DNA from: Escherichia coli | GTDB lineage: Bacteria; Pseudomonadota; Gammaproteobacteria; Enterobacterales; Enterobacteriaceae | Strand: one strand, 5' to 3' | Assembly (NCBI RefSeq): GCF_041248615.1 | Contig: NZ_CP158426.1 | DNA: 64,000 nt | Part shown: positions 1 to 64,000 of the stretch, in pieces | Layout: every line of letters starts with the position of its first letter | How positions within the stretch are numbered: position 1 is the stretch's first letter | The notes under the pieces: model-generated | What the model was told of the DNA's origin: nothing | Databases searched by the model: none | The model's input: the letters and a program-made list of their open reading frames with translations, nothing else | Program-made: the position numbers and the translations under genes

Positions 1-884
1 GCCGTGACCAGGCAGGCGATGAAGATTAACGCCGCCAGCAGGAAGCTACCGCCGCCGCCAAAGGTATGCTGAACGTAAGCATGCAGAATAGCAGCGCCGT
101 TTGCAGACTGATCGACCAGCGACGCGCTGTCTGAACCCAGACGGAACAGCGCCAGGTACAGCAGAGTCAGACCAACACCCGCCATCAGGCCAGCCCAGAC
201 GGTATAACGGGTCAGCAGACGCGCTTCGGTAACGCCACGAGAACGCGCCGCGTTAACAATAACGATACCAAACACCATTGCGCCCAGCGTATCCATGGTC
301 AGATAGCCGTTAACGAAGCCGTTAGAAAACGCAGCGTTTTGATAAGCCTCAGTCGCCGTGCTGATAGAACCCGCCGGCCAGACAATCGCGGCAACAGACA
401 GGATGACCAGCGCGATAATTTTCAGCGGCGCAAGGAAGTTGCCCACGGTATCCAGCAGTTTGCCCGGATAGAGCGAAACCAGAATAACGATAGCGAAATA
501 AACCAGGCTGTAGATAAACAGCGGCAGTGCGGAATCACCCGTCAGCGGCGCAATGCCCACTTCAAAAGAAACGGTAGCTGTACGCGGCGTAGCGAAAAGC
601 GGCCCCACCGCCAGGTAACACACCGTTGCCAGCAGTACGCCAGCGACTTTACCGATTGGCGTGCTGAGGCTGTCAACACCGCCGCCAACTTTTGCCAGCG
701 CCACTACCGTTAATACCGGCAGGCCAACGGCAGTAATGAGGAAGCCGAATGCCGCAGTCCAGACGTGTTCGCCTGCCTGTAAGCCGACCATTGGAGGGAA
801 AATAATGTTACCTGCGCCGACGAACAACGCAAATGTCATAAAGCCCAGAGCGATGATATCGCGCGATCTTAATTGATGGGTCAT
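1..884 (-). CDS. brnQ: Branched-chain amino acid transport carrier BrnQ, N-terminal part (gene runs off the window start)
   Basis: Reverse-strand ATG at 882-884; translation [26 protein letters not shown]... is the BrnQ N-terminus; frame stays open to position 1. Confidence 0.9.
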
Positions 885-1235
885 AAATCATACTGCCTGT
901 GGATGTGGTGTTGTAACGTTAAATTTTTGTGCCAATCCCTGGGGATGATACAGCGGTATATTTAAACAATTTTAGCGGGAAATACTCCCAACCAGGCGCG
1001 GCGAAGAATAGTTTTTCGATTTACCGCGTGAATGCAGTCAGTATGACAGCACCTGAAGCGCAATTTAAACGCTTATAACGTTTTAAAGCAAGAAGGGATC
1101 TAAAAACCAGAGGTATATAGCGATAAGAAATCACCAACCAGTATAAAACACTATTTCCGTGAAAAAGACATGGCTAATCATGCGAACAAAAAATCACCAA
1201 CCGTTGTAAAATCTAACGCCTGTATTTTGACTGCA

Positions 1236-1263
1236 AAGAAAATAAGCCAGCATCGGCTGGCTT
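1236..1263 (-). terminator. Rho-independent terminator downstream of phoR
   Basis: Perfect 8-bp stem aagccagc/gctggctt (1244-1263) with 4-nt loop; on the minus strand it is followed by a T-rich run, about 30 nt past the phoR stop. Confidence 0.55.
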
Positions 1264-1290
1264 ATGGCAATAAAAGATGACAAAGGCGGA

Positions 1291-2586
1291 TTAATCGCTG
1301 TTTTTGGCAATTAAACGTTCCGGGATAACAAAACTGAAACGTGTTCCTTTTCCTACTGTACTCTCAATATTCAGGCGACTTTCGTGATGATTCACCGCAT
1401 GTTTCACGATCGCTAACCCTAATCCGCTACCGCCGGTTTGCCGGGAACGCGCTTTATCAACGCGATAAAAACGCTCGGTCAGGCGCGGAATATGCTCCGG
1501 TGCAATGCCCGGTCCGTTATCTTCAACGCTAAATTCGGCACCGTGCGGCACTCGCTGCCAGCTTACGGTGATATGCGTGCCTTCCGGCGTATGATTTACG
1601 GCGTTATAGACCAGGTTCGAAATCGCACTGCGTAGCTGATCTTCGTTGCCAGACACCTTGAGGCCGTTATCTATCTCAAAGGTAAATGTCTGTTTTTTCT
1701 GACTCAGAGTCTGAGCCTCGCGCTCAACAACGCGCAGCATCATTGGCACATCAACCTTTTCATTGAGCAAATGCGTCGGTGCGGCTTCTATTTTCGACAG
1801 CGTCAGCAACTGCTTCACCAGCCCTTCCATCCGCTGGGTCTGCTCGCGCATGGTGTGCAACGCTTTTTCACGTACCGCGCCTTCCAGCGGTTGCTCATCC
1901 ATCATCTCCAGGTAACCCTGTAACACGGTCAATGGCGTACGTAACTCATGGCTCACGTTGGCAAAAAAGTTACGCCGCGCCCCTTCCAGTTGATGCATTT
2001 GCGTGACATCACGCGCCACCATCAGCAACTGTTTGTGGGTATAAGGCATGACGCGAATTTCCAGATGCCGCCCGGTGTTGAGCACCAGATTAAGCGGGCG
2101 AGAAAAATCACGCGTTTTCAGATATTGCGTAAACTCCGGGTAACGCAGCAAGTTAAGGATGTTCTGCCCGTTATCTTCCGGCCAGCGCAAGCCAAGAATC
2201 TGTTGCGCCAGACCGTTGCACCAGAAAATACCGCCCTCTTCCGTGGTCAGCACCACCGCGTCGGGCAGCGACTCCGCGCCGCTACGAAAGCGTTTAATCA
2301 GATTGCCCAGTTCGCGGCGGCGTTTTTTATTTCGCAACTGCATCTGGTGTAATCCGTATAGCAGCGGTTCCCAGCTACCACGTCCCGGTGGCGGGGTCAT
2401 ACTACGATCCACCCACAGCCACCATGAAAGGCGCAATAAATTCCAGAAATGCCAGATAAGCAGTCCTGTTACCGATGCCAGCAAAAACCAGGGCAGGTAA
2501 CCAAAAAATGCACCCAGGATGAAAGCCGGGAGGCAGCAAAGTAGCAGCTCCAGCACCAGCCTTTTCCACGACAGCCGTTCCAGCAC
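1291..2586 (-). CDS. phoR: Phosphate regulon sensor histidine kinase PhoR
   Basis: 431-aa ORF; H-box [12 protein letters not shown] and HATPase region; directly downstream of phoB as in the phoBR operon. Confidence 0.96.
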
Positions 2587-2643
2587 GTAAGATACTCCAG
2601 TTAAGAATTCATAAGCCCTGCTCTGCGTCCGATGAGCAAGGCG

Positions 2644-3333
2644 TTAAAAGCGGGTTGAAAAACGATATCCTGTACCGCGCACGGTCTGCACCATGCGGTC
2701 ATGCCCGCCGGGCTCCAGTGCTTTACGCAGGCGACGAATGTGGACATCGACTGTACGATCTTCCACATACACGTTGGTTCCCCAGACGTGGTTTAACAGC
2801 TGCTCGCGGCTGTACACGCGCTCAGGATGCGTCATAAAAAAGTGCAGCAGTTTAAATTCTGTCGGCCCCATCTCCAGTGGCTCTTCGCCCGCCATCACCC
2901 GGTGAGATGTCGGGTCGAGGCTTAGCCCCTGCATCTCGATCACCTCTTCCACCGCCATTGGCGAAATACGGCGCATTACCGCTTTGATTCGCGCCACCAG
3001 CTCCTTCGGCGAAAACGGCTTGGTGATATAGTCATCCGCGCCGGTTTCAAGGCCGCGCACGCGATCTTCTTCTTCCCCTCTGGCGGTCAACATCACCACT
3101 GGAATATCCCGGGTCATCGACTCGCGCTTGAGGTGTTTGATGAACTGGATACCGGAGCCGCCAGGTAACATCCAGTCAAGGAGAATTAAATCCGGCCAGG
3201 GTTCATTCAGTTGATTCACAGCACTGTCATAATCTTCCGCTTCGACCGGCTGAAAGCCATTTTGTTCGAGCACGAAGCAGACCATTTCGCGAATTGGAGC
3301 TTCATCTTCTACGACCAGAATACGTCTCGCCAT
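2644..3333 (-). CDS. phoB: Phosphate regulon response regulator PhoB
   Basis: 229-aa [21 protein letters not shown]...; receiver domain plus OmpR-type winged helix. Confidence 0.97.
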
Positions 3334-3385
3334 GATTTGCCCTGTTGTAATAAATAGGTTGCGATCATTAATGCGACGTCATTAT

Positions 3386-3415
3386 GCGTCAGATTTATGA
3401 CAGATTTATGAAAAG
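3386..3415 (-). promoter_or_regulatory. Pho box (PhoB binding site) of the phoB promoter
   Basis: Minus-strand sequence ttttcataaatctgtcataaatctgac carries tandem CTGTCATA-type repeats about 50 bp upstream of the phoB start. Confidence 0.7.
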
Positions 3416-3522
3416 CTCGTCGCACATATCTTCAGGTTATTGATTTCCGTGGCGCAGAAAAAAGCAAATGGCACATCTGTTTGGGTATAATCGCGCCCAT
3501 GCTTTTTCGCCAGGGAACCGTT

Positions 3523-4725
3523 ATGCGCATCCTTCACACCTCAGACTGGCATCTCGGCCAGAACTTCTACAGTAAAAGCCGCGAAGCTGAACATCAGGCT
3601 TTTCTTGACTGGCTGCTGGAGACAGCACAAACCCATCAGGTGGATGCGATTATTGTTGCCGGTGATGTTTTCGATACCGGCTCGCCCCCCAGTTACGCCC
3701 GCACGTTATACAACCGTTTTGTTGTCAATTTACAGCAAACTGGCTGTCATCTGGTGGTACTGGCAGGAAACCATGACTCGGTCGCCACGCTAAATGAATC
3801 GCGCGATATCATGGCGTTCCTCAATACTACCGTGGTCGCCAGCGCCGGACATGCGCCGCAAATCTTGCCTCGTCGCGACGGGACGCCAGGCGCAGTGCTG
3901 TGCCCCATTCCGTTTTTACGCCCACGTGACATTATTACCAGCCAGGCGGGGCTTAACGGTATTGAAAAACAGCAGCATTTGCTGGCGGCTATTACTGATT
4001 ATTATCAACAACACTATGCCGATGCCTGCAAACTGCGCGGCGATCAGCCTCTACCCATCATCGCCACGGGACATTTAACAACTGTGGGTGCCAGTAAAAG
4101 TGATGCTGTGCGTGACATCTATATTGGCACGCTGGACGCGTTTCCGGCACAAAACTTTCCACCAGCCGACTACATCGCGCTCGGGCATATTCACCGCGCG
4201 CAGATTATTGGCGGCATGGAACATGTTCGCTATTGCGGTTCCCCCATACCACTGAGTTTTGATGAATGCGGTAAGAGTAAATATGTCCATCTGGTGACAT
4301 TTTCAAACGGTAAATTAGAGAGCGTGGAAAACCTGAACGTACCGGTAACGCAACCCATGGCGGTGCTGAAAGGCGATCTGGCGTCGATTACCGCACAGCT
4401 GGAACAGTGGCGCGATGTATCACAGGAGCCGCCTGTCTGGCTGGATATCGAAATCACTACTGATGAGTATCTGCATGATATTCAGCGCAAAATCCAGGCA
4501 TTAACCGAATCATTGCCTGTCGAAGTATTGCTGGTACGCCGGAGTCGTGAACAGCGCGAGCGAGTGTTAGCCAGCCAACAGCGTGAAACCCTCAGCGAAC
4601 TCAGCGTCGAAGAGGTGTTCAATCGCCGTCTGGCACTGGAAGAACTGGATGAATCGCAGCAGCAACGTCTGCAGCATCTTTTCACCACGACGTTGCATAC
4701 CCTCGCCGGAGAACACGAAGCATGA
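3523..4725 (+). CDS. sbcD: DNA repair nuclease SbcD (Mre11 family)
   Basis: ORF track 3481-4725; start placed at ATG 3523 ([13 protein letters not shown], giving 400 aa); phosphoesterase motifs DWH, GDVFD, GNHD; stop overlaps sbcC start (ATGA). Confidence 0.95.
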
Positions 4726-7700
4726 AAATTCTCAGCCTGCGCCTGAAAAACCTGAACTCATTAAAAGGCGAATGGAAGATTGATTTCACCCGCGAGCCGT
4801 TCGCCAGCAACGGGCTGTTTGCCATTACCGGCCCAACCGGTGCGGGGAAAACCACCCTGCTGGACGCCATTTGTCTGGCGCTGTATCACGAAACTCCGCG
4901 CCTTTCTAACGTTTCACAATCGCAAAATGATCTCATGACCCGCGATACCGCCGAATGTCTGGCGGAGGTGGAGTTTGAAGTGAAAGGTGAAGCGTATCGC
5001 GCGTTCTGGAGCCAGAATCGGGCGCGTAACCAGCCGGACGGTAATTTGCAGGTGCCACGCGTAGAGCTGGCGCGCTGCGCCGATGGCAAAATTCTCGCCG
5101 ACAAAGTGAAAGATAAGCTGGAACTGACGGCGACGTTAACCGGACTGGATTACGGGCGCTTCACCCGTTCGATGCTGCTTTCGCAGGGGCAATTTGCTGC
5201 CTTCCTGAATGCCAAACCCAAAGAACGCGCGGAATTGCTCGAGGAGTTAACCGGCACTGAAATCTACGGACAAATCTCGTCGATGGTGTTTGAGCAGCAC
5301 AAATCGGCCCGCACAGAGCTGGAGAAGCTGCAAGCGCAGGCCAGCGGCGTCGCGTTGCTCATGCCAGAACAAGTGCAATCGCTGACAGAAAGTTTGCAGG
5401 TACTCACTGACGAAGAAAAACAGTTACTTACCGCGCAGCAGCAAGAACAACAATCGCTAAACTGGTTAACGCGTCTGGACGAATTGCAGCAAGAAGCCAG
5501 CCGCCGTCAACAGGCCTTGCAACAGGCGTTAGCCGAAGAAGAAAAAGCGCAACCTCAACTGGCGGCGCTCAGTCTGGCCCAACCGGCACGAAATCTTCGT
5601 CCGCACTGGGAACGCATCGCAGAACACAGCGCGGCGCTGGCGCATACTCGCCAGCAGATTAAAGAAGTAAATACTCGCTTACAGAGCACAATGGCGCTTC
5701 GCGCGAGCATTCGCCACCACGCGGCGAAGCAGTCAGCAGAATTACAGCAGCAGCAACAAAGCCTGAATGCCTGGCTACAGGAACACGACCGCTTCCGTCA
5801 GTGGAACAACGAACTGGCGGGTTGGCGTGCGAAGTTCTCCCAACAAACCAGCGATCGCGAGCATCTGCGGCAATGGCAGCAACAGTTAACCCATGCTGAG
5901 CAAAAACTTAATGCGCTTGCGGCGATCACATTGACGTTATCCGCCGATGAAGTTGCTAGCGCCCTGGCGCAACATGCTGAGCAACGCACGCTGCGTCAGC
6001 GCCTGGTCGCGCTGCATGGACAGATTGTTCCCCAACAAAAACGCCTGGCGCAATTACAGGTCGCTATCCAGAATGTCACGCAAGAACAGACGCAACGTAA
6101 CGCCGCACTTAACGAAATGCGCCAGCGTTATAAAGAAAAGACGCAGCAACTTGCCGATGTCAAAACCATTTGCGAGCAGGAAGCGCGTATTAAAACGCTG
6201 GAAGCCCAGCGCGCGCAGTTACAGGCGGGTCAGCCTTGTCCACTTTGTGGTTCCACCAGCCACCCGGCGGTCGAGGCGTATCAGGCGCTGGAACCGGGCG
6301 TTAATCAGGCCCGGCTATTAACGCTGGAAAAAGAAGTGAAAAAGCTCGGCGAAGAAGGTGCGGCGCTACGTGGGCAACTGGATGCATTAACGAAGCAGCT
6401 TCAGCGCGATGAAAACGAAGCGCAAAGCCTCCGACAAGATGAGCAAGCACTTACTCAACAATGGCAAGCCGTCACGGCCAGCCTCAATATCACCCTGCAG
6501 CCACAGGACGATATTCAACCGTGGCTAGATGAACAAGATGAGCACGAACGCCAGCTGCGGTTACTCAACCAACGGCATGAATTACAAGGGCAGATTGCCG
6601 CGCATAATCAGCAAATTATCCAGTATCAACAGCAAATTGAACAACGCCAGCAGCAACTCTTAACGGCATTGGCGGGTTATGCACTGACATTGCCACAGGA
6701 AGGTGAAGAAGAGAGCTGGTTGGCGACGCGTCAGCAAGAAGCGCAGAGCTGGCAGCAACGCCAGAACGAATTAACCGCGCTGCAAAACCGTATGCAGCAG
6801 CTGACGCCGATTCTGGAAACGTTGCCGCAAAGTGATGAACTCCCACACAGCGAAGAAACTGTGGCGCTGGAAAACTGGCGGCAGGTTCATGAACAATGTC
6901 TCGCATTACACAGCCAGCAGCAGACGTTACAGCAACAGGATGTTCTGGCGGCGCAAAGTCTGCAAAAAGCCCAGGCGCAGTTTGACACCGCGCTACAGGC
7001 CAGCGTCTTTGACGATCAGCAGGCGTTCCTTGCGGCGCTAATGAATGAACAAACACTAACCCAACTGGAACAGCTCAAGCAGAATCTGGAAAACCAGCGC
7101 CGTCAGGCGCAAACGCTGGTCACTCAGACAGCTGAAACGCTGGCACAGCATCAGCAACACCGACCTGACGGGTTGGCTCTCACTGTAACGGTGGAGCAGA
7201 TTCAGCAAGAGTTAGCGCAAACTCACCAAAAGTTGCGTGAAAACACCACCAGTCAGGGCGAGATTCGCCAGCAGCTGAAGCAGGATGCAGATAACCGTCA
7301 GCAACAACAGACCTTAATGCAGCAAATTGCTCAAATGACGCAGCAGGTTGAGGACTGGGGATATCTGAATTCGCTAATAGGTTCCAAAGAGGGCGATAAA
7401 TTCCGCAAGTTTGCCCAAGGACTGACGCTGGATAATTTAGTCCATCTCGCTAATCAGCAACTTACCCGGCTGCACGGGCGCTATCTGTTACAGCGCAAAG
7501 CCAGCGAGGCGCTGGAAGTCGAGGTTGTTGATACCTGGCAGGCAGATGCGGTACGCGATACCCGTACCCTTTCCGGTGGCGAGAGTTTCCTCGTCAGTCT
7601 GGCGCTGGCACTGGCGCTTTCAGATCTGGTCAGCCATAAAACGCGTATTGACTCGCTGTTCCTTGATGAAGGTTTTGGCACGCTGGATAGCGAAACGCTG

Positions 7701-7865
7701 GATACCGCCCTTGATGCGCTGGATGCCCTGAACGCCAGTGGCAAAACCATTGGTGTGATTAGCCACGTAGAAGCGATGAAAGAGCGTATTCCGGTGCAGA
7801 TCAAAGTGAAAAAGATCAACGGCCTGGGCTACAGCAAACTGGAAAGTACGTTTGCAGTGAAATAA
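4722..7865 (+). CDS. sbcC: DNA repair ATPase SbcC (Rad50 family)
   Basis: 1047-aa ORF; Walker A GPTGAGKT, long Gln-rich coiled coil, CPLCGS zinc hook, C-terminal [17 protein letters not shown] signature and [10 protein letters not shown]. Confidence 0.96.
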
Positions 7866-7990
7866 CTATTCAGCAGGATAATGAATACAGAGGGGCGAAT
7901 TATCTCTTGGCCTTGCTGGTCGTTATCCTGCAAGCTATCACTTTATTGGCTACGGTGATTGGTAGCCGTTCTGGTGGTTGTGATGGTGGT

Positions 7991-9175
7991 ATGAAAAAAG
8001 TCATTTTATCTTTGGCTCTGGGCACGTTTGGTTTGGGGATGGCCGAATTTGGCATTATGGGCGTGCTCACGGAGCTGGCGCATAACGTAGGAATTTCGAT
8101 TCCTGCTGCCGGGCATATGATCTCGTATTATGCGCTGGGGGTGGTGGTCGGTGCGCCAATCATCGCCCTCTTTTCCAGTCGCTACTCGCTCAAACATATC
8201 TTGTTGTTTCTGGTGGCGTTGTGCGTCATTGGCAACGCCATGTTCACGCTCTCTTCGTCTTACCTGATGCTCGCCATTAGTCGGCTGGTTTCCGGCTTTC
8301 CGCATGGCGCATTTTTTGGCGTCGGCGCGATCGTGTTATCAAAAATTATCAAACCCGGCAAAGTCACCGCCGCCGTGGCGGGGATGGTTTCCGGGATGAC
8401 AGTCGCCAATTTGCTGGGCATTCCGCTGGGAACGTATTTAAGTCAGGAATTTAGCTGGCGTTACACCTTTTTATTGATCGCTGTTTTTAATATTGCGGTG
8501 ATGGCATCGGTCTATTTTTGGGTGCCGGATATTCGCGACGAAGCGAAAGGAAAGCTACGCGAACAATTTCACTTTTTACACAGCCCGGCCCCGTGGTTAA
8601 TTTTCGCCGCCACCATGTTTGGCAACGCAGGTGTATTTGCCTGGTTCAGCTACGTAAAGCCATACATGATGTTTATTTCCGGTTTTTCGGAAACGGCGAT
8701 GACCTTTATTATGATGTTAGTGGGGCTAGGGATGGTGCTGGGGAATGTGCTAAGTGGCCGGATTTCAGGACGTTATTCACCACTGCGCATTGCAGCAGTG
8801 ACTGACTTTATCATTGTACTGGCACTGCTGATGCTCTTTTTCTGCGGCGGCATGAAAATAACGTCGCTTATTTTTGCTTTTATTTGTTGCGCGGGATTAT
8901 TTGCCCTTTCAGCACCTCTGCAAATATTGTTACTGCAAAACGCCAAAGGCGGAGAGTTATTAGGTGCCGCAGGTGGGCAAATAGCGTTTAACCTCGGTAG
9001 CGCCGTCGGCGCATATTGCGGTGGTATGATGCTGACGCTGGGGCTGGCATATAATTACGTGGCGCTGCCTGCCGCCCTGCTTTCGTTTGCTGCGATGTCG
9101 TCGTTGCTGCTGTATGGTCGCTATAAGCGCCAGCAAGCGGCGGATGGTCCGGTGCTGGCGAAACCACTGGGGTAG
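7991..9175 (+). CDS. araJ: MFS transporter AraJ
   Basis: ORF track 7907-9175; start placed at ATG 7991 (MKKVILSLALGTFGLGMAEFG, giving 394 aa); 12-TM MFS-like hydrophobic profile. Confidence 0.9.
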   Translation: MKKVILSLALGTFGLGMAEFGIMGVLTELAHNVGISIPAAGHMISYYALGVVVGAPIIALFSSRYSLKHILLFLVALCVIGNAMFTLSSSYLMLAISRLVSGFPHGAFFGVGAIVLSKIIKPGKVTAAVAGMVSGMTVANLLGIPLGTYLSQEFSWRYTFLLIAVFNIAVMASVYFWVPDIRDEAKGKLREQFHFLHSPAPWLIFAATMFGNAGVFAWFSYVKPYMMFISGFSETAMTFIMMLVGLGMVLGNVLSGRISGRYSPLRIAAVTDFIIVLALLMLFFCGGMKITSLIFAFICCAGLFALSAPLQILLLQNAKGGELLGAAGGQIAFNLGSAVGAYCGGMMLTLGLAYNYVALPAALLSFAAMSSLLLYGRYKRQQAADGPVLAKPLG

Positions 9176-9199
9176 ATTGCGGTCACGTTGCGCGTTGCT

Positions 9200-9302
9200 T
9201 ATTGCTGGATACGGCATGAACGCCTTATCCGCCCTACGCGGTTCTGGCACATTTTGTAGGCCTGATAAAACGCGGCAAGCGTCGCATCAGGCATGATGCG
9301 CC
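9200..9302. repeat. REP/BIME palindromic elements in the araJ-mak convergent intergenic region
   Basis: Typical REP units gctggatacggcatgaacgccttatccgccctacg and gcctgataaaacgcggcaagcgtcgcatcaggc with GCC(G/T)GATG-type arms. Confidence 0.8.
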
Positions 9303-9317
9303 AATTGCCTACGTTTT

Positions 9318-10226
9318 TTACTCTTGTGGCCATAACCACGCAGCGCCGCGTACGCCGCTGGAATCACCGTGCTTCGCCTTACGCACCGGCGTTTCACATT
9401 CGCCGCCGAAGACAAATTGTTTAATCAACTGCGGAACCGTTTGATATAAACGGTCTACATTGCTCATCCCGCCCCCCAGGACAATCACATCCGGATCGAG
9501 AATATTCACGACATGTGCCAGCGATTTCGCCAGCCGCAGCTCGTAGCGACGCAATGCCAGTTCCGCTACCGGATCGCTTTCTTCAACCAGGCGGATAATT
9601 TCACTGCCTTTCAGCGCATGTCCGCTCAAACGACGATAATCCGTCGCGAATCCCGTGCCCGAAATAAAGGTTTCAATACAACCTTGTTTACCGCAATAAC
9701 AAGGGACTTCCTCGCGATAACGCAGTTCGTCTTCGTCCATCCACGGTAGCGGATTGTGTCCCCACTCACCTGCCGTGCCATTGCCGCCGATATGCGCCCG
9801 CCCATTGAATGCCACGCCCGCGCCGCATCCCGTGCCGATAATCACGGCAAATACCGTCTGCGCTCCCGCTGCCGCGCCATCTACCGCTTCTGAAACCGCC
9901 AGACAGTTGGCGTCATTTGCCAACCGTACTTCCCGCTGCAACCGCGCGCTTAAGTCTTTATCGAATGGCTGACCGTTGAGCCAGGTTGAATTGGCATTCT
10001 TCACCACACCGGTGTAGGGCGAAATCGAACCTGGAATGCCCATACCTACCGTTCCGCGCTGCCCTGTCGCCTGCTCCGCCATATCAACCAACGTGGCGAT
10101 CGTTTCAATAGTCTGCTGGTAATCATCACGCGGCGTGGGCAGACGATGGCGGTACAACTGCTCCCCTGCATCGCCCAGTGCAATCACTTCAGTTTTGGTG
10201 CCGCCTAAATCGATACCTATACGCAC
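9318..10226 (-). CDS. mak: Manno(fructo)kinase Mak (ROK family)
   Basis: ORF track 9318-10364; start placed at GTG 10224-10226 ([14 protein letters not shown], giving 302 aa) with GGAG RBS upstream; ROK motifs including the CYCGKQGC zinc site. Confidence 0.92.
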
Positions 10227-10350
10227 GGTACTCTCCTTATTTTTTTCAATATCAATAGCGTAGAGACGGACAACCGGATTGGCAATGCAAGGCCGCCGAC
10301 AATTCGTTATCATGCCCGCTAAATTTAACGACAAGGCCGTGGAAATTATC

Positions 10351-11262
10351 ATGCTGTGGTTCAAAAATTTAATGGTTTACCGTCTTAGCCGCGAGATTTC
10401 GCTGCGTGCAGAAGAGATGGAAAAACAGCTAGCCTCGATGGCATTTACCCCATGCGGCAGCCAGGACATGGCGAAGATGGGCTGGGTTCCTCCGATGGGA
10501 TCGCACAGCGATGCGTTAACGCACGTTGCCAATGGTCAAATTGTTATCTGCGCGCGCAAAGAAGAAAAAATCCTCCCGTCTCCGGTGATTAAACAGGCGC
10601 TGGAAGCGAAAATCTCCAAACTGGAAGCGGAACAGGCGCGTAAGCTGAAGAAAACCGAAAAAGATTCGCTGAAAGACGAAGTGCTGCATTCTCTGCTGCC
10701 GCGTGCTTTCAGCCGTTTTAGCCAGACAATGATGTGGATCGACACGGTTAACGGTTTGATTATGGTGGACTGCGCCAGTGCCAAAAAAGCGGAAGATACG
10801 CTGGCACTGCTGCGTAAAAGCCTGGGGTCGTTACCGGTTGTACCATTGAGCATGGAAAACCCGATTGAACTGACGCTGACCGAATGGGTACGTTCCGGCA
10901 GCGCGGCACAGGGCTTCCAGCTGCTTGATGAAGCCGAGCTGAAATCGTTGCTGGAAGATGGCGGCGTGATCCGCGCGAAGAAACAAGATCTGACCAGCGA
11001 AGAGATCACCAACCACATTGAAGCCGGAAAAGTGGTGACTAAACTGGCGCTCGACTGGCAGCAGCGCATTCAGTTTGTGATGTGCGACGATGGTTCGCTC
11101 AAGCGTCTGAAGTTCTGCGACGAGCTGCGCGATCAAAACGAAGATATCGACCGTGAAGATTTCGCCCAGCGTTTTGATGCCGATTTCATCCTGATGACTG
11201 GTGAACTGGCAGCGTTAATTCAAAACCTGATTGAAGGATTAGGTGGCGAAGCACAACGTTAA
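10351..11262 (+). CDS. rdgC: Recombination-associated protein RdgC
   Basis: ORF track 10279-11262; start placed at ATG 10351 ([16 protein letters not shown], giving 303 aa). Confidence 0.95.
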
Positions 11263-11280
11263 TTGCTGATTTACCTTTAA

Positions 11281-11314
11281 TGCCGGATGCGACGCCTGCC
11301 GCGTCTTATCCGGC
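11281..11314. repeat. REP element downstream of rdgC
   Basis: tgccggatgcgacgcctgccgcgtcttatccggc, a classic REP palindrome. Confidence 0.8.
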
Positions 11315-11419
11315 GTGCGAAGCTACACCAGGCATATAATTATTCGCTACGGCGGGCAATAATTTTTAGCGCAGCAATATTATGCGTTTTATGCTGTAAC
11401 TTGCTCCAGGGGCGTTGTG

Positions 11420-11701
11420 TCATTGTTTTTCCTCAAGCCGGTGACGCGCTTCACTGCGAATTTTTCGCGTTGCCCCGGTTTTCACTAAATCACGTAACAG
11501 CGAAAGATCGGGTTGTTCGACAAATAAGAGTAATGATGGATCCTCTTTTAACCACGCCGTTTTCACATCGGCAGCCAGCTGTGAATTATTAATAGCCAGC
11601 GACCGCTCCTGAGGCTCAGTCAATGTCGTTAACAACAACACCGGGGTATGTGCGTTGTGCAATGCCGTTTGGCGCAAATGATCATTGCGACTTTGCAGCA
11701 A
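11420..11701 (-). CDS. ykiA: Small hypothetical protein at the position of K-12 ykiA
   Basis: 93-aa ORF in the rdgC-ppnP gap where K-12 annotates ykiA; no recognisable motif; identity rests on synteny only. Confidence 0.45.
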   Translation of the reverse strand: MLQSRNDHLRQTALHNAHTPVLLLTTLTEPQERSLAINNSQLAADVKTAWLKEDPSLLLFVEQPDLSLLRDLVKTGATRKIRSEARHRLEEKQ

Positions 11702-11908
11702 TGCACGCCACCATTCATCATCTGATTTATCTTTTATCGTCGCCAGTTCCGCAACAATATCTGGAGATCTTCGCTGATATTTATATCAACCTTGATGAAT
11801 TATGAATATATCGGAAATCGAAAAAATCCCAGCAAAGGAAATATTATTATGGGTTAAAGAGAGGACATTTCAGATAAATGCCCTCCCGTTCAAGGGGAAG
11901 GCGAGGAA

Positions 11909-12193
11909 TTACAGATAGCGGCACAGATAAGAGGTGGGTTCGGCAACTTGCAGATGAAACTCGCTGTGACCGGGAACATTAAACACCGAACCGGCTTCAT
12001 ACACTTGCCAGTCGGTCGCGTCAGGCAGTAACACATTCAGCGCGCCACTGATTACCGTCATCTCTTCAGGCTCAGCGGTGCTGAAGGTGTATTCACCTTC
12101 AACCATAACACCCACGCTGGCGCGACCAGTGCTGCTGCTGGAAAAGCCGATCGATTTCACTTTGCCGGAAAAGTACTCATTACTTTGAAGCAT
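11909..12193 (-). CDS. ppnP: Pyrimidine/purine nucleoside phosphorylase PpnP (YaiE)
   Basis: 94-aa [20 protein letters not shown]...; matches PpnP/DUF1255. Confidence 0.93.
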
Positions 12194-12264
12194 AAACTGG
12201 CCCTGTCTGGTAGTTGAACATCTACTTCACTATAGGGGCCAGAGGCGCTGGCTGTCACGCAAAA

Positions 12265-12942
12265 TTACATCAGTAATTCCGCAGCCAGCCGTGCAATCAA
12301 TACGTTAGAGAGCAAAACAGGAACATCGAGCTGTTTTTGCAGTAAATCGCGATGACGCTGGTTAAATCCCAAACAATCCAGCATGATGACATCTGCACCT
12401 TTTTCCAGTAATTCTTTTCCGGCATCAATGATTTTTTGTTCCGAATCATGAATGGGGTTACCCAATGAAAATACTGGCGGTTTCTGCAAAATTTGCCATT
12501 TTTGCGCCTGAACGGTCAGCAACTCCTCAACCGGAACGATAACCCCCACCTGATGATCTTCAACAATAGAAGAAACCAGCGGAGGCAATATTCGCGACGG
12601 CTCAAGAAAGATCGTATTACGCGCAGTCATACTACTAATGTTTGCTGTACTCATTAATAAAATGACGTCATAACCCTGATTATCGAGCACTTCAACCACA
12701 CCTTGCAGGTCACGCTCCACTTTGCGACGCGAAACATGGGCCAGCTGGTTGTCATTTAATAATGTGAGAATTGTGTCTTCGCCTGCTTCTGGCGCGTACT
12801 CCGCCATCACTTCTTCGCGGCTTAACTTCCCCAGCAGGCTATGATGGGAAATATTATCTTCGTCAATGTATTCTGTCAGGAGCGGCAAAACTTCCTGCAT
12901 AGGTACAATGCCGATGGTCAGGATCGCCAACGACGCACTCAT
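12265..12942 (-). CDS. aroM: AroM protein (function unknown)
   Basis: 225-aa ORF at the 3' end of the aroL-yaiA-aroM operon. Confidence 0.92.
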
Positions 12943-13199
12943 TGTTCTTCCACCTTACTTTTATTTCGTCGTTAATTACCGGGCAAGCGCTAAGCACCAC
13001 TGCTGACACTTACCTGTGCTACAAATGACAAAAAGCGTAGCAGCAGACCTGCACGGCATAATGTAAAGATTCCAAATGATTCCAGTAATGGATTGTTATT
13101 GTTTAATATTCTAATTATTTGAAAAACATGAATTGTGAAAAATGTGACGCAGATCCCTTGTGGCGGCACTCAGAATCCCTTCCGAGCAGTCTGATGCGG

Positions 13200-13400
<201 letters not shown>

Positions 13401-13440
13401 TTATTTCACGGGATGAACGTTAAGTATAGGCGCTCGAAAA

Positions 13441-13965
13441 TCAACAATTGATCGTCTGTGCCAGGGCACTGCGAATTTCAGAAATCACCTGGCTGGGTTC
13501 GTTTGTTGCGTCGATGATAATATGCGCAACTTCGCGATATAGCGCATCGCGTTCTTCCAGCACTTCCTGAACTTCTTCGCTCAGCGGTTTCCCCGTTAAG
13601 GTTGGCCGTAAATCTTCTTCCGGTGCAGCTTGCAGTCGGTTAACCAGGACTGATACTGGCGCACACAAATAAACCACGATCCCGTTATTTTGCATAAAGT
13701 GACGATTAAATTCCGTCAGAATAATGCCGCCGCCCGTAGCGATAACGGTGGATGGCGCAGTTACCGCTTCCAGCGCCGCCGTTTCTCTGGCGCGGAATCC
13801 CGCCCACTCTTCCCTTTCGACGATCTCCGCGACCGTCATATTGAGCTGTGATTGCAACCACTGGTCGGTATCGACAAATCGACGGTTAAGCGAATCGGCA
13901 AGGGCCATTCCGACCGTTGTTTTACCACAGCCCCGAGGCCCGATCAGAAAAAGAGGTTGTGTCAT
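13441..13965 (-). CDS. aroL: Shikimate kinase II AroL
   Basis: 174-aa [26 protein letters not shown]...; P-loop shikimate kinase. Confidence 0.96.
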
Positions 13966-14029
13966 CGTGGGTTTTCCCCAATAGGTCGCAATGCGGCGAA
14001 AGCCGGTGTCATGAGAATAGCGATCATAC

Positions 14030-14146
14030 CATCAAACTAGTACAATTTCGATTGTAAAGAAAAAATTCCACTTAAAGTGAAAATCTCGATACACCCCTTA
14101 CTATACCAATAAATATTCAAGAATGAAGTGTAAATAATAAATTACA
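14030..14146 (-). promoter_or_regulatory. aroL promoter/operator region with TrpR-like and TyrR-box-like motifs
   Basis: ACTAGT core within aaactagtacaat (14033-14046); inverted repeat tacaat/attgta (14041-14056); TGTAAA-N6-ATTACA at 14129-14146 resembling a TyrR box; exact sites not verified. Confidence 0.35.
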
Positions 14147-14147
14147 T

Positions 14148-14606
14148 TTAGCCACGACTACGTTGCACTTCCAGCCACCACTTCTCCAGCTCCGCGGCAA
14201 AGGCCTGGCGGTCACGTTGTGAAAGGCTATCTGGTCCCCCGGTCTGGATCCCACTGGCGCGTAAGGTATCCATAAAATCGCGCATCGTCAGGCGCTCACG
14301 AATGGTCGCTGGCGTGTAACGTTCGCCGCGTGGATTAAGCGCCGCCGCGCCTTTCTCGATGGCTTCAGCAGCCAAAGGAATATCTGCGGTGATCACCAAA
14401 TCGCCCGCTTCACACTGCCGGACAATTTCGTTATCGGCAACGTCGAAACCTGCCGCGACGCGCAGCGTACGAATAAATCGCGATGGCGGCACGCGTAAAC
14501 TCTGGTTTGCTACCAGTACCAGCGGCATCTGCATACGTTCCGCCGCGCGATACAAAATCTCTTTAATTACATTGGGACACGCGTCGGCATCCACCCAAAT
14601 TGTCAT
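14148..14606 (-). CDS. yaiI: UPF0178 protein YaiI
   Basis: ORF track 14148-14726; start placed at ATG 14604-14606 ([24 protein letters not shown], giving 152 aa). Confidence 0.88.
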
Positions 14607-14725
14607 AAAGTCATCCTTTGTTGGGTAATCCTCTATTGTGTCGCGCTTTTGCCTTCCGGCATAGTTCTGTTTATGCTTCTGCCAGCGATTATCAAAACAA
14701 TGAATTTCACGGCAGGAGTGAGGCA

Positions 14726-15535
14726 ATGGAAAAGAAAATCGGTTTTATTGGCTGCGGCAATATGGGAAAAGCCATTCTCGGCGGTCTGATTGCCAGCGGT
14801 CAGGTGCTTCCAGGGCAAATCTGGGTATATACTCCCTCCCCGGATAAAGTCTCCGCCCTGCATGACCAGTTCGGCATCAACGCCGCAGAATCGGCGCAAG
14901 AAGTGGCGCAAATCGCCGACATCATTTTTGCCGCCGTTAAACCTGGCATCATGATTAAAGTGCTTAGCGAAATCACCTCCAGCCTGAATAAAGACTCTCT
15001 GGTCGTTTCTATTGCTGCAGGTATCACACTCGACCAGCTTGCCCGCGCGCTGGGCCATGACCGGAAAATTATCCGCGCCATGCCGAACACTCCCGCGCTG
15101 GTTAATGCCGGGATGACCTCCGTAACACCAAACGCGCTGGTAACCCCAGAAGATACCGCTGATGTGCTGAATATTTTCCGCTGCTTTGGCGAAGCGGAAG
15201 TAATTGCCGAGCCGATGATCCACCCGGTGGTCGGTGTGAGCGGTTCTTCGCCAGCCTACGTCTTTATGTTTATCGAAGCGATGGCCGACGCTGCCGTGCT
15301 GGGCGGGATGCCACGCGCCCAGGCGTATAAATTTGCCGCTCAGGCGGTAATGGGTTCCGCAAAAATGGTGCTGGAAACGGGAGAACATCCGGGGGCACTG
15401 AAAGATATGGTCTGCTCACCGGGAGGCACCACCATTGAGGCGGTACGCGTACTGGAAGAGAAAGGCTTCCGTGCCGCAGTGATCGAAGCGATGACGAAGT
15501 GTATGGAAAAATCAGAAAAACTCAGTAAATCCTGA
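14726..15535 (+). CDS. proC: Pyrroline-5-carboxylate reductase ProC
   Basis: ORF track 14618-15535; start placed at ATG 14726 ([21 protein letters not shown], giving 269 aa); NADP-binding GxGxxG. Confidence 0.95.
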
Positions 15536-15551
15536 TGACTTTTGCCGGACG

Positions 15552-16667
15552 TCAGGCCGCCACTTCGGTGCGGTTACGTCCGGCTTTCTTTGCTTTGTAG
15601 AGCGCCAAATCTGCCGATTTCAACCACTCGCGATAGTGACTCATTTGTGGGTTCAGCGGCGCAACCCCCACACTAATCCGTAACATCACCTGCGGCGTAT
15701 TCGGCAGGCGTAACGTATTTAATCCTTCATGCACTCGTAACATGGCGGTAATGGCGCTCTCAGCTGGCGTACCGGACATGATTACCGCAAACTCATCGCC
15801 GCCAAACCGACCAATCACATCGCTACCGCGCAGGGTTATTTGTAATTGTCGGGTAAGCGCCACAATCGCTTCATCGCCCACATCATGGCCCCAGGTATCG
15901 TTGATGCTCTTGAAATGGTCGATATCGATAATCAGTAATGTCGCATCGCGGTTATGCCGCCGACAGTTATCAAATTCATTGCGTAACATAGTTTCCCAAT
16001 GACGTCGGTTATACACGCCCGTCATACCGTCGCGGGTACTCATGACCTGCAACCTGCGTTTATGTTCCGCCAGTTTAGTCGCCGTCTGGTAGCTGACCCA
16101 GCCAAACAGCAGAGGATAAATGACGATAATGGGAAGGGAGAGCCACCATTCCAGCGGCGCACTATTGAACGACACGGTGATGCCCGTCAGTTCAAGGGTG
16201 ACAAGACAGGAAACCACCATCAATACCAGACCCGCGACAAACAGACGGGGGCCGCCTGCCCCCATCAAATTCAGACACATAATCATCAACATCGCGGTGG
16301 AAGGCAGCACGTTTACGCCCATTACGCCTACCCACATTCCCGCTAATACTGCATCGGTTTTTAAGTTGTAAATTTCCCGGCTAAGCGGATCGACGGCCCT
16401 GCTCGCTATCTGCCAGGCTAAATGCGGCCAGACGAACGCCCAGCCGACCAACACCAGCCACCACCAGCCCGGCGGCGGGTGCGAAACCAGCGTTGAAGCA
16501 ATCGGTAAGAACATGCCAGCCAGGCCAACCGCGCGGGGTAGTCTGACGCGACGGGCGAAGCGCAGCCCGGATCGCTGATGTTCGTTTTGAGGAGTTAAAG
16601 GAGGTTCCTCCCCATGCGCCGCCGCTTTTTTGAAAAAGTTTTCATCATTCATTATTTTTGGGAACAT
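15552..16667 (-). CDS. dgcC: Diguanylate cyclase DgcC (AdrA/YaiC)
   Basis: 371-aa ORF; N-terminal membrane MASE2-like region and C-terminal GGDEF domain (RFGGDEF). Confidence 0.94.
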   Translation of the reverse strand: MFPKIMNDENFFKKAAAHGEEPPLTPQNEHQRSGLRFARRVRLPRAVGLAGMFLPIASTLVSHPPPGWWWLVLVGWAFVWPHLAWQIASRAVDPLSREIYNLKTDAVLAGMWVGVMGVNVLPSTAMLMIMCLNLMGAGGPRLFVAGLVLMVVSCLVTLELTGITVSFNSAPLEWWLSLPIIVIYPLLFGWVSYQTATKLAEHKRRLQVMSTRDGMTGVYNRRHWETMLRNEFDNCRRHNRDATLLIIDIDHFKSINDTWGHDVGDEAIVALTRQLQITLRGSDVIGRFGGDEFAVIMSGTPAESAITAMLRVHEGLNTLRLPNTPQVMLRISVGVAPLNPQMSHYREWLKSADLALYKAKKAGRNRTEVAA

Positions 16668-16768
16668 TCAGAAACAATTTTCCCAAATTATAGAGACGGG
16701 GCTAAAGGCAGAAGTATGAAATTTCGGGTGAGCCATTTTCGTAGCTCACCCGTTAGCACTATCAGGTA

Positions 16769-17089
16769 TCAGGCGGCTTTCTTGAGGCAGGCGCTCATAA
16801 ACTTATTACGATCATCACCTTTCAGAGATTGTTGCGTTGCTTGATTATTACATTCGCGCATCTTTTGCTGCTGTGGCGTCAAACTTTTTTCACCAGGCGC
16901 AGACTTGCTGTTCTTCAGGCAATCACTCATGTAGGTCTTACGAGCATCCCCTTTCAACGCCTGCGCCGTCGCCTGCTGATTACAGGAGGTCATACGCTGT
17001 TGTTGCGGGGTTAAGGTTCTCTCGGCAGCGCCGACGGTGGTTAAAAAAACCAGACCGAAAAGCAAGGTAACCAGTAATGTTATTTTCAT
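16769..17089 (-). CDS. psiF: Phosphate starvation-inducible protein PsiF
   Basis: ORF track 16769-17107; start placed at ATG 17087-17089 (MKITLLVTLLFGLVFLTTVGAA signal peptide, giving 106 aa); internal duplicated LTPQQQ(R/K)M..C motif. Confidence 0.9.
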   Translation of the reverse strand: MKITLLVTLLFGLVFLTTVGAAERTLTPQQQRMTSCNQQATAQALKGDARKTYMSDCLKNSKSAPGEKSLTPQQQKMRECNNQATQQSLKGDDRNKFMSACLKKAA

Positions 17090-17163
17090 AGCACCATCCC
17101 TCTTCATGTTTTAACCATGAGCGTATGCGCCCGTGATCTGCCATTAAGTCTGGTTGCTAACAG

Positions 17164-17199
17164 CAAAAAAACCACCCGGCAGCGAAAATTCACTGCCGG
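17164..17199 (-). terminator. Rho-independent terminator immediately downstream of phoA
   Basis: Perfect 8-bp stem cccggcag/ctgccggg (17174-17199), followed on the minus strand by a T7 run (17164-17170). Confidence 0.7.
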
Positions 17200-17207
17200 G
17201 CGCGGTT

Positions 17208-18623
17208 TTATTTCAGCCCCAGGGCGGCTTTCATGGTGTAGAAGAGATCGGTCTGGTCGGTTAGTCCAACAACATTGGCGGCATGCGGGCCATACGCCGC
17301 AATACGCAACTGACTGCCGGTATGTTCTTGTGAATCCTCTTCGGAGTTCCCGTAACTCATCACCATCACTGCGCCATCTTTGGTATTTAGTGCCTGGGTG
17401 AGGCCCGGCGCTTTGGTGTCCGGCGCGACAATCTGGCTGGCGTGGGCGTGATCAGCGGTGACTATGACCAGCGTGTTGCCATCCTTTTTAGCGAATTCCA
17501 GCGCACGTTGTACGGCTTCATCGAGATCGACCGTCTCGCCAATTTGCCCACAAGGATTCGCAGCGTGATCCTGTTTATCGATGGATGCACCTTCAACTTG
17601 CAGGAAAAAGCCTTTCTCATTTTTACTCAACAATTCAATGGCTTTGTCGGTCATCTGCGCCAGGGTCGGTACGCTGTCATTACGTTGCGGATTAGGCGTA
17701 CAGGTAACTGCGGGCTTGTCGATATTGCCGTGGTACGTTGCTTTCGGTCCTAGCCAGCGCACTGGCATATTGCCGTCAGCAAACAGGCCAAGCAGGGGTT
17801 TTTGCTGATTCGCTTCCGTCACCGCATTTAGCGATGCAGCATCACTCACCAGCTGATAACCACGCGCCTGTGCCTGTTCACGCAGCGTTTTTCCCTGCCA
17901 TTCGCCAGCGGTTGCCGTTTCAGCAAAGGTTTTTGCGCCGCCGCCAAGCGTAACATCGGCACGGGCGTTAAGCAGCTGTTCGGTAATCGATCCTCTCCCG
18001 CCTTTTTCCAGAGCGTTATCCGGACATTTTTCACTGGTCGCGCTCGGACCGTAGCATTTGCGCGAGGTCACATGCGCCACCAGCGCGGCGGGCGTGGCAT
18101 CCTGCAACTCTGCGGTAGAAACGTTACCGGTCGCCAGACCTGCGGCTTTTGCCATTTCCAGAATCGTTGGGTGATCTTTTTCGTGAATATCGACGCCCAG
18201 CGCACCGTTATAGGTTTTGACACCAGTTGACCAGGCGGTTGCTGATGCAGCCGAGTCGGTAACGTAGTCCGGTTTGCCGGTTTTTTTATTCAGCGCATAG
18301 TGTGTGTATTGTCCGGTAAGCGGTAAGGCATCGATACCTTTAAAAAAGCCGCCCGCACCTTCGGCATAATTGCGTGCAGCAGTAATTTCCGAGTCCCCCA
18401 TCCCATCGCCAATCAGCAAAATAATATTTTTGGCAGGTTTATCGCTAAGAGAATCACGCAGAGCGGCGGTCTGATCACCCGTTAAGCGGCGAGCACCGCC
18501 GGGTGCAGTAATATCTCCCTGAGCAGCCCGGTTTTCCAGAACAGGCATTTCTGGTGTCCGGGCTTTTGTCACAGGGGTAAACAGTAACGGTAAGAGTGCC
18601 AGTGCAATAGTGCTTTGTTTCAC
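17208..18623 (-). CDS. phoA: Alkaline phosphatase PhoA
   Basis: ORF track 17208-18665; start placed at GTG 18621-18623 ([21 protein letters not shown] signal peptide, giving 471 aa). Confidence 0.96.
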
Positions 18624-18685
18624 TTTATTTTCTCCATGTACAAATACATTAAAAAATAAAAACAAAGCGACTATAAGTCTCGGCC

Positions 18686-18703
18686 GTGACAGCTTTATGA
18701 CAG
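18686..18703 (-). promoter_or_regulatory. Pho box of the phoA promoter
   Basis: Minus-strand ctgtcataaagctgtcac, two 7-bp CTGTCAT-type direct repeats, about 60 bp upstream of the phoA GTG. Confidence 0.8.
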
Positions 18704-18723
18704 CTGTTGAAAAGATTAACTTT

Positions 18724-18984
18724 TTACTGACGAGGATGCTTCAATAACTTCTTTACATAATTGCGCAGCAGCTCCGTATCGTCGTCAGGAATGCTGGCAT
18801 CGGGCTTTACCTCGTACAGCGCCCCCTCTACCTGATCAATCAACCTTTGTTGGTCATTTTGCGCCATATTGCGAAGCATTGCAGTGACGATAATCTCCAA
18901 AGCTTCTACCTGCGCGCACAGTTCTTTCGACTCTTCTTCTTTTTGGGCAAGCTTAAATAACAACTCAGCAATGAGATTTTTCAT
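18724..18984 (-). CDS. iraP: Anti-adaptor protein IraP (YaiB), RpoS stabiliser
   Basis: 86-aa [33 protein letters not shown]... Confidence 0.93.
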
Positions 18985-19446
18985 GTCTGTATTTCCTTAT
19001 CCAAAGTATGGAGAAGTTAACATTATGTTTCACAACTTCATAGTGTCTGGAAGTATTATTTTTATGACAAAGGAAATACTTTGCGCAAATATTTTTTGTT
19101 TGATTACCAGCGAAACGTTTCTCTTATTTTAATAATTACCCACACAAAATATAGGCTTTTAATTATCAACCTTTATTATAAATAAAAGTTATGAAATATA
19201 TTCTCTTCGTAAACTTATAATTAAGAGAAAAAAACTCACTGCATGGCCATACAAGCCAGGAATAAATTAGCTTCCCGTTCATCATTTTTGTGATCTTGCG
19301 CACATCATTGAGATAACGCGCTTTCTTCACCAGTACGTTGCACGCTTTGTCAGCAGAAGATTGCAACATTCTGTCAGAAGGCCGCGAATCCCCCGTTTTG
19401 TCGTGGTAATGTATGCACTTTGTGTTAGACGGGATAGGTTTTTAAG

Positions 19447-20541
19447 ATGGAAAAACTGCGGGTAGGAATCGTTTTTGGTGGTAAATCAGCGGAACATGAA
19501 GTGTCTCTGCAATCGGCAAAAAACATTGTCGATGCCATTGATAAAAGTCGCTTCGACGTTGTGCTGCTGGGCATTGATAAACAAGGGCAATGGCACGTCA
19601 GCGATGCCAGCAATTATCTGCTAAATGCAGACGATCCTGCCCATATTGCGTTGCGCCCTTCGGCGACCAGCCTTGCGCAGGTGCCTGGTAAACATGAACA
19701 TCAGCTTATCGACGCGCAAAACGGTCAGCCGTTGCCGACGGTGGATGTCATTTTCCCGATTGTCCACGGTACGCTGGGCGAAGATGGTTCCTTGCAGGGA
19801 ATGCTGCGGGTCGCCAATTTACCGTTTGTAGGTTCTGATGTTCTGGCTTCAGCGGCCTGTATGGATAAAGATGTCACCAAACGTCTGCTGCGCGATGCCG
19901 GGCTGAACATTGCGCCATTTATTACCCTGACGCGCGCTAATCGTCACAACATCAGTTTTGCCGAAGTGGAGTCTAAACTGGGGTTACCGCTGTTTGTAAA
20001 ACCGGCTAATCAGGGCTCTTCTGTTGGTGTCAGCAAAGTAACCAGTGAAGAACAGTACGCAATTGCCGTCGATCTGGCGTTCGAGTTCGACCATAAAGTG
20101 ATCGTTGAGCAAGGGATCAAAGGTCGTGAGATCGAATGCGCAGTTCTGGGCAACGACAATCCGCAAGCCAGCACCTGTGGCGAGATCGTACTCACCAGCG
20201 ATTTTTATGCCTACGACACCAAGTACATTGACGAAGATGGCGCGAAAGTGGTAGTTCCGGCAGCCATTGCGCCAGAAATCAACGATAAGATCCGGGCGAT
20301 TGCCGTTCAGGCTTATCAGACGTTGGGATGCGCAGGCATGGCGCGTGTAGACGTGTTTTTAACCCCAGAGAACGAAGTGGTGATCAACGAGATCAACACA
20401 CTGCCTGGCTTCACCAACATCAGTATGTATCCGAAGCTGTGGCAAGCCAGCGGTCTGGGTTACACCGACCTGATCACCCGTTTGATTGAGCTGGCGCTGG
20501 AGCGTCACGCTGCGGATAACGCATTGAAAACCACAATGTAA
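19447..20541 (+). CDS. ddlA: D-alanine--D-alanine ligase A
   Basis: 364-aa [29 protein letters not shown]...; ATP-grasp Ddl family. Confidence 0.96.
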
Positions 20542-20546
20542 TATTT

Positions 20547-20578
20547 AAACGCCCGATAATATTCTTATTGGGCGTTTT
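20547..20578. terminator. Bidirectional hairpin terminator between convergent ddlA and yaiZ
   Basis: aaacgcccgataatattcttattgggcgtttt: stem aacgccc/gggcgtt flanked by A-run and T-run; overlaps the yaiZ 3' end. Confidence 0.55.
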
Positions 20579-20777
20579 CAGTTTCTTCATCGCGACGACG
20601 AATAATCAGCCCCGCCAGCCAGAAACTAATCACCCACGTCACCAGACCGACGGCATAGGTCTGCCAACCTTTTGCTTCAAATCCCAGTAACCCCACCACG
20701 CCATTAAGAATGAATATAAGGCCAATGGCGAACGCATAGTAGTGCCAGTCACGGCGGATTTTTACAGGCAAGTTCAT
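20565..20777 (-). CDS. yaiZ: Small inner-membrane protein YaiZ
   Basis: ORF track 20565-20909; start placed at ATG 20775-20777 (MNLPVKIRRDWHYYAFAIGLIFIL, giving 70 aa); two predicted TM helices. Confidence 0.8.
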   Translation of the reverse strand: MNLPVKIRRDWHYYAFAIGLIFILNGVVGLLGFEAKGWQTYAVGLVTWVISFWLAGLIIRRRDEETENAQ

Positions 20778-21036
20778 GGCAGCTCCGTTAACGAAAAACA
20801 ACATCCTTGCATATTCTGCAACATCCGTCTGTGGCGTAGACAACATTTCCGTAATTGTTAATAAATTTAACTTAAGGTTGTCATTTTGTGACTTACGACG
20901 AAGATTCACGCTTCGGGAATATTCCCAACATCAATTTACCATGATTCTGATATTGACAATCTTAATGACCTGTCAGACTTGCCATAAGCCGCTGGTATCA
21001 CACCAGAAGAGAAGCAGATGACTTCCGGAGGTTTTT

Positions 21037-21345
21037 ATGGCTGATTTCACCCTGTCAAAATCGCTGTTTAGCGGAAAATATCGCAATGCCTCTTCAACGC
21101 CTGGCAACATTGCCTATGCGTTGTTTGTGCTGTTTTGCTTTTGGGCTGGGGCGCAATTGCTGAACCTGTTAGTGCATGCGCCCGGCGTCTATGAGCGCTT
21201 AATGCAGGTCCAGGAAACAGGTCGCCCACGGGTGGAAATTGGTTTAGGTGTCGGCACCATTTTCGGGCTGATCCCGTTTTTAGTAGGCTGCCTCATTTTT
21301 GCAGTAGTGGCGCTATGGCTGCACTGGCGACATCGCCGCCAGTAA
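21037..21345 (+). CDS. yaiY: Inner-membrane protein YaiY
   Basis: 102-aa [41 protein letters not shown]... Confidence 0.88.
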
Positions 21346-21402
21346 GATTTACTTGCCAGATAGGACCTAAAACGCTTTATCTGGCATGACATTCCTGTTT
21401 GA

Positions 21403-22497
21403 TCACTGTTTCATACAACGCGCCCGCCGTTCGTCTACGCGCTTCGCAAACCAGGCCGTAGTCAGGTTGCGGGTGATTTTCGGGCTTTCCAGTTGAATGC
21501 CAGGCAACATTTCGCGGGGTAGTGATTTACCCGTTTTCGCTTCGGCAAGTTGATAAACTTTCTTGTACAGCGCCGTCTCCTCAAAAGAGAAGCTGTCCCC
21601 TTTCTCTAACTGGCGGCGAATTTCACTGTCACTCATCCCCAGTTTTCCCGCCAGTTTGCGCGTTGCCAGTTCGGTTTTCCCGGGCTCTTTACTGTCGTAA
21701 CGAATTAAATCACCGTCCAGTGCCAGCTTCACGCCGCTGGCTTTACTGACCGCGTTCTGAAACGCGGCATTACGGCTGGCGTACCAGCCAGCGTTAAAAT
21801 CAGCAAAACGGTATATCGGCGCGCTATAGCTGGCGGGATAATTCAGTAAATGGTAAGTACCAAACCACAACCCGCCGCGACGACTGAAGACTTCCTGACG
21901 GACTGTACCGTCCATTTTCCACGGATACCCTTTGGTATGCTGTTCGGCAAAGGCAATGCTGACCTGCATCGGCCCACCGGTGCGCACCGGATTAAGCGAA
22001 CCAAACAACGTCTGCCCCATTGGCACCATGCTGATCAGATCGTCAAAAATCGCGCTCAATTGCTTTTCTGTACGCACCGAATCTAACCGTTCGCTATAGC
22101 TTTTGCCGTTTGGCGATTTGATTTTTAGCGCGGTATGCACCAGAAAAGCAGGAATGTGCATCCGTTCAGCACGACGGTCAATCTCTTGCCAGGCGATCTT
22201 GCTTAAGCCCGGAACGGCTGGATCTGCCTGATAATTTGACTCCTGCTGCGCCACCGCCAGCACCGAGCAGACGTTTTCCAGCGTCGGTGCCAGCCCCTGA
22301 CTTTCAAACGTGGTGGCGAGATCTTTCGCCCAGGCATCGCGGTCTTTCACGCTCGCAGGCATCTTCTGCCGCACGACGCTCGCCACATCTATCGCTTTTT
22401 CGCCCTTTTTCAACGGTTGCGGAGCCTGACTACTACACCCCGCTAAAACCAGAACCGCCAACAATGACAGCGAAGATAGATGATTGACGCGCGACAT
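21403..22497 (-). CDS. yaiW: Outer-membrane lipoprotein YaiW
   Basis: 364-aa ORF with lipobox LVLAGCSS; directly downstream of sbmA. Confidence 0.9.
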   Translation of the reverse strand: MSRVNHLSSLSLLAVLVLAGCSSQAPQPLKKGEKAIDVASVVRQKMPASVKDRDAWAKDLATTFESQGLAPTLENVCSVLAVAQQESNYQADPAVPGLSKIAWQEIDRRAERMHIPAFLVHTALKIKSPNGKSYSERLDSVRTEKQLSAIFDDLISMVPMGQTLFGSLNPVRTGGPMQVSIAFAEQHTKGYPWKMDGTVRQEVFSRRGGLWFGTYHLLNYPASYSAPIYRFADFNAGWYASRNAAFQNAVSKASGVKLALDGDLIRYDSKEPGKTELATRKLAGKLGMSDSEIRRQLEKGDSFSFEETALYKKVYQLAEAKTGKSLPREMLPGIQLESPKITRNLTTAWFAKRVDERRARCMKQ

Positions 22498-22509
22498 TAC
22501 TTCTCCTTT

Positions 22510-23730
22510 TTAGCTCAAGGTATGGGTTACTTCCTGAATTTTGTCACCATCCAGCTCATGTTCAAAGCTGCGCAGACGTTTGTAGATAGACATCAACTCA
22601 ACCAGTGTGGTCCATGAGTTAATCAGGTACTGGAAAGCTCCGCGAACCTGACCAAAAACGTTGGTAATCTGCGTCATCAGGCCGAGCGTAATCGTACCGG
22701 CAACAATTGACGGAAACAGCAAGAACAAACCGAAAACGTTATCGACCTGCAAATAGAGAATGCGGGCGATGTTGAAATACATATAGTGAAAATAGAGGCG
22801 GAAATAGTTTTTCCGTACGGCGCTAAACAGCTCGCGTACCGTAGGCGGCGTCGCGCGCGTGGCATCGTCTTCACCATAAACCAGCTCTTTACGGTAGGCA
22901 GCCTCTACACGCTGGTTTTTAAACTCCAGCCCCGGCAGTTTGATCCCTACCACTGCCAGTAATCCGGTCCCCATCAGCGACCAGACGATAGCGGCAATCA
23001 CCAGACCATACGGAATGTGCCCGACAATCGGCAGCTCCGGCACATGCGCGGAGAGCGTTACCAGCACCGGCAGGAAGGCGATCAACGTCATGATAGCGTT
23101 GATAAAGCTGACGCCCATATTCTCCAGCGTTGAAGCAAAACGCATGGTGTCTTCCTGCACGCGTTGGGCGGCACCTTCGATATGACGCAGTTGTTGCCAG
23201 TTCGCCATGTAATATTCGTTCATCGCTGTACGCCAGCGGAACACGTAGTGACTGACAAAGAAGTTGTTCAGCACACTGATCACTACCGCGATCAGCGCAA
23301 TCCCCAGAAAGACGCCCACTTCGCGGTAAAATTGTTCGATGGTGACTTTATGCGGCGAACTTAGCGCGGTTTGAATCAGATCATAGAACGGCGCATACCA
23401 GGCGTTGACGGCGACCCCGACTTCCACCAAAAACCAGGTGACGAAGATGATCAGTGCAGTACCGAGTATTGACCAATATTGCCAACGATGCGGGCTGTAG
23501 ATAAACCAGAACAATGCAAAAAGTCCTACGCAAACAATGTAGTAAGCGTAAAAAATCAGGAAATCTAACGACCAGAAACGCGCGGCGCTAATCGGGATCT
23601 GCCCGGAAGCTCCGGTGATACACGCCACCCAGTCACCCCCACCTGCTTGCCAGAAGATAACGGCAATCAATGCCCAAACAAAGGCCGAGAGAAAAAACGG
23701 TCCCGGCTTTGGGAAAAAAGACTTAAACAT
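22510..23730 (-). CDS. sbmA: Peptide antibiotic/antimicrobial peptide transporter SbmA
   Basis: ORF track 22510-23736; start placed at the second Met ([17 protein letters not shown], giving 406 aa); multi-TM SbmA/BacA family. Confidence 0.94.
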
Positions 23731-24081
23731 ATGCACTCCTGCTAACTTCTTATCGTTTTAACAACTGCTGTGTATTAACCGCATGACCGCTACAAAGCGT
23801 CAGCCAAATGAAACCGCCCATTGTGACCCATAGCAAGGCGCTTAGTTCGCCAGCCTGAGCATAAGAATTGTTTCGACGGATTTCACAAACCAAAGATTGT
23901 TTACATAATCGGATTAACACGCGCAGGATCACAAATGCAGGCATTGGTGAGCAGGAAAAAGATCGTGTTTACGCGCCGTTACGTTTTTAACACTATTATT
24001 GCACTAATTCGCCCTTTGCAATCCATCAATGAGTAGTATAAATACGCTCAGTTACCTTCATTCAATCTATGGACACCACCG

Positions 24082-36475: not shown

Positions 36476-37672
36476 ATGAAAACCTGGATATTTATCTGTA
36501 TGTCCATAGCAATGTTGCTATGGTTTTTAAGTACGCTAAAACGTAAACCCAGTCAAAAGAAAGGCTGTATTGACGCCATTATACCTGCTTATAACGAAGG
36601 CCCGTGTCTGGCACAGTCACTGGATAATCTGCTGCGTAACCCTTATTTTTGCCGGGTAATTTGCGTAAACGACGGCTCCACGGACAATACCGAATCGGTC
36701 ATGGAGGAAGTCAAACGCAAATGGGGCGACCGCTTTGTTGCCGTCACGCAAAAAAATACCGGTAAAGGTGGTGCGCTGATGAATGGCCTCAATTACGCCA
36801 CCTGCGACCAGGTTTTTTTAAGTGATGCCGACACCTATGTTCCGCCCGATCAAGACGGAATGGGCTATATGCTGGCAGAAATTGAGCACGGTGCCGATGC
36901 CGTAGGCGGCATTCCCTCTACTGCGTTGAAAGGCGCGGGTCTGTTACCACACATCCGCGCGACCGTAAAGTTGCCGATGATTGTTATGAAGCGCACGCTA
37001 CAGCAGCTCGTGGGCGGCGCACCGTTTATTATCAGCGGTGCCTGCGGGATGTTCCGTACTGATGTATTGCGTAAGTTCGGTTTCTCGGATCGTACTAAAG
37101 TCGAAGACCTTGATCTCACCTGGACATTGGTGGCAAACGGCTATCGTATTCGGCAGGCGAATCGCTGCATCGTATACCCACAGGAATGCAACAGCCCGCG
37201 TGAGGAATGGCGTCGCTGGCGGCGTTGGATTGTGGGCTACGCGGTCTGTATGCGCCTGCATAAAAGACTTTTATTTAGCCGCTTCGGTATCTTCAGTATA
37301 TTTCCTATGCTGTTGGTTGTGCTTTATGGCGTTGGGATTTATCTCACTACCTGGTTTAATGAATTCATCACCACCGGGCCGCATGGTGTGGTGTTGGCAA
37401 TGTTTCCGCTTATCTGGGTCGGCGTAGTTTGTGTTATTGGTGCTTTTAGCGCCTGGTTTCATCGTTGCTGGTTGTTGGTGCCTTTAGCGCCGCTTTCCGT
37501 TGTGTATGTATTATTAGCTTATGCCATCTGGATTATTTATGGACTTATTGCCTTTTTTACTGGACGCGAACCTCAGCGCGACAAACCCACCCGCTATTCC
37601 GCACTGGTGGAAGCGTCAACCGCTTATTCCCAACCTTCTGCTACAGGAACTGAAAAACTATCTGAAGCTTAA
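36476..37672 (+). CDS. yaiP: Membrane-embedded family-2 glycosyltransferase YaiP (synthase-type)
   Basis: 398-aa ORF; GT2 motifs IPAYNEG, VNDGSTDNT, LSDADTY and a QxxRW-like EEWRRWRRW; one N-terminal and several C-terminal hydrophobic helices. Confidence 0.85.
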   Translation: MKTWIFICMSIAMLLWFLSTLKRKPSQKKGCIDAIIPAYNEGPCLAQSLDNLLRNPYFCRVICVNDGSTDNTESVMEEVKRKWGDRFVAVTQKNTGKGGALMNGLNYATCDQVFLSDADTYVPPDQDGMGYMLAEIEHGADAVGGIPSTALKGAGLLPHIRATVKLPMIVMKRTLQQLVGGAPFIISGACGMFRTDVLRKFGFSDRTKVEDLDLTWTLVANGYRIRQANRCIVYPQECNSPREEWRRWRRWIVGYAVCMRLHKRLLFSRFGIFSIFPMLLVVLYGVGIYLTTWFNEFITTGPHGVVLAMFPLIWVGVVCVIGAFSAWFHRCWLLVPLAPLSVVYVLLAYAIWIIYGLIAFFTGREPQRDKPTRYSALVEASTAYSQPSATGTEKLSEA

Positions 37673-38231
37673 TGTTAAAGAGAAAAACATTCAGATTGCA
37701 GACCAGGTAATTATTGATGAAACTGCAGGTGAAGTTGTTATCGGCGCGAATACCCGTATTTGTCATGGTGCCGTTATTCAGGGTCCGGTAGTGATTGGCG
37801 CAAACTGCTTGATAGGTAATTATGCGTTTATTCGTCCTGGCACAATAATCAGCAATGGCGTAAAAATTGGTTTTGCCACCGAAATTAAAAATGCGGTTAT
37901 TGAAGCGGAAGCAACGATTGGTCCGCAATGCTTTATCGCCGACTCGGTAGTTGCAAACCAGGCATATTTGGGCGCACAAGTACGTACCAGTAATCATCGT
38001 CTGGATCAACAGCCCGTGTCTGTTCGAACTCCAGAGGGAATTATCGCTACCGAATGCGATAAATTAGGTTGTTATATCGGGCAGCGTTCACGCCTTGGCG
38101 TACAAGTTATTATTTTGCCTGGGCGAATTATTTCCCCGAACACGCAACTTGGCCCGCGCGTGATTGTAGAACGTAATTTACCTACCGGAACTTATTCACT
38201 CCGACAAGAACTTATCCGTACAGGAGATTAA
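37521..38231 (+). CDS. yaiX: Hexapeptide-repeat (left-handed beta-helix) acyltransferase YaiX, intact
   Basis: 236-aa ORF with repeated [LIV]-G-x-x-x-x hexapeptides (VIGANTRICHGAVIQGPVVIGANCLIGNYAFI...); start uncertain because the ORF overlaps the yaiP 3' end by 152 nt in another frame; stop 1 nt before the yaiO ATG. Confidence 0.75.
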   Translation: MPSGLFMDLLPFLLDANLSATNPPAIPHWWKRQPLIPNLLLQELKNYLKLNVKEKNIQIADQVIIDETAGEVVIGANTRICHGAVIQGPVVIGANCLIGNYAFIRPGTIISNGVKIGFATEIKNAVIEAEATIGPQCFIADSVVANQAYLGAQVRTSNHRLDQQPVSVRTPEGIIATECDKLGCYIGQRSRLGVQVIILPGRIISPNTQLGPRVIVERNLPTGTYSLRQELIRTGD

Positions 38232-38232
38232 A

Positions 38233-39006
38233 ATGATAAAACGGACGTTATTAGCGGCAGCAATTTTTAGCACATTGCCCGCTTATGCCGGGTTAACTTC
38301 CATTACCGCGGGCTACGATTTTACCGATTATTCTGGCGATCATGGCAACCGTAATTTAGCGTATGCTGAACTGGTGGCGAAAGTTGAAAACGCAACGCTG
38401 CTTTTTAATCTTTCCCAGGGGCGTCGTGATTATGAAACTGAACATTTCAATGCCACTCGCGGTCAGGGTGCGGTCTGGTATAAATGGAATAACTGGCTGA
38501 CAACCCGAACGGGTATTGCCTTTGCGGATAATACGCCGGTCTTTGCCCGCCAAGATTTTCGTCAGGATATTAACCTGGCACTGTTGCCAAAAACGCTTTT
38601 CACGACCGGTTATCGCTACACGAAATATTACGATGATGTCGAAGTCGATGCCTGGCAAGGCGGCGTATCACTCTATACTGGCCCGGTGATCACCAGCTAT
38701 CGCTATACCCATTATGACTCCAGCGATGCAGGTGGTAGTTACAGCAATATGATTTCCGTGCGTCTGAATGACCCGCGCGGCACTGGTTATACGCAACTAT
38801 GGCTAAGCCGCGGAACAGGTGCTTACACCTATGACTGGACGCCAGAAACACGCTACGGCAGCATGAAGAGCGTCAGTTTGCAACGTATTCAACCGCTGAC
38901 TGAGCAACTTAATCTCGGGCTGACGGCAGGTAAAGTGTGGTACGACACCCCAACCGATGATTATAACGGTCTGCAACTTGCAGCCCATCTGACCTGGAAA
39001 TTCTGA
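38233..39006 (+). CDS. yaiO: Outer-membrane beta-barrel protein YaiO
   Basis: 257-aa ORF with signal peptide MIKRTLLAAAIFSTLPAYAG, alternating aromatic/hydrophobic beta-strands, C-terminal ...HLTWKF; RBS AGGAG upstream. Confidence 0.88.
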   Translation: MIKRTLLAAAIFSTLPAYAGLTSITAGYDFTDYSGDHGNRNLAYAELVAKVENATLLFNLSQGRRDYETEHFNATRGQGAVWYKWNNWLTTRTGIAFADNTPVFARQDFRQDINLALLPKTLFTTGYRYTKYYDDVEVDAWQGGVSLYTGPVITSYRYTHYDSSDAGGSYSNMISVRLNDPRGTGYTQLWLSRGTGAYTYDWTPETRYGSMKSVSLQRIQPLTEQLNLGLTAGKVWYDTPTDDYNGLQLAAHLTWKF

Positions 39007-39114
39007 TTCCTTCTGCCGCCCGCTATCCGGGGCGGCCTTCCCTGCCGATTAGCCCCACCCCCTTTCCTCTTTGTTTTCCGACCACATTCACCGGATAAAT
39101 TTTATTCTCCAGTG

Positions 39115-39168
39115 TTATATACTATAGGGGGTATGCATTGACATATAGAATACCCCCCTATAGTATAT
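39115..39168 (+). promoter_or_regulatory. frmRAB promoter with FrmR operator-like inverted repeat
   Basis: Arms ttatatactatagggggtat (39115-39134) and ataccccccctatagtatat (39150-39168) are inverted repeats (5 G versus 6 C); they flank a consensus -35 TTGACA (39138-39143) with TAGTAT 17 bp downstream (39161-39166). Confidence 0.6.
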
Positions 39169-39192
39169 TGCATGCAGATGATGAGGTGCGAA

Positions 39193-39468
39193 ATGCCCAG
39201 TACTCCGGAAGAGAAGAAAAAGGTCCTTACTCGAGTTCGTCGTATTCGGGGGCAGATTGATGCTCTGGAACGGTCGCTGGAGGGTGATGCCGAATGCCGT
39301 GCCATACTCCAACAGATCGCTGCCGTTCGGGGCGCGGCTAACGGGCTGATGGCAGAAGTGCTTGAAAGCCATATCCGGGAAACGTTTGACCGAAATGACT
39401 GCTACAGCCGCGAAGTCAGCCAATCCGTTGACGACACTATTGAACTGGTTCGTGCCTATCTTAAATAG
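39193..39468 (+). CDS. frmR: Formaldehyde-responsive repressor FrmR (CsoR/RcnR family)
   Basis: ORF track 39172-39468; start placed at ATG 39193 ([30 protein letters not shown], giving 91 aa). Confidence 0.93.
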
Positions 39469-39472
39469 CTGA

Positions 39473-40612
<1,140 letters not shown>

Positions 40613-40705
40613 TTTCCCGCAGGTTTTACCCCGTCCAGTTCAGGCGGGGTTCTTAATACTCTCCCCGGGCAGCCGTCCGGGGGATTAACCGTGAGATAAT
40701 GACTG

Positions 40706-41539
40706 ATGGAACTCATTGAAAAACATGCCAGCTTTGGCGGCTGGCAAAATGTGTATCGGCATTATTCCCAATCACTGAAATGTGAAATGAATGTCGGCGT
40801 CTATCTCCCACCAAAAGCCGCAAGTGAAAAATTGCCGGTGTTGTACTGGCTTTCAGGGCTGACTTGCAACGAGCAGAATTTCATTACTAAATCGGGGATG
40901 CAGCGTTACGCGGCGGAGCACAACATTATTGTTGTTGCGCCGGACACCAGTCCGCGAGGCAGTCATGTCGCAGATGCTGACCGTTACGATCTCGGGCAAG
41001 GTGCCGGGTTTTACCTGAACGCAACGCAAGCGCCGTGGAATGAACATTACAAAATGTATGACTATATCCGCAACGAGCTGCCGGATTTAGTGATACAACA
41101 TTTTCCGGCAACGGCCAGAAAGTCTATCTCAGGTCATTCTATGGGCGGGCTGGGCGCACTGGTGCTGGCGTTACGTAATCCAGATGAATATGTCAGCGTC
41201 TCGGCGTTTTCGCCCATTGTCTCCCCATCGCAAGTACCGTGGGGACAGCAAGCCTTTGCCGCATATCTTGGTGAAAATAAAGAGGCCTGGTTGGATTACG
41301 ATCCGGTGAGCCTTATTTCACAAGGTCAACGCGTTGCGGAAATCATGGTTGATCAGGGGTTGAGTGATGATTTTTACGCAGAACAGCTGCGGACTCCAAA
41401 TCTTGAAAAGATCTGCCAGGAGATGAATATCAAGACGTTAATCCGTTATCACGAGGGTTATGATCACAGCTATTATTTTGTCTCCAGTTTTATTGGCGAG
41501 CATATTGCCTACCACGCCAATAAACTGAATATGCGTTAA
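40706..41539 (+). CDS. frmB: S-formylglutathione hydrolase FrmB (esterase D family)
   Basis: 277-aa ORF; serine hydrolase motif GHSMGG. Confidence 0.95.
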   Translation: MELIEKHASFGGWQNVYRHYSQSLKCEMNVGVYLPPKAASEKLPVLYWLSGLTCNEQNFITKSGMQRYAAEHNIIVVAPDTSPRGSHVADADRYDLGQGAGFYLNATQAPWNEHYKMYDYIRNELPDLVIQHFPATARKSISGHSMGGLGALVLALRNPDEYVSVSAFSPIVSPSQVPWGQQAFAAYLGENKEAWLDYDPVSLISQGQRVAEIMVDQGLSDDFYAEQLRTPNLEKICQEMNIKTLIRYHEGYDHSYYFVSSFIGEHIAYHANKLNMR

Positions 41540-41552
41540 TAATAGTGCACGA

Positions 41553-41650
41553 CTGCCGGATGCGGCGTGAACGCCTTATCCGCCTACATTTCGCCCGTAG
41601 GCCGTAGGCATGATAAAACGCGCATAGCGTCGCATCAGGCATCTGCGCAC
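41553..41650. repeat. REP/BIME elements between frmB and yaiL
   Basis: gccggatgcggcgtgaacgccttatccgcctac... and ...gcgtcgcatcaggc REP palindromes. Confidence 0.8.
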
Positions 41651-41663
41651 GACTTATCTATGT

Positions 41664-42203
41664 TTACCACATCAAATCATCAGGCACTTTGAAGTCGGCA
41701 TACGGATCGTCTTCATCCTGCTCTTCGGCGCTGAGCGCGCTGTGCAACACAATACTGCTGGCATCACGCTGAGCAATTTTATCGGCAACGCTGGCGGGAA
41801 TAATGGCGTATTCACCTTCGCTATTGTTATCGACCAACAAGCGGGCAATCGCCAGACGACCATTAATCAACTGCGCTTGCGTGAGCTTATCGACAAAGAT
41901 TTTCTTAATCAGATTACCGTCAGTGAAGTTAAAACCAATATCGCCATTGGCAATGGTGATTCGGTTCATTTCGATAAGCTGCTTCACCTGAGCTTTATAT
42001 TCTTTCGCCAACGCCGCTTGTTTTTGCTGCTCGCTAAGCTGTTTATCACGCTCAAGCTGTGCCTTTTTGTTTTCTTCTACCGCCGCCCGAGCTTCACGCG
42101 CCTGAACACGCGATTTTTTCGCCGTTCTCTCGACCTTCGCCGCTTTTTTGCTGGTGACTAATCCTGCTTTGAGCAATTGCTCTTGTAAGGTAAGTTTTGC
42201 CAT
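41664..42203 (-). CDS. yaiL: Uncharacterised protein YaiL (DUF2058-like, Lys/Glu-rich)
   Basis: ORF track 41664-42215; start placed at MAKLTLQEQLLKAGLV (179 aa). Confidence 0.85.
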   Translation of the reverse strand: MAKLTLQEQLLKAGLVTSKKAAKVERTAKKSRVQAREARAAVEENKKAQLERDKQLSEQQKQAALAKEYKAQVKQLIEMNRITIANGDIGFNFTDGNLIKKIFVDKLTQAQLINGRLAIARLLVDNNSEGEYAIIPASVADKIAQRDASSIVLHSALSAEEQDEDDPYADFKVPDDLMW

Positions 42204-42304
42204 CTTTGTTTCCAAACCCGCTGAATAATTTTTAGCGAGTATACCTGTAAACGCCGTAGGTGTATTGGGGGCAAGTCCCTTTCGCCCCTACTTAATAAGG
42301 CGCG

Positions 42305-43516
42305 TCAGGCATCGGCGCACGGCTGCATTCGTGATCTCCGGCTCATCAAAATAAACACTGCCAGGCCAGCAACAAGAATACCCGGCGCAGAAGCGGCCAT
42401 TACGCCAACCGTGCCAGTGCCTAATGCCAGCATTTTCCCGGCCAGTAACGGACCGCTCATAGCCCCCAGACGCCCTACCGCCACGGCTGTTCCCACACCT
42501 GTTGCGCGGATCTGCGAACTGTAAAACAACGGTGCCAGGGCATACAAAACGCTTTGCCCACCTGTCGCAAACAACCCCGCGACGAATCCCGCCAGCAGCA
42601 TACCGTTAAATGACGACACCGTTCCCAGCGCCAGCAGCGAAGCTAACATGCCGCTATAAATCAGTAGCGACATGGTTACTGGACGCAGCTTATCCATCAA
42701 TGCGCCCAACATTAACGTCCCGCTTGCCGCCCCCATTTGCAGTGCAAACATCACCCCTGCCGCCTGCGATGGCTGGAATCCTTGCTCCACCAAAAGCAGC
42801 GGTAGCCAGTTGATCAACATGTAGACCACCAGCAGAGTGAAGAAATAACACAACCACAGCAGCAGCGTCGCGGTTGCCGTTTCTGGCGCAAATAACGCAC
42901 GCAGTGGTGGCGCAGCCTGTTTTTCGCCAGCGAAAACCGCCGACTCCGGCAGCCATCGCATTAATAGTGGCACCAGAATCAACGGCACTACACCACCGAC
43001 CCAAAACACCGTTTGCCAGGCTAAGTTTGCCCCCGCGAAACCCAGTGTCGCCGCCAGCGCCGCGCCAATGGGGACACCGCAATACATCAGGCTCACTGCC
43101 GTCCCACGAAAACGTGGACCCGCGGCTTCAGACGTCAGGGCGATCAGATTCGGCAACGCCGCCCCCAGCCCGACACCGGTCATCAGTCGCGCAAAGACCA
43201 GTGAGGGGAAATCCCAGGCAATCGCCGTTGCCAGTGAGAACAAACCAAACAGCGCAACTGAGCTAATTAAAATACGCTTACGACCATAACGGTCCGCCAG
43301 CATTCCGCCAACCAGCGCGCCGGGTAGCAAACCGAGTATTCCGGCGCTGAATATCCAGCCCATTTGCATTTTATCGAGTGCGAAAGCCTGGGCGATGCCA
43401 CCCGCCGCAATGCCAGCCGCCTGAAGATCCAGCCCTTCCATCAGAGCGACCAAAAAACAAAGCCCGATGGTCAGCATCAGGCGGGTTGAAGATGATGAAG
43501 GGGTACGAGTCGACAT
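42305..43516 (-). CDS. mhpT: 3-(3-hydroxyphenyl)propionate MFS transporter MhpT
   Basis: ORF track 42305-43585; start placed at MSTRTPSSSSTRLMLTIGLCF (403 aa); 12-TM MFS. Confidence 0.9.
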   Translation of the reverse strand: MSTRTPSSSSTRLMLTIGLCFLVALMEGLDLQAAGIAAGGIAQAFALDKMQMGWIFSAGILGLLPGALVGGMLADRYGRKRILISSVALFGLFSLATAIAWDFPSLVFARLMTGVGLGAALPNLIALTSEAAGPRFRGTAVSLMYCGVPIGAALAATLGFAGANLAWQTVFWVGGVVPLILVPLLMRWLPESAVFAGEKQAAPPLRALFAPETATATLLLWLCYFFTLLVVYMLINWLPLLLVEQGFQPSQAAGVMFALQMGAASGTLMLGALMDKLRPVTMSLLIYSGMLASLLALGTVSSFNGMLLAGFVAGLFATGGQSVLYALAPLFYSSQIRATGVGTAVAVGRLGAMSGPLLAGKMLALGTGTVGVMAASAPGILVAGLAVFILMSRRSRMQPCADA

Positions 43517-43594
43517 AAGATGAACCTCGTTGCGAGTGCAGGTGAATCGCGGCTGATACATTGTCAGCCGCGTAATCAGAACCATTTAATGACT

Positions 43595-43650
<56 letters not shown>

Positions 43651-43691
43651 CTGGGATGGGCATACAAAATGCACGTTCTCGGCAGTCATCA

Positions 43692-44701
43692 TTATTTGTT
43701 GTTGCGCAGATCCAGCGCCACATCGACGATCATATCCTCCTGACCGCCAACCATCCGGCGTTTGCCCAACTCAACGAGAATATCCACCGCGCTTAAGCCA
43801 TAACGCGCCGCCGCCGTTTCACAGTGACGCAGGAAGCTGGAGTAAACACCAGCGTATCCCAGCGCCAGCGTTTCGCGATCGACTCGTACCGGTCGATCCT
43901 GCAACGGACGCACCAGGTCGTCAGCGGCATCCATTAACGCATAGAGATCGGTCCCATGCTGCCAACCCAGTTTATCCGCGGCGGCAATAAATACTTCCAG
44001 CGGCGCGTTACCTGCGCCCGCTCCCATTCCCGCGAGGCTGGCGTCGATTCGGTCACAGCCCTCTTCCACCGCCGCGATAGAGTTCGCCACGCCAAGACTC
44101 AGGTTATGGTGAGCGTGCATGCCGGTTTGCGTTTCTGGTTTCAGCTCTGCTTTCAGGGCGCGGAAACGGTCACGGATATCGCTCATGTTCATCGCACCGC
44201 CAGAATCCACCACATAAATACAGGTCGCACCGTAGCCTTCCATCAGCTTTGCCTGCTTTGCGAGATTCTCCGGCGTGGTCATATGGCTCATCATCAGAAA
44301 ACCAACGGTGTCCATTCCGAGCTCGCGGGCATACTGAATATGCTGGGCGGAAACATCAGCTTCGGTACAGTGCGTTGCCACACGAACCACCCGCGCGCCA
44401 GCCTGCCAGGCATTTTTCAGATCGTGAATAGTGCCGATTCCTGGCAGCAACAACGTCGCGATTTTGGCGTGCTTCACCACATCCGCCGCTGCTTCAATCC
44501 ATTCTAGGTCGCTATGTGCGCCGAAACCATAGTTAAAGCTGGAACCTTGCAAACCGTCGCCGTGGGCCACTTCAATCGAATCCACGCGGGCATCGTCCAG
44601 TGCTTTGGCAATCTGGCGGACATTTTCCAGCGAATACTGATGACGAATGGCGTGCATACCGTCACGCAACGTGACGTCCGAAATATAAAGTTTTTTACCG
44701 T

Positions 44702-44705
<4 letters not shown>
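43692..44705 (-). CDS. mhpE: 4-hydroxy-2-oxovalerate aldolase MhpE
   Basis: 337-aa [27 protein letters not shown]...; DRE-TIM aldolase. Confidence 0.96.
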
Positions 44706-46467
<1,762 letters not shown>

Positions 46468-47334
46468 TTAAGGGCGTGCGAGGAAATTCAGCACCAGTTG
46501 ATTGAAAGCGTCGGCATGTTCCCACTGCGCCCAGTGACCACAGTCGCGGAAGATATGCAGTTCAGAACCGGCAATGCCGGACAGCAGACGCAGACCCGCA
46601 TCCATCGGCACAAAGCGGTCGTTGCGCCCCCAGACAATCAGGGTTTGCGCTTTGATTTCCGCCAGACGTGGGCCAAAATCCGGGAACTGTTTCGGATTGG
46701 CTTCCAGGCTCTTAACGAAGTTTTCCAGGTGATCGCGGCGCGACAGCATATTATTCAGGCGCGCTTCAAACAGGGCGTCGGTCAAATCGCTGGTATCAAA
46801 AACGAAGATATCCATCATCAGCTTCAGGTTTTCGATAGTCGGCTGACGATAAAGCTGATTCAGTCGCTTAATACCTTCGGTTGGCATCGGCGTAAACAAA
46901 CTCATGCCGCCCGTACCGCCGCCCATCAGCACCAGTTTGCCGACGCGCTCCGGCCAGTTAAGAGTGAACGCCACAGAACTGTGGCCGCCCATCGAGTTGC
47001 CCAGCAGGTGGATTTTGGCGATATCCAGTTGATCCACCACGCTTTTCAGGATTCGTGCATTAAGATCCGATCGCGAACCACTATTAACGATCGAATCGCT
47101 CTTACCCCAACCCGGGCAATCCAGCAGGATCACCCGATAGCCCGCCTCTACCAGCGGATCGATATTGCGGCTGAAGTTCGCCCAGCCAGTAGCACCCGGG
47201 CCGGAACCGTGCAGCAGGACAACAGTTTCGTCGCCTTGTCCGCAGTCATTAAAATAGATGCGCAGCGTTTTACCCGCTTCTTCTACATTCAGAAAACGGC
47301 TGGTGGCGGCTTCGGTTTGTGGCTGATAACTCAT
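46468..47334 (-). CDS. mhpC: 2-hydroxy-6-oxononadienedioate hydrolase MhpC (alpha/beta hydrolase)
   Basis: ORF track 46468-47397; start placed at [14 protein letters not shown] (288 aa), though an upstream Met is possible; GNSMGG nucleophile elbow. Confidence 0.92.
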
Positions 47335-47351
47335 CATCTTCTCCTGCATAT

Positions 47352-48296
47352 TCAGTTCTCTGTTCTGGCGCTTAACGAGCCAAATCCGGCAATCCACTCC
47401 GGGATTGGGCGGTAATAACGCCCTTCGCTACGCCAGTTGCCAAACGCAGAAATAGCGGCAAAAGCGGCGACCCAGGTTTTGATTTCATGTGTCGACTTTC
47501 CGGCAATGGCGGAAAGCTCTTCGTTACTGACGGCATCCAGTTCCTGTATGCGTCCCTGCTCCAGCAAAGTCATGAACTGGTTATCCCAAATCGGGTTGAG
47601 CGGATGCAGAGTTCTCTGATCCTCAACAAACTTCTCAGCGGCGCTAATCACCCGCTGCTGACGCAATTCACGCTCAGTGGCGGGTAAATCTTTCCCGCTC
47701 CCCAACAGACGGTCGCGCATATGGGCATCGGCTTTCGCCAGTTCTGGCACCGGCGGCTGATGGGAAAGCCCACCGGACCCAAGGAACAGCACGCGTTTAT
47801 TGAGAGTGCTGGTGAAACGTCCAATGGCTTCCCCCAACATGCGGGTACGCTGGAAACCGGGCAGCGGTGTGGCGACACCGTTGATGAACACAGGCAGAAC
47901 CGGCACCTTATCCAGCCCACCGAGCAGGAACTCCAGCGGCTGGGCGAACCCGTGGTCCACCTGCATACAGTAAGAAACGGCAAGATCGATCCCGCTCTTC
48001 ATGACGGCATGCGCACAGGCCTCCGCCAGCTCCACAGGCACGGGCAGCTCTCCTGCCGCACTGCCGAAATCACCAATTGCCGTCGCTCCAACGCCTAAAC
48101 AGAACGGTGGCATCACGTCATAGAAAAAGCCGTTGTAGTGATCTGGCGCAAACAGCACCACCAGTTCAGGGGAGAAAGCCGCAATACGCTCGCGGGCGCT
48201 GGCAATCACGCCATTGACCTCATCGAGCACCTCTTGCGCCGGGTCGACATACCCCACCAGCGGCGAGTGGGAAAGACAGTGAAGATAAGCGTGCAT
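47352..48296 (-). CDS. mhpB: 3-(2,3-dihydroxyphenyl)propionate extradiol dioxygenase MhpB
   Basis: 314-aa [26 protein letters not shown]... Confidence 0.95.
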
Positions 48297-48297
48297 A

Positions 48298-64000: not shown

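What the first reader, a model, noticed from the sequence alone, without database searches (positions are those of the whole stretch)
11420..11701. ykiA-position small ORF of unknown function
A 93-aa ORF with no recognisable motif sits between a REP element and ppnP, with a candidate hairpin (gccctcccg...ggggaaggc, about 11880-11907) between it and ppnP. Its coding status is uncertain.
Basis: inference. Interest (0 to 1): 0.15.

Follow-up and report, generated by a model that had tools for sequence, protein, structure and literature searches.

The report
ykiA: leftover tail of dead gene
The flagged 93-codon reading frame is real but is the leftover tail of a 759-codon E. coli gene that lost its front 85% by deletion; it is already annotated as the pseudogene ykiA, so the finding is ordinary.

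Summary
The ORF exists exactly as described (window 11420..11701, minus strand, TTG start, 93 aa). It is not motif-free: it matches Pfam DUF2773 end to end (E=1e-43). It is E. coli ykiA (b0392), which K-12 MG1655 and NCBI PGAP annotate as a pseudogene "missing N-terminus". In E. coli O157:H7, E. whittamii and cryptic Escherichia clades, the same ppnP/rdgC slot holds an intact 759-aa gene. That gene encodes a signal peptide, a beta-helix domain and a long LRV/HEAT-type helical solenoid. The window keeps only its last 113 codons. Two deletions (1070 + 864 bp) removed the start codon, the signal peptide and residues 1-356 and 363-650, but kept the ancestral promoter region and 5'UTR. The downstream gene (SF0329 family, 151 aa) suffered a 372-bp in-frame deletion that produced the 27-aa YkiD. 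The remnant has no ATG. Its substitutions (19 nonsynonymous : 9 synonymous) fit neutrality. It is absent from 474 of 5426 complete genomes, and frameshifted copies exist. The hairpin at 11880-11902 is the ppnP terminator. Verdict: a known pseudogene of low interest. The only modest additions are the reconstructed decay path and the observation that DUF2773 is merely the C-terminal end of a larger exported protein family.

The parts
11420..11701 (-). The flagged 93-aa ORF (TTG start). It corresponds to residues 667-759 of the intact 759-aa protein.
11420..11761 (-). ykiA pseudogene as annotated (113 codons + stop). It is homologous to residues 647-759 of the intact protein, covering the last LRV/HEAT-like helical repeats and the whole Pfam DUF2773 model.
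   Evidence: annotation; alignment of translations; model helices 646-758
11750..11767 (-). An 18-nt relic (TCTCCAGATATTGTTGCG) identical to codons 357-362 (SPDIVA) of the intact gene and in frame. It is flanked by deletion junction 1 (5'UTR position -3 joined to codon 356, about 11767) and junction 2 (inside the 12-bp repeat GATATTGTTGCG / GATATTTTTGCG, 11750-11761).
   Evidence: (exact-block mapping: diagonals 0, +1070, +1934)
11768..11879 (-). Retained ancestral promoter region and 5'UTR of the 759-aa gene. It is AT-rich (31-37% GC) and near-identical to the region upstream of the intact gene. It contains a sigma-70-like match at 11873..11846.
   Evidence: [quoted passage not shown] The exact TSS position was not available to me.
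11880..11902 (-). Intrinsic-terminator-like hairpin (GCCTTCCC/GGGAGGGC + ATTTATCT) lying 6 nt after the ppnP stop codon; read here as the ppnP terminator.
   Evidence: conserved in O157 and S1-CAM alleles
11340..11423 (-). ykiD, 27 aa. It is an in-frame deletion derivative of the 151-aa SF0329-family gene (first 10 and last 17 codons). Its ATG overlaps the ykiA TGA (ATGA), as in the intact gene pair.
   Evidence: YkiD was detected by SPA tag in K-12 (PMC6001520).
11393..11401 (+). Junction of the 372-bp deletion inside the SF0329 gene. It is the single surviving copy of the direct repeat GCYGTAACT that flanks the deleted segment in intact alleles.
11280..11316 (.). REP-type palindrome between the rdgC stop and the ykiD stop (context only).
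11909..12193 (-). ppnP (context; upstream neighbour on the minus strand).

Best explanation
The ORF is the non-functional 3' remnant (pseudogene ykiA) of a 759-aa gene that once filled the ppnP-rdgC gap.

The intact protein has three parts: a Sec-type signal peptide (cleavage motif ACA|TEW), an N-terminal beta-helix domain (about residues 65-176), and an LRV/HEAT-type alpha-solenoid (186-759). Pfam DUF2773 is only its last 81 residues.

In the lineage of this window two deletions occurred. A 1070-bp deletion ran from 3 nt upstream of the ATG to codon 356. An 864-bp in-frame deletion ran between two 12-bp repeats (codons 359-362 and 646-649). Together they removed the start codon, the signal peptide, the beta-helix and most of the solenoid. 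The promoter region, 5'UTR and last 113 codons remain. A third deletion (372 bp, between GCYGTAACT repeats) collapsed the downstream SF0329-family gene into the 27-aa YkiD.

The following steps are inferred. The remnant is still transcribed from the retained BglJ-RcsB-responsive promoter, and this carries the still-translated ykiD. The remnant itself has no ATG, only a TTG with a weak GGTGG upstream. Any product would be a cytoplasmic three-repeat fragment of an exported protein. It is drifting neutrally and does nothing.
For: 1. Homology and synteny. Pfam DUF2773 matches the 93-aa ORF at E=1e-43 and residues 679-759 of the O157 759-aa protein. The intact gene lies between ppnP and rdgC in O157:H7, in a divergent E. 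coli (L014), in Escherichia sp. E4930, and in E. whittamii and E. sp. E1V33.
2. Junctions were mapped to the base.
3. The order of events is shown by alleles. L020 has the same junction plus an intact 151-aa SF0329. L003 has the same upstream junction but lost the remnant and kept SF0329.
4. Population counts over 5426 complete E. coli genomes: window-type 4543, remnant-less type 474, full-length interval 444.
5. Annotation. It is a pseudogene in NC_000913.3 and in PGAP records.
6. Selection. Intact-vs-intact dN/dS is 0.22-0.26 for this C-terminal part (0.12-0.19 for the whole gene). Remnant-vs-remnant dN/dS is 0.4-1.07. ppnP is 0-0.06. The remnants carry 19 N: 9 S derived changes, compatible with neutrality (p=0.27) but not with omega 0.23 (p=0.012). 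One allele has a 3-bp deletion. Frameshifted or fused ORF variants appear in public data.
7. There is no ATG/GTG/TTG between the upstream stop and the TTG at 11701, and no Met codon anywhere in the frame.
8. Architecture of the intact protein. The AF2 model has pLDDT 91.5. The family profile hits 1LRV at E=7e-13. LRV/HEAT Pfam hits occur in family members. Signal-peptide-like N-termini occur in 26 of 40 members.
9. Transcription and ykiD translation: PMC3950696 and PMC6001520.
Against: The frame is still open in all six remnant alleles sampled. The allele is carried by 84% of complete E. coli genomes. The promoter is active and regulated, and the overlapping ykiD is translated, so ribosomes reach the region.

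The N:S test rests on 28 changes and cannot exclude weak constraint (point estimate of omega about 0.64). A direct Fisher comparison with an intact pair is not significant (p=0.20). I had no ribosome-profiling or proteomic data for the remnant itself.
Confidence: 0.9

Rival explanations
1. The remnant has been exapted as a small cytoplasmic protein of 93 aa (up to 121 aa if a non-canonical start is used). It would consist of about three LRV/HEAT-like repeats and be translated from the TTG at 11701 under BglJ-RcsB control.
For: The frame is open in 6 of 6 sampled remnant alleles. The allele is retained in 4543 of 5426 genomes. The promoter is regulated. A GGTGG lies 6 nt upstream of the TTG (sequence). 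The point estimate of omega is 0.64, below 1.
Against: There is no ATG in the frame. Omega is not distinguishable from 1, and the replacements are radical (R>C, R>W, T>M, P>S). The remnant is deleted entirely in 474 genomes, and the intact gene or nothing is kept in others. Frameshifted variants exist. The fragment lacks the signal peptide of a family that is typically exported. Curators classify it as a pseudogene.
Confidence: 0.05
2. The stretch matters as RNA, not protein. It would be the long 5' leader of the ykiD mRNA, kept because it links ykiD to the BglJ-RcsB-activated promoter.
For: YkiD is detected as a protein in K-12. ykiD has its own GAGG Shine-Dalgarno inside the end of the remnant and an ATGA overlap. 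The only promoter reported for the locus lies upstream of ykiA.
Against: YkiD is itself a deletion scar (10 + 17 codons of a 151-aa protein). It has no family match. It varies (R11H in this window). It is replaced by full or frameshifted SF0329 in other strains. Nothing indicates it has a function that would need a leader.
Confidence: 0.04
3. It is a chance ORF in intergenic DNA with no coding ancestry.
Against: Pfam E=1e-43. The nucleotide alignment to the 3' end of an intact 2280-bp gene is collinear.
Confidence: 0.01

Closest known systems
E. coli K-12 ykiA (b0392) pseudogene with ykiD (b4732)
   Same: It occupies the same slot (ppnP - ykiA - ykiD - REP - rdgC) and has the same deletion junctions. 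The remnants differ at 4 amino-acid positions and 3 synonymous sites over the 109 codons compared.
   Different: This window's allele differs by a few substitutions: R681H, A687V, D698E and P706S in the remnant, and R11H in YkiD. K-12 has a TGA at the position where the window has CGA, 8 codons upstream of the annotated start, so the open frame is a little longer here.
Intact 'DUF2773 domain-containing protein' of E. coli O157:H7 (WP_120795310.1, 759 aa) and its homologues in E. whittamii and cryptic clades
   Same: The C-terminal 113 residues are collinear and about 90% identical. The promoter/5'UTR, the neighbours and the ATGA overlap with the downstream gene are the same.
   Different: The window lacks residues 1-356 and 363-650 (signal peptide, beta-helix, most of the solenoid) and the start codon.
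Leucine-rich repeat variant (LRV) protein of Azotobacter vinelandii (PDB 1LRV) and HEAT/ARM solenoids such as the PP2A A subunit
   Same: The intact family's helical repeats match 1LRV by profile (E=7e-13). They match Pfam LRV, LRV_2 and HEAT in many members. The AF2 model resembles HEAT/ARM solenoids.
   Different: The resemblance is to a repeat type, not to a function. TM-scores are at most 0.3. The family adds a signal peptide and an N-terminal beta-helix that has no Pfam model. The window's fragment holds only the last few repeats.

Membership tests
Pfam PF10971 (DUF2773) | HMM score above the gathering threshold (25 bits) over the model | tested here: met
   147.6 bits, E=1.2e-43, model positions 1-81 of 81
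E. coli ykiA (b0392) orthologue | Same genomic slot between ppnP and ykiD/rdgC, and collinear sequence | tested here: met
Intact 759-aa exported beta-helix + LRV solenoid family | N-terminal signal peptide | tested here: not met
   The remnant starts at the equivalent of residue 647 (plus a 6-codon relic of residues 357-362). The signal peptide is present in the O157 protein and in 26 of 40 family members.
Intact 759-aa exported beta-helix + LRV solenoid family | N-terminal beta-helix domain (residues about 65-176) and a full-length solenoid (about 570 residues) | tested here: not met
   Both are deleted. The domain limits come from the AF2 model.
Functional protein-coding gene | Canonical start codon with a ribosome-binding site | tested here: not met
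   There is no ATG in the frame. The first candidate start is the TTG at 11701, preceded by a weak GGTGG.
Functional protein-coding gene | Purifying selection on the reading frame | tested here: inconclusive
   19 N: 9 S derived changes. This is compatible with neutrality (p=0.27) and incompatible with the omega of 0.23 seen in intact copies (p=0.012), but the sample is small.
Functional protein-coding gene | Evidence of translation of this frame | not testable with these tools
   Only ykiD, not ykiA, is reported as detected (PMC6001520).
Rho-independent terminator (the hairpin at 11880-11902) | GC-rich stem-loop followed by a U-run, placed just after a stop codon on the transcribed strand | tested here: met
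   8-bp stem with 6 GC pairs and the tail ATTTATCT, 6 nt after the ppnP stop. It is more stable on the minus strand (-15 vs -12.4 kcal/mol). The U-run is interrupted in this allele; K-12 has ATTTTTCT.

The most novel reading that the evidence does not exclude
The decayed locus would be a proto-gene in the making. The retained BglJ-RcsB-responsive promoter would drive a bicistronic transcript, from which both a TTG-initiated 93-aa LRV-repeat fragment and the chimeric 27-aa YkiD are made. At least one of them would have acquired a cytoplasmic role, and that would explain why this particular deletion allele is carried by 84% of E. coli genomes.
Probability: 0.05. Interest if true: 0.4.

Novelty: already known. 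Interest (0 to 1): 0.08.

Why it matters
It matters little for biology, because the ORF is a curated pseudogene. There are three small practical points.

1. The Pfam family DUF2773, and the name 'DUF2773 domain-containing protein', rest on the C-terminal end of a roughly 760-aa exported beta-helix + LRV/HEAT solenoid family. Annotating the 81-residue piece as a domain of its own hides that architecture.
2. YkiD, counted among validated E. coli small proteins, is an in-frame deletion scar of a 151-aa SF0329-family gene. This should temper functional expectations for it.
3. BglJ-RcsB 'target gene' ykiA is a promoter left in front of a dead gene in K-12. Its real target is the 759-aa protein present in O157:H7 and about 8% of complete genomes.

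Tried and rejected
- NCBIfam on the 93-aa ORF and on YkiD gave nothing meaningful.
- PADLOC on the intact protein and on SF0329 gave no hit, so a defence-system or toxin-immunity reading has no support.
- A PDB sequence search with the single 759-aa protein gave no hit. Foldseek against the PDB returned only generic HEAT/ARM solenoids with TM at most 0.3, which gives no functional lead. The afdb50 library was not available.
- Gene neighbourhoods of four non-Escherichia homologues (L007, L015-L017) showed no conserved partner, so no function can be read from context. SF0329 is not an obligate partner.
- I looked for the mapped ykiA transcription start and the BglJ-RcsB box coordinates. They are in a figure and supplement that are not held, so I did not place them on the window.
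- Rfam on 11200-12300 gave only a sub-threshold REP-derived naRNA4 match.
- Literature searches for ykiA and b0392 found nothing on function beyond the two papers cited.
- The first word-indexed protein search found only 6 relatives. The exhaustive HMMER search was needed to see the wider family.

Full report
**What is at the coordinates**

The window is E. coli chromosome: mak - rdgC - REP - ykiD - ykiA - ppnP - aroM - yaiA - aroL. The flagged ORF is present exactly as stated: 11420..11701 on the minus strand, 93 aa, TTG start. Translating further upstream shows that the frame stays open to 11785. An in-frame TGA lies at 11786-11788. There is no ATG, GTG or TTG before the TTG at 11701 and no Met codon anywhere in the frame.

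The palindrome at about 11280-11316 folds strongly on either strand (z about -3.7).

The hairpin is at 11880-11902, 6 nt downstream of the ppnP stop codon (11909-11911) on the minus strand. It forms eight pairs with a G-U wobble and is followed by ATTTATCT, at -15 kcal/mol. On the plus strand the same DNA has a C-A mismatch and folds less well. It is the ppnP terminator and is unrelated to the ORF.

**It is not motif-free**

The 93-aa translation matches Pfam PF10971 (DUF2773) over the whole model, at 147.6 bits and E=1.2e-43. A megablast of 11270-11910 against 5426 complete E. coli genomes hits 5424 of them. RefSeq/PGAP annotates the stretch 11420..11761 as 'DUF2773 domain-containing protein; incomplete; missing N-terminus' (pseudogene). 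It annotates 11340..11423 as the 27-aa 'protein YkiD' or 'hypothetical protein'. The K-12 MG1655 reference lists ykiA (b0392) as a pseudogene and ykiD (b4732) as a CDS. The object is therefore already known and already classified.

**What it is a remnant of**

In O157:H7 the same ppnP-rdgC gap holds two genes: a 2280-bp gene for a 759-aa DUF2773 protein (WP_120795310.1), and, overlapping its stop by ATGA, a gene for a 149-aa SF0329-family protein (PF25753). The C-terminal 113 residues of the 759-aa protein align collinearly with the window's frame.

Exact-block mapping on the gene strand (alignment) shows four segments:
- The window equals the O157 sequence through the intergenic region and 5'UTR, up to 3 nt before the ATG.
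- It then carries an 18-nt piece identical to codons 357-362 (SPDIVA), in frame.
- It then resumes at codon 650.
- Two deletions therefore occurred. One of 1070 bp removed the ATG, the signal peptide, the beta-helix and the first part of the solenoid. One of 864 bp (288 codons, in frame) lies between two 12-bp repeats, GATATTGTTGCG and GATATTTTTGCG.

Downstream, a 372-bp in-frame deletion between two GCYGTAACT repeats reduced the SF0329 gene to YkiD. YkiD is the first 10 and last 17 codons of the 151-aa protein.

**Order and spread of the events**

- A GTDB species representative, Escherichia sp. MOD1-EC7003, carries the identical remnant junction together with an intact 151-aa SF0329 gene (L020). 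The big-gene deletions therefore came first.
- Strain S1-CAM-02-A has the same upstream junction but has lost the remnant from codon about 652 to its stop. It keeps a (frameshifted) SF0329.
- Among 5426 complete genomes, 4543 carry the window-type allele over at least 80% of the query. 474 carry the remnant-less type. 444 carry at least 80% of the 2960-bp full-length interval.
- These three counts sum to 37 more than the 5424 genomes with any match. I infer that this reflects intermediate alleles counted twice.
- IS3 and IS1 insertions occur in further strains.
- Outside E. coli the intact gene sits in the same slot, without SF0329, in E. whittamii, Escherichia sp. E1V33 and Escherichia sp. 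E4930.
- The closest non-Escherichia homologue (49% identity) lies between sprT and an MFS transporter gene in another enterobacterial contig.

**Selection**

For the 109 codons that can be compared, intact-versus-intact pairs give dN/dS of 0.22-0.26 (0.12-0.19 for the whole gene). Remnant-versus-remnant pairs give 0.4-1.07. The neighbouring ppnP gives 0-0.06.

I also counted derived codon states seen only in remnant alleles. There are 19 nonsynonymous and 9 synonymous changes, including R>C, R>W, T>M and P>S. This fits the neutral site ratio (binomial p=0.27) and not the intact-copy omega (p=0.012). A direct Fisher test against one intact pair is not significant (p=0.20). One allele has lost a codon. 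The public protein set contains frameshifted and ykiA-ykiD-fused ORFs (P0043, P0044, P0045, P0061), although some of these may be assembly errors. The data favour relaxed constraint, but the sample is small and I say so.

**What the parent protein looks like**

An exhaustive HMMER search found 169 relatives, about 40 of them full-length (735-830 aa) at 20-35% identity. With a 40-sequence alignment, AlphaFold2 gives a confident model (pLDDT 91.5). It has an N-terminal hydrophobic helix, a beta-helix at about 65-176, and an all-helical solenoid at 186-759.

- 26 of 40 members have signal-peptide-like N-termini, followed by a conserved Trp. The O157 protein has an AxA site (ACA|TEW) and no canonical lipobox (read from the sequence).
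- Family members hit Pfam LRV_2, LRV and HEAT, and the family profile hits PDB 1LRV at E=7e-13.
- Foldseek finds only generic HEAT/ARM solenoids.
- The beta-helix module has no Pfam model and also occurs fused to TPR, LRV or DUF285 regions.
- No conserved neighbourhood and no defence-system match were found.

The parent is thus best described as an exported repeat scaffold of unknown role. The window's fragment corresponds to the last few repeats without any export signal.

**Expression**

Salscheider et al. (PMC3950696) showed that the K-12 ykiA promoter fragment (the ppnP-ykiA intergenic region) is activated by BglJ-RcsB. They mapped a start site by 5'RACE and a binding site centred at -79. 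They treated ykiA as a 113-aa protein of unknown function. That intergenic region is the ancestral promoter/5'UTR of the 759-aa gene, conserved between intact and deleted alleles, and is AT-rich.

VanOrsdel et al. (PMC6001520) detected SPA-tagged YkiD. The transcript therefore exists and the ancestral SF0329 ribosome-binding site and ATG still work. Nothing I could access shows translation of the ykiA frame.

**Verdict**

The best explanation is a transcribed but functionless 3' gene remnant (confidence 0.9). The rivals are exaptation as a small protein (0.05), a role as an RNA leader for ykiD (0.04) and a chance ORF (0.01, refuted). Novelty: already known. Interest is low.

Noticed in passing
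[not shown]
   Followed up: partly
L005:2691-4970 (-), residues about 60-180 of the 759-aa protein: The N-terminal beta-helix module has no Pfam model. It recurs in proteins of other architectures (fused to TPR arrays, LRV repeats or DUF285). About half of the 169 HMMER hits match only this region.
   Followed up: partly
window 11420-11761 and Pfam PF10971: The Pfam DUF2773 model (81 positions) covers only the extreme C-terminus of a roughly 760-aa family. It coincides with what survives in the E. coli pseudogene, and only 7 of 40 full-length family members match it.
   Followed up: yes
L005:2245-2694 (-) compared with L020:2872-3327 (+): The O157:H7 strain 3384 copy of SF0329 is 149 aa and ends ...ALKNYCPP. 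Other copies are 151 aa and end ...ALKIIARRSE. The difference comes from one extra T near the 3' end, so even the 'intact' O157 copy has an altered tail.
   Followed up: partly
L012 (E. coli VE-T9) 830-4444; hit H16 (strain EC6): There are independent IS insertions into this locus. An IS3-family element splits an otherwise full-length DUF2773 gene in VE-T9. An IS1A lies next to the remnant in EC6.
   Followed up: no
window 11786-11761 compared with K-12 L006:786-810: K-12 has CAG TGA AGA where this window has CAG CGA AGA in the read-through 5'UTR. The open frame upstream of the remnant therefore differs in length between strains (121 codons here, shorter in K-12), as expected for unconstrained sequence.
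   Followed up: yes
window 12229-12258 (-): This is the best sigma-70-like match of the scanned region (GTGACA-18-TATAGT, 10 of 12). It lies in the aroM-ppnP gap just upstream of ppnP.
   Followed up: no
window 10279-11262 (+): The mechanical ORF for rdgC (327 aa, TTG) is 24 codons longer than the annotated rdgC (303 aa, window 10351-11262). The same over-extension appears in other Escherichia loci.
   Followed up: no

Follow-up and report, generated by a model that had tools for sequence, protein, structure and literature searches.

What accounts for the length and the AT-richness of the DNA that separates the divergent genes iraP and ddlA in Escherichia coli, and what does this DNA contain? 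We analyzed the locus within a 64,000-nucleotide stretch of an E. coli genome, referred to here as the window. The window is in reverse-complement orientation relative to K-12 and a K-12 v3 coordinate equals 420370 minus the window coordinate. The iraP gene occupies positions 18724-18984 on the minus strand and the ATG of ddlA is located at 19447 on the plus strand. The initial annotation had described the interval between them as a 462-bp AT-rich divergent region. This description is correct, with exact coordinates and a GC content that is well below the 51.9% of the whole window and falls to 22.9% in the core of the spacer (19124-19254). The spacer is 100% identical to that of strain 7/2 and about 98% identical to that of MG1655. 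The probable cause of the spacer length, the loss of intervening genes, was missed in the initial annotation. Our analysis indicates that the spacer is probably non-coding regulatory DNA of composite origin, resulting from gene loss that joined two intergenic regions. The features on which this reading is built are the following.

18985-19446: divergent spacer between ddlA and iraP, 462 bp, GC content 34.6%
19227-19262: approximate junction of the deletion of the MFS transporter gene and the 227-aa gene, placed by the limits of homology at about 19226 and about 19262
19255-19308, minus strand: putative class-II-type CRP promoter relic, consisting of the CRP site, ATGATGAACGGGAAG and the hexamer TAATTT (19264-19269)
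19289-19304: CRP site TGTGAtcttgcGCACA (TGTGATCTTGCGCACA), of the form TGTGA-N6-GCACA, with one mismatch to the TGTGA-N6-TCACA consensus
19365-19446, plus strand: conserved block upstream of ddlA, with a candidate extended -10 element, TGgTAATGT, at 19404-19412

Gene loss and the probable origin of the spacer

The organization of the locus was compared across 80 IraP-encoding loci of the Enterobacteriaceae, using one genome per species. ddlA and iraP are neighbors in most loci but are 1.7-2.4 kb apart, compared with 0.46 kb in the window. Of 82 loci, 66 contain a gene for an MFS transporter (403 aa, encoded on the iraP strand) between ddlA and iraP, and 53 contain a gene for a 227-aa protein, which often precedes the MFS gene. 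Both genes are missing in all eight Escherichia loci. With 543 bits, the MFS protein falls just short of the cut-off of the NCBIfam MdtG model (571) and is therefore regarded as an MdtG paralogue. The 227-aa protein has no NCBIfam match. Smaller independent losses are found in the Citrobacter sp. NCU1 group, in C. koseri and in one C. amalonaticus.

Sensitive blastn searches identified the parts of the spacer that are common to other genera. These are approximately 82 bp next to ddlA (19365-19446) and approximately 140-240 bp upstream of iraP. On the iraP side, homology is clear up to position 19123 and extends to about 19226 in the Salmonella and Citrobacter alignments. The only homology found for the middle part of the spacer is a 27-nt CRP/-10 element, TCACAAAAATGATGAACGGGAAGCTAA (19293-19267, iraP strand), that matches the regions upstream of outgroup MFS genes. 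Homology to the MFS promoter stops near 19262. When the Salmonella MFS and 227-aa proteins were searched against the spacer by tblastn, the best match had an E-value of 0.17. Recognizable pieces of the MFS coding sequence were not detected in the spacer, where the promoter alone survives. A 21-nt similarity of the spacer to C. amalonaticus was also observed and is not explained by the composite origin described below.

These observations suggest the following history. In the ancestral locus, an mdtG-like MFS gene with its own CRP site would have separated ddlA from iraP, in the same orientation as iraP. Loss of the genes for the MFS transporter and the 227-aa protein from the Escherichia lineage would have fused the ddlA-MFS spacer, containing the CRP promoter of the transporter gene, with the complete AT-rich MFS-iraP spacer. 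The length and AT-richness of the present spacer would then be due to the fusion of two ancestral intergenic regions. From ddlA to iraP, the fused spacer would contain the ddlA promoter block, an orphaned CRP promoter facing iraP and an AT-rich stretch, followed by the conserved RbsR-operator-like palindrome some 100 bp before the iraP start, a UP-like A-tract and the ppGpp-activated core promoter with its leader of about 30 nt. As the CRP site is located between the two lost genes, either two deletions or an ancestor without the 227-aa gene would be needed. The coordinates, synteny, gene loss, homology of the kept pieces, sequence conservation and non-coding evolution of the open reading frame (ORF) within the spacer were all observed in this analysis.

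Known and candidate regulatory sites in the spacer

On its iraP side, the spacer contains the elements listed here together with a previously predicted NagC site.

18989-18998, minus strand: Shine-Dalgarno region of iraP, AAGGAAAUAC, a perfect complement of 19070-19079 (GUAUUUCCUU, iraP strand)
19002-19027, minus strand: iraP core promoter with the -10 hexamer CATAAT (19027-19022), the discriminator GTTAAC (19021-19016) and a predicted transcription start site at about 19015
19053-19066, minus strand: A/T tract CATAAAAATAATAC, spanning about -51 to -38, with little or no variation between genera
19107-19126: RbsR-operator-like palindrome CCAGCGAAACGTTTCTCTTA, centered at about -101 from the predicted iraP transcription start site
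19131-19153: NagC site aataattacccacacaaaatata, an in-silico prediction (FITBAR; PMC3098098 Table 2)

A promoter scan of the iraP strand yields a single match, CAGACA-16-CATAAT, ending at 19022. From this match, transcription of iraP is predicted to start at about 19015, resulting in a leader of about 30 nt. The Cappable-seq and SMRT-Cappable-seq tables examined list no entry that matches by coordinate or gene name. A 26-nt run, CATAATGTTAACTTCTCCATACTTTG (19027-19002), is invariant in Escherichia, and conservation of the -10 hexamer and of the AT-rich discriminator extends to other genera. The iraP start was reportedly mapped by Bougdour and Gottesman in 2007. Activation of iraP by ppGpp is found in the literature, where it is described as a direct action on the iraP promoter. 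The position of the A/T tract at 19053-19066 suggests that it represents a UP-like element.

The iraP Shine-Dalgarno region and its complement at 19070-19079 pair with each other in the minimum-free-energy structure of a hypothetical leader of 276 nt, which folds better than all 200 shuffled sequences (z = -3.2). The pairing comprises 8-10 bp in Escherichia, is weak elsewhere and shows no covariation beyond Escherichia and Citrobacter. The complement precedes the proximal start, and this pairing could therefore form only in long or read-through transcripts. The presence of the complement could be due to chance.

The predicted NagC site (PMC3098098) is poorly conserved even within Escherichia and was set aside.

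The CRP site has been detected independently in vitro. A Footprint-seq preprint of January 2026 reports the same sequence as a novel CRP site with an estimated in-vitro Kd of 1.2 nM, and gives K-12 401077 as its center and 'ddlA / iraP' as the associated genes (PMC12871828 Table 1). The center computed here is K-12 401073.5. The half-sites are identical in the seven Escherichia loci other than that of the window, and three positions of the spacer between them vary. Outgroup loci carry a homologous site with a perfect consensus or one mismatch, centered 127.5-131.5 nt upstream of the MFS ATG in 43 loci, with half-sites that are constant across 21 distinct spacer sequences. The outgroup site is followed by ATGATGAC or ACNGGNAG, with a TAAAAC or TAAAAT hexamer at +20 to +25 after the site, and the layout of the MFS promoter gives a 5' UTR of about 100 nt. 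This layout is that of a class II CRP-dependent promoter. In E. coli, the hexamer TAATTT is found at the ancestral position, +20 to +25. Most Escherichia sequences carry TAATTT, while the first base of this -10-like hexamer is G (GAATTT) in E. albertii and MOD1-EC7003. Judged by this shared arrangement, the Escherichia CRP site is the orphaned activator site of the lost mdtG-like gene.

The 54-nt relic block is variable in 15 of 54 columns, compared with 98 of 187 columns in the remainder of the segment that is specific to Escherichia (hypergeometric P = 0.001, with block boundaries partly chosen after seeing the data). Given the invariant half-sites and the conservation of the block relative to its flanks, the CRP site looks maintained and not decaying. 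If the relic is active, transcription is predicted to start near 19257 (K-12 ~401113) and to produce an iraP leader of about 270 nt. Such a cAMP-CRP-dependent transcript reading into iraP would represent a carbon-status input to the control of IraP and RpoS. We consider continued activity of the CRP promoter doubtful but possible. It would be an addition to the composite-origin account and is no strict alternative to it. Activity would be consistent with half-sites that are invariant in Escherichia while the spacer and flanks vary, with the -10-like hexamer at its ancestral spacing, with the orientation of the site toward iraP and with the folding of the hypothetical 276-nt leader. Further arguments are the nanomolar in-vitro binding of CRP (PMC12871828) and the precedent of Salmonella iraP, which has a 218-nt PhoP-dependent leader (PMC3335776). 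A CRP-driven long iraP leader, of the regulated type considered in the initial annotation, may therefore exist in E. coli as well. Several observations argue against activity. The -10 hexamer is weak, with TAATTT in most sequences and GAATTT in the two exceptions, and the perfect 10-bp pairing with the Shine-Dalgarno region would silence translation of iraP from a long transcript. The Term-seq tables examined (Adams 2021) contain no 3' ends or iraP-linked RNA features here.

The opposite side of the spacer is occupied by the conserved ddlA-proximal block, which is 70-88% identical across the Enterobacteriaceae and variable in 13 of 82 columns in Escherichia. Within the block, GTGGTAATGT or GTGGTATGTT can be interpreted as an extended -10 element (TGnTAATGT). 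A consensus promoter scan found no canonical ddlA promoter in the block and the ddlA promoter assignment is therefore tentative. Starting from the extended -10 element at 19404-19412, the ddlA leader would tentatively be about 28 nt long.

The CRP site could instead act on ddlA or be a non-functional leftover, both of which we regard as unlikely. The site is located between both genes and is associated with both in the Footprint-seq data (PMC12871828), and the sites of lost genes are expected to linger for some time. Both half-sites are, however, invariant across Escherichia species in which about 50% of the neighboring sequence is variable, which argues against pure decay. With respect to ddlA, the center of the site is about 122 bp upstream of the predicted start, outside the usual class I positions. 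A location near -122 is an unusual distance for CRP activation.

The palindrome upstream of the iraP core promoter resembles a known operator, that of RbsR. A 17-nt run within it, AGAGAAACGTTTCGCTG (19124-19108), is invariant in Escherichia. The palindrome matches rbsO, TCAGCGAAACGTTTCGCTGA, the rbs operator used in the RbsR-DNA crystal structure (bioRxiv 2025.04.02.646877), at 17 of 20 positions, and one of its half-sites is perfect. Within the 14-nt core, 13 of 14 positions agree. In 54 of 81 loci, a site with at most two mismatches to this core precedes the iraP ATG by 115.5-133.5 nt; the remaining 462 kb of these loci contain two such matches. iraP retains the palindrome in K. oxytoca despite a different upstream neighbor. 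About 0.7 matches at 13 of 14 positions are expected by chance per genome and the case for an RbsR operator consequently rests on conservation. The conserved half-site GTTTCG presumably fits RbsR better than it fits the PurR or Cra consensus sites. RbsR is the ligand that we infer for the palindrome; another LacI-family protein could equally bind. Since the palindrome precedes the start by about 100 bp, simple repression by occlusion is unlikely.

A connection between RbsR and RpoS has been reported in Salmonella. Deletion of rbsR results in a lower RpoS protein level with unchanged rpoS transcription and permits growth on succinate, as does deletion of iraP, and the route from RbsR to RpoS was left open by the authors (PMC10965054, published in 2024). 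No statement of direct RbsR control of iraP was found in our literature search, in which RbsR and iraP co-occur only in the PMC10965054 study (paper and preprint) and in a lake-water fitness screen. Direct control of iraP by RbsR is a reasonable hypothesis in light of the conserved palindrome. If true, the palindrome as an RbsR operator would represent the missing mechanism for RbsR-dependent RpoS levels in Salmonella. IraP sets RpoS stability, and the conserved RbsR-like operator makes the RbsR/RpoS observation directly testable. A more far-reaching proposal combines both sites. The palindrome would be a working RbsR operator that links ribose to iraP transcription and RpoS stability across the Enterobacteriaceae, and the CRP relic would have been co-opted as a cAMP-CRP input to iraP in Escherichia. 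We view this combined proposal as conceivable but rather improbable.

Coding potential of the spacer

The initial annotation had suggested that the spacer may hold an unannotated small RNA, a suggestion that our searches do not bear out. The spacer is a long AT-rich intergenic region with conserved islands and its sense strand folds with z = -3.2, features that could be expected of an independent small regulatory RNA. At a permissive threshold, however, the best Rfam matches reach at most 19.6 bits, compared with gathering scores of 65-95 bits for the same families, and a terminator scan detected no terminator-like site on either strand of the spacer. In the Term-seq supplements examined (Adams 2021), the interval from the ddlA terminator (K-12 399790) to a position within phoA (401850) is empty, iraP is not mentioned and no 3' end is assigned to iraP or to the spacer. 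The conserved islands are palindromic or promoter-like and therefore point to DNA sites. A small RNA encoded by the spacer is thus very unlikely.

The spacer also contains one annotated ORF. Its variable sites at codon positions 1/2/3 are listed together with those of the two flanking genes.

19166-19369, minus strand: 67-codon ORF, annotated as 'hypothetical protein' by PGAP and judged to be a chance ORF
Variable sites in the ORF: 13/16/10 in 11 E. coli-like sequences; 30/31/29 in all 15 Escherichia sequences
Variable sites in ddlA: 0/1/23 in 11 E. coli-like sequences; 5/3/41 in 15 Escherichia sequences
Variable sites in iraP: 6/4/16 in 11 E. coli-like sequences; 11/9/40 in 15 Escherichia sequences

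The initial annotation had noted this frame as a 67-aa minus-strand ORF without an obvious ribosome binding site and as a probable artefact. The frame is present, and no sequence resembling a Shine-Dalgarno element is found in the 20 nt preceding its ATG (gattcgcggccttctgacaga). The ORF shows no coding-type substitutions, its start is unstable, its frame is interrupted in relatives, it has no relatives outside the genus and it overlaps the CRP site, all in agreement with the proposed artefact. A real, young small-protein gene specific to Escherichia might be argued for on the basis of its annotation. The PGAP label 'hypothetical protein' (WP_000942026.1 and variants) accompanies the match in every one of 30 rows sampled from 5,424 matching RefSeq E. 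coli records, the 67 codons are intact in most sampled E. coli and the frame is open across 72 nt of DNA with a GC content of 19%. The pattern of variation is nevertheless that of non-coding DNA. No excess of variable sites at third codon positions is observed in the 11 E. coli-like or the 15 Escherichia sequences, with substitutions spread evenly over the codon positions, about as densely as at the third positions of ddlA. Of the 15 Escherichia sequences, 8 start the frame with ATG and 7 with TTG; ATG is found in the window strain, TTG in K-12, O157:H7 and others. Internal stops are found in strains N1 and FDAARGOS_1254, where PGAP flags a pseudogene, and IS1 is inserted within the ORF in strain Ec-U7. 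Six other Escherichia lineages carry stops or frameshifts. In E. albertii, E69 (GTDB species representative) and Escherichia sp. E1V33 the frame is broken by stops at codon 19 and/or 25, and in three further lineages it is shortened by a T7/T6 frameshift.

Database searches give a similar picture. The ORF has no Pfam or NCBIfam domain match. A word-indexed protein search returned 55 Escherichia/Shigella entries and one weak ENA match (E = 1.5e-4), and an exhaustive HMMER search over 1.84 billion representatives returned three matches, all of them Escherichia fragments. As far as these searches reach, the ORF is without a homologue outside Escherichia. Among the entries listed from the ribosome-profiling supplement of Stringer 2021, none lies near K-12 401001, the position of the ORF start. 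The ORF is absent from the curated K-12 annotation. Codons 23-28 of the ORF correspond to the CRP site and its N-terminal half aligns with non-coding outgroup DNA. A small-protein gene is accordingly most improbable, and the conclusion that the ORF is an annotation artefact, an accidental open frame and no gene, is strongly supported. It would have arisen as a chance open frame spanning the CRP promoter relic and the AT-rich stretch. The 'hypothetical protein' entry should be removed from the thousands of RefSeq E. coli genomes that carry it, following the curated K-12 annotation, which does not list it.

The idea that the AT-rich core is horizontally acquired foreign DNA, suggested by a GC content of 23% against a background of 52% and by the IS1 insertion in one strain, has next to no likelihood and is contradicted by the alignment of the core to the equally placed spacer upstream of iraP in Salmonella and Citrobacter (e.g. 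CATAACTTT...TGAT.ATT, TTAAGT.AAA), which indicates that the core was inherited vertically.

Comparison with known systems

The iraP core promoter and its control by ppGpp, the in-vitro CRP site (2026 preprint) and the in-silico NagC prediction were already known. This analysis adds the gene-loss origin of the spacer, the probable identity of the CRP site as an orphaned activator site, evidence for the spurious nature of a widely annotated ORF and a conserved RbsR-like operator upstream of iraP. Established views are not overturned and the features represent new instances of familiar kinds.

The core promoter shares an AT-rich discriminator, GTTAAC after CATAAT, and a poor -35 element with ppGpp/DksA-activated promoters (iraP, uspA) and corresponds to the already known iraP promoter. 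The ORF resembles other spurious 'hypothetical protein' calls in AT-rich intergenic DNA in being an orphan without a ribosome binding site or coding constraint that was spread by automated annotation. Unlike usual calls of this kind, it is unusually widespread, with the call found in the majority of RefSeq E. coli genomes, and is built over a transcription factor site.

Similar to class II CRP promoters such as galP1, where CRP is centered near -41.5, the relic contains a 16-bp site of the TGTGA-N6-TCACA type and no -35 element, has a -10-like hexamer 20-25 nt past the downstream half-site and binds CRP in vitro with nanomolar affinity. In contrast to these promoters, the relic has a degenerate -10 hexamer (TAATTT) and GCACA as one of its half-sites, the gene that it served no longer exists in Escherichia, and transcription from it is putative. 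Among the newly reported CRP sites of E. coli, this one ranks with the strongest, and it would accordingly have served to activate a transporter gene now missing from Escherichia. In genome-wide binding maps, orphan sites of high affinity may be relics of this kind or may have been put to new use.

The palindrome and rbsO, the operator of rbsDACBK, have an identical core GCGAAACGTTTC and an identical full half-site CAGCGAAAC, and the palindrome is symmetric around a central CG as in other LacI/GalR operators. It differs from rbsO in the two mismatches of its second half-site and in its location about 100 bp upstream of the start and not over the promoter.

A further parallel is the iraP region of Salmonella, with its PhoP boxes and 218-nt leader (Tu 2006; Zwir 2012). 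The homologous AT-rich spacer, the core promoter, the A-tract and the palindrome are shared by both organisms, and Salmonella provides a precedent for distal promoters with long leaders that can drive iraP. Unlike Salmonella, E. coli has no PhoP-box match at the aligned position. Salmonella also keeps the MFS gene upstream, so the CRP site there still serves the MFS gene.

MFS gene, its losses and CRP-like sites in related loci

In outgroup loci, the mdtG-like MFS transporter gene found between ddlA and iraP possesses a 5' UTR of approximately 100 nt (e.g. positions 1455-1575 of locus L033), which contains conserved stretches such as CGCATCTCTGG. Independent loss of the MFS gene is seen in the Citrobacter sp. 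NCU1 group (L009-L011) and in L012 and L018. The NCU1 group retains a CRP site, either as the consensus or with one mismatch, followed by ca. 280 nt without relation to the E. coli spacer that possibly include the 3' end of the lost MFS gene. Sequence likeness points to an additional site in the same group:

L009-L011, ca. 2925-2940: second CRP-like site of Citrobacter sp. NCU1, TGTGATTATTAACACA, within the promoter region of iraP

This putative site immediately precedes two conserved elements of the iraP promoter, TTTCCTT and the A-tract. TGTGA is absent from the aligned position in E. coli.

A 21-nt similarity (18-19 of 21 positions identical) is observed between window positions 19250-19270 and positions 2820-2840 of the C. 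amalonaticus loci L015 and L017. The E. coli member directly follows the CRP relic, the presumed remainder of the lost MFS gene's promoter, while the C. amalonaticus member lies ca. 170 nt upstream of iraP and is placed elsewhere by the multiple alignment. The similarity may be a result of chance or may hint at the junction left by the deletion.

Conserved and altered segments of the spacer

One segment of the spacer on the ddlA side is common to several genera:

19364-19390: conserved block AACATT(C/A)TG(T/G)CAGAAGGCCGCGAA, preceding the ddlA -10 candidate

The spurious 67-codon minus-strand ORF has its ATG within this block. In E. coli Ec-U7 (L090), the same annotated ORF is interrupted by an insertion that now separates the CRP site from iraP:

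L090 1789-2486, corresponding to window position ~19205: IS1A element within the AT-rich part of the spacer

The immediate upstream neighbour of iraP differs in Klebsiella oxytoca:

L076 1779-2771: LacI-family regulator gene, preceded by an MFS permease gene

Despite this neighbour, the RbsR-like palindrome is retained 116 nt from iraP.

Possible Rho termination ahead of the spacer and predicted pairing at iraP

A supplementary table of Adams 2021 that apparently lists Rho-dependent sites includes an antisense 3' end inside ddlA, at window position ~20029 on the minus strand (K-12 400341, plus strand). If this 3' end is Rho-dependent, transcription from the yaiZ side toward the spacer and iraP would be terminated by Rho short of both.

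On iraP-sense RNA, sequence complementarity predicts pairing between two segments:

19070-19079 and 18989-18998: arms of a perfect 10-nt inverted repeat, iraP sense

The upstream arm, GUAUUUCCUU (19070-19079), is complementary to the iraP Shine-Dalgarno region AAGGAAAUAC. Since this arm precedes the predicted proximal iraP start, any effect of Shine-Dalgarno pairing would be confined to long transcripts or those that read through. The predicted pairing spans 8-10 bp across Escherichia and is weak in other genera.

What the first reader, a model, noticed from the sequence alone, without database searches (positions are those of the whole stretch)
37521..37672. 152-nt out-of-frame overlap between yaiP and yaiX with no alternative start for yaiX
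The only in-frame ATG codons for the hexapeptide acyltransferase ORF are at 37521 and 37539, about 150 nt inside the 3' end of yaiP (stop at 37670-37672) in a different frame. Downstream of the yaiP stop there is no in-frame ATG at all and no GTG/TTG until well inside the beta-helix repeats. Either yaiX really initiates inside yaiP, the two are joined by ribosomal frameshifting into a glycosyltransferase-acyltransferase fusion, or one boundary carries an ancestral frameshift.
Basis: seen in the sequence. Interest (0 to 1): 0.4.

Follow-up and report, generated by a model that had tools for sequence, protein, structure and literature searches.

The report
Long real overlap between yaiP and yaiX
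The acetyltransferase gene yaiX of E. coli most likely starts at an ATG 134 bases inside the preceding glycosyltransferase gene yaiP, an unusually long but ordinary-in-kind gene overlap that arose when an ancestral 14-base overlap lost both its start and its stop codon, and which RefSeq annotates with the wrong start.

Summary
The yaiX frame (yaiP +1) has ATGs only at 37521 and 37539. After the yaiP stop (37670-37672) the next canonical start is GTG 37791, inside the beta-helix.

Comparison of 27 loci explains it. In distant bacteria, yaiP ends "...KPTRYxxVVx*" and the acetyltransferase starts ATG/GTG-TGG-TGG (MWW), with a 14-nt overlap and a GAGG Shine-Dalgarno made by an AGG Arg codon.

In one enterobacterial clade (18 lineages plus a second E. 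coli):
- the start codon and the SD were lost;
- the yaiP stop moved 3-25 codons downstream;
- an ATG 66 nt upstream of WW (window 37539) is present in every locus.

Evidence that translation starts at 37539:
- yaiP synonymous variation falls from 0.57 to 0.37 exactly over the new yaiX N-terminus;
- the stretch after WW evolves in the yaiX frame (pN/pS 0.44), while the yaiP tail does not (1.34);
- the ATG lies in the least structured stretch of the two genes.

I found no lineage with a fused gene and no conserved slippery site. I conclude that yaiX initiates inside yaiP, giving a 134-nt dual-coding overlap. RefSeq's CTG 37650 and GTG starts cut off the conserved N-terminus. There is no direct evidence of translation from this start. 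Interest is modest.

The parts
35795..36466 (+). yaiS, PIG-L family deacetylase, first gene of the cluster (intact 223-aa ORF here)
   Evidence: ORF list. Pfam PIG-L E=4e-25. The same gene order PIG-L / GT2 / LbH / YaiO is seen in related loci.
36476..37672 (+). yaiP, family-2 glycosyltransferase with C-terminal membrane segments (398 aa). The last 20 codons (37610-37669) are a clade-specific, unconstrained tail.
   Evidence: Pfam Glycos_transf_2 E=1e-27. Non-enteric homologues are 378-381 aa and enteric ones 393-403 aa. Tail length varies: 1, 3, 8, 15, 20 or 25 codons. Tail pN/pS is 1.34.
37539..38231 (+). yaiX, stand-alone GlmU/ST0452-type left-handed beta-helix acetyltransferase, 230 aa from the conserved ATG 37539 (the longest ORF starts at ATG 37521, 236 aa)
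   Evidence: Pfam Hexapep E=5.5e-18. AF2 pLDDT 92.6. Foldseek best match is ST0452, 33% identity, E=7e-13. An ATG at this position is present in 18/18 derived loci.
37539..37672 (+). 134-nt dual-coding overlap (yaiX frame = yaiP frame +1)
37532..37564 (+). Block of frozen yaiP synonymous sites (ATT ATT TAT GGA CTT ATT GCC TTT TTT ACT GGA). It encodes YaiX M-D-L-L-P-F-L-L-D in the +1 frame.
   Evidence: Per-codon table: TAT/CAT has T in 15/15, GGA 15/15 at two positions, GCC 12/12, ATT 10/10. Outside the overlap, 0 of 61 conserved four-fold columns have an invariant codon, and 1 of 43 two-fold columns has an invariant third base.
37529..37532 (+). Weak SD-like UGGA, 6 nt before ATG 37539 (from the Trp-Ile codons of yaiP)
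   Evidence: Duplex energy -3.1 kcal/mol, which is not above background: 39% of yaiP positions reach -3.0 or lower. TGG followed by a purine occurs in all derived loci but only 1 of 6 ancestral loci.
37509..37568 (+). AU-rich (30-35% G+C), least structured 60-nt stretch of yaiP-yaiX, centred on ATG 37539
   Evidence: dG -3.1 against a mean of -12.3 +/- 4.2; rank 2 of 567 windows. Low structure at this site in 12 of 15 derived loci (z +1.4 to +2.3), not in ancestral loci.
37592..37604 (+). Dead ancestral initiation site. Arg codon CGC (37592-37594) replaces the AGG that formed a GAGG SD. CAC (37602-37604) replaces the ancestral ATG/GTG.
   Evidence: Ancestral loci read ACG AGG TAC nnn nTG TGG TGG, with SD energy down to -7.2. 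Derived loci have -0.4 or weaker at the same place.
37605..37610 (+). TGG TGG, the family-invariant Trp-Trp that is the N-terminus (MWW/VWW) in most homologues
   Evidence: Alignments A1 and A2. N-termini of 120 homologues. WW is also present in CPR bacteria that have no yaiP upstream (L014 and L015).
37613..37615 (+). GCG in the yaiP frame, at the position where ancestral yaiP has its stop codon (TGA)
   Evidence: Junction table: ATGTGGTGGnnTGA in L010-L013, L016 and L017.
37611..37669 (+). Region B: the conserved YaiX N-terminal segment (KRQPLIPNLLLQELKNYLKL) overprinted by the unconstrained YaiP tail
   Evidence: Variability by yaiX codon position is 0.28 / 0.32 / 0.54. Wilcoxon p = 0.003 and 0.006. 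pN/pS is 0.44 in the yaiX frame and 1.34 in the yaiP frame. AF2 pLDDT is 90 or more for residues 21-50.
37650..37652 (+). CTG used by RefSeq/PGAP as the yaiX start (193 aa); probably a mis-call
   Evidence: Annotation of an identical genome. No SD (+1.6 kcal/mol). This is where the NCBIfam Arch_glmU alignment begins (residue 38). It would remove the conserved, confidently folded WW segment.
37553..37558 (+). T6 run in which a +1 slip of tRNA-Phe could in principle join YaiP to YaiX (considered and not supported)
   Evidence: The run is broken in 4 of 15 derived loci. One 911-nt contig carries T5, giving a fused reading.
38233..39006 (+). yaiO, outer-membrane beta-barrel, last gene of the cluster. 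It starts 1 nt after the yaiX stop, behind an AGGAG SD.
   Evidence: Pfam YaiO E=3.5e-26. SD energy -7.4.

Best explanation
yaiS-yaiP-yaiX-yaiO is one operon. YaiX is made by independent initiation at AUG 37539, possibly with some initiation at AUG 37521. This start is in the +1 frame, 134 nt before the yaiP stop. Positions 37539-37669 are therefore read in two frames.

The arrangement is derived. The ancestral junction, still present in Pseudomonas, Acinetobacter, Sphingomonas and others, was a 14-nt overlap, ATG-TGG-TGG-nnTGA. It was preceded by a GAGG Shine-Dalgarno built from the AGG Arg codon of YaiP's KPTRY motif, a classic translationally coupled pair.

In the ancestor of one enterobacterial clade:
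- the start codon and the SD were lost;
- initiation moved to a pre-existing ATG (TAT/CAT+G of YaiP's W-I-I-Y-G), 22 codons upstream;
- the yaiP stop was lost, so YaiP gained a meaningless tail of 3-25 residues.

The new start has almost no SD. It probably relies on the AU-rich, unstructured context.

Shown: the anatomy, the ancestral and derived junctions, and the selection signatures. Inferred: that ribosomes actually start at 37539, and how efficiently they do so.
For: (1) Family N-terminus. Most homologues (about 55 of 120) begin exactly M/V-W-W. This aligns to H-W-W at 37602-37610, inside yaiP. WW is also conserved in CPR bacteria where no yaiP lies upstream.

(2) Ancestral junction. There is a 14-nt overlap in 6 loci, with SD energies of -2.9 to -7.2 kcal/mol (-7.2 in three).

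(3) Derived clade. The derived loci form a single clade in the YaiP tree. All 18 lineages lack the -3 start and have an ATG at -66 (or -63/-69 where there is an indel), with the frame open to WW. This ATG needs a T at a two-fold synonymous site of yaiP. Only 1 of 43 comparable columns is invariant.

(4) Synonymous diversity. In yaiP it is 0.57 +/- 0.04 along the gene and 0.37 over the last 22-33 codons, lower than in any 22-codon window that lies outside the last 33 codons (minimum there 0.484). The drop is seen only in the derived clade; the ancestral values are 0.52-0.72.

(5) After WW. Substitutions follow yaiX codon periodicity. pN/pS is 0.44 for yaiX and 1.34 for the yaiP tail.

(6) Start context. 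ATG 37539 sits in the least structured window of both genes, and this holds in 12 of 15 derived loci. That fits SD-independent start selection (PMC3121790, PMC7043885).

(7) E. coli population. Positions 37505-37615 are >=99% identical in 4843 of 4861 records. Flanking control segments reach 76%, 10% and 3.5%.

(8) Structure. AF2 folds residues 21-50, which the RefSeq start would remove, at pLDDT >=90.

(9) Function. Repairing the IS2-broken yaiX in K-12 gave a yaiP-dependent clumping phenotype, so the native context yields functional YaiX (EcoGene 3.0, PMC3531124; meeting abstract only).
Against: - There is no direct evidence of translation. No ribosome-profiling or N-terminal proteomic data could be accessed.
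- The SD-like UGGA before ATG 37539 is no better than background.
- The derived loci are one clade, so the 18/18 count is not 18 independent trials.
- Conservation of the yaiX-frame peptide in region A is largely forced by YaiP's own conservation. Only the synonymous-site deficit is independent evidence, and it could also reflect an RNA-level element.
- ATG 37521 cannot be excluded as a start in E. coli.
- Several derived lineages also have nearer starts (ATG at -6, -9 or -12), so the start used may differ between lineages.
Confidence: 0.7

Rival explanations
1. The RefSeq model is right. YaiX starts at the non-canonical CTG 37650 (193 aa), 20 nt before the yaiP stop, for example by re-initiation of ribosomes that terminate at yaiP. 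The upstream open frame is untranslated.
For: PGAP annotates it this way in genomes identical or near-identical to the window. Citrobacter and others have GTG or ATG at the same codon. The site lies in a second low-structure stretch. Similarity to characterised GlmU-type enzymes begins there.
Against: - The codon is L/V/M, as expected for a conserved hydrophobic position. In C. cronae it is GTA.
- There is no SD (+1.6 kcal/mol).
- The 15 codons upstream of it, back to WW, evolve under yaiX-frame purifying selection while the yaiP frame does not.
- WW is nearly invariant in the family and is the true N-terminus elsewhere.
- AF2 places the removed residues in a confident structure.
- This model does not explain the frozen synonymous sites at 37532-37564.
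Confidence: 0.1
2. A +1 ribosomal frameshift, for example on the T6 run 37553-37558, joins YaiP to YaiX as a glycosyltransferase-acetyltransferase fusion.
For: yaiX is in the +1 frame. tRNA-Phe could re-pair perfectly on UUU UUU A. The run lies inside the block of frozen synonymous sites. The YaiP C-terminus is probably cytoplasmic, which would suit an acetyl-CoA enzyme (inference). DNA variants with 1-nt deletions that create fusions exist.
Against: - No lineage-level fused gene appears in the 120 listed of 647 YaiP homologues.
- The fusions seen are rare, independent deletions. Most of them remove WW, and at least one (P0150) has yaiP also read out of frame upstream.
- The T6 run is broken in 4 of 15 derived loci, while the ATG is kept in all.
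- There is no 0-frame stop or rare codon next to the run, and no structure downstream.
- The ancestral state is two genes, each with its own SD and start.
Confidence: 0.05
3. In E. coli, yaiX has effectively lost its start and is a poorly translated or untranslated relic. The long open frame is inertia from YaiP conservation.
For: The SD is weak. The operon is broken in K-12 by IS2 in yaiX and an amber codon in yaiS. Frameshifted variants occur in the population. The region after WW is highly polymorphic in E. coli.
Against: - The gene is intact in about 4450 of 5426 complete genomes.
- Purifying selection acts on YaiX across the clade.
- The ATG and the first nine codons are frozen at yaiP-synonymous sites.
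- Repaired yaiX gives a phenotype (PMC3531124).
Confidence: 0.1
4. Initiation occurs at a near-cognate codon close to the old site (ATT 37596, three codons before WW).
For: The codon at -9 is ATT, ATA, ATG or TTG in most of the derived loci, with ATG at -6 or -12 in three others. The yaiP Tyr codon that creates it is invariably TAT. Enterobacter PGRG2 has ATG there and is annotated from it.
Against: There is no SD (+0.4 kcal/mol). The site lies in the most structured part of the junction (dG -16 to -18). AUU and AUA are very weak starts in E. coli (general knowledge). This model does not explain the conserved ATG or the frozen codons upstream.
Confidence: 0.03

Closest known systems
[quoted passage not shown]
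   Same: It is a same-strand, out-of-frame overlap of two functional genes, conserved across enteric genera. The overlap length differs between genera.
   Different: The yaiP-yaiX overlap is 83-149 nt, and 134 nt in this window. It combines a 5' extension of the downstream gene with a 3' extension of the upstream gene. That survey classed this combination as annotation error (its class v). Here the downstream extension has no alternative and carries selection signatures.
Translationally coupled gene pairs with short overlaps (ATGA, or start a few codons before the upstream stop, with the SD inside the upstream gene)
   Same: The ancestral yaiP-yaiX junction is exactly this: ATG TGG TGG nnT GA, 14 nt, with a GAGG SD from an AGG codon.
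   Different: In the window the start, the SD and the stop of that junction are all gone. The start is 131 nt before the stop codon, too far for termination-reinitiation coupling.
Overprinting / start-codon migration models of overlap origin (Fonseca, Harris and Posada 2013, PMC3887535)
   Same: The origin is loss of a stop codon (3' elongation) and loss and replacement of a start codon (5' elongation), by point substitutions and without a frameshift.
   Different: Both events affect one junction. The 22 new N-terminal residues are partly under their own constraint (the first nine codons).
Programmed +1/-1 frameshift fusions (prfB, dnaX, IS3-family orfAB such as the IS2 that disrupts yaiX in K-12)
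   Same: Two overlapping frames lie on one mRNA, the downstream frame is +1, and a homopolymer run lies in the overlap.
   Different: There is no conserved slippery site or stimulator. The downstream frame keeps its own ATG. No fused orthologues exist.
Acetyltransferase (LbH) domain of archaeal-type GlmU, ST0452 of Sulfolobus tokodaii (PDB 5z09, 2ggo)
   Same: YaiX shares the fold and 33% identity over about 185 residues. The WW segment aligns with the linker before the beta-helix (TIGR01208 match from residue 22).
   Different: YaiX is a stand-alone domain without the nucleotidyltransferase half. It scores far below the NCBIfam cut-off (128 against 292 bits). Its substrate is unknown.

Membership tests
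Programmed ribosomal frameshift fusion | A slippery sequence conserved at one position across relatives | tested here: not met
   The T6 run 37553-37558 is interrupted in 4 of 15 derived loci. The A5 run 37653-37657 is not conserved outside Escherichia.
Programmed ribosomal frameshift fusion | The downstream frame lacks its own initiation codon | tested here: not met
   An ATG at -66 is kept in 18/18 derived loci, often directly after a stop codon in that frame.
   Of the 120 listed of 647 YaiP homologues, only P0150 carries both domains. It and P0095, P0255, P0259 and P0031 are rare, independent 1-nt deletions in E. coli.
Programmed ribosomal frameshift fusion | A fusion protein is detected | not testable with these tools
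   This needs a western blot or mass spectrometry.
Translationally coupled short overlap | Downstream start within a few codons of the upstream stop, with an SD inside the upstream gene | tested here: not met
   It is met in ancestral loci (14 nt; SD -2.9 to -7.2 kcal/mol, -7.2 in three). In the window the start is 131 nt before the stop codon and the old SD is gone (+1.9).
Genuine long same-strand dual-coding overlap | Both frames open, and the boundaries conserved across a clade | tested here: met
   There are 18 derived loci from Escherichia, Citrobacter, Salmonella, Enterobacter, Superficieibacter and others. The start is conserved. The stop position varies.
Genuine long same-strand dual-coding overlap | Deficit of synonymous change in the known gene across the overlap | tested here: met
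   0.37 against 0.57 +/- 0.04, below every 22-codon window that lies outside the last 33 codons (minimum there 0.484); absent in the ancestral group. Invariant four-fold codons: 2 of 6 inside, 0 of 61 outside.
Genuine long same-strand dual-coding overlap | Purifying selection in the second frame | tested here: met
   In region B, pN/pS is 0.44 for yaiX and 1.34 for the yaiP tail, with codon periodicity in the yaiX phase (p = 0.003-0.006). In region A, only the first nine yaiX codons show extra constraint.
Genuine long same-strand dual-coding overlap | Direct evidence of translation from the internal start | not testable with these tools
   Supplementary tables of the retapamulin profiling study are not held. 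K-12 carries a broken yaiX.
Hexapeptide (LbH) acyltransferase, GlmU/ST0452 type | Left-handed beta-helix fold with hexapeptide repeats | tested here: met
   Pfam Hexapep E=5.5e-18. AF2 pLDDT 92.6. Foldseek 5z09 E=7e-13, 33% identity.
Hexapeptide (LbH) acyltransferase, GlmU/ST0452 type | Bifunctional architecture, and a score above the curated family cut-off | tested here: not met
   Only the C-terminal part of the profile is matched (positions 224-393 of 393). The score is 128 bits against a cut-off of 292.

The most novel reading that the evidence does not exclude
The 22-residue N-terminus of enterobacterial YaiX (M-D-L-L-P-F-L-L-D...) is a protein segment born de novo by overprinting on the conserved C-terminus of YaiP. 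It has since acquired a function of its own, for example docking YaiX to YaiP or to the membrane. If so, yaiP-yaiX would be the longest evolutionarily supported co-directional dual-coding overlap described in Enterobacteria.
Probability: 0.35. Interest if true: 0.55.

Novelty: new member of a known kind. Interest (0 to 1): 0.38.

Why it matters
1. Annotation. Thousands of RefSeq E. coli genomes carry a YaiX model that starts at CTG or GTG and lacks the family's conserved N-terminus. Four different N-termini circulate (236, 230, 193 and 174 aa). Recent functional work used the 236-aa and a 71-aa form without addressing the start.

2. Overlap biology. [quoted passage not shown] This is a well-supported candidate exception. 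Its evolutionary path is visible step by step: coupled 14-nt overlap, then loss of SD, start and stop, then 83-149-nt overlaps.

3. Expression logic. Replacing a strong SD and coupling with an SD-poor, unstructured internal start should change the YaiP:YaiX ratio. This can be tested with two mutations that are silent in yaiP.

Tried and rejected
- Fused GT2-LbH orthologues. I searched with YaiP. Only sporadic 1-nt-deletion variants turned up, so these were rejected as an architecture.
- Internal sigma-70 promoter or terminator that might explain the frozen sites. No promoter-like site lies in 37300-37750. The hairpin at 37476-37492 is within chance expectation: 3 found, 4.3 expected.
- Strong SD before either ATG. 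None exists.
- Curated NCBIfam model for YaiX or YaiP. None reaches its cut-off.
- Ribosome-profiling evidence. The retapamulin study's supplements are not held. Searches for yaiX and yaiP found no start-site data. One paper mentions only an antisense RNA within yaiP.
- Stop-avoidance test for the open frame in region A. Only 2-3 yaiP codons can create +1 stops, so the test is too weak and I did not use it.
- ATG 37521 as the conserved start. It is present in Escherichia and, among the other derived loci, only in C. cronae, and several lineages have a stop codon between it and 37539.
- Regions C and D (downstream of the yaiP stop). They were not gap-aligned, so I disregarded those values.
Full report
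**What is in the window**

The region is the E. coli cluster downstream of tauA:
- yaiS, a PIG-L deacetylase (35795-36466);
- yaiP, a family-2 glycosyltransferase with membrane segments (36476-37672);
- a hexapeptide/LbH acetyltransferase ORF, yaiX (37521-38231);
- yaiO, an outer-membrane barrel (38233-39006);
- then frmR.

The yaiX frame is the yaiP frame shifted by +1. The 236-aa translation has only two Met codons, ATG 37521 and ATG 37539. The only other canonical starts in frame are TTG 37548 and then GTG 37791 and TTG 37809, deep in the beta-helix.

Public annotation is inconsistent. RefSeq/PGAP starts the protein at CTG 37650 (193 aa) in a genome identical to the window. It starts at a GTG equivalent to 37707 (174 aa) in another phylogroup. 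ENA gene calls give 230 aa. KEGG genomes carry 236 aa (PMC13058169).

**Where the family's N-terminus lies**

A protein search found 526 homologues. Aligned, most of the distant ones (about 50% identity, 204-206 aa) begin exactly M-W-W or V-W-W. This aligns with H-W-W at 37602-37610, which is 65 nt upstream of the yaiP stop. W-W is nearly invariant in the family. It is also the N-terminus in candidate-phyla-radiation bacteria, where no yaiP precedes the gene (L014, L015). The motif therefore belongs to the acetyltransferase and is not a by-product of the overlap.

**Ancestral and derived junctions**

I collected 27 loci from other genomes and anchored them on TGGTGG.

Ancestral type. This occurs in Pseudomonas viridiflava, Acinetobacter, Sphingomonas and several proteobacterial MAGs.
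- yaiP ends "...TGREPxRDKPTRYxxVVx*".
- The acetyltransferase starts ATG/GTG-TGG-TGG, giving the 14-nt overlap ATGTGGTGGnnTGA.
- The Arg of KPTRY is encoded by AGG, which gives a GAGG or AAGG Shine-Dalgarno about 9 nt upstream (duplex energy -2.9 to -7.2 kcal/mol, -7.2 in three of the six).

Derived type. This occurs in 18 lineages: Escherichia, Citrobacter, Salmonella, Enterobacter, Superficieibacter, a Yersinia record, a mobile second copy in E. coli, and others.
- The codon before WW is H, P, R, Y, A or L, so there is no start there.
- The Arg codon is CGN, so the SD is gone (-0.4 kcal/mol or weaker).
- The yaiP stop has moved 3, 8, 15, 20 or 25 codons downstream.
- An ATG lies 66 nt upstream of WW (63 or 69 where there is an indel) in every case, and the frame is open from there to WW.

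The derived loci form a single clade in a YaiP tree. In the window this ATG is 37539. ATG 37521 is found in Escherichia and, among the other derived loci, only in C. cronae. In several lineages a stop codon sits directly before the conserved ATG.

**Selection signatures**

(a) After WW (37611-37669). Variability is highest at yaiX third positions (0.54, against 0.28 and 0.32; Wilcoxon p = 0.003 and 0.006). Nei-Gojobori pN/pS is 0.44 in the yaiX frame and 1.34 in the yaiP frame. Mean amino-acid identity is 0.53 for yaiX and 0.28-0.34 for the yaiP tail. This stretch therefore evolves as yaiX coding sequence, and the YaiP tail is unconstrained. That argues against the RefSeq CTG 37650 start.

(b) Before WW. 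YaiP is strongly conserved, so the only free sites are yaiP third positions. These are yaiX second positions, so every change there alters YaiX.
- yaiP synonymous diversity is 0.57 +/- 0.04 along the gene but 0.37 in the last 22-33 codons. Every 22-codon window that lies outside the last 33 codons is higher (minimum 0.484). The drop is absent from the ancestral group, which shows 0.52-0.72.
- The frozen block is 37532-37564 (ATT ATT TAT GGA CTT ATT GCC TTT TTT ACT GGA). In the yaiX frame it reads M-D-L-L-P-F-L-L-D.
- As an empirical null, only 1 of 43 two-fold columns outside the overlap has an invariant third base. No conserved four-fold column outside has an invariant codon (0 of 61), against 2 of 6 inside.

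(c) Within E. coli. Positions 37505-37615 are >=99% identical to the window in 4843 of 4861 records. Control segments of the same length reach 76% (yaiP only), 10% (yaiX only) and 3.5% (37616-37726).

**Initiation context**

The SD-like UGGA (37529-37532), 6 nt before ATG 37539, gives only -3.1 kcal/mol, which is no better than background. However, the 60-nt window centred on this ATG is the least structured of the whole yaiP-yaiX region: dG -3.1 against -12.3 +/- 4.2, rank 2 of 567, 30-35% G+C. The same holds in 12 of 15 derived loci and in none of the ancestral loci. Published work reports that local absence of structure can support initiation without an SD (PMC3121790) and that start selection in E. 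coli is largely correct without SD pairing (PMC7043885).

**Protein-level support**

AlphaFold2 on a 70-sequence alignment gives pLDDT 92.6. Residues 21-50 (WW and the following helix) score 90 or more, and residues 1-10 score 84. The closest solved structure is the acetyltransferase domain of Sulfolobus ST0452, an archaeal-type GlmU, at 33% identity. The NCBIfam Arch_glmU alignment begins at residue 38, which is exactly CTG 37650. This probably explains the PGAP call.

**Frameshift hypothesis**

A search with YaiP found 647 homologues, of which the best 120 are listed. The only listed protein with both domains is an E. coli variant. That variant and four others (P0095, P0255, P0259, P0031) are independent 1-nt deletions, in the A5 run, a G, a T and the T6 run. 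They are rare, most of them delete WW from the fusion, and at least one (P0150) has yaiP also read out of frame upstream. The T6 run 37553-37558 could in principle allow a +1 slip. It is broken in 4 of 15 derived loci, whereas the ATG is never lost. I give frameshifting about 5%.

**Conclusion**

The most likely reading (about 0.7) is a real 134-nt same-strand dual-coding overlap with YaiX initiating at AUG 37539. It is derived from a translationally coupled 14-nt overlap by loss of SD, start and stop.

It is ordinary in kind: start migration plus stop loss, as modelled in PMC3887535. It is unusual in length. Palleja et al. found no real co-directional overlap above 60 bp, and their longest real case was holD-rimI at 32-56 bp (PMC2478687).

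The only functional data are these:
- repair of the IS2-broken K-12 yaiX gave yaiP-dependent clumping (PMC3531124);
- over-expression phenotypes of the 71-aa and 236-aa forms have been reported (PMC13058169).

Direct proof of the start is missing.

**Caveats**
- The derived loci are one clade, so the counts are not independent.
- There are 18 derived and 6-9 ancestral loci, so the samples are small.
- The pN/pS values in overlapping frames are descriptive, not formal tests.
- The synonymous-site deficit could in part reflect an RNA-level requirement of the initiation region rather than the peptide.

Noticed in passing
window 35795-36466 (+) and 36332-36451 (-): yaiS is an intact 223-aa ORF here. 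K-12 has CAG->TAG at the position of 36350-36352, giving 185 aa. RefSeq annotates the identical genome's yaiS as a C-terminally truncated pseudogene (35795-36157) plus a 39-aa antisense 'hypothetical protein', which is called YkiC in K-12.
   Followed up: partly
window about 37821/37822: K-12 strains match the window only up to about 37821 and then carry IS2. This is the known yaiX' pseudogene, so the window comes from a non-K-12 strain with intact yaiX.
   Followed up: partly
L003 1-685 versus window 35795-36480: E. coli G749 carries a yaiS allele that is far more divergent from the window's than its yaiP/yaiX, which are about 96% identical. This suggests a recombination boundary near the yaiS-yaiP junction.
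   Followed up: no
L025 (E. coli), L009 (Ignatzschineria MAG), P0051 (plasmid): Some E. coli carry a second, divergent copy of the whole PIG-L/GT2/LbH/YaiO cluster (YaiX about 61% identical). A close relative of it also occurs in an Ignatzschineria MAG and on plasmids. The cluster appears to be mobile. Up to 7 places per genome were seen.
   Followed up: partly
L021 3141-3226 (Enterobacter sp. PGRG2): In this lineage the acetyltransferase gene runs 86 nt into yaiO as annotated. This is a second long overlap in the same operon, and I did not examine it.
   Followed up: no
window 37616-37726: The segment just after WW and across the yaiP stop is the most polymorphic part of the region in E. coli. 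Only 167 of 4781 records are >=99% identical to the window, and 987 are at 90-95%. The adjacent 111 nt are almost invariant.
   Followed up: partly
window 37553-37558, 37646-37648 (the GG of CAGGAA), 37653-37657, about 37660; also 36811-36817: Independent 1-nt deletions in short homopolymers in different E. coli assemblies create YaiP-YaiX fused readings (P0150, P0255, P0259, P0095, P0031). P0150 also reads a different frame upstream of ...FLSDADTYVPP. That is where a T7 run (36811-36817) lies in the window, so a second frameshift near that run is inferred but was not checked at the DNA level.
   Followed up: partly
window 35546-35575: There is a near-consensus sigma-70-like site (TTGACA, 18 nt, TACAAT; 11 of 12 matches) upstream of yaiS. 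It is a candidate operon promoter. A published antisense RNA within yaiP is mentioned in PMC4666370.
   Followed up: no
whole cluster 35795-39006: The gene set is a PgaC/NodC-like synthase, a PIG-L deacetylase, a GlmU-type N-acetyltransferase and an outer-membrane barrel. It looks like a machine that makes, re-acylates and exports a GlcNAc-type polymer. This fits the reported clumping phenotype. The product is unknown.
   Followed up: no

Follow-up and report, generated by a model that had tools for sequence, protein, structure and literature searches.

The window, the 64,000-nucleotide stretch of an Escherichia coli genome analyzed here, carries four genes in the order yaiS, yaiP, yaiX, and yaiO, co-linear on the plus strand. 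The first gene, yaiS (35795–36466, +), is full length, with 223 codons and a GTG start. It encodes a PIG-L/LmbE-type deacetylase (Pfam PIG-L, E 4e-25) that covers positions 4–223 of the 226 in the BshB1 model. YaiS most resembles chitobiose and GlcNAc-malate deacetylases, archaeal diacetylchitobiose deacetylases are its nearest matches of known structure, and no signal peptide is evident by eye. The intact gene is flagged as a pseudogene in the annotation. Within its 3′ part lies a small antisense ORF (36332–36451, −), labeled YkiC or "hypothetical protein" in the RefSeq annotation of isolate NRZ14408 (positions 10333–10452 of that isolate's locus record, L014) and described previously (PMC6001520).

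After a gap of 9 nt, yaiP (36476–37672, +) encodes a 398-aa membrane glycosyltransferase of the GT2 family (Pfam Glycos_transf_2, E 1e-27). Its best NCBIfam match is PgaC_IcaA, at 102 bits and under the cutoff of 422. Over an alignment of 241 aa, YaiP and E. coli PgaC share 29% identity, and the DGSTD, DxD, and ED motifs fall in register. RWRRW of YaiP aligns with QRLRW of PgaC, so the RW of QxxRW is kept but not the Q. The yaiX frame (37521–38231, +), 236 codons to its TAA with a likely start at ATG 37539, overlaps the 3′ end of yaiP (37672) by 152 nt. At the yaiX–yaiO junction (38222–38235, +), the TAA (38229–38231) is followed after 1 nt by the yaiO ATG (38233–38235), and an AGGAG (38222–38226) sits 6 nt upstream of that ATG. 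This layout fits translational coupling, with yaiO putatively translated from its own AGGAG. The last gene, yaiO (38233–39006, +), encodes a 257-aa outer-membrane beta-barrel of the YaiO family (TIGR04390, 184 bits, cutoff 32; Pfam PF19413 is matched too). YaiO had no match among PDB sequences, and all homologs retrieved for it were single-domain proteins of ~260 aa.

The tauA–yaiS intergenic region (35244–35794, +) is AT-rich. GC content is 29% at 35400–35799, and for that reason the operon may not be expressed in culture. The strongest sigma-70-like site in the locus, TTGACA-18-TACAAT at 35546–35575, fits 11 of 12 positions and is a consensus match only. A scan of the locus found fewer promoter-like sites than in shuffled sequence. 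An Rfam scan of 35200–39200 (E ≤ 1) gave no riboswitch or other RNA family, and a terminator scan gave nothing convincing 3′ of yaiO.

The unbroken yaiX and the K-12 allele

The hexapeptide-repeat (LbH) ORF at 37521–38231 runs through the window without interruption. It matches Pfam PF00132 Hexapep (E 5.5e-18, 64.3 bits, cutoff 27) and has 526 homologs at E ≤ 1e-5. Across five E. coli alleles pN/pS is 0.07–0.23 with the yaiP overlap left out; within the overlap the ratio is uninformative, with just 0–4 substitutions. The Pfam match, the homologs, and pN/pS rule out a chance ORF, and yaiX is a real gene. The ratios also show apparent purifying selection on E. coli yaiX alleles in general. The seven copies examined outside K-12 (the window, NRZ14408, isolate 362, and four other alleles) all keep the 236-codon frame open; the records of NRZ14408 and isolate 362 are identical to the window across the segments compared. 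Relative to the common E. coli YaiX, the protein of the window carries S42L, E164Q, and G178E.

The K-12 gene is broken. In NC_000913.3, yaiX (b4579) is annotated as a pseudogene in two pieces, with IS2A (381260..382590) between them. The 1331-bp IS2 lies between codons 99 and 100, antisense to the operon, and GTAAT is duplicated. Comparison of the MG1655, LD27-1, and T177A junctions with the window places the empty target site, GTAAT, at 37816–37820 (+), in codons G99/N100, both of which are invariant. Gene and locus are shared, with yaiP and yaiO on either side, and the two MG1655 fragments are 98.6–98.7% identical to the window in nucleotide sequence, but IS2 splits the K-12 copy while the site in the window is empty. 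The sole IS2 copy of the window lies elsewhere, at 28589–29919 in ehaB/yaiT. MG1655 yaiS in addition has an amber TAG at codon 186 (Q186). K-12 is thus a double mutant for the yaiSPXO operon, yaiX::IS2 plus yaiS Q186amber.

The initial annotation had proposed an IS2A-disrupted yaiX in MG1655, an intact one here in an operon that K-12 has lost, and an IS arrangement that excludes MG1655 as the source. Each point agrees with the sequences: the MG1655 locus is interrupted rather than colinear with the window, none of the four ORFs is interrupted in the window, and K-12 carries IS3B at a different site in yaiT plus IS2A in yaiX. The window is 100% identical to NRZ14408 over 24 kb, and therefore not K-12; identity to MG1655 is ~98.6% in the yaiSPXO genes.

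The same annotation asked how often yaiX is intact. The yaiX region is colinear in 4463 of 5426 complete genomes (82%), a count of region colinearity that bounds the true intact fraction and is not made at the ORF level. The K-12 IS2 junction occurs in 362 of these genomes, and 512 have no match. Intact yaiX is the usual state. Segment 37521–38231 is almost certainly an ordinary, ancestral, unbroken allele, and the K-12 IS2 allele a derived one. Independently of K-12, yaiSPX was also lost from the E. coli B lineage; in a sampled B-lineage expression strain three of the four cassette genes are deleted. With K-12 a double mutant and the B lineage deleted, phenotypes of the cassette cannot appear in standard strains.

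The contrast between an intact yaiX and the IS2-split K-12 gene is already annotated and published, so the finding is in itself ordinary. The locus, called unstudied in the initial annotation, is so only in part. EcoGene 3.0 (2012) recorded that repair of yaiX′ in K-12 leads to YaiP-dependent clumping (PMC3531124), and a 2026 paper described the 236-aa YaiX form and its distribution and tested it (PMC13058169). For yaiP, yaiS, and yaiO, we found no functional work in the literature beyond the EcoGene note. yaiO appears in the literature mainly as a PCR marker. What we add is the conserved cassette, the WW motif and start codon, the comparison with GlmU, E178, the K-12 yaiS amber, and the loss in the B lineage. 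In practice, the finding serves to remind experimenters that K-12 carries two lesions in yaiSPXO. Experiments would be improved by a start placed 5′ of WW, a corrected yaiS pseudogene flag, and recognition of G178E.

The YaiX beta-helix and its altered active site

The AlphaFold2 model of YaiX (pLDDT 84.5) enters a beta-helix near residue 55, and short strands recur from residue ~58 to 225. The protein is predicted to be a left-handed beta-helix and probably a trimer. Its top Foldseek and phmmer matches are the acetyltransferase domain of ST0452, followed by GlmU, LpxD, and QdtC. ST0452 of Sulfolobus tokodaii (PDB 2ggo, 5z09, 5z0a) is the best match in both sequence (phmmer E 3e-21, YaiX residues 68–225) and fold (Foldseek E 4.5e-11, 32–34% identity). 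Unlike ST0452 and archaeal-type GlmU, YaiX has no nucleotidyltransferase domain and falls under the TIGR03992 cutoff (127.9 bits against 292.1, model positions 224–393). The TIGR01173 score is 40.8 against 366.9, and every match in the NCBIfam search was below its cutoff. His308 and Tyr311 of ST0452 stand opposite Pro135 and Phe138 of YaiX in the ungapped phmmer alignment.

The comparison with E. coli GlmU separates what is kept from what is lost. The beta-helix registers align with an hhalign probability of 97.9%. YaiX R105, E121, K123, N158, and K181 correspond to GlmU R333, E349, K351, N386, and K392, and GlmU D388 and G389 also have conserved counterparts. The phosphate-binding basic residues of GlmU (R333, K351, and K392) are thus retained; R105 and K181 do not vary among the homologs, and K123 is conserved in at least 90% of them. 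In contrast, hhalign pairs H363 with P135, Y366 with F138, N377 with Y149, and S405 with V194. YaiX also has a 15-residue hairpin insertion at 163–177 and stands alone, with an N-terminal WW motif and no fused nucleotidyltransferase domain. In GlmU, His363 is the catalytic base. At this position YaiX has Pro, in 81 of 82 homologs, so catalysis, if YaiX is an enzyme at all, may rely on a different base (His159, nearly invariant, is a candidate) or on no base.

The allele of this strain departs from the family at one further position. Codon 178 (38052–38054, +) is GAA (Glu); Gly occupies the position in 77 of 82 homologs, and Glu occurs in the window sequence only. In the hhalign alignment, residue 178 pairs with GlmU G389, which lies in the K392 loop, three positions ahead of K392 itself. 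G178E may impair YaiX in this strain. The initial annotation proposed the strain as a better background for testing the locus; the operon is indeed open, but E178 makes it not obviously the best choice.

A wider version of this concern is that yaiX or the whole operon is cryptic or impaired here, through silencing by the AT-rich upstream region, poor translation, the lineage-specific G178E near the K181 loop, or a combination. The 29% GC upstream of yaiS fits this, as does the lack of a good Shine-Dalgarno sequence at the candidate yaiX starts (also in PMC13058169). However, the exact yaiX allele is found on 443 contigs and so has persisted in a successful lineage, the four genes bear no further lesion, and purifying selection acts on E. 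coli alleles generally. We consider a cryptic or impaired operon rather unlikely.

Loss of the GlmU-type residues could instead mean that the YaiX beta-helix does not catalyze a reaction and serves YaiP as a structural or regulatory partner. Pro replaces the catalytic His, the equivalents of Tyr366, Asn377, and Ser405 are gone, and the Pfam matches that rank below Hexapep are LbH_EIF2B, LbH_GLGC, and GMPPB_C. None of these beta-helix domains is a known acyltransferase. Against this, the counterparts of GlmU R333, E349, K351, N386, and K392 show little or no variation, and a family-specific motif, RTSNHRLD, is almost invariant; together these suggest a ligand site. Some LbH N-acetyltransferases, among them QdtC and WlbB, moreover act without a catalytic base. 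A non-catalytic role appears improbable, and an acyltransferase remains the preferred reading.

The physiological role of yaiX has also been sought in intrinsic multidrug resistance and virulence. Overexpression of a 71-aa K-12 fragment gave tolerance to many drugs and raised lethality in silkworms (PMC13058169). This product corresponds to residues 166–236, begins at an internal GTG (38016), and is a plasmid-expressed fragment of a disrupted gene. The 236-aa form has the weaker effect, native expression is minimal, and the mechanism is unknown by the authors' own account (PMC13058169). With the four-gene context pointing to glycan chemistry, we find such a role quite improbable.

The start codon of yaiX

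The 5′ end of yaiX is less certain than the initial annotation implied. RefSeq (PGAP) starts the gene at CTG 37650 in NRZ14408, isolate 362, and strain 3045, giving 582 bp and 193 aa, while the curated MG1655 start corresponds to the second ATG of the window frame, at 37539. Enterobacterial YaiX homologs likewise begin at the position of ATG 37539. The homolog alignment bears on this choice through an N-terminal WW motif (codons W29–W30, 37605–37610, +), present in all 59 homologs long enough to include the region; 42 of 82 homologs begin MWW, one residue ahead of it. In E. coli the only ATG, GTG, or TTG codons 5′ of W29 are codons 1, 7, and 10. Judged by this alignment, the 193-aa PGAP model loses a conserved motif.

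If the short model were the true gene, the first 129 nt of the 236-codon ORF, from 37521 on, would be nothing but the yaiP 3′ end in another frame, as the three RefSeq records and the low confidence of the model at residues 1–25 (pLDDT <50) might suggest, but the WW conservation, the MWW starts, the few upstream start codons, the curated MG1655 start, and PGAP's own calls of 229–233 aa in Salmonella, Citrobacter, and Enterobacter make this very unlikely. Translation most likely starts at ATG 37539, within the 3′ end of yaiP, to give 230 aa. No candidate start has a clear Shine-Dalgarno sequence ahead of it, and the 2026 study likewise reports a yaiX start without one (PMC13058169). The 134–152-nt overlap raised a programmed YaiP–YaiX frameshift fusion as a further candidate, which we rejected because distant homologs have an ordinary ATG and an overlap of only 14 nt.

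A putative surface-glycan cassette and its relatives

The PIG-L, GT2, LbH, and YaiO order is conserved far beyond this locus and beyond the Enterobacteriaceae, in the same arrangement in six compared loci. The cassette recurs in two soil-metagenome lineages, in Salmonella, on an E. coli island, and on about 50 plasmids, with unrelated flanks, and its carriers include virulence plasmids. This wide conservation and these carriers make the cassette worth testing in natural isolates as a candidate factor for adhesion or aggregation.

The genes suggest a pathway. YaiX, translated from ATG 37539, would act in the cytoplasm, transferring an acyl group from acyl-CoA to a phosphorylated amino-sugar precursor, and YaiS, as a PIG-L deacetylase, would act in the same GlcNAc-type chemistry. 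YaiP, as a PgaC-like membrane GT2 enzyme, would polymerize the sugar or transfer it across the inner membrane. YaiO, in the outer membrane, would pass the product on or anchor it at the surface, where it could cause cell-to-cell clumping. We give this overall picture slightly less than even confidence; the glycan product, the substrate, and the activity within it are all predictions. K-12 clumped after yaiX repair despite the yaiS amber, so YaiS may be dispensable or active when truncated.

A more specific proposal is that yaiSPXO is a compact mobile surface-glycan system for aggregation, built from a PgaC-like synthase, a cytoplasmic PIG-L deacetylase, a GlmU-like beta-helix acyltransferase without its His, and a small YaiO barrel. 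Together, synthase, deacetylase, and acyltransferase would set the N-acyl group of an amino-sugar phosphate, or exchange it, ahead of polymerization, and the YaiO barrel would export the product. We regard this as tentative, and its being correct in full as somewhat doubtful. Such a system would have escaped study because K-12 (IS2 and the yaiS amber) and B (an IS1-associated deletion) lost it independently.

Among known systems, the poly-beta-1,6-GlcNAc operon pgaABCD of E. coli has a similar outline. Each operon has four genes, among them ones for a membrane GT2 enzyme, a deacetylase, and an outer-membrane barrel, and each gives an aggregation phenotype. The parts differ. YaiO has no TPR domain and no detectable similarity to PgaA (BLASTP E 1.3), and YaiS is a PIG-L enzyme, unlike the periplasmic PgaB-type deacetylase. 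The cassette has no PgaD-like gene, and instead has an LbH protein that is absent from pga. The pairing of a GlcNAc deacetylase with an LbH acyltransferase resembles LpxC and LpxD, and LpxD is among the fold and sequence matches of YaiX. YaiS is not of the LpxC type, however, and the LpxD matches are weak; the likeness to LpxC/LpxD is a functional analogy only.

The yaiX locus in the window and in K-12

The initial annotation described yaiX as uninterrupted, and an open frame of 236 codons does span 37521-38231 (+). Its product matches Pfam Hexapep (E 5.5e-18) and has 526 homologs at E<=1e-5. A comparison of five E. coli alleles gives a pN/pS of 0.07-0.23 for the portion outside the yaiP overlap, demonstrating purifying selection. 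On these three grounds the frame is a real gene. The surrounding layout is that of the MG1655 tau-frm region in reversed orientation: tauA (34224-35243, -), followed on the plus strand by yaiS (35795-36466), yaiP (36476-37672), yaiX, yaiO (38233-39006), frmR (39172-39468), frmA (39503-40612), and frmB (40706-41539). The yaiX TAA (38229-38231) is one base away from the yaiO ATG at 38233, and an AGGAG lies at 38222-38226, a junction as would be expected of coupled translation.

MG1655 carries IS2A in this gene, as the initial annotation said. In NC_000913.3, yaiX (b4579) is annotated as a two-fragment pseudogene (380844..381260 and 382591..382872), with IS2A between the fragments at 381260..382590 and insC1 and insD1 on the opposite strand. 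BLAST alignment of the window to the MG1655 region is broken by the IS2 at window 37816-37821, as predicted. The MG1655 junctions run from GGTAAT into TGGATTTGCC and from CCAGTCTA into GTAATTATGCG; the window reads through both as GGTAATTATGCG. GTAAT (37816-37820) is therefore the duplicated target of IS2A, and the window site is empty. The insertion hits codons G99 and N100, the first invariant and the second Asn in 80 of 82 homologs.

The K-12 operon holds two lesions, since MG1655 yaiS (384059-384616) also has a CAG to TAG change at codon 186, leaving 185 aa versus 223 aa in the window. Of 5426 complete RefSeq E. coli genomes, 362 contain a full match to a 200-nt probe spanning the K-12 yaiX/IS2 junction. 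Identical junctions occur in LD27-1 (faeces) and T177A (pig), which are natural isolates from China, so the yaiX::IS2 allele is found beyond laboratory stocks. LD27-1 has the IS2 with an intact yaiS and T177A has both lesions, which suggests that the IS2 insertion came earlier and the amber codon later.

The source strain is not MG1655, as first proposed from the IS arrangement. NZ_LT599825.1 (E. coli isolate NRZ14408) matches window 26000-50000 at 100% identity, while the four yai genes are ~98.5% identical to those of MG1655. A full IS2 copy (28589-29919; 95.5% identity to IS2A) lies inside the ehaB/yaiT autotransporter gene of the window; in K-12 that gene is disrupted by IS3B, at another site. 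The split by IS2A, the empty site, and the open frame together support the reading of an intact yaiSPXO here and a yaiX lost in K-12. The allele in the window is intact. The contrast between intact and IS2-split yaiX is already known from the reference annotation and two papers, so the central idea had been stated and partly tested before.

Retention and loss across E. coli

We searched the 5426 genomes with window 37400-38300. In 4463 of them (82%) at least 80% of this stretch was colinear at a single site, an upper bound for the intact fraction because it counts colinearity and not ORFs. Another 451 genomes gave a partial match alone and 512 gave none. All seven non-K-12 copies examined (window, NRZ14408, isolate 362, strain 3045, CFT073, AR_0104, and O111:H8) keep the 236-codon frame open; NRZ14408 and isolate 362 are identical to the window over the compared segments, and the other four are separate alleles. 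The protein collection also contains rare YaiX variants, frameshifted or internally deleted, each represented by 1-38 members.

A tauA-to-frmR probe revealed further losses of the operon, which are independent of the K-12 allele. These include a clean deletion fusing tauA to frmR, and IS1, ISVsa5, and ISEc20 within the segment in individual strains, placed by annotation and not to the exact site. In strain 23AR1101, ISKpn26 and a deletion leave yaiO as the sole remaining gene. In O157:H7 MB9-1 an unrelated island (response regulator, MASE1 kinase, uhpC, ABC) adjoins tauA. T7Express_LysY, an E. coli B/BL21 derivative, has an IS1 and has lost yaiS, yaiP, and yaiX, with yaiO alone left. Both standard laboratory lineages have lost the four-gene cassette.

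Gene models of yaiX and yaiS

Three starts are in use for yaiX. ATG 37521 (236 aa) is used by KEGG and a 2026 paper (PMC13058169), the base equivalent to ATG 37539 (230 aa) opens the curated MG1655 fragment 1, and PGAP takes CTG 37650 (193 aa) in NRZ14408 and many other strains. In an 82-sequence alignment, all 59 sequences that reach residues 29-30 (37605-37610) have WW there. In the alignment, 42 sequences start as MWW, one residue ahead of it; in soil-metagenome cassettes this ATG gives a 14-nt overlap with the GT2 stop. The E. coli codon at that position is CAC (His), and upstream of W29 ATG, GTG, or TTG occur solely at codons 1, 7, and 10. PGAP starts of Salmonella, Citrobacter, and Enterobacter homologs line up with codon 7. 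In the AlphaFold2 model, residues 1-25 are unstructured (pLDDT <50) and mean pLDDT is 79 over 31-40. From this evidence the 193-aa model, which omits the WW motif, is too short, and the start is most likely ATG 37539, so that yaiX and yaiP would overlap by 134 nt. ATG 37539 is not preceded by a good Shine-Dalgarno, a lack before yaiX also remarked on by the 2026 authors (PMC13058169).

In NRZ14408, isolate 362, strain 3045, LD27-1, CFT073, and O111:H8, yaiS is intact at 223 codons, yet RefSeq/PGAP flags it as "incomplete, missing C-terminus" (window 35795-36205); the truncated K-12 type is annotated as a normal gene. The 223-aa product covers the BshB1 model end to end. We suspect that the mislabelling is caused by a YkiC-like 39-aa ORF annotated antisense across the yaiS 3' end (36332-36451, -). 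Where this ORF is unlisted, in the AR_0104 island and two plasmid records (the plasmid gene table being incomplete), yaiS is called full length. The three annotation corrections gained are the yaiX start, the intact yaiS flagged as a pseudogene, and the K-12 yaiS amber codon. Together with a picture of a mobile cassette lost from both laboratory lineages, they are by-products of value.

A mobile cassette and its possible function

The order PIG-L deacetylase, GT2, left-handed beta-helix protein, YaiO recurs between unrelated flanks in several genomes and plasmids, and the cassette has been kept as one unit. It occurs in two soil-metagenome lineages at ~50% identity, and in Salmonella it adjoins a fimbrial operon. 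In AR_0104 (NZ_CP020116.1, 14401-17607) it sits in an island between tRNA-Asn/cobUST and IS elements, next to ibrAB-like genes (IbrB-like and PAPS-reductase) and IS66 remnants. This is the single yaiX match of that strain, outside tauA-frmR; identity to the window is 96.8% for yaiX, 94% for yaiP, 95% for yaiO, and ~70% for yaiS. CFT073 and Nissle 1917 also have second cassette places. Complete cassettes lie on ~50 E. coli plasmids, KS-NP019_P1 (4204-7402) and pSTEC388_2 (4209-7415) among them; most are conjugative and of IncF type. One IncF plasmid bears cnf2, and one STEC plasmid of this set has a paralogous cassette (61% identity) close to a fimbrial operon. The GC content of the cassette in the window is 41-53%, lower than that of its flanks, with 29% just upstream of yaiS (35400-35799) and 56-59% in the tau genes, which fits horizontal acquisition and makes silencing by H-NS possible.

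YaiX is modelled as a stand-alone left-handed beta-helix. By both sequence and fold it best matches the C-terminal acetyltransferase domain of Sulfolobus tokodaii ST0452 and archaeal-type GlmU, followed by GlmU, LpxD, and QdtC; in an NCBIfam scan every score fell under its family cutoff. When the profile is aligned with that of E. coli GlmU (97.9% probability), R333, E349, K351, N386, D388, G389, and K392 are kept as R105, E121, K123, N158, D162, G178, and K181, and H363, Y366, N377, and S405 are replaced by P135, F138, Y149, and V194. YaiX differs in an extra 15-residue hairpin (163-177), preceded by a nearly invariant motif peculiar to the family, RTSNHRLD (155-162). The sugar-phosphate contacts of GlmU come from R333, K351, and K392, and its general base is H363. 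If these roles hold, YaiX probably binds a phosphorylated sugar with other catalytic chemistry, or is non-catalytic. Residue 178 (38052-38054), aligned with G389 in the K392 loop and three residues before K181, is Gly in 77 of 82 homologs and Glu in the window strain. The exact window allele is on 443 contigs, so G178E is fixed in a lineage and not a sequencing error.

The partners are likewise assigned from sequence. YaiS is a predicted PIG-L deacetylase whose nearest matches are archaeal diacetylchitobiose deacetylases and BshB1, and no signal peptide is apparent by eye. YaiP is a putative membrane GT2 whose best named relative is PgaC/IcaA (29% identity to E. coli PgaC over 241 residues); the two proteins align at the NDGSTD, DxD, and (T/V)ED motifs, and where PgaC has QRLRW, YaiP has RWRRW. 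YaiO is a predicted YaiO-family outer-membrane barrel with no similarity to PgaA.

EcoGene 3.0 (2012) reports that K-12 with a mended yaiX clumps and that this depends on YaiP (PMC3531124). K-12 with repaired yaiX clumped despite the yaiS TAG at codon 186, so YaiS may be dispensable for this phenotype or active when truncated. Overexpression of a W3110 "71-aa YaiX" reportedly conferred multidrug tolerance and silkworm virulence; ampicillin resistance was weaker with the 236-aa form, and 58 KEGG genomes fell into 71-aa, 236-aa, and yaiX-less groups (PMC13058169). The length of the 71-aa product places it at residues 166-236, read from a GTG within the gene at 38016 (window 38016-38231). It is the tail of a gene that has been split, and for that reason the phenotypes seen on overexpressing it may be a poor guide to native YaiX.

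We propose that YaiX would act in the cytoplasm as an acyl-CoA-dependent acyltransferase on an amino-sugar phosphate, and that YaiS would remove an acetyl group in the same pathway. YaiP would polymerise the sugar or transfer it across the inner membrane, YaiO would handle the product at the outer membrane, and the product would promote cell-to-cell sticking. We hold this pathway as a whole to be quite possible, a little short of probable. LpxC and LpxD swap an N-acyl group in lipid A synthesis. By analogy, YaiS and YaiX could be a deacetylase and a beta-helix N-acyltransferase making a comparable swap.

Follow-up and report, generated by a model that had tools for sequence, protein, structure and literature searches.

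The inverted repeat of the Escherichia coli frmRAB promoter as two probable, facing FrmR sites, the distal one here one base short

The inverted repeat at positions 39115-39168 of a 64-kb stretch of Escherichia coli DNA (the whole stretch that was analysed, hereafter the window) is very probably the operator of frmRAB, in which two type I sites of the CsoR/RcnR family, each following the pattern ATAC-N9-GTAT, lie in opposite orientation. The comparisons of homologous promoters described below favour treating the 54-bp palindrome as a pair of self-contained 17-bp sites, one lying upstream of the -35 and the other covering the -10. Conservation is shown below for the motif itself, for the strict N9 spacing, and for the placement over the -10. 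The unequal G and C runs of the two arms in the window (G5 and C6) are not a property of the operator; they reflect a rare one-base deletion, or an assembly error, relative to a near-universal G6.

Each site comprises a G/C run between short inverted half-sites that are rich in A and T; the distal site lies just upstream of the TTGACA -35 hexamer, and the proximal site contains the TAGTAT -10 hexamer. In the proposed mechanism, as long as formaldehyde is absent, FrmR tetramers would occupy both sites, RNA polymerase would be blocked, and the operon, including frmR itself, would be off. Formaldehyde would cross-link Pro2 to Cys35 between subunits and remodel the DNA-binding face, whereupon FrmR would leave the DNA and frmRAB would be transcribed. 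Presumably one tetramer binds per site, with repression through occlusion of both the -10 and the -35. The features on which this reading draws are as follows.

38233-39006: yaiO (above the curated NCBIfam cutoff); its stop codon lies 110 nt upstream of the repeat
39119-39134, no strand assigned: distal (left) FrmR type I site (Denby et al., 2016, Fig. 6a), ATAC-TATAGGGG-GTAT, with an N8 spacer here
39127-39131, plus strand: G5 run, inside the distal site
39138-39143, plus strand: -35 hexamer TTGACA, between the two FrmR sites
39149, plus strand: polymorphic base; most E. coli have C, whereas the window and K-12 have A
39150-39166, no strand assigned: proximal (right) FrmR type I site, ATAC-CCCCCTATA-GTAT (N9), overlapping the -10 hexamer
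39153-39158, plus strand: C6 run, within the -35/-10 spacer
39161-39166, plus strand: -10 hexamer TAGTAT, the last six bases of the right FrmR site
39171-39174, plus strand: probable transcription start region, placed from the position of the -10 and from the repeat centre at -29 relative to the predicted start (Denby et al., 2016)
39183-39188, plus strand: Shine-Dalgarno-like GAGGTG, ending 4 nt before the frmR ATG
39193-39468, plus strand: frmR, formaldehyde-responsive CsoR/RcnR-family repressor of 91 aa (NF008464, 189.2 bits against a cutoff of 133, residues 1-91)
39503-40612, plus strand: frmA, S-(hydroxymethyl)glutathione dehydrogenase (TIGR02818, 743 bits)
40706-41539, plus strand: frmB (fghA), S-formylglutathione hydrolase (TIGR02821, 399 bits)

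Anatomy of the repeat and its promoter

The stretch 39115-39168 reads TTATATACTATAGGGGGTATGCATTGACATATAGAATACCCCCCTATAGTATAT. Within it, a repeat finder returned an exact 15-nt inverted repeat (ATATACTATAGGGGG at 39117-39131 and CCCCCTATAGTATAT at 39154-39168) with 22 nt between the arms, and allowing a single-base bulge (one extra C) extends the arms to 18 nt (39117-39134) and 19 nt (39150-39168), out to TAT/ATA. The original prediction, which proposed a near-perfect 19/20-bp inverted repeat, was right about the repeat itself but not about the lengths and letters of its arms. The right arm had been written with seven C, a sequence absent from the window, where the real arm is 19 nt long and has the six C that the prediction gave in words; the first two bases of the left arm (TT, 39115-39116) fall outside the complementary stretch. 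The predicted inequality of the homopolymer runs, with five G at 39127-39131 and six C at 39153-39158, does exist in the window. This is the only perfect inverted repeat with arms of at least 15 nt and a loop of at most 40 nt in the 64 kb, and 100 first-order Markov resamples of the window contained on average 0.02 such repeats; the operator repeat is therefore beyond chance expectation.

As had been predicted, the arms bracket a perfect TTGACA -35 (39138-39143), with TAGTAT (39161-39166) 17 bp downstream. The two hexamers match the consensus at 10 of 12 positions and form the sole promoter-like site within 38900-39600; the start is predicted, and the function of the pair as a promoter rests on published in vitro transcription from Pfrm. 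The 15 nt that separate the left and right FrmR sites contain the -35, and the end of the proximal site is 26 nt upstream of frmR. It is the facing orientation of the two sites that produces the long palindrome. In consensus E. coli the distal site reads ATAC-TATAGGGGG-GTAT, with an N9 spacer, and the spacer is N8 in the window because its G run is five. A C at 39149 lengthens the perfect palindrome to 21 nt (GGGGGGTATGC and GCATACCCCCC). Since the C6 run lies inside the -35/-10 spacer, a change in its length would alter promoter spacing as well.

The definition of a type I (or type 1) operator includes one single G/C tract, three to eight bases long (PMC3902906), a range that holds both the G5 and C6 runs of the window and the G6 and C6 runs of consensus E. 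coli. [quoted passage not shown] No further ATAC-N8/9-GTAT site that could serve as an additional FrmR target was found in the 64-kb window beyond the promoter pair.

Several other observations were made in the window. The only other inverted repeat with arms of at least 13 nt and a short loop (13-nt arms, 4-nt loop) lies at 25881-25911, within the 85 nt between iprA and a split autotransporter pseudogene, and is possibly a terminator. The autotransporter gene (approximately 25949-30233; ehaB in a relative) is divided by an IS3-family insertion, and its halves are incomplete pseudogenes in the RefSeq annotation. At approximately 35795-36205, a PIG-L deacetylase family gene in the position of yaiS is annotated as truncated, with its C-terminus missing, and this is likewise so in a relative.

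The repressor and its published operator

The identities of frmR, frmA, frmB, and yaiO were taken from NCBIfam models, whose curated cutoffs all four exceed by a wide margin, and from the RefSeq annotation of identical DNA; the DNA of the locus is 100% identical to that of E. coli NRZ14408 (NZ_LT599825.1). The FrmR encoded in the window is identical to the crystallised protein (full-length match to PDB 5LBM, residues 1-91, E 4e-55) and has the same RefSeq protein accession as in K-12-like strains. Its translation retains all of the sensing residues Pro2, Cys35, and His60.

The operator, the palindrome, and their relation to the -35 and -10 are already published. A large inverted repeat centred at -29 was described as tandem CsoR/RcnR type I FrmR sites with the form ATAC-N9-GTAT (Denby et al., 2016; Sci Rep 6:38879, PMC5146963), and this is the same repeat. 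The proposal of an operator within the promoter, with an FrmR site upstream of frmRAB, is thus supported both by this description and by the identification of the downstream gene as frmR (NF008464), followed by frmA and frmB. In the same study, FrmR bound a Pfrm fragment with a Kd of ~220 nM, as compared to ~3600 nM for unrelated DNA, the FrmR-Pfrm complex dissociated in the presence of formaldehyde, and in vitro transcription of frmRAB was inhibited by FrmR and relieved by formaldehyde (PMC5146963). It should be noted that the sites were assigned there by sequence inspection and modelling rather than by a footprint. Passages in reviews that cite the sort-seq mutagenesis of Pfrm (Rohlhill et al., 2017, ACS Synth Biol 6:1584) mention that "several critical repressor binding sites" were found. 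No base-resolution footprint of E. coli FrmR was found in the literature covered, which did not extend to the sort-seq study of Pfrm. That study by Rohlhill and co-workers from 2017 reportedly delimited two repressor sites of 19 bp, the first upstream of the -35 and the second overlapping the -10; these would presumably be exactly the two arms described here.

The K-12 Pfrm operator (PMC5146963) is the same locus, with an identical FrmR and a sequence that is the same but for one base. It shares with the window the two G/C-rich sites flanked by ATAC/GTAT and the large inverted repeat that they form, which surrounds the -35 and covers the -10, but the distal site of the window has G5 instead of G6 and hence N8 instead of N9. 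By our own count the site starts are 32 bp apart in strains with G6/C6 and 31 bp apart here, and the published figure is 31 bp between centres (PMC5146963).

As relayed in part by later papers, the operator of E. coli RcnR in the rcnR-rcnA intergenic region consists of tandem TACT-G6-N-AGTA sites (Iwig and Chivers, 2009, via PMC3902906 and PMC5146963). It resembles the FrmR operator in serving a repressor of the same family, in having two sites per promoter, and, to the extent that those papers describe it, in the unbroken G/C run of five to six bases between short AT-rich inverted half-sites. In these same accounts, the RcnR half-sites are TACT/AGTA around a 7-bp core and the two centres are 19 bp apart, whereas the FrmR half-sites are ATAC/GTAT around a 9-bp core that includes TATA and the centres are ~31-32 bp apart. 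Unlike the RcnR sites, the FrmR sites are mutually inverted and so make one long palindrome, and the effector is formaldehyde rather than Ni/Co. A second comparison is provided by Salmonella enterica, where the frmRA promoter (frmRAPro) carries a C6 tract within a T/A-rich inverted repeat (Osman et al., 2015, 2016; PMC4528141, PMC5016687). There, FrmR no longer binds when one flanking repeat is mutated, and its binding is weaker in the presence of formaldehyde (PMC4528141, PMC5016687). The Salmonella FrmR is 52% identical to that of E. coli, and the authors regard the two as polyphyletic and their operator-promoter sequences as distinct; in Salmonella a single 33-bp probe is bound by two tetramers, in contrast to the two separated sites of E. 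coli (PMC4528141, PMC5016687).

FrmR sites across species

A total of 80 loci that encode relatives of the window's FrmR, drawn from one genome per species, were compared. A homolog of frmA lies directly downstream in 75 of them, and ATAC-N7-11-GTAT occurs within 130 nt upstream of frmR in 68, against a background of 0.009 per 130 nt in the remainder of the flanking DNA that was fetched. The half-sites are separated by nine bases in 83 of the 89 sites, by eight in 3, and by ten in 3. In most loci the proximal site lies at a comparable distance from the ATG, between -43 and -51 in more than 50 of the 68, and it overlaps a TATAGT or TAGTAT -10. The exact motif is absent from 12 of the 80 loci, most of which have one-base variants such as GTAC...GTAT or ATAC...CTAT. 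Of the surrounding elements, TTGAC(A/G) at the -35 position is kept in loci of Enterobacterales and of the Brucella type, and GAGGT upstream of the ATG is kept in Enterobacterales. The repeat is also present in essentially all E. coli and in other Escherichia, such that the conservation among frmRAB-carrying genomes that was expected of an FrmR operator was indeed observed.

Two sites are present in 21 loci, from Escherichia, Citrobacter, Klebsiella, Pantoea, Edwardsiella, Enterobacter, Providencia, Morganella, Serratia, Erwinia, Aeromonas, Deefgea, and Paraburkholderia. They are mostly inverted, and the cores of the two arms co-vary: both are TATAGTGGA in Edwardsiella, where the symmetry is perfect, and both are TATAGGGGG in E. 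coli. Enterobacterales mostly have two inverted sites, and Alphaproteobacteria have one site over the -10, between the -35 and the -10; in Brucella and Ochrobactrum this single site fills the whole of that space (TTGAC-ATACTCCCCCATAGTAT-ATAG). Most FrmR loci outside the Enterobacterales have a single site, still over the -10.

These architectures bear on the possibility that the whole 54-bp palindrome is one operator, which either a bridging tetramer engages through both of its faces or a cooperative pair of tetramers recognises only when the symmetry is exact. Denby et al. (2016) pointed out that, at a separation of 31 bp, one tetramer might contact the two sites through its two faces (PMC5146963), and such a model would sit well with the perfectly symmetric arms (G6/C6, 21 nt in most E. 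coli) and with the recurrence of the inverted layout and of arm-core co-variation in Enterobacterales and Aeromonas. The reading is nevertheless judged improbable. Most non-Enterobacterales loci keep just the one site over the -10; the start-to-start spacing in two-site promoters takes values of 23, 32, 33, 34, 35, and 40 bp, such that helical phasing is not conserved; the two sites of Erwinia are direct repeats; and each arm alone is an ATAC/GTAT pseudo-palindrome that fits the type I definition. Because of the single-site species, the variable spacing, and the direct repeats of Erwinia, two separable sites are preferred over an obligatory 54-bp unit.

The same comparison weighs on a second possibility, namely that the repeat is a structural element unlinked to FrmR, either a cruciform or a hairpin that ends read-through from yaiO. 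The region does fold well as single-stranded DNA (-13.6 kcal/mol, z-score -4.2 relative to shuffles), and its position 110 nt beyond the yaiO stop codon would suit a terminator. An intrinsic terminator was rejected, however, as no T-run follows the stem, the loop is 16-22 nt, and 38900-39600 contains no terminator-like site. Moreover, conservation tracks frmR and not yaiO: strains with fbpC or other DNA upstream still have an intact repeat, as do other genera with unrelated upstream genes. It is the ATAC-N9-GTAT motif that is conserved, and single-site species have no long hairpin. Of all the explanations considered, a structural role is the one given the least credence, and the repeat is taken here as a pair of FrmR sites.

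Some loci in this set stand apart. In Pantoea, Edwardsiella anguillarum (plasmid 1), Enterobacter, and Morganella the regions upstream of frmR are near-identical and the FrmR proteins ~90% identical, and one of these regions sits on a 127-kb plasmid; near-identity across genera suggests a horizontally moving frmR-frmA cassette with a two-site operator. A Citrobacter MAG, Klebsiella grimontii, and Maribrevibacterium encode an FrmR that is 91% identical to the E. coli protein, but frmA does not follow directly; the distal site in these loci is N10, and the two sites are 40 bp apart. The regulated genes in these three may differ. In Lysobacter and relatives, a motif variant (ATACTCCCCCCCACTATG) runs straight into the ATG of frmR, which suggests that the transcript is leaderless and that the operator covers the start codon. 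The comparative picture as a whole was not found in the literature covered, and the regularity of N9 across species, the division into one-site and two-site promoters, and the list of rare N8 and C5 forms constitute only mildly new material.

Operator tract lengths in E. coli

The region of the locus was found in 5,415 of 5,426 complete E. coli genomes. One further record, NZ_CP195335.1 (42.9 kb, counted among plasmids), carries yaiO and the frmR promoter at its very end and is probably a chromosomal fragment rather than a plasmid-borne copy. Tract lengths were counted with core queries of 37-39 nt, which are blind to flanking SNPs and unable to seed across a length change. By this count, G6 is present in 5,153 complete genomes and G5 in 11, the latter from unrelated strains on at least three haplotype backgrounds; G7 was not found among the 5,426 genomes, and C5 occurs in 12, on the majority background. 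The symmetric G6/C6 form accounts for ~99.8% of the E. coli genomes that match at the G tract. A K-12-like strain has G6 and with it a perfect palindrome. A 96-nt haplotype query returned only 4 of the G5 genomes, as other SNPs split the haplotypes. For C7, and for C5 on the K-12 (A39149) background, 100 evenly sampled records and 80 metagenome contigs set an upper bound of a few per cent. The 98 full-length rows among those records all have the G6/C6 length except for the top-ranked G5 match, and both arms are invariant in the sampled strains while adjacent bases vary.

The metagenome contigs were retrieved with a pattern that fixes operator bases and were used for tract lengths and for the upstream poly-C tract only, not for operator conservation. 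Six G are present in 77 of the 80 contigs and five in 2, both of these being low-coverage, short-read G5/C6 contigs; G6/C6 is found in 75, no variants in C-run length were found among the 80, and C occupies 39149 in 72. A third homopolymer, a poly-C tract at 39053-39062 between yaiO and frmR, lies ~60 bp upstream of the operator; it reads CCCCACCCCC in the window, as compared to C10 in K-12. This tract is hypervariable, with lengths of C6 to C10 and several interrupted forms among 55 E. coli loci.

Since the nearby poly-C tract varies from C6 to C10 while the operator runs stay at six, the latter are constrained and do not behave as a slippage switch. It had been predicted that the G5/C6 tract could vary by slippage, and the comparison of tract lengths across strains that it called for speaks against this: G6/C6 is near-universal. 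A stronger form of the idea, in which the G and C runs are a slip-strand (contingency) switch that toggles frmRAB between strains or within populations, is considered very unlikely. Shorter alleles do exist at both runs, in genomes and, for G5, in metagenome contigs, and their occurrence on different haplotype backgrounds indicates that they arose, or were called, more than once. Contingency tracts are marked by appreciable length polymorphism, which the operator runs do not show, as each shorter allele is at ~0.2%, no longer G allele was seen, and the sampled rows are uniform apart from the one G5 match. Tolerated slippage is plainly visible at the poly-C tract of these very loci. Finally, the scatter is of deletions only and includes assemblies with other single-base defects (FORC_081 in frmR; tauB/tauC in this one), which resembles homopolymer assembly errors. 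The runs are therefore read here as fixed parts of the two FrmR sites.

The G5 of the window may be a rare real allele or a homopolymer assembly error. The overall pattern of G5 and C5, deletion-only and scattered with both runs affected at the same frequency, would suit an artefact, as would the G5 assembly FORC_081, in which frmR itself is annotated as frameshifted. At 33447, at the tauB/tauC junction on the minus strand, one base that relatives possess is missing and the ATGA stop/start overlap is lost with it, such that tauB is longer by four codons and tauC is left with a CTG start. This deletion is either a private mutation or an assembly error; its 46-nt context is unique to this assembly among the 5,426 genomes, which is suspicious and suits an artefact but is no proof of one. 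Conversely, the 49 kb around the locus contain no frameshifted genes in the RefSeq annotation, and G5 recurs in the two short-read metagenome contigs, both of which would suit a real allele. Three single-base indels, the one at 33447 among them, were counted in 22 kb relative to a relative at 1.2% divergence, a divergence that makes the count undiagnostic of assembly error.

If real, G5 gives the distal site a non-canonical N8 spacer, a spacing seen in only 3 of the 89 homologous sites, and should weaken FrmR binding at that site; it leaves the -35/-10 spacing and the proximal site intact. It is doubtful, though less so than a switch, that the G5 and C5 alleles are real, recurrent slip-strand mutations that retune basal expression of frmRAB. 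Were this the case, G5 would disrupt the strictly conserved N9 geometry at the distal site, C5 would in addition reduce the -35/-10 spacer to 16 bp, and rare strains would have constitutively higher or lower formaldehyde detoxification. The natural N8 and C5 alleles, if real, would represent ready-made spacing mutants.

Formaldehyde biosensors and synthetic methylotrophy already make use of Pfrm as an engineered part. The reference state of its operator is perfectly symmetric (G6/C6, with 21-nt arms in most strains), and the asymmetry seen in the window should accordingly not enter models of FrmR recognition. As no protein-DNA structure is cited in the literature covered, the near-invariant 9-bp spacing between ATAC and GTAT across Proteobacteria offers models of DNA recognition by a CsoR/RcnR tetramer a concrete geometric constraint.
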